The position numbers and the translations under genes are program-made. This document shows positions 1 to 64,000 of a stretch of DNA of 64,000 nucleotides, piece after piece. The number at the start of each line of letters is the position of its first letter. Position 1 is the stretch's first letter. This DNA comes from the human T2T-CHM13v2.0 reference genome, Homo sapiens. The notes under the pieces are model-generated. The model worked only from the letters and a program-made list of their open reading frames with translations. It had not been told where the DNA came from and ran no database searches. Location: assembly GCA_009914755.4 (NCBI GenBank), contig CP086569.2, positions 12,896,001-12,960,000 on the forward strand, read 5' to 3'.

Positions 1-5404
<5,404 letters not shown>

Positions 5405-6079
5405 AACAATGCTATTTTCAAGGACAAAAGAGGGTCACATTAATTTGGGTTTCCATCAGAGTGGTTGAAAAAACTGCTTTCATCACCTTCTCTCAATGAT
5501 TAGCTTCTCTACACATTTTTAACAGGCAAGGAAACTGAGTCAAAGGCAATGCTTCTGATGACAGATTTGGCAGGCAGGAAGGCAGGATTTGAGTGTCAGT
5601 TGCATGTAGTGACAATTTCAGTATTCAGCAAGACAGCTTGGGGACTGAGAAGCAGTGCTCTAGGAAATCATTCAGGATTTTTCTTTTTTATATTGTTTTC
5701 AAAGAGACACCTGTATATACATGTATTTGTATTCCACAAATATGCAAAACTGTCCTTCTTTTGCTTCCCCTGAGAGTAAGGAAAAAGGCAAACAAGATAA
5801 ATATTTGGGAAAAATATTACTGTCAGCATTTCAAGAAATGCAGTGTCACAAATTGTTAAAGAATGTCGGTCATGGAAACTAAAGAATGCTGGTTTATTTT
5901 TTTTTAACTCTGTGGAAGGCATAGAGCATGTCTCTCATTCATGAATCCACTTATTTGCTTAAATATGTCTGCACAGCCCTTACTTGTGCTGGATATCAAC
6001 AGAGCCTGAGGAAGCAGAGAGGAGGAGGAGGAGGTGGTGCTTGGAGTGTTTATGCTCAATAGACTGGTTCTTCAGATGG

Positions 6080-6292
6080 TGCAGGGTCTCTCAAAATGCC
6101 CATGAATGACATTTGGGGATGGATGATTCTCTGGGCTTGGGTGTCCTGTGTAGGGTGTTGAGAAGTATCCCTGGGCTCTACCTGCCACATGCTAGCATCC
6201 CCCCACCCCCAAAAAGTTGTGATGACCAAAATGTCTCTGGACATTACCAAATGCCCCTTTAGAGGGTGCAAACTTGCTCCTGAGAGCCACTG
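6080..6292 (-). mobile_element. Old nonautonomous DNA-transposon-like repeat, copy A (about 213 bp). It resembles what I recall as MER20 (hAT-Charlie). The name is from memory and unverified.
   Basis: The element ends in ...gagagccactg, a cagtggttctcaa-type terminus in reverse complement. The core is gtcctgtgtagggtgttgagaagtatccctgggctctacc...ccaaaatgtctctggacattaccaaatgcccc. A second diverged copy lies at 7027-7190. Confidence 0.45.
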
Positions 6293-6314
6293 ATGCGGAC
6301 AGATTAGATTGGTA

Positions 6315-6995
6315 AATAGATAACTGATAGATGATTGATATAGATAGATAAGTGATAGATAGATGGTAGACAGGTGATAGATAAATGACTGGCAGATACA
6401 AAGAGATAGATGATAGGTTGATAATAGATATAGATAGGGGACAAAGATTGATACAGATAGATGATTGATAGATATAAATAGATAGTAGATACAGATAGGA
6501 GTAAGATAGGTAGATAGATAATAGATGGTTGGATGGAGGATAGATAGATAAATGATGGATGGATAAATGATGGATGGTTGGATGGATGATAGATACACAG
6601 ATAAATAAATGATGGATGGTTGGGTGGATGATAGGTATATAGATAAATAGATGTATGTTTGGATGAATTATAGATAGAAGATAGAGTGACAGATAATGTA
6701 TGGTTGAATAGATGATCAATAATTGGATAGATACCTATGTAGATAGACTGATGACAGATGGTTGGGTGGATTAGATAGGTAGTTGGGTAGATGATAGATG
6801 TATAGATAAATAGATGATGCATGGTTGGATAGGTGATAGATGAATGGATGGATGATAGATGAGAGATGAGAGATAGAGATGAGAGATAGATAGATAGAGA
6901 TGAGAGATAGATACATACATACATACATACATACATACATACATACATACATACACAGACAAATAAATGAGGGTTGACTGGATGGATAATAGATA
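6315..6995. repeat. Compound microsatellite of about 680 bp: interspersed (GATA)n, (GATG)n/(GGAT)n and TAGA blocks, ending in a pure (CATA)n run at 6911-6954
   Basis: The tetranucleotide periodicity is visible directly, as in gatagatagataagtgatagatagatggtag..., ggatggatgg... and acatacatacatacatacatacatac. The Tyr/Ile/Ser/His-rich minus-strand ORFs here translate the repeat. Confidence 0.95.
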
Positions 6996-7026
6996 GAGTT
7001 TCTCATGCTAAGGATTTCTCCGCCTC

Positions 7027-7190
7027 AGCAGTATGGACATCTGGGGCAGGAGGATTCTCTATGGTGGGACTGTCCTGTGCACTGTAGGGTGTTGAGCAGA
7101 GTCCCTGGGCTCCACCCACAAGATGCCAGGAGCACGCACCACCCCAGTGGACAACCAAAAATGTCTCTAGATATGGCTACATTCCCTGCA
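7027..7190 (-). mobile_element. Copy B of the MER20-like repeat, 3'-truncated
   Basis: The stretch gacatctggggcaggaggattctctatggtgggactgtcctgtgcactgtagggtgttgagcagagtccctgggctccacccacaagatgccagg...ccaaaaatgtctctagatatggctacattccc aligns with copy A at roughly 75% identity. Confidence 0.45.
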
Positions 7191-7711
7191 TAAGGCTGTA
7201 CCTTTCCTGATTGCGAAACACTGTGCTAGGTAAATACACGCAGCAGAGGGTTTCAGAAACATGTTCATTTGGACAGTCTTCTTCAGTGCATGATGTGGAA
7301 ACTGAGATCTGGGGAGGTAAGTTCACCTAGGTGTAGAGAATGTTTCTGCAGGACATACCTTGGTAAAATTTTACCTGGAAAAAAATTGGCAAAAACATCC
7401 TATCAACAAAAATTTCTGCATTCACATGAGGTGATGGGCTGAAGAGGTGTTTGGAAACATTAAAAGTGTTTCAGAGAGCATTCAGATTCTAGAAGATTAA
7501 AAAACCAAGTGGGATTGTAGTCCCATTTAAAAAGAGCTATATTTTTATGACTTAGATAGCATTTTCACTGAGTCAAGAATAGAAGAATGGCTGGGCAGAA
7601 TGATATGAACAAATGAGAGGACGTGTTCTCCTGGCCGCAAAAAGATCATGAAGAAAGTGCGACCCTCAAGTAAAGAGACCTGGGGTTTAGTAATAGATAT
7701 AATGTAATAGT

Positions 7712-7790
7712 GGTGCAGGCCCGTAGTCACAGCTACTCAGGAGGCTGAGCTAGGAGGATTACTTGAGCCCAGGAGTTTGAGGCTGCAGTT
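7712..7790 (+). mobile_element. Alu fragment (right-arm piece)
   Basis: ggtgcaggcccgtagtcacagctactcaggaggctgagctaggaggattacttgagcccaggagtttgaggctgcagt. Confidence 0.8.
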
Positions 7791-7799
7791 TGCAAAAAA

Positions 7800-8480
7800 A
7801 TCATTTCTACCTGCAACCTGTCAGTGCAACCTTATTTGAAAAAAGAGTTTTTGCAGATGTAATCATGTGAAGGACCTGGAAATGAGATTATTCTGGATAA
7901 GGATGGGTTCTAAATGCAATAAGTGTGCCTATAAGAGACAAATCAGGGGACACAGACACAGAGGAGGAGGCCATGTGGAGACAGAGGCAGAAAATGGAGT
8001 GACATGGCCCAGGGATTCCTGGAGCCCCCAGGATCTGGAAGAGGCAGGAAGGATCCTCCCCTGGAACATCCAGAGGGAACTGCATACAATTGTAGTGCAT
8101 TGAACAGTGGCCCCCAAAATATATGCCCATATTCTGACTCCCAGATCCTGGGAATGGGACCTTATTTGGAAATAGGGTCTTTGCAGGTGTAATTAAGTTA
8201 AAGATCTTGAGACGAGTTCATCCTGGATTAGACGGGCTCTAAATCCAATAATAGGTGTCTGTCCTAAGAGACAAAACAGGAGGAACAGACACAGGAGAAG
8301 GCCTTGTGGAGATGGAGGCAGACTGGAGTGATGCAGCCACAAGCCCAGGGACATCTGGAGCCCCCCAGGAGCTGGGAGAGGCAGGAAGGATCCTCCCCTA
8401 GAGCCTCCATAGGGAGCATGGCCCTGAGACACTTTGATGTCAGACTTCTGGTCTCCAAAACTGAGAAGGAGTCCATTCTG
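7800..8480 (+). mobile_element. MaLR-type (MLT1-like) LTR: a partial middle-block copy at 7800-8100 followed by a complete LTR at 8105-8480. Its 3' tail resumes at 14536-14610 after the L1 #2 insertion.
   Basis: Characteristic MLT1-family blocks are present: ccttatttggaaatagggtctttgcaggtgtaattaagttaaagatcttgagacgagttcatcctggattag...ggctctaaatccaat and ...gacacaggagaaggccttgtggagatggaggcag...cttctggtctccaaaactgag. The 3' end (atttctgttgtttttaagcccctattttgaggtgattgg) continues at 14536. The family name is from memory. Confidence 0.6.
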
Positions 8481-14535
<6,055 letters not shown>

Positions 14536-15100
14536 TTCTGTTGTTTTTAAGCCCCTATTTTGAGGTGATTGGTTACAGAAGCCCTGAGAAATAAATGCAA
14601 ATATTTAAAATTTTCTTGTAGGGATGGTCATGATGATAGGTACTTAAAACCTCATGACAGGTAAAATAAATGATTTAAACCAGTTTGTCCAGAACACAAA
14701 GGTGTGATTTGAGCAGATCATTAATCAGAATCACATATGACTATTATTATTTGTAAATAATATACTAACTACAAGACAGTTGTTTTTTTCCCCCTAAATG
14801 GCTAAGTTCTAACATCTGGTATATGTTCTTGTAAATCTGTGGACACAAGCAAAATCCCTAGCTAACCATCCATTGTCACCATTTAATTACTCTCAGGCCC
14901 TCACAGAAAAACAAAACTTCAATCAGGCTCTAGTCCTTGAAGTCTGGTTTGTAATTGCAAAGGCTGTTCTTGTTTAAATGAAGCTGGGCTGAATGTGGGA
15001 CAAGATGAGGAAGACCCCAATCCTGCTGCTGAATTCAGTCTCCAAGACACTGAACCCCACAAGATTGTTTTCTGCACTTTTGTCATTTAAGACCCAAGTC

Positions 15101-15375
15101 TCACCTGTAATCCCAGAACTTTGGGAGACCAAGGCCTGCAGATTGCTTGAGCCCAGGAGTTCAAGACCAGCCTGCGCAATATAGCAGGATCACATCTCTA
15201 CAGAAAATACAAAAATTAGCTAGGTGTGGTGGTGCATGACTGTAGTCCCAACTACTCTGTAGACTGAGGTAGGAGGATCACTTAAGCCCAAGACAATGAG
15301 GCTACAGTGAGCCGAGATCACACCACTGCACCCCAGCCTGGGTGATAGAGAAAGATTGTCTCCAAAAATAAAAAA
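15101..15375 (+). mobile_element. Alu (5'-truncated by a few bp) with an A-rich tail
   Basis: tcacctgtaatcccagaactttgggagaccaaggc...agtgagccgagatcacaccactgcaccccagcctgggtgatagag...aaaaataaaaaa. Confidence 0.9.
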
Positions 15376-15639
15376 TGACCCAAGTCTTTTGGAGGTGGAA
15401 GTTCAGTAACAGATTAATGATGAAACTAAGAGGGCTAGTGTTAGTGAGATCCTGGATGGCCAGCACAAACTGACTGCTTTGGGAAAAAAAAAAAAAAGTT
15501 GGTTTATCTTCTCCTGAGAGGTTGTTCATCTTACTTTTTAGTAGAGTCTTTTTAAAATTAACCTTGTTAGAACACAAGAAACCTGTGTTTCTTGTTGGCT
15601 TTATGTTGTCATCTCCTGGATTGATTTAAACATCCTCAA

Positions 15640-16560
15640 CTCCAAGTGTCTTCATTTCCTGGGGCTGCCCTTGCAAGTGACCACAGAACCTATGGCTTAA
15701 AACAAAAGGAATTGATTCTCTCACAGTTCTGGAGACCAGCAGTCTGAGGTGAAAGAGTGGACAGAGCTATGCTACCTCTGGAGGTTCTAGGAAAGGATTC
15801 TTCCTGCCTCTCCCAGCTCCTGGAGGCTCTAGGCATCTCTGGGCTTGTTGCTGCATCACTTCAGTGTCTGCCTCCATCTCCAGGTGGCTTACTCCTCTCC
15901 ATCTGTGTCTCCTTTTGTGTCTCTTAGAAACCTGCTGTTTAATCTAGGGCCACACTAATCCAGGATGATCTCATCTTGAGATCCTTGACTTAAGTATACC
16001 TGCAAAGCCCTCATTTCCAAATAAGGTTCCATTCACATATTCTGGGGATAGGATGTGGACATATCTTTTTGGGACACTATGGTTCAATCCATTACAATTG
16101 TATTCCACTCCTTCTGGAGGCTCTAGAGGAGGATCCTTCCTGTCTCTCTCAGCTCCTGTGGACTCTAAGCATAATTGGGCTTGTATCTGCCTCACTCCAG
16201 TTTCTACCTCCATCTCCACATGGCCTTCTCCTCTGTGTCTGTTCTCTTCTGTCTCTTTTCTCTCTCTTTTTTTAATTGGAGACAGAGGTTCACTCTTGTT
16301 GCCTAGGCTGGAGTGCAATGTCACGATTTTGGTTCACTGAAACCTCTGCCTCCTGGGTTCAGGCAATTCTCCTTCCTCAGCCTCTTGGTTTTCTGTAAGG
16401 ACATTTGTCCATAGATTTAGGGCTTATCTAATCCAGGATAATATCATTTTGAGATACTTAAGCCATTTATATCTTATCTAAATAAGTTCACATAAGTTCC
16501 AGAGGTTAGGACATAGACACATCTTTGAGGGCCACCATTCCACCTGCTACACAAGGCTCT
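15640..16560 (-). mobile_element. MLT1-like MaLR LTR in inverted orientation relative to 7800-8480. It contains a complete LTR plus two extra partial middle blocks and an embedded Alu fragment.
   Basis: The reverse complement gives ccttatttggaaatgagggctttgcaggtatacttaagtcaaggatctcaagatgagatcatcctggattag...ctgctggtctccagaactgtgagagaatcaattccttttgttttaagccataggttctgtgg. Extra copies of the ccttattt...ggattag...ccctaaatc block occur at about 16040-16260 and 16400-16560. Confidence 0.6.
16266..16385 (-). mobile_element. Alu monomer-sized fragment inside the inverted LTR
   Basis: The reverse complement of the Alu right arm: tttttaattggagacagaggttcactcttgttgcctaggctggagtgcaatgtcacgattttggttcactgaaacctctgcctcctgggttcaggcaattctccttcctcagcctc. 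Confidence 0.8.
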
Positions 16561-17244
16561 ATTAATATCTCTGACCTACAATTCAGAATCTCTGAGAGAG
16601 AAGCCTGGGTGAGTACGAAGTGCAGCAAGAATATGATGAGGAAGTGGCCTCTTTAGTGCTGGAATTCATTTGTTCCTGAAGTAGTTTGGCAAAACTATAC
16701 TGTGATCCATCACATATTTCTTATGATTTAACCCTCAATGGGGCAACCTATTTTGCTAATTTTTATCATATTGTGTGGTACCTCCCCCCAAGAAGACATT
16801 AGAACCTTGTGTGTTGTTGAAATTCTGCATGCTTCTGTTTTCAGATTTGTGGGAAAGAGGAAAATTATAGGATATTTATCTCATAAAGCCATTGTGAAAA
16901 TAGAATATGAGATTCTTAGAACAAAGCCTGTCACATCACAAGTACTCAGTATATGTTGGTTGTTTCCATACTTATTGCTGTCATTTCTCCAGTAGTTTGA
17001 AGAGTGATGGTTTCCAAAGTATGTTCAAGTTAAGCACTACAACCACTCTTGGGAGAGTTGAATTCGGATGAAGCGTTCTTAGATATGACCACTATACTGG
17101 TGTGGGATTAGAGCATCGGTGTAGGTTCAGTCCTACACCATCCAACTTCAGCTGAAGCTTATGCATCCTAAGCCATGTAGCAGAACCAGAACTAGAAACC
17201 AAAACTAGAACAAACATGTGCGCTGTGCTGTGTTGTGCCTAACC

Positions 17245-17590
17245 ATGGAGCTTTGGGAAAACATGGCCTATCAAACAAGGTTTTGAGTGGATGGGACACT
17301 TGGGAAAACATGCACAATTAAACTAGGCTTTGAGTGGATGAGGAGCCTTGGAAAAGCATGGCTGATCAACAAGGCTTTGGGTGGATGAAAAGACTTGGGA
17401 AACCATGGCTGATCGAACAAGGCTTTGAGTGGATTATGAGCCTTGGAAAAATATGGTCCATGAAACAAAGCTTTGGGTGGATGGGGAGCTTTGGGAAAAC
17501 ATATTCCATCACACAAGGCTTTGAGTGGATGAAGAGCCTTGGGAAAACATAGCCGACCAAACAAGACTTCAAGTGGATGAGACAAAGGCT
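17245..17590. repeat. Minisatellite of about 7 tandem copies of a 47-48-bp unit (ggctttgagtggatgaggagccttggaaaagcatggctgatcaacaa)
   Basis: The tandem units read directly: ...caaggctttgggtggatgaaaagacttgggaaaccatggctgatcgaacaaggctttgagtggattatgagccttggaaaaatatggtccatgaaacaaagctttgggtggatggggagc... Copies differ at about 10-20% of positions. Repetitive ORFs in all frames (17271-17585, 17334-17552, 17366-17572) are translations of it. Confidence 0.95.
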
Positions 17591-20502
17591 TGAATTTATT
17601 TCCTGTTCTTTAATAGCTGTGTGAATGTAGATGTCCTCTACTTAAACTTCTGTTTCTTTGTGTATATCAAGTGGGGATGACACCACTCATTTTACCAGGC
17701 CATTGGGAAAACCACAGATATATCATAATTCATAGGACAAAACTTGAAAGTTCCATTAAAAAAAGAAGAAAAACACTGAAGCTGTGTCCACTCTCTGGTA
17801 GGACAGCATAAATTATCTGAGAGAAAAATGTACCCTTTTTTTGTTTTAGGAAACATTCTATGATGCTTCCTAATTATATAAACAGAAAAAACTTCAAGGA
17901 CTACATAGTTGGAGTTTTCAGTCAAGGGGAATTACTATATGGTGTTGTCTACAGAAAGAAAGGAAGGGCTGAGGAGCCCAACTAGACAAGTAGGCACCTC
18001 AGAGAGTGAGTCACAGACTGATGATGTATCAATTGTGGCTGCAACACTGTGGCCCAAGACTGACACAGGAAATGCACTCACCTTCCATTTCTCCCACTTC
18101 TTCTCCAAAGTCCGATACCTGCCCCATTGCTGACTTCAGCAACAAGTCACCTGATAGGAGCTCTGCAGGGGACATTCTCCTTGCCATGCAGAGCTGAGGA
18201 TATACAGGAAGTAGATCAGGAAAACGGGTGCCAGGAAATCTAGTATAAAAGCCAACAATTACTTACAATGCTTGATTGAAGACATTTGTCTAGTTTCTTT
18301 TTTTATCCTTTGGGGCATTTTTTAAAATATATATATATTTTATTATACTTTCAGTTCTAGGGTACATGTGCACAATGTGCAGGTTTGTTACATAAATATA
18401 CATGTGCTATGTTGGTGTGCTGCACCCATTAACTCGTCATTTACATTGGGTATATCTCCTAATGTTATCCCTCCCCCCTCCCCCCACCCCACTACAGGCC
18501 CCGGTGTGTGATGTTCCCCTTCCTGTGTCCCAGTGTTCTCATTGTTCAATTCCCACCTATAAGTGAGAACATGCAGTGTTTGGTTTTTTTGTCCTTGTGA
18601 TAGTTTGCTGAGAATGATGGTTTCCAGCTTCATCCATGTTCCTACAAAGGACATGAACTCAACATTTTTTATGGCTGCATACTACTCCATGGTGGTGCCA
18701 CATTTTCTTAATCCAGCCTCTCATTGTTGGACATTTGGGTTGGTTCCAAGTCTTTGTTATTGTGAGCAGTGCCACAATAAACATACATGTGCATGTGTCT
18801 TTATAGCAGCATGATTTATATTCTTTGGGTATATACCTAGTAATTGGATGGCTGGGTCAAGTGCTATTTCTAGTTCTAAATCCTTGAGGAATCCCCACAC
18901 TGTCTTCCACAATGGTTGAACCAGTTTACAGTCCCACCAATAGGGTAAAAGTGTTCCTATTTCTCCACATCCTCTCCAGCACCTGTTGTTTCTTGACTTT
19001 TTAATGATTGCCATACTAAATGGTGTGAGATGATATCTTACTGTGGTTTTGATTTGCATTTCTCCGATGGCCAGTGATGACCATTTTCTGATGTGTCTTT
19101 TGGCTGCATAAATGTCTTCTTTTAGAAGTGTCTGTTCACATTCTTCGCCCACTTTTTGATGGGGTTGTTTCTTTTTTTCTTCTAAATTTGTTAGAGTTCT
19201 TTGTAGATTCTGGATATTAGCTCTTTGTCAGATGAGTAGATTGAAAAAATTTTCTGCCACTGTGTAGGTTGCCTGGTCACTCTGATGGTAATTTCTTCTG
19301 CTGTGCAGAACCTCTTTAGTTTAGTTAGATCCCATTTGTCAATTCTGGCTTCTGTTGCCATTGCTTTTGGTGTCTTAGACATGAAGTCCTTGCCCATGCC
19401 TATGTCCTGAATGGTATTGCCTGGCTTTTCTTCTAGGGTTTTTATGGTTTTAGATCTAACATGTAAGTCTTTAATCCATCTTGAATTAATTTTTGTATGA
19501 GATGTAAGGAAGGGATCCAGTTTCAGCTTTCTACATATGGCTAGCCAATTTTCCCAGCACCATTTGTTAAATAGGGAATCCTTTCCCCGTTTCTTGTTTT
19601 TGTCAGGTTTGTCAAAGATCAGATAGTGGTAGATGTGTGGTATTATTTCTGAGGGCTCTGTTCTGTTCCATAGGTCTATATCTCTGTCTTGGTACCAGTA
19701 CCATGCTGTTTCGGTTACTGTAGCCTTGTAGTATAGTTTGAAGTCAGGTAGTGTGATGCCTCCAGCTTTGTTCTTTTGGCTTAGGATTGACGTGCCAATG
19801 CGGGCTCTTTTTTAGTTCCATATGAACTTTGAAGTAGTTTTTTTCCAATTCTGTGAAGAAAGTCATTGGTAGCTTGATGGGGATGACATTGAGTCTATAA
19901 ATTACCTTGGGCAGTATGGCCATTTTCCTGATATTGATTCTTCCTACCCGTGAGCATGGAAAGTTCTTCCACTTGTTTGTGTCCTCTTTCATTTCATTGA
20001 GCAGTGGTTTGTAGTTCTCCTTGAAGAAGTCCTTCACATCCCTTGTAAGTTGGATTCCTACATATTTTATTCTCTTTGAAGCAGTTGTGAATGGGAGTTC
20101 ACTCATGATTTGGCTGTCTCTCTGTTATTGGTGTATAAGAATGCTTGTGATTTTTGCACATTAATTTTGTATCCTGAGACTCTGCTGAAATTGCTTATCA
20201 GCTTAAGGAGATTTTGGGCTGAGATGATGGGGTTTTCCAGAAATACAATCATGTAATCTGCAAATAGGGACAATTTGACTACCTTTTTTCCTAAGTGAAT
20301 ACCCTCTATTTCTTTCTCCTGCCTGATTGCTCTGGCCAGAAATTCCAACACTATGTTGAACAAAAGTGGTGAGAGTGGGCATCCCTGTTTTGTGCCAGTT
20401 TTCCAAGGCAATGCTTCCAGTTTTTGCGCATTCAGTATGATATTGGCTATGGGTTTGTCATAAATAGCTCTATTATTTTGAGATACGTCCCATCAATACC
20501 TA

Positions 20503-20982
<480 letters not shown>

Positions 20983-22431
20983 CTAAATTTCAGAGCCTTT
21001 TATTGGTCTATTCAGAGATTCAACTTCTTCCTGGTTTAGACTTTGGAGGGTGTATGTGTCGAGTAATTTATCCATTTCTTCTAGATTTTCTAGTTTATTT
21101 TCATTGAGGTGTTTATATTATTCTCTGATGGTAGTTTGTATTTCTGTGGGATCGGTGGTGATATCCCCTTTATCATTTTTTATTGGGTCTATTAGATTCT
21201 TTTCTCTTTTCTTCCTTTTTAGTCTTGCTAGTGGTCTATCAATTTTGTTGATCTTTTCAAAAAACTAGCACCTGGATTCATTGATTTTTTGAAGGGGTTT
21301 TGTGTCTCTATCTCCTTCAGTTCTGCTCTGATCTTAGTTATTTCTTGCCTTCTGCTAGCTTTTGAATGTGTTTGGTCTTGCTTTTCTAGTTCTTTTAATT
21401 GTGATATTAGGGTGTCAATTTTGGGTCTTTCGTGCTTTCTCTTGTGGGCATTTAGTGCTAGAAATTTCCCTCTACACACTGCTTTGAATGAGTCCCAGAG
21501 ATTCTGGTATGTTGTGTCTTTGTTCTAGCTGGTTTCAAAGAACATCTTTATTTCTGGTTTTATATCCTTATGTATCCAATAGTCATTCAGGAGCAGGTTG
21601 TTCAGTTTCCACGTATTTGAGTGTTTTTCAGTGGGTTTCCTAATCCTGAGGTCTAATTTGATTGCACTGTGGTCTGAGAGACCACTTGTTATAATTTCTG
21701 TTCTTTTGTATTTGCTGAGGAGTGCTGTACTTCCAACTACGTTGTCAATTTTGGAATAGGTGCAGCATGGTGCTGAGAAGAATGTATATTCTGTTGATTT
21801 GGGGTGGAGATTTCTGTAGATGTCTATTAGGTCCACTGGGTGCAGAGCTGAATTTACTTCCTGGATATCCTTGTTACCTTTCTCTTTCATTGATCTGTCT
21901 ATTGTTGACAGTGGAGTGTTAAAGTCTCCCATTATTATTGTGTGGGAGTCTAAGTCTCTTTTTCAGTTCACTAAGGACTTGCTTTATGAATCTGGGTGCT
22001 CCTGTATTGGGTGCATATATATTTAGGATAGTTAGCTCTTCTTGTTGAATTGATCCCTTTATCATTATGTAATGGCCTGCTTTGTCTCTTTTGATCTTTG
22101 TTGATTTAAAGTCCGTTTTATCAGAGACTAGCATTGCAAGCTATGCCTTTTTTTGTTTTCCATTTTCTTGGTAGATCTTCCTCCATCCCTTTATTTTGAG
22201 CCTATGTGTGTCTCTGCACGTGAGATGGGTTTCCTGAATACAACACAATGATTGGTCTTGACTCTTTATCCAATTTGCCAGTCTGTGTCTTTTAATTGGA
22301 ACATTTAGCCCATTTTCATTTAACGTTAATATTGTTATGTGTGAATTTGATCCTGTCATTGTGATGTTAGCTGGTTATTTTGCTCAGTAGTTGATGCAGT
22401 TTCTTCCTAGCATCAATGGTGTTTACAATCA

Positions 22432-24564
<2,133 letters not shown>

Positions 24565-25160
24565 GAGAATGTTGAATATTAGCCCCCACTCTCTTCTGTC
24601 TTGCAGAGATTCTGCTGACAGATCAGCTTTTAGTCTGATGGGCTTCCCTTTGTGGGCAACCCGACCTTTCTCTCTGGCTGCCCTTAACATTTTTTCTTTC
24701 ATTTCAGCTTTGGTGAATCTGACAATTATGTGTCTTGGAGTTGCTCTTCTCGAGGAGTATCTTTGTGGCACTCTCTGTATTTCCCAAATGTGAATGTTGG
24801 CCTGCCTTGCTAGATTGGGGAAGTTCTCCTGGGTGATATCCTGCAGAGTGTTTTCCAACTTGGTTCCATTCTCCCTGTCACTTTCAGTTACACCAATTAG
24901 ACATAGATTTGTTCTTTCACGTAGCCCCATATTTCTTGGAGTCTTTTTCATTTATTTAATTCTTTTTTCTCTAAACTTCTCTTCTCACTTCATTTCATTC
25001 ATTTGATCTTCAATCACTGATACCCTTTCTTCCAGTTGACTGAAACAGGTACTGAAGCTTGTGCATTCATCATGTAATTCTGGTCCCGTGGTTTTCAGCT
25101 CCATCAGGTTCTTTAAGGACTTCTCTGCATTGGTTATTCTAGTTAGCCATTTGTCTAATC

Positions 25161-25460
25161 TTTTTTTTTTCTTTTTTATTATTATTATACGTTAAGTTTT
25201 AGGGTACATGTGCACAATGTGCAGGTTAGTTACATATGTATACATGTGCCATGCTGGTGTGCTGCACCCATTAACTCGTCATTTAGCATTAGATATATCT
25301 CCTAATGCTATCCCTCCCCGCTCCCCCCACCCCACAACAGCCCCCATAGTGTGATGTTTCCCTCCTGTGTCCATGTGTTCTCATTGTTCAATTCCCATCT
25401 ATGAATGAGAACATGTGGTGTTTGGTTTTTTGTCCTTGCGATATTTTACTGAGAATGATG
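25161..25460 (-). mobile_element. Nested, heavily 5'-truncated L1 3' end of about 300 bp, inside the ORF1 region of L1 #3
   Basis: A poly-T run is followed by ttattattattatacgttaagttttagggtacatgtgcacaatgtgcaggttagttacatatgtatacatgtgccatgctggtg...gagaacatgtggtgtttggttttttgtccttgcgatattttactgagaatgatg. It is flanked by a 15-bp target-site duplication TGTCTAATCTTTTTT (about 25152-25166 and 25462-25476). Confidence 0.85.
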
Positions 25461-27967
25461 ATGTCTAATCTTTTTTCAAGGTTGTTAACTTCTTTGCAAT
25501 GGGTTCGAACTTCCTCCTTTAGCTTCGAGAAGTTTGATGATCTGACGTCTTCTTCTCTCAACTCATCAGAGTCATTCTCCATCCAGCTTTGTTCCATTGC
25601 TGGTGAGGAGCTGCGTTCCTTTGGAGGAGGAGAGGTGCTCTTGATTTGTAGAATTTTCAGTTTTTCTGTTCTATTTCTTCCCCATGTTTGTGGTTTTATC
25701 TACCTTTAGTCTTTGGTGATGGTGACGTACAGATGGGGTTTTGGTGTGGATGTCCTTTCTGTTTGTTAGTTTTCCTTCTAACAGTCAGGGCCCTCAGCTG
25801 CAGGTCTGTTACAGTTTGCTGGAGGTCCACTCCACACCCTGTTTACCTGGGTATCAGCAGAGTAGGCTGCAGAACAGGGAATATTGCTGAACAGCAAATG
25901 TTACTATCTGATCATTCCTCTGGAGGATTTGTCTCAGAGGCGTACACAGACGTGTGAGATGTCAGTCTACCACTACTTGGGAATGCTTCCCCCATAGGCT
26001 ACTGGGGGGTCAGGGACCCATTTGAGGAGGCAGTTTGTCCATTCTCAGATCTCAAACTCTATGCTGGGAGAGCCTCTAATCTCTTCAAAGCTGTCAAACA
26101 GGGACATTTAAGTCTGCAGAGGTTTCTGCTGCCTTTTGTTTGGCTATGCCCTGCCCCCAGAGGTGGAGTCTACAGAAGCAGGCAGGCCTCCTTGAGCTGC
26201 AGTGGGCTCCACCCAGTTTGAGCTTCCTGGCCACTTTGCTTACTTACTCAAGCCTCAGCTATGGTGGGCACTCCTCCCCCAGCCTCAGTGCCACCTTGCT
26301 GTTTGATCTCAGACTGCTGTGCTAGCAATGAGCAAGGTTCTGTGTATGTGAGCCCCTCTGAGCCATGCTTGGGATATAATCTCCTGGTGTGCCTTTTGCT
26401 AAGACCATTCGAAAAGTGCAGTACTAGGGTGGGAGTGACCTGATTTTCCACGTACTGTCTGTCACAGCTTTGCTTGGCTATGAAAGGGAATTCCCTGACC
26501 TCTTGCACTTTCTGGGTGAGGCGATGTTTCACCCTGCTTTGGTTCACCCTTGGTGTGCTGCACCCACTGTCCTGCACCCACTGACAGACAAGCCCCAGTG
26601 AGATGAACACAGTACCTCAGTTGGAAATGCAGAAATCACCTATCTTCTCTGTCACTCACGCTGGGAGCTACAGACTGGAGCTGTTCCTATTCAGCCATGT
26701 TGGAACCACACCATCTAGTTTCTTCAATGCTGTGCGTATATTGACCTAGCCAGTGCCTGATCATGGGTAGATACTAAAAAAAGTATTGGGTGGCTATAAT
26801 AAAGGTATGTCAATTTTCTCTTGGGCTGGGAGATGACTCTGAAGTGACTTCATTTTGTCTTCTTCTGGGGAAGGGCTTGGGTTCTGAGCTTCATGGCAGT
26901 AATAAGGATTACATGGACTACTATATTTAAAATTCCTTCTAAACTTTTTCCCATTTCTGCTCAATTTTCATTCTCCAATATTTGCAAAACTTAAAGTTCC
27001 ATGACACAAAGCAACCTTGGGTTGGTGGTGTGTTGGGGCATGAAGAAAGATCTGCTTTCTCTTCTGTTGATGAAGACTTTGAAAGGGAAGAACAACAACC
27101 TTAGTAAACATAATAGAAAGATCTGAGAGATTATCAAAATCCAGATGAAGAAGGTAAACAGTGCCTGTGGACCATTTGAAGTACTGGGAAGGACCGTAAA
27201 TCTGCTTGACACTCAACTTGACTCAGAGTATGCAGTCATTTAGTTAAGGGTAGTCCCTGGAAGGCTGGAAAAACTGGAAATCCTTAGATTGGAGTATAAA
27301 ACCTTTATTTCATGTCTTCCACATAAAGGGGTCTCATAAATAAGGATGCTCCTTTCCCACTGTAATTTTTTCTTTGATTCCAGGAAAGCATCCACTGCCA
27401 TTTAACCCAATATTATGCTTATCTGCTGGATATCTTCAGGGATACATGTTTTTAGGTTTTTGTGATACTCATAGAATGCCATAAGGATAAGAAATGATTC
27501 CTGCCATTATTCTGTCTCCCTTCCCACCTGAAACCCACTCAAATGAACTATGGTATGGTAAGAAAAGCAAGGGTTATCTTCATATGGGCTTTTCACAGTA
27601 TCCCAATTCTGTGCGCATGTGGGCAAACGAGTAGAAACATATGCAAATATCCATGGTATTGTCTAAGCTTTTTATGACCAAGTGATTTTTGAGAACAATG
27701 TGGAAATTCTATGTATTCCTTTACCCTTTATATCTGTTGTATGGTACTGTCACTGTTTATTTTCTTTATACTCCAATGTCTTTTTTCTTCCCCTCCTTTT
27801 ACTTACCCAATTTTCTTCTTTTTCTATCTTCAAACCATTCTTTTCTCTCTTCACTCATGAATCCCTCTATCTTCAACTATAACTTTTATATATTGAAGGA
27901 TTTTAGTTATGTTTCTAACTTTTTCCTGAGTTCTGTTTCTGCTTGATTTTCTGCAACTTGCTGCCTC

Positions 27968-27990
27968 TCTCTCTCTCTATTCACTATCAT
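27968..27990. repeat. (TC)n short dinucleotide run
   Basis: ctctctctctctctat. Confidence 0.8.
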
Positions 27991-28869
27991 CTTCCACTGT
28001 GTTCCAAACTGCATTCACCATCTGACACAAATTAGATCATGTTCCCAATGAGCTGCTTTCTCAGATAAGGAGGAAATTAAACAGATTCACTCATGACCAT
28101 ATAAAATGTTTAGACCAGTGAAATTAAGCAGACATGATGTAAATTTTATCCAAGCAGAAGACTCAAGACATTCTTTAACCCTGTACCTCCGGCTGTCCAC
28201 CATGAGGACAGCATGAAATGCTTCTTTGGCTTCCAAATAGGAATCCAGCACGGCTGAACCCAGCAGAGCCCAACTGAGCTGTAGTTGACCTGTAGCCATC
28301 TTTTCACACAGGCACATTTATTGTTGAATTGGAGCTATTTGTTACTGAAGCAGAAGCTGAAATATACACCATCTTTCTTCCAAATTTAGCTTTTCCTTCT
28401 TTGATATTTCTGTTAATGCCACCACGTCTTTCAGTTCATAAACCTAAACTTTTTTGTGACATTTACTCTCTCTTGCTTTCCTTTCAATCACTCACCAAGA
28501 TATTTTGAGATGCCTTTGTAACATTGACTTTATCCTTCTATTTTTCCCTATTACTTGTCTATCACTGCCCTGGTGCTGATACCAAATTTGAGATCTCACT
28601 TGGATTATTGCTGATTTTGTCTACTAAACTCTTCACCTTAATGCATTCAACACACAATACCACTAAGCTAGTCTTCTGCTGTAGAATTCCAGCTATGCTA
28701 CTTCAGTGAAAAATCCTCAGATTGGATCTTCAAATTTACACAATTAACTCCACACTTTGGATTAGTAATCAAGGGCTTTGACTACTTTTCAAGTCTTCCA
28801 TTTCATTTTTTACTCCATGTTTTAACACAAGGATTCTTATTGTCAACCAACAATTTGCAACCCTCTATC

Positions 28870-28960
28870 AAAGACTTTTCTCACCATCACTATCATCTTC
28901 ATCATCATCACAACCATCACCATCATCACCATCATCATTGATATCATCATCATCATCCTG
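28870..28960. repeat. Imperfect (ATC/ACC)n trinucleotide-type repeat
   Basis: caccatcactatcatcttcatcatcatcacaaccatcaccatcatcaccatcatcattgatatcatcatcatcatcc. Confidence 0.85.
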
Positions 28961-30070
28961 TTTATCAACTGCAAGGTCACTCCTCTTACTCCTCTCTCCC
29001 TTTCACCACCACACTTTCAGGCCATGCAGGCTTAGATGGACATCAGTCGAGGTAAAATTTTGCAAAAGCTTCCCTTTGGAAATAAAGCTTTGCCTCTTTG
29101 AAAATCATAGAGCTTGTAAAAGATTTCTTTGTGTTTCTTGCTGTCACCTTGCTCACAGAATTCAGTCAACATTTACTGATATGTAGCATGAGATAAGCAC
29201 TGAGTGAGACAGTGTAATGAAAAGTGAATTGCATGGGATTCCTATATCCCAGTGAACTTACAATACATATACAGACATTAATTGTAACATGATAAGAAAA
29301 GCATCAGAGGATGTATGTACAAGGGATAAAAGTTATGAAAACAATTAGAAGAGAATTATCAGTTGTTGAAAAATATTTAAAAAATGGTACTTGTTTGTTT
29401 ATTTTCTTTTTTTGAAAGTTTATTTTATTAATATATTTTTTAGAAATTGGGTATGGGGAGAGTATCCCAGGATCAGTGAGCAGCTATGTGTATAACTCTC
29501 AGATGCATCATTTTCTATCTCCTGTCTTCATTCCTTCTCACATTTATGGCCTTTGACTTTTCTCTGATGGTGATTTAAAAGTTAATGTTCCCTGTTATAT
29601 TACTTTCCCCTACATTCCTGACTTACTCCCTCTAGAGTTCTCAAAAACTGCCTTTGCTCATTATATAGGTCACCCAAATGACTCAGGCCCTCCCTCTGGG
29701 AGGTTGCCCTTCTCTGAAACATCCCAGTAGAACGATTTAGGTACTCTCCCAAAGATTATAGAAAGCCCAAAGCTACTTCCTATTGTGAGGTGCTTCAGTG
29801 GGAGAAAGGTGAATAATTGTTATCATAGCCACTGGGTTGCAATGTGCCTCTTCTTGTTTCAATCTCCAGCTTCTGGCAAAATTCTCCATCAACTCTACCT
29901 GCCGAAGTATGACCTTGGAAGCCTTCTGTCTCAAAGATTGGCTAAATTTGTCCCAATCTCAAATTCATCTTCTCTCCTTCATCTTCCAAATTCAATACTG
30001 ATGATAATAATTGGTATCTATCTAGAGTCTTGACAGCCTTGGCCAGTTTCCATATATTACTTATTTGATT

Positions 30071-30200
30071 ATCACAACCACCCTGCAAAGTTAGTGCCAA
30101 TACCACTGCTCCCATTTTACATAGTAGGAAGTTGAGGCACAGTGAGTTTGAACAGCTTGCCTTTGGTCATTCAGTTCTAAGATGGCAGAATTACTATTCC
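30071..30200 (+). mobile_element. MIR (mammalian-wide interspersed repeat) core fragment
   Basis: ccaccctgcaaagttagtgccaataccactgctcccattttacatagtaggaagttgaggcacagtgagtttgaacagcttgcctttggtcattcagttctaagatggcagaattactattc matches the MIR core (...tatccccattttacagatgaggaaactgaggctcagagaggttaagtaacttgcccaaggtcacacagctagtaagtggcagagc). Confidence 0.75.
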
Positions 30201-30579
30201 ATCTTCTTACCTTCCTAATGAGAACTTTAGAAAGTCTGTGCTTTATATTCATGTTCCTCTTCTATCGTATGAGAACTTCAAAATCTAGGAAATTCCTGCT
30301 CTACTTTGCATTATCTTAACCTCTGTACAACCTCATCACGTGAACATGGAACAGAACATAATGAAAGTCAATATCATACAGGATGGGGCATATGAGGACA
30401 ATAAAACTTCAAATATCACCACTCCTTAAGGCAATGGAAATGTCAAACCCTGATAAATCTCTTCACCAGTGGTTCTTAATTTTGGATGCACTTTGAAATC
30501 ATTGAAGGGTTTAAGAAATTTGATGTCGATAACATCTCTCTCTTCCCATTACCCCACTGTTAGGAATTCAAATTCAATT

Positions 30580-30900
30580 AGTTTAGGGAATGTTTGGGGT
30601 GTTGGTATTTGTGCAAGCTCCCTGTGATTCTAATAATCAGCCAAGATTGAGAACTTCTGTTCTAGCTTGCATCTCTGTAGACTTCACTCTACTTCCTTAC
30701 TTTCATTCTAAGAACTTTAGATCCAATCTTGCTTGAAGCTCCAACCTTTTATTCCTTCAGCTGTTAGCTGTCAACTCTGATTTCCAATCACTATGCTGAG
30801 CTGAGCCATCAACATCCTTACTTTGCCTGAACCTCTTCCATGCACACCAGCATGGGTCATATGCCACCCTTTGCAAAGTCAAAAAGGCTCATTGACATTT
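30580..30900 (+). repeat. About 320-bp dispersed repeat, copy 1 (unidentified family). Copy 2 lies at 35225-35525.
   Basis: gaatgtttggggtgttggtatttgtgcaagctccctgtgattctaataatcagccaagattgagaacttctgttctagcttgcatctctgtagacttcactctacttccttac...tttccaatcactatgctgagctgagccatcaacatccttactttgcctgaac aligns with 35225-35525 at roughly 80-85% identity. Confidence 0.7.
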
Positions 30901-31119
30901 TAGTTTACTTGCCCAAAAGAACAATTTTCTTTCTAAATGGAATTATTTGCCACCTTAGTGCACTGGTTTAAATGGTATTTTTCCTTCTAAAGTGAAACTA
31001 GCCTGAGAATATATGTCATTTCAGCCATTTGAAAAATAGTTATTAGTCTGGGATAAGTAGATAGAATATATAGTATATAATAAAAACATATAAATATAAA
31101 ATGTAAGTATAAAGTTATA

Positions 31120-31150
31120 CACATGTGTATGAGTGTGTGTGTGTATGAAT
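31120..31150. repeat. (TG)n short run
   Basis: gtgtatgagtgtgtgtgtgtatg. Confidence 0.8.
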
Positions 31151-32409
31151 AGATTCAAGATTGAGGGACTCATTTTTGAGACTACTATTAAATCCATTGT
31201 AAAATAACCTGCTAAATCCTTTATTACACCAACACCGAAATCTCACACTGTACTTACTACTGCCTATTTTAGTGCACACCATAAAAATAGCATACCTGGC
31301 ACCTTTAGCATTCATTAAACCCAGTTAAAGGATTTCATCTGAGCACGCATGTCATCTGTTTATAAAAAGCTTCCTAGGTGTAAAAGGGAATACCACACTC
31401 CTGAATATTATCCAACTTGTCGGACACATCTTAATGTAGCCTGAATTATTCACTCTTATTTTAAAAGTCTTTTTCTATTTCTCTTTGGAAGTTATGAAAT
31501 AACAGATGCAGAAATGAAGAGATGGGATTCCAAGTGGAGAGATGGATAACCCAAACAGTCACATGTAGGAGGGAAAACATAATTTGGGGGACATTTTCAA
31601 GCACAAATAATAAATTAAAAAGAAATCTTAGTTTTTTGTTTGACACATTCCTCCCTTTTGAGTGCACAAGAAAACATGCGTTAAAGAAGCAGTTTGCCAT
31701 AATGTAGCCTGGACCTACATCTGACTCCCAGTTATTGAATTGCCCATTTACTTGACCTGCAACATCAATGGCAATGCAACTGCTCTGAGGCAGAGGTGGC
31801 TACCTGTCCACCAAGCACCATGCACTGCCTGCCATATTGAATGTAAATCCTGAGGTAAAGACTACATTTCCCATGCTTCCTTGCACTGAGGTGGTATCTT
31901 GTGATGAATTCCCACCAATTAAGTGATATGATAAATTCCTGCCAGTGGAGTGTTGTGATGAATTCCCACAAATGCTGTGTGTTCTTTCCAGGCTCAGGAG
32001 TAAATAAGCAAGGATGGTTTTCTACCTCTTTGTTCTAATTACCCATTCAGTAAAAATTACAAGGCACTAGGGGATAGGAAGGACAAGGTGGGAAGAACTT
32101 GAGTTCTTGAATGAATTCAGAGCACCTTCAAAGGTTGTCCACAGAGGCGCTGTATTATCCTACTATACCTTATCTTCTTATCCTCACTGCTGCCATACCT
32201 GTTGAGAAACACTCCTGCCCTTGACATCAGAAAGCAATACTTATCAAAGTATGCTTCTGCTAGACTGAGGTTTATTTTACCCATGGTATATTTCCACAAA
32301 GCCACAAATGTTTTCATATTTAAATGAAATAATATTTGTGAAAGGCTCCTCTAGAAATGATATATAAATACTATCTATTATTGTTATATATGTGTGTATG
32401 TGTGTATTT

Positions 32410-32711
32410 TTTTGTCTTTTTTTTGAGATGGAGTCTCCTGTCACCCAGGCTGGGTGCAGTGGTGCAATCTCGACTCACCACAACCTCCACCTCCCAGGTT
32501 CAAGCAATTCTCCTGCCTCACTCAGCCTCCTGAGTAGCTGGGATTACAGGCATGCACTACCATGACTGGCTATTTTTTTTTTTTTGTATTTTTAGTAGAG
32601 ATGGGGTTTCACCATATAGGCTACGGTGGTCTCAACCTCCTGACCTTGTGATTTGCCTGCCTCAGCCTTCCAAAGTGCTGGAATTACAGGCGTGAGCCAC
32701 CATGCCCAGCC
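32410..32711 (-). mobile_element. Alu (full-length, AluS-like)
   Basis: A poly-T run is followed by gagatggagtctcctgtcacccaggctgggtgcagtggtgcaatctcgactcaccacaacctccacctcccaggttcaagcaattctcctgcctcactcagcctcctgagtagctgggattacagg...ggctgggcatggtggctcacgcc in reverse complement. Confidence 0.92.
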
Positions 32712-33774
32712 ATTATTATTATTATTTCTTGGATGCAATGATGTTAATAGCATAACTCCAATTTACACAATGAATTGTAATTTTTTAAAAGCATTCCCTT
32801 ATACTGCCATTTAAAGTGTATAACAATACTGTAGGCTGAACATTATTTCTTTATTCCAGATTAGAGGACTAGGATTCATGGGATTATGCATCAACTTAAG
32901 TTCTGCCCACAAGTAAGTGATAGAGAAATGTCATCTGCAGCCCAGACAAGTGTCCCTGTTACAATTTAGTTGGATTACTAATCAGAGCATAGATTACAAT
33001 TTTTTACAAGTCCCTATTCACAATCTTAAGACTCTTAGCCCTCTTTATCATTTAAGAGATTTCTAAATAAGTATATTTTATATTTTAAAAAAGTAATAAA
33101 AGAGATTGGAGAATAGTGAAGCACTGTGAGTGGAATTTAGCTTCAACTTTCTGTTATGAAAAAGAAATATGGACATGTGGATTTTGGAAGAATGAAAGCA
33201 AAGCTATTTTTCACTGATGTTCAGCAACATGAGTTTTAAGACAATAAGAAAAAACAAGCCAAAAAAAAAAAAAAAACTAAGAGTTTCCACATATAACAGG
33301 AGACTCACACAGTCTTTTTTCATTATTTTATGTTATATAAGCTTTTGTGAAATATGTCAACATAATGCAATCTTACATTTTCTGGGCCTAGCTGAAGGGT
33401 TGAAGTTTTTAGTTTTTTCCTCAAGATTTGGCTTTGAATCATTATAAAAATAGCTTACGTGTATAAACATTTTCTATCTTACTTTCTGGATGATGGAAGG
33501 AGGCTGAGTTTCATTTTAAGTAAGTATTTAAAGGAAGAGATAAAAAATGATTTTCAGATGACTGTATTAAAACCCACTGCAGTTTTATTTTTTATTGTTG
33601 ATTCTGGAAAGGTGAGACTTTTATTAGGCCAGGATTTAAACTAATAGAAAAAAAAAAAAACACTGATATTTTTCTACAGAAAATACTGCCTTTAATACAT
33701 TCTCAGAGAAAGATAATCTGTCTTGATGTCCCCCTTGCTGAAGCAAGAGCAGACACAAAACCTACCGTGGATCC

Positions 33775-33940
33775 AGGTGGCTGGAGGACAAGTGGGAGCA
33801 GGAGAAGGAGAGGAGGAAGAGGAAGAAAGGAAGAGGAAGAGTAGGAGAAGGAGAAGGAGAAGAAGGAGGAGGAGGAGAGGAGGAGGAAGAGAAGGAAAGG
33901 GCAGAGGAAAGGGAAGAGGAGAGGGAGGAGACAAGAAGAT
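33775..33940. repeat. Homopurine GA-rich tract, (GGA/GAA/GAG)n-like, about 165 bp
   Basis: ggagaaggagaggaggaagaggaagaaaggaagaggaagagtaggagaaggagaaggagaagaaggaggaggaggagaggaggaggaagagaaggaaagggcagaggaaagggaagaggagagggaggagacaag. ORFs 33692-34145 (poly-L, poly-R/E and poly-S) are translations of this tract. Confidence 0.95.
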
Positions 33941-34040
33941 TATACTCCTTTGTAGTTATCAAATTAGAAGTTGTTAAAATGATAGCAATTCTTGGGAAAC
34001 ATGGAGGTAAAATATGCACTCTCATAGGCTGGCACAGTGA

Positions 34041-34366
<326 letters not shown>

Positions 34367-35097
34367 TGAAAAAAACTCTTTGAAGGGCACTTAGGAAGGA
34401 GAATTGGCCCCTGCTTGGAGAGGAAAAACAAGTTTCCAGCATTTTCACATGCATAGCTGGAACTAGCTTCTATCTTTGTGAAAAGCCTTTATTTCATAGT
34501 GTAACTGTTATAAATAATAAGACATAGAAATATATTAGAATGTAATATTCTACATAATGTAATATATATTGGAATAGAAAAGAATGAATAAATAAAAGTT
34601 ATTTGCAATATCATTTATCAAAGATAAATATTCTGAACATGCCCAGATTTTGGTTAGTGTGTATGCACACTATGTAATTGCAGTTTGGATTATAAATCAG
34701 ATCATGTGGTTTAAAGTTCACCTCCGCCCCCAAAACCCCAATATGTCCTTTGCATAGCTCAACATCAGTCAGCCTCATCCTAGGGATGTATGGATGTGTC
34801 ACTAAGTATTTAATCCTATCTTGGGGGGCTTCTAGACTGTTTCACAACTTTGCCCACCTCTGCAAAGAATTCCCATAGTCTCTGAAATTCCGAGATATGG
34901 AATGGCCACAGTGAAGTGTATGAGCATGTTTAAGGCTCTTGCAAAACATTTCCAAAATGCCTTTCAAAGAGCTTTTTCCAGTTTATATTGTCACCATGCC
35001 AGCCAGCCTATGAGAGTCCACATTTTATTTCCATATTTCTCAGATGAATTACTATCATTTTAACAACTCGCATTTTGATAACCACAAAGCAGTATGC

Positions 35098-35190
35098 TCT
35101 TCTTCTCTCCTCCCTCTCCTCTTCTCTTTCCTCTTCACTCTCCTCATTCTCTTCCTCCTTTCTCCTCCTCCTCCTCCTCTTCTTGCAGGA
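35098..35190. repeat. Homopyrimidine CT-rich tract, the complement type of the 33775-33940 tract. A second CT-rich tract lies at 35550-35650.
   Basis: cttcttctctcctccctctcctcttctctttcctcttcactctcctcattctcttcctcctttctcctcctcctcctcctcttcttgc and tcctcttcctcttcatccttctttcttcttccttcttctttccttctccccctcctctttttactcctcctcctcacccccttcttc. Confidence 0.9.
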
Positions 35191-35224
35191 GCACAGATAA
35201 TCACTTAAAAAGAGATCTTGGTTA

Positions 35225-35525
35225 TTTTTTGTTTGGGTGTTGGTATTTGTGCAAACTCCCTGGAGATTCTAACGTTCAGCCAAGATTGAGTACTGCTGTT
35301 CTATCTTGTGTCTTTGTAGACTTCACTCTACCTCCTTACTTTTATTATAAGATGAAATCTTAGATAGAATCTTTAGATGCAATCTTACACCAAACTCTCA
35401 TTCCCACAAATGGGAGGAGTAAACCTCCAAATTCCAATCACTATACTGAGTTGAGCCATCAACATCCCTACTTTGCCTCAACTTATTTTATGCTCACCAG
35501 CACTGAGACACACTCTACTTTTTGC
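35225..35525 (+). repeat. Copy 2 of the dispersed repeat seen at 30580-30900
   Basis: ttttgtttgggtgttggtatttgtgcaaactccctggagattctaacgttcagccaagattgagtactgctgttctatcttgtgtctttgtagacttcactctacctccttac...ttccaatcactatactgagttgagccatcaacatccctactttgcctcaac. Confidence 0.7.
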
Positions 35526-36160
35526 AAAGTCGCTTGTGTCAATGACCTCCTATTCCTCTTCCTCTTCATCCTTCTTTCTTCTTCCTTCTTCTTTCCTTCT
35601 CCCCCTCCTCTTTTTACTCCTCCTCCTCACCCCCTTCTTCTTTGCCAAACTACCTAATTTGGCCATCTCTTGGAAGACTTTCATTTCTTGGTTTGTCCTT
35701 ACATTTCCTTTTTAAAAATTTTAACTGACATAGTATAATGTATGGAGTACATAGTGATGTTTTGATACATATGATGTATACTGATCAGATTACAGTAATT
35801 ATCGTGTTCATCATCTCAAACATATGTCATTTCTTTGTGTGGGGAACATTCAGTTCCCACTTTCTAACTATAGGAAACTATATATTTTTATTACTATAGT
35901 CATTCTACAGGGATATAGAACACTAGAACTTATTCTTTCTGTCTAGCTGTAATTTTGTATCATTTATCTACTGAGCTGCTCAGGCTTAGTTTGCTGAGTA
36001 GTAAGAATTAATCTACATAGCAAGCCTTAAATATAGCAAATACATAAAAAGGCATTAATATTGTTCTAAATATAACAAATATTTTGTTCACAGTTGTCGT
36101 TTATTCTATTTTGTTTATGAAACTGCATTTTTGGAATGCACAGTAGTGTTAAATTGTTTA

Positions 36161-36441
36161 AGCAAACTATCACAAGGACAGAAAACCAAACACCACATGT
36201 TCTCACTCATAAGTGGAAATTGAACAATGAGAACACTTAGTCACAGGAAGAGGAACATCACACACCAGAGCCTGTCATGGGGTCGGGGGAGCAGGGAGGG
36301 ATAGCATTAGGAGAAATGCCTAACGTAAATGATGAGTTAATGGGTGCAGCACACCAAAGTGGCACATGTATGCATATGTAACAAACCTGCATGTTGTGCA
36401 CATGTACCCTAGAACTTAAAGTATAATAATAATAAAAAAAA
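36161..36441 (+). mobile_element. 5'-truncated L1PA 3'-end fragment of about 280 bp with a poly-A tail and target-site duplication
   Basis: agcaaactatcacaaggacagaaaaccaaacaccacatgttctcactcataagtggaaattgaacaatgagaacac...gtgcacatgtaccctagaacttaaagtataataataataaaaaaaa, flanked by AATTGTTT (36152-36160 and 36441-36449). Confidence 0.9.
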
Positions 36442-36577
36442 TTGTTTGTGGCTGTTATCTTTTATTTTTCCTTTGTTATTCACTCTTCTTTGTATTTAGA
36501 AAGTCACTCTTCTTTCTGATATGAGATATTGCCCAGATGTCTTTTATAATATTTTTCATTTTTAATTATCAGAATTT

Positions 36578-36860
36578 GGCCAGGAGCAGTGGCTCACACC
36601 TGTAATCCTAGCAGTTGAGGAGGCTAAGCTGGAAGGATTGCTTGAGGCCAAGAATTTAGACCAGTCTGGACAATACAGTGAAACCATCTCTACCATTTTT
36701 TTTAATTAGGTGGATGTGTTGGCATATGCCTGTAGTCCCCCCTACTTGGCAAACAGAGGTAGGAGGATTGCTTGAACCCAGAAGTTGGGGGATGCATTGA
36801 GTTATGATTGTGCTACTGCACTCTAATATGGGGGATAAAGCAAGACCTTGTTTCTAAAAA
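36578..36860 (+). mobile_element. Alu (older, AluJ-like), followed by (TA)n at about 36862-36915
   Basis: ggccaggagcagtggctcacacctgtaatcctagcagttgaggaggctaagctggaaggattgcttgaggccaagaatttagaccagtctggacaatacagtgaaaccatctctacc... Confidence 0.88.
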
Positions 36861-37019
36861 TATATAATACATATAAGTATATATATATATATAATATATA
36901 TTATGTATACGTATATGAACTTAAAGCATTAGGAACTCACTTGAGTATATGGTGTGAAACCAAGATCTAACTTTGTTTTACCTGAATATTAAACCACTTA
37001 TTCTAATATCATGTATTAG

Positions 37020-37335
37020 TCTGTTTTCATGCTGCTATGAAGAAATACCCGAGACTGGATAATTTATAAAAAAAGAGGTTTCATTGACTCACAGTTCCAC
37101 ATGGCTGGAGAGGCCTCAGGAAAATTATAATCATAGAGGAAGGCACCTCTTCACAGGGTGGGAGGAGAGAATGAGAGCTGAACAAAGGGGGAAAAACTCC
37201 TTATAAGACCAGGACCCACAATGATTCAATTATCTCCCACCGGGTCCCTACCATGACATGTGGGGATTACGGGAACTGCAATTAAAGATAAGATTTGGGT
37301 TGAAGCATAGCCAAACCGTCTTGTACCATGTGTTA
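37020..37335 (-). mobile_element. MaLR LTR (THE1/MST-like) in minus orientation
   Basis: tgtattagtctgttttcatgctgctatgaagaaatacccgagactggataatttataaa...is the reverse complement of the THE1/MST 3' terminus (...ccagtctcgggtat...gcagcatgaaaacagactaataca). The far end (catggtacaagacggtttggctatgcttcaacccaaatcttatctttaattgcagttcccgtaatccccacatg in reverse complement) matches the LTR 5' end TGATATGGTTTGGCTGTGTCC...CAAATCTCATCTTGAATTGTAGCTCCCATAAT. Confidence 0.8.
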
Positions 37336-37966
37336 AGTAATTTATTATTTCCTCAGTGACCACATATGTCACTCACATTAAACATCCATGTGAGTTTCTG
37401 TTCTCTGTTTTATTTTAGGGTGTCTTAACAATATATTTTAATATGATAACCCATGCTTTCTTATATTTTCCATATTGTTATATGTATTCATACTAATTTT
37501 TGCCTTTAGATAAATTTCATTTACTAAATGTTTATCACCAAAAGTCATTGAGATTTTAATTGAATTTCTTTTAAAAGATAAATCAAACTTTTAGTATGTA
37601 TTCTTTATAATATTGTGTTTCATCATGGAAGGTCATATATATTTCCAGGTTTTCAGCATCTTTGTAGAAGCCTTGAACACTTTTGCTAAACTTTCTTGGG
37701 AAGCTCTTGTTTATTTGCATCATTTTGAGCTGAGCTACTTAATTCATCATATTGCCTGTGAAAAAGTATAGCTTTCTCTCTCTTCCCATTGTTATTTCTA
37801 TGGCTTCTTTTTCTTGTTTTATTCTACCGGCTACTTTTCAAAGCCGTAGTTCACAATGTTTCTGATTCTTAGAGAAGAAAAATGTCTGTAGAACAGCCTT
37901 TTGTAGGTAATGCCCAGAAGTCTGGTTCTGATTTTAGCAGACTGTCTAAAAAATAAAACAACAAGG

Positions 37967-38337
<371 letters not shown>

Positions 38338-39272
38338 TCATGACGTTGAAGAATCTTCCCAAGTCTAGATTACTAAGTGTGCTCTGTTTTTGAAAGGGTT
38401 GTTGAAATTGAACAAGGGCATCCTCACACCTTTATGCATAAGTGGTGCTTTGGAATGGGCTCATTCTGACTTTAAGGAACTAACCATGAAACATGCAGGA
38501 ATTGTGCGAGCCATCTCTCCAACTGTTTGTAGCTTTAGTGGGAGAATTTATGCCATGGAAATTGGCTAAAACCACTAATCAGTATGTGTGTGTATTTTGA
38601 GAGCTGATTTACTTAGCACACTATCTATTATATAGATAATCTCATCCATGCCTTTATTTAATAAGGGGCATATTCTACACACCAAACAAGTTAGAAAGAC
38701 ATTAATAAAAATTTCAATAATGAAGGCAAAGTTTCAATGAATAATTACACCAACAACCAATTGATAATACAGTTATGATCAGTACCATAAATGTCAGATG
38801 CTGTCATAGAGTTTATAAAACAGATGTGTGGTGAAATCTGGTGCAAGATTTCCCAAGGAAATGATGTGTCGACTTTCACCATGCCATTTTTCAGGACTCT
38901 TGATCTATCACATAAATATATAAACAGTTTTTTCCTAACTGGATTTGCCTGCATCACATTCAGGGAAAGCATATTTTATTTTAAGAGCTTACCACAATCA
39001 ATAGAGCTCACTTCTGTGTGTATGTCCAGGCCTCAGGATTAAGTAGTTAAAGATTGACTGATGGGAGGGAGATCTGAGATGGAAAGAACAAGATAGAGCA
39101 TTGAGAACAGAATATGTAGGAGAGTCTCTGCCATCTCTTCTGAAAGGTTTGCCATTTCAAGATTTCCCAGGTTTGCTTTCTCACAGATAAAGTGACCACC
39201 AAGTCTGGTCGTTTGGTGTTGAGATACATAATTATCTGTGTGTGACAGATTGCTCCCCAGAAAACAAAATGA

Positions 39273-60618: not shown

Positions 60619-60920
60619 GGTTAGGACTACAATTTCTCTCACCAAATCTCATTCAGATCATGACCTAATTAGCAAACAAGACTACGAGTCATTCCTGGAC
60701 CGACCTGACCTTTTTCTTTATATATACCAAAGCTTTCTGTGTTTCAGCTGACTAAATGAGTGGAATTCAGTATGGAGCAGCCAGTTTATGAGGACACTGT
60801 GAGGATTTAACATATTACGGTGGGGTTGCAGATTAAATCCACACAGGGACTTAAAAAAAATGGAAACATTACAATATAAGATACAGAGATGAAACACTTC
60901 CAGGCTTTAAGAAAATGTAA

Positions 60921-61245
60921 GGCTGAGCACAGTGGCTTATGCCTGTAAATCTAAGCACTTTGGGAGACTAAGGACAGAGGATTGCTTGGGGCCAGGAGTT
61001 TAGACTAGACTTGAGGCTAGTTAAGGCAAAAAAGTGAAACCTTTTGTCTACAAAAAAAAAAAAAAACTAAAAATTTACTTGGGTGTGATGTCATGTGCCT
61101 GTTGTCCCAGCTACTGGGTAGGCTGAGGCAGGAGGATGACGTGAGCCCAGGAGTTTGAGGTTGTAGTGAGCCATGATTGCACCATTGCTCTCCAGCCAGG
61201 GGAACAGAGCAAGGTCCTGTCTGTAAAATAATAATAATAAAATTT
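60921..61245 (+). mobile_element. Alu with an A-rich linker and tail
   Basis: ggctgagcacagtggcttatgcctgtaaatctaagcactttgggagactaaggacagaggattgcttggggccaggagtttagactag...ctgggtaggctgaggcaggaggatgacgtgagcccaggagtttgaggttgtagtgagccatgattgcaccattgctctccagcc...aataataataataaaa. Confidence 0.9.
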
Positions 61246-61365
61246 TACAAAGAACAAAAGAGGATATCTAACAAAATTGAAAGAATGGTATCAGAATATA
61301 ACTTGGGCAAGGTATAACTATATAAATAAGAAGAGGTAGTGGTCCACAGCCTACTTTCTAAACCT

Positions 61366-61636
61366 CTGAGCAGTCAATGATCCCAATTTCCTGACCTCTT
61401 ATCCTCTACAATCCCCTGAAAAACTACAGCTCAGAACTCCACAGGGAGACAGATTTGAGGGTTTCCTCCCATTTTCTCACTCAGTGTCCTACAATTATTA
61501 AGCTCTTTCTCTGCTGCAAACCCCGCTGTCTCAGAGTATTGGTTTTTTTACTGCACAGTGGACATTCAGACCCAGTGGTCCTATAACACATAGTTCAAGA
61601 CAGCTGTTGTTGGGTAAGTCAGGTCCTGCTTGTATG
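61366..61636 (+). repeat. 271-bp direct repeat, copy R2, about 96% identical to R1
   Basis: ctgagcagtcaatgatcccaatttcctgacctcttatcctctacaatcccctgaaaaactacagctcagaactccacagggagacagatttgagggtttcctcccattttctcactcagtgtcctacaattattaagctctttctctgctgcaaaccccgctgtctcagagtattggtttttttactgcacagtggacattcagacccagtggtcctataacacatagttcaagacagctgttgttgggtaagtcaggtcctgcttgtatg. Confidence 0.9.
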
Positions 61637-61726
61637 TCTCCCCATTCAGCGAGCTGCAAATAACAACATACACCTGTAAATCAGAGTCAAGTGAGTTTCA
61701 TTAATGACTAACTCAAGGCTCCTTTA

Positions 61727-61804
61727 ACCTATTTACAACCAAGACGGTGGCCCACTGTGAGTCTCATGAGTCTCACAGTGGGCCGCCATCTTTGTTGTAA
61801 ATAG
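61727..61804. repeat. 78-bp near-perfect palindrome (inverted repeat, about 39-bp arms with 4 mismatches) bounded on both sides by TTAA. A candidate piggyBac-like MITE or hairpin.
   Basis: TTAA|cctatttacaaccaagacggtggcccactgtgagtctca·tgagtctcacagtgggccgccatctttgttgtaaatagg|TTAA. The reverse complement of the right arm, cctatttacaacaaagatggcggcccactgtgagactca, differs from the left arm at 4 of 39 positions. Confidence 0.7.
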
Positions 61805-62294
61805 GTTAATGACTCCAAGGATCATTTTTTCAGACTTGCACTCTCTTTCATGGTGAATGTGTTTTATAGCATTCCTTTTTACAAAAATGTAATGAAAACT
61901 ACTGATAATGAACACTGACAATGAATGCTCAAATAATTTTCAAACATGTATTTGAGGCTGTAACTGTAATATAAAACAGAAATGTAACAGAAAAGCAACT
62001 TCTCTTATTTTAAAACACTACGGCATTTTAATAGGTAAATGGTAAGGTAGGGATGGAAAAAAAGACCCACAGGTTTGCTTTAGATAGAATCATTGAGATA
62101 GATACCAGAACTGCCAACACTTGTGTGTTGTGTTGGCAACTCAAATAGCAGCAGGAGGATTTCCATAGATAGTGTTTTCCAAAGTGGTGACTAGTTCTTG
62201 ATCAGGTTCTGATCGAAGCAACTGACTGCAGTCCTCTGTTTCCACTGGTTTGCTTTCTTGTGAATTTCATCTTGTGAATTAAAACTGTTCAAAC

Positions 62295-62440
62295 GTGGAT
62301 GGAACTGGAGGTCATTACATTAAGTGAGATAAGCCAGTCACTGGAGAACAGCACATATTCTCACTCCTGTTTGGGAACTCAAAAAAGTGGAGCTCATGTA
62401 GATAGAATGTAGAATGGGGATTACCAGAGTCTGGGGAGAG
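62295..62440 (+). mobile_element. Ancient L1 (L1M-type) 3'-end fragment
   Basis: tggatggaactggaggtcattacattaagtgagataagccagtcactggagaacagcacatattctcactcctgtttgggaactcaaaaaagtggagctcatgtagatagaatgtagaatggggattaccagagtctggggag resembles the L1M 3' region (...atggatgaacctggaaaacatcatgctaagtgaaataagccagacacaaaaggacaaatactgtatgattccacttatatgaggtacctagaatagtcaaattcatagagacagaaagtagaatggtggttgccaggggctgggg). Confidence 0.55.
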
Positions 62441-62507
62441 AAGTCTCACAGTGGGCCACCATCATGAGTCTCAAAATGGGCTGCCATCTTAGTGGTAAAT
62501 AGGTTAA
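62441..62507. repeat. Related partial copy of the 61727-61804 palindrome arm, ending in the same ...ggtaaatagg|TTAA terminus and carrying an internal duplication of the gtctcaNNNtgggcNNccatc motif
   Basis: aagtctcacagtgggccaccatcatgagtctcaaaatgggctgccatcttagtggtaaataggTTAA compared with the right arm tcatgagtctcacagtgggccgccatctttgttgtaaataggTTAA. Confidence 0.6.
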
Positions 62508-63116
62508 TAGAGACTTGCTTTAGTCCTTGATGAAACCCACTTGAATATGTGTTGAATACCTAGAATAGACAGCCACAGTAGGTGTCCATTAATTTCAAAA
62601 ATTAGTATTTGCAAGCAAATTTATTCAGATGAGAAGTCTTCATGAAAACTAACCTTCTTGGGTAAGCAGGATGAAGCTGTTTGTGAGTATAACAGTGAGT
62701 CATTGAATGAATATATTCCTACCTAATAGATTATAACATGTCCTAGCTTATTGAGGCAAATTATAAAAATATTATTAAGAACAACCATTTATCACACAAT
62801 GTTTGGACTATTGCAAATTTCTTGTTTCTTGCTGTCAAAATTAAATCTATGGCATGTACTCAATGATCCTTCATGGAGGGAACTCCCCTTACTATTTTTA
62901 ATTTTCAGTTTATTTTTAACAGACAAATAATAATTTCATGTATTTATGCATTAAAAGGTGATTTTTTACACATTTATACATTGTGGATTTAACAAATCAT
63001 GCTAATTAAAATAATCATCACTTCACATATTTGTTATTTCTTTATGGTGAGATCATTTGAAATCCAATTCTTAGAGCAATTTAAAAATATACAGTATATT
63101 ATTAACTACAGTCACT

Positions 63117-63490
63117 GATATGGTTTGACTCTGTGATTCCACTCAAATATCATGTCAAATTGTAATCCCCAGTGTTGGAGGAGGGGCCTGGTGAGAGGTG
63201 GTTGAATCATGGGAGTGGACTTCCTTCTTGCTCCTCTTGTGATAATCAGGGAGTTCTCATGAGATCTGATGGTTTAAAAGTCTGTGGCACTTCCCCCCTC
63301 ACTCCTTCTCTCTCTCCTCCATCACCATGGTAAGACATGCTTGCTTCCCCTTCATCTTCCAACAAGATTGTATGTTTCCTGAGGCCTCCCCAGCCATGCC
63401 TCCTGCATAGCCTGCAGAACCAGGAGCCAATTACACCTCTTTTATGTATAAATTACTCAGTCTCACATAGTTCTTTATAGCAATGCCAGA
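63117..63490 (+). mobile_element. MaLR LTR (MST/THE1-like) in plus orientation
   Basis: tgatatggtttgactctgtgattccactcaaatatcatgtcaaattgtaatccccagtgttggaggaggggcctggtgagaggtggttgaatcatgggag...ctcatgagatctgatggtttaaaagtctgtggcacttcccc...cctgaggcctccccagccatgcctcctgcatagcctgcagaaccaggagccaattacacctcttttatgtataaattactcagtctcacatagttctttatagcaatgccagaacagacaaatacac matches the THE1/MST consensus TGATATGGTTTGGCTGTGTCC...TGTGAGGCCTCCCCAGCCATGTGGAACTGTGAGTCCATTAAACCTCTTTCCTTTATAAATTACCCAGTCTCGGGTAT...CAGACTAATACA. Confidence 0.85.
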
Positions 63491-64000
63491 ACAGACAAAT
63501 ACACTCACCTCATTGTGCAACAGATCACCAGAACTTATCCTTCCTGTCTAATTGAAACTTTGTACCCTTTGAAAAATATACACGGCATATCCCCATCCTC
63601 TACCATCCACCATTCTACTCTCTAGTTCTGTGTGTTTGACTTTTTTAGTTTCCACATATGAGGGAGGTTATGCAATTTTTGTTTTCCTGCCAACTTCCGG
63701 GGCATGGAATGGTATGTGGATGGCAGACATACCCCAAATTGGCTACAGAGCTCTGAGGAGAAACCTTGAAGACAACTTAAGGGCATTTTGGAATCTGGCT
63801 CTGAGGCACACAGCAGGCTTAATGGGTCTTTAATCACAACCATTGGAGAACCAGGATAATATTCCTCCCTGCCTTTGTCCACTTGGGCTTCTATAATAAA
63901 ATATCATGCACTGAGTGGCTAAAGCAACAATCATCAATTTCTCATGCTTCTGGAGAGCGGAAGTCCAAGATATGGATGTCAGCAGACCCAGTGGCTGGAA

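What the first reader, a model, noticed from the sequence alone, without database searches (positions are those of the whole stretch)
61700..61830. TTAA-bounded 78-bp near-perfect palindrome (candidate piggyBac-type MITE or hairpin RNA), sitting between two copies of an about 20-bp direct repeat. A related half-copy lies 0.7 kb downstream.
The palindrome is ttaa|CCTATTTACAACCAAGACGGTGGCCCACTGTGAGTCTCA·TGAGTCTCACAGTGGGCCGCCATCTTTGTTGTAAATAGG|ttaa. The arms are 39 bp with 4 mismatches, and TTAA on both sides is the piggyBac target-site signature. Human piggyBac-derived MITEs (MER85, MER75 and Looper types) are established, but I cannot match this sequence to one from memory. The flanks are themselves a direct repeat: ttaatgactaactcaaggctcc before and ttaatgactccaaggatc after. 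This suggests either insertion exactly at the boundary of a pre-existing 22-bp tandem duplication or a replication-based origin of the palindrome. A second locus (62441-62507) carries the same right-arm terminus …ggtaaatagg|TTAA with an internal motif duplication. The sequence therefore exists in at least two related copies. An 80-nt perfect hairpin is also the kind of structure that gives rise to MITE-derived miRNA genes.
Basis: partly seen in the sequence, partly recalled or inferred. Interest (0 to 1): 0.55.

Follow-up and report, generated by a model that had tools for sequence, protein, structure and literature searches.

The report
Small palindrome in old L1-rich DNA
An 86-base near-perfect palindrome really exists in this stretch of primate DNA, but it looks like a local copying accident inside old, rearranged repeat sequence rather than a TTAA-inserting jumping gene or a known microRNA gene, so it is most likely ordinary.

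Summary
Window 61724-61809 is a spacer-less palindrome with 43-nt arms (39/43 complementary), TTAA at both ends and CATG at the axis. It is flanked by a ~22-nt direct repeat, and a related copy lies at 62441-62549.

The piggyBac-MITE reading is weakened. Similarity between the left arm and the downstream copy continues 37 nt past the TTAA (88 nt, 80%). TTAA is therefore internal to the repeated unit, and the second copy is not an independent insertion. The right flank (61810/61821-61862) is antisense L1 ORF2. The downstream copy abuts a sense L1 ORF2-end fragment. No Rfam family reaches threshold, and the MER85 hallmark motif is absent.

My best reading (about 0.5) is a replication template-switch or fold-back event in rearranged L1-rich DNA. 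It copied 43 nt in inverted orientation, switching at the palindromic tetranucleotides CATG and TTAA, and has no demonstrated function.

A TTAA- or TA-targeting MITE (about 0.2) or a piece of a named repeat (about 0.2) cannot be excluded. No primate genome, Dfam/Repbase library or small-RNA data could be reached. Interest is low.

The parts
61724..61766 (+). Left arm of the palindrome (TTAA + 39 nt). It is the inner part of repeat unit A.
   Evidence: 43-nt arm, 91% complementary to 61767-61809.
61767..61809 (+). Right arm of the palindrome (39 nt + TTAA), the inverted copy. Its similarity to the other copies stops at TTAAT.
   Evidence: It carries the majority base at every variable site except one.
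61765..61768 (.). Symmetry axis: the palindromic tetranucleotide CATG, with no spacer. Inferred first strand-switch point.
   Evidence: Sequence read. The downstream copy also has ...CTCATGA at this point. The role as a switch point is inference.
61682..61769 (+). Repeat unit A: 42 nt of left flank (the 37 nt next to the TTAA align without gaps with unit C's flank), then TTAA, the arm and 3 nt past the axis.
   Evidence: I1: 88 nt, 80% complementary to 62462-62549; E about 1e-16; flank alignment z = 6.8, 0/5000 shuffles.
62462..62549 (-). Repeat unit C: the same unit in inverted orientation, 692 nt downstream.
62441..62465 (-). Partial 25-nt tandem copy (C0) of the inner arm. It lies directly next to an L1 fragment.
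   Evidence: (D1).
61701..61725 (+). Left copy of the flanking direct repeat (TTAATGACTAACTCAAGGCTCCTTT).
   Evidence: alignment score 13.5, reached by 2 of 5000 shuffles.
61806..61827 (+). Right copy of the flanking direct repeat (TTAATGACTCCAAGGATCATTT). It overlaps the right TTAA and lies in L1-derived sequence.
61810..61862 (-). Context: old L1 ORF2 fragment (codons ...[13 protein letters not shown]...), antisense on the + strand. It ends at or within 11 nt of the right TTAA.
   Evidence: Smith-Waterman, Gumbel p = 3e-4 and 2e-3 against two L1 copies; 0/3000 shuffles; whole-window blastn E = 0.03, 61821-61862.
62293..62437 (+). Context: old L1 ORF2 3' end and start of the 3' UTR, in sense orientation, abutting C0/C.
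   Evidence: nhmmer E = 1.4e-8 and 2.3e-10; motif GATTACCAGAGTCTGGGG at 62419-62436.

Best explanation
The palindrome is a local rearrangement product, not a mobile element. An ~88-nt unit already existed here: flank, TTAA, then a 39-nt segment ending ...GAGTCTCATGA. It sits in a patch of old, rearranged L1 fragments and occurs twice in opposite orientation within 0.9 kb (units A and C).

Inferred steps. During replication or break repair, the growing strand reached the palindromic tetranucleotide CATG. It switched to the complementary strand and copied 43 nt backwards as far as the palindromic tetranucleotide TTAA. It then switched back at a TTAAT(GACT) microhomology.

That single template-switch event (or a short series of them) gives the features seen: a spacer-less inverted repeat, TTAA at both outer ends, and the short direct repeat on either side.

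The product can fold into a ~41-bp hairpin (RNA) or a cruciform (DNA), but nothing indicates that it is used.

Shown: the anatomy, the extension of copy-to-copy similarity across TTAA, and the L1 context. Inferred: the switch points, which arm is the copy, and the absence of function.
For: (1) Similarity between unit A and unit C runs through the TTAA for 37 nt more (88 nt, 80%). The flanks alone align with z = 6.8 and 0/5000 shuffles. TTAA is therefore internal to a pre-existing unit.

(2) The right arm's similarity to A and C stops exactly at TTAAT, as expected for a short inverted copy.

(3) Both junctions are 4-nt palindromes, CATG at the axis and TTAA outside. Such sequences provide the inverted microhomology that a strand switch needs.

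(4) An inverted repeat combined with flanking direct repeats is a listed outcome of template-switching mutations, which can create perfect stems in one event (PMC10710096).

(5) The surroundings are fragments of old L1 in both orientations, and both end at the repeat copies. One is antisense ORF2 at 61810/61821-61862. The other is the sense ORF2 end at 62293-62437. This points to local breakage and rejoining.

(6) There is no further copy in the 64 kb.

(7) No Rfam family reaches threshold.
Against: TTAA on both sides and a terminal C...G are what a piggyBac-type insertion would give. Under my model, the choice of TTAA over other 4-nt palindromes is only moderately likely.

The arm variants form a star: A has 3 private changes, B 0-1, and C 4-5. 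No change is shared by A and B alone, so the sequence does not show the right arm to be younger than the A/C split.

A simple two-switch model predicts that the arm would be copied again after the direct repeat. It is not, so a third switch or a deletion is needed.

The flanking direct repeat is only moderately unusual; 1.8% of genomic control pairs score as well.

Whether L1 continues into the right arm or resumes beyond the palindrome is undecided.

No outgroup sequence was available.
Confidence: 0.5

Rival explanations
1. A non-autonomous cut-and-paste transposon (MITE) inserted into an old antisense L1. It would be 78 bp with a TTAA duplication (piggyBac-like or Kolobok-like), or, parsed differently, 80 bp with a TA duplication (Tc1/mariner-like, the size of MADE1). 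The downstream copy would be a later local duplication of the left half plus its flank.
For: TTAA lies on both sides and the ends read C...G. The first C is the only conserved TIR position in the superfamily (PMC5381638). The L1 ORF2 match on the right ends at the TTAA. With one old L1 copy, the L1 alignment resumes on the far side of the palindrome (p = 0.01). Arm divergence of about 9-20% fits the era of primate DNA-transposon activity; this rests on established knowledge and was not tested.
Against: The only other copy shares the flank beyond TTAA. That requires an extra duplication whose breakpoint falls exactly at the palindrome centre, plus a further tandem duplication (C0). The flanking 22-nt direct repeat would have to be a pre-existing tandem duplication hit exactly at its junction. 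Continuation of L1 on the left is not significant against the L1 consensus. The element is not MER85. The human piggyBac families listed in Repbase are Looper, MER75, MER75A, MER75B and MER85 (PMC5753468); as far as I recall, none is an 80-bp full palindrome.
Confidence: 0.2
2. Units A and C are pieces of a larger, already catalogued interspersed repeat that I could not name without Dfam. Examples would be a particular old L1 subfamily segment, or the two ~88-nt terminal inverted repeats of one ~870-bp element spanning 61682-62549. The palindrome would then be a secondary change, or intrinsic to that family.
For: A and C are inverted 88-nt repeats 692 nt apart. The right flank and the sequence next to C are L1. 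An alignment of the arm colinear with L1 ORF2 codons '...SFAGTWMELE...' is visible and reaches p = 0.0035-0.02 with some L1 copies. C_rc weakly matches another L1 ORF2 segment (nhmmer E = 0.036).
Against: None of the L1 assignments of the arms or of the A/C flanks survives correction for the number of comparisons. The two L1 assignments conflict with each other. There is no target-site duplication around 61682-62549. There is no inverted similarity inside the 692-nt spacer. All copies end at the same internal point (CATG), which retrotransposed L1 copies would not do.
Confidence: 0.2
3. The hairpin is a functional small-RNA precursor (a miRNA or endo-siRNA gene), whatever its origin.
For: The hairpin is very stable on either strand. 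Template-switch hairpins and palindromic MITEs have both given rise to human miRNAs (PMC10710096). Sub-threshold hits to miRNA models were found.
Against: No Rfam family reaches its gathering score (35.7 bits against 97 for the best). The hits go to unrelated animal and plant families, so they reflect generic hairpin shape. A ~41-bp stem with a 4-nt loop is unlike canonical pri-miRNAs, which from established knowledge have a ~35-bp stem and a larger loop. The arm sequences occur in no searchable paper. There is no sign of a gene nearby; every ORF of at least 100 aa that I could place is L1-like, and the rest were not examined.
Confidence: 0.05

Closest known systems
Template-switching mutations (TSMs) that create inverted repeats and hairpins in one step (Löytynoja and co-workers; PMC10710096, PMC8794818)
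   Same: A short inverted copy lies next to its template. Stem pairing is near-perfect. Inverted and direct repeats can occur together. The locus lies next to old transposable elements.
   Different: The arms (43 nt) are at the long end for such events, and there is no loop at all. The pre-event sequence could not be reconstructed, so the four switch points are inferred rather than shown. There is no evidence of transcription or processing.
MADE1 (80-bp palindromic mariner MITE, source of the mir-548 family)
   Same: About 80 bp, almost entirely two inverted arms, and it can be parsed with TA on both sides. It folds into a long hairpin.
   Different: There is no sequence resemblance to the MADE1 terminal repeat as I recall it; this was not tested against a library. 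No dispersed copies were found. The one related copy shares flanking sequence. Rfam gives no mir-548 match.
Human piggyBac-derived MITEs MER85 and MER75 (partners of PGBD3 and PGBD4)
   Same: TTAA on both sides, and ends beginning with C and ending with G.
   Different: MER85 is 140 bp with 13-bp TIRs and an internal 16-bp palindrome GTTCCAtTAtTGGAAC (PMC3459987). That motif is absent here and in the whole window. The ends are CCT/AGG, not CCC/GGG. The whole element is one palindrome rather than short TIRs around unique sequence.
Small inverted triplications / DUP-INV-DUP structures arising from replication errors (PMC13334657)
   Same: A direct-inverted-direct arrangement on a scale of ~100 bp, with short junction microhomology.
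   Different: Only ~22 nt is present in direct duplicate and 43 nt in inverted duplicate, so this is not a full triplication of one segment. The reported average is 148/160/148 bp with a 30-bp spacer.

Membership tests
piggyBac-superfamily non-autonomous element (MITE) | Duplication of a TTAA target site flanking the element | tested here: inconclusive
   TTAA is present at 61724-61727 and 61806-61809. However, TTAA is itself palindromic and simply extends the arms. The left TTAA also lies inside a unit shared with copy C.
piggyBac-superfamily non-autonomous element (MITE) | Terminal inverted repeats beginning with C and ending with G (only the first C is conserved; PMC5381638) | tested here: met
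   The ends read TTAA|CCTATTT...AAATAGG|TTAA (criterion).
piggyBac-superfamily non-autonomous element (MITE) | GGGTTAACCC junction as in T. ni piggyBac hairpin intermediates (PMC4625184) | tested here: not met
   The junctions would read AGGTTAACCT. There is no GGGTTAACCC within 1 mismatch anywhere in the window. This feature is not universal in the superfamily.
piggyBac-superfamily non-autonomous element (MITE) | Several copies at unrelated sites, with similarity ending at the TTAA | tested here: not met
   Within the 64 kb the only other copy shares 37 nt or more beyond the TTAA. Genome-wide copy number could not be tested. Scans of viral, metagenome and prokaryote collections found nothing, but these hold little or no primate DNA.
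MER85 (PGBD3-derived MITE) | About 140 bp, 13-bp TIRs, and an internal 16-bp palindrome GTTCCAtTAtTGGAAC 3 bp inside the 5' TIR (PMC3459987) | tested here: not met
   The element is 78 bp. The motif is absent with up to 3 mismatches in the whole window.
MER75 / MER75A / MER75B / Looper | Sequence similarity to the Repbase consensus | not testable with these tools
The supplement of PMC12324416 that should hold them is stored as images only.
Tc1/mariner MITE (MADE1-like) | TA target-site duplication and similarity to a mariner/Tigger terminal repeat | tested here: inconclusive
   TA is available inside each TTAA, giving an 80-bp element. No library was available to test TIR similarity. No mir-548 match in Rfam.
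Known miRNA family (Rfam 15) | Covariance-model score at or above the family's gathering threshold | tested here: not met
   There are 0 matches at gathering for the whole window. The best sub-threshold match is mir-672 at 35.7 bits against 97.
Template-switch mutation product | An inverted copy adjacent to its template, possibly with accompanying direct repeats (PMC10710096) | tested here: met
   The arms abut with 0 spacer. There is a flanking direct repeat. CATG and TTAA lie at the junctions.
Template-switch mutation product | An outgroup or ancestral sequence that lacks the inverted copy and is explained better by a four-point switch than by linear alignment | not testable with these tools
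   No orthologous primate sequence could be obtained.
L1 twin-priming inversion | An inverted 5' segment joined to a sense 3' segment that runs to a poly(A) tail, flanked by a target-site duplication | tested here: not met
   The copies face each other at the same internal point and lack 3' ends and poly(A). The spacer 61810-62295 shows no antisense match to the adjacent L1 ORF2-end fragment.

The most novel reading that the evidence does not exclude
The 78-bp unit could be a member of a so far uncatalogued, very short palindromic TTAA-targeting MITE family of primates. It might have been mobilised by a PGBD-type transposase, and one copy landed in an old L1. Its hairpin could be a young small-RNA precursor.
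Probability: 0.08. Interest if true: 0.45.

Novelty: new member of a known kind. Interest (0 to 1): 0.15.

Why it matters
If my reading is right, this is one more example of how replication template switching builds long perfect hairpins out of junk DNA. That is the raw material proposed for de novo miRNA genes. It is also a small potential cruciform site. It also shows that TTAA at the ends of a palindrome is weak evidence for piggyBac, because TTAA is itself a palindrome and simply extends the arms. Little else follows from it. If the MITE rival were right, it would add a small family to the short list of human piggyBac-like elements.

Tried and rejected
External copies. I used IUPAC pattern scans of viral contigs, JGI metagenome contigs and prokaryote genome contigs. 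I also ran an L1 ORF2 protein scan of viral contigs to find host contamination. I looked up two window ORFs by exact protein sequence. All returned nothing. These collections evidently hold little or no primate DNA, so the negatives say nothing about copy number.

Literature. Full-text searches for 13-17-nt strings of the arms (DNA and RNA alphabets) and for L1 3'-end strings found nothing relevant. The consensus sequences of MER75, MER85 and Looper were not retrievable.

L1 origin of the repeat unit. I tried several assignments.
- Unit flank as ORF2 '...[16 protein letters not shown]...': nhmmer E = 0.036 for C only, not supported by gapped alignment.
- Unit as L1 3' UTR: based only on my memory of L1M consensus. 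There is no similarity to the L1PA 3' UTRs in the window.
- Arms as ORF2 '...SFAGTWMELE...', colinear with the right flank: visible in MAFFT, but p = 0.08-0.25 against the consensus and 0.0035-0.55 against single copies.
- L1 resuming left of the palindrome: p = 0.2-0.9 and 0.01-0.50.
None is solid, and they are mutually inconsistent, so I leave the origin of the arms open.

Extension of the palindrome beyond the TTAAs: not significant (local p = 0.036; anchored global p = 0.11).

Twin priming: rejected on geometry.

RSS-like heptamer CACAGTG in the arms: there is no nonamer at 12 or 23 nt, so I dismissed it by inspection.

Protein comparison of the 62-aa ORF through the palindrome with L1 ORF2: no alignment.

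The ORF shares no 5-residue word with L1 ORF2, and eukaryotic non-coding DNA is not indexed there.

Full report
WHAT IS THERE

The window is catarrhine primate DNA. It holds a perfect AluY-type 5' end at 37967. Its long ORFs are dominated by L1 ORF1/ORF2 fragments; the remainder were not examined.

At 61724-61809 lies a palindrome with no spacer. Its arms are 61724-61766 and 61767-61809, 43 nt each, 39/43 complementary. The axis falls in the tetranucleotide CATG (61765-61768).

The structure is far beyond chance.
- The arm motif is expected 0.00 times in shuffled windows.
- The RNA fold is -65.1 kcal/mol (z = -11.9) and the DNA fold is -35.9 kcal/mol (z = -12.3).
- It is the only palindrome of its kind in 64 kb. 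All the others are short and mostly AT-rich.

The flanking direct repeat is 61701-61725 against 61806-61827: TTAATGACT..CAAGG.TC.TTT. It is reached by 2 of 5000 shuffles, though by 1.8% of real sequence pairs at the same spacing. It is probably real, but it is not a strong signal.

THE SECOND COPY CHANGES THE PICTURE

The downstream relative is not a half element bounded by TTAA. The left arm together with its left flank (61682-61769) matches 62462-62549 in inverted orientation over 88 nt at 80% (blastn E about 1e-16).

The similarity runs 37 nt beyond the TTAA. The flanks alone align with z = 6.8, and 0 of 5000 shuffles score as well.

The repeated unit is therefore 'flank - TTAA - 39 nt', and TTAA is internal to it. 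The right arm shares only the 43 nt up to TTAAT with the other copies.

The downstream copy carries a 25-nt partial tandem duplicate of the inner arm (62441-62465). No other copy exists in the window.

CONTEXT

The 42-53 nt immediately right of the palindrome are an old L1 ORF2 fragment in antisense orientation, covering the '...[13 protein letters not shown]...' codons.
- Smith-Waterman against two L1 copies of the window gives Gumbel p = 3e-4 and 2e-3.
- 0 of 3000 shuffles score as well.
- A whole-window blastn gives E = 0.03.
The right-hand copy of the direct repeat lies inside this fragment.

The downstream copy abuts a sense-oriented old L1 ORF2 3' end at 62293-62437 (nhmmer E = 1e-8 to 2e-10; motif check).

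A 275-bp direct repeat (60067-60340 and 61362-61636, 95% identical) ends 45 nt left of unit A.

The palindrome thus sits in a patch of broken and re-joined old repeats.

WHAT THE ARMS THEMSELVES DERIVE FROM

I could not settle this. Several L1 assignments look plausible by eye, but none survives correction for the number of comparisons, and they contradict one another.

The key test was whether the L1 sequence to the right continues into the right arm, which would mean no foreign DNA. The alternative is that it resumes on the far side of the palindrome, which would mean an insertion. The test is undecided.

MECHANISM

I favour a template-switch or fold-back event (confidence about 0.5). Under this reading the unit 'flank-TTAA-arm' was already present. 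It exists twice, in units A and C.

The inferred steps are these. A growing strand reached CATG. It switched to the complementary strand and copied 43 nt backwards to TTAA. It then returned at a TTAAT(GACT) microhomology.

Both junctions are 4-nt palindromes, which supply the inverted microhomology such a switch needs. The result is an inverted repeat with accompanying direct repeats. That is one of the outcomes described for template-switching mutations, which can make perfect stems in one step (PMC10710096; see also PMC8794818 and, at a larger scale, PMC13334657).

What is shown is the anatomy, the similarity crossing the TTAA, and the L1 context. What is inferred is the switch points, which arm is the copy, and the lack of function.

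There are weak points.
- The arm variants form a star. A has 3 private changes (2 at CpG), B has 0-1, and C has 4-5. The sequence does not prove that the right arm is younger than the A/C split.
- A third switch or a deletion is needed to explain why the arm is not copied again after the direct repeat.

RIVALS

(i) A 78-bp TTAA-flanked or 80-bp TA-flanked MITE inserted into the old L1 (about 0.2).
- In favour: TTAA on both sides, ends C...G (the only conserved TIR position in the superfamily; PMC5381638), and an L1 match that stops at the TTAA.
- Against: the shared flank of the only other copy, the need for extra duplications with a breakpoint at the palindrome centre, and the coincidence of landing exactly at the junction of a tandem duplication.
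- It is not MER85. That family's 16-bp internal palindrome (PMC3459987) is absent, and the size is wrong.

(ii) A piece of a larger catalogued repeat, or the two terminal inverted repeats of one ~870-bp element at 61682-62549 (about 0.2). There is no target-site duplication and no internal inverted similarity.

(iii) A functional small-RNA gene (about 0.05).
- No Rfam family reaches its gathering score.
- The sub-threshold hits are to unrelated animal and plant miRNA models, and so reflect generic hairpin shape.
- A ~41-bp stem with a 4-nt loop is not pri-miRNA-like.
- The arm sequences appear in no searchable paper.

LIMITS

No primate genome, Dfam/Repbase library or small-RNA data could be reached. 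All scans of the available collections returned nothing. They are uninformative, because those collections hold little or no primate DNA.

The copy number in the genome and the state of the orthologous site are therefore untested. These are the two results that would decide between the local-rearrangement reading and the MITE.

VERDICT

This is most likely an ordinary by-product of local rearrangement in L1-rich DNA, an instance of a known kind of event. Interest is low (0.15).

Noticed in passing
window 54259-56480 and 56476-58690: A ~2.2-kb head-to-tail duplication of the 3' half of an L1 (ORF2 C-terminal region and 3' end), about 90% identical between copies.
   Followed up: no
window 60067-60340 and 61362-61636: A 275-bp direct repeat, 95% identical and 1296 bp apart, enclosing an Alu (about 60920-61230). 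It could be an LTR pair or a segmental duplication. The second copy ends 45 nt left of repeat unit A.
   Followed up: partly
window 61682-61769 and 62462-62549: The two 88-nt units are inverted repeats around a 692-nt spacer. This is the layout left by a small inversion with duplicated ends. I found no way to test it without outgroup sequence.
   Followed up: partly
window 1-28000 versus 44000-60000: AT skew flips from about -0.34 to +0.33 across the window. In the ORF list, L1 ORFs lie mostly on the - strand up to about 23 kb and on the + strand from about 51.8 kb.
   Followed up: no
window 36859-36916: A cluster of overlapping AT-rich (TA-type) palindromes. It is the only other place in the window with spacer-less inverted repeats of more than 20 nt.
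   Followed up: no
window 61733-61921 (- strand): A 62-codon ORF stays open from the L1-derived right flank through most of the palindrome. It has no BLASTP similarity to L1 ORF2 copies of the window and is not on record as a called gene.
   Followed up: yes
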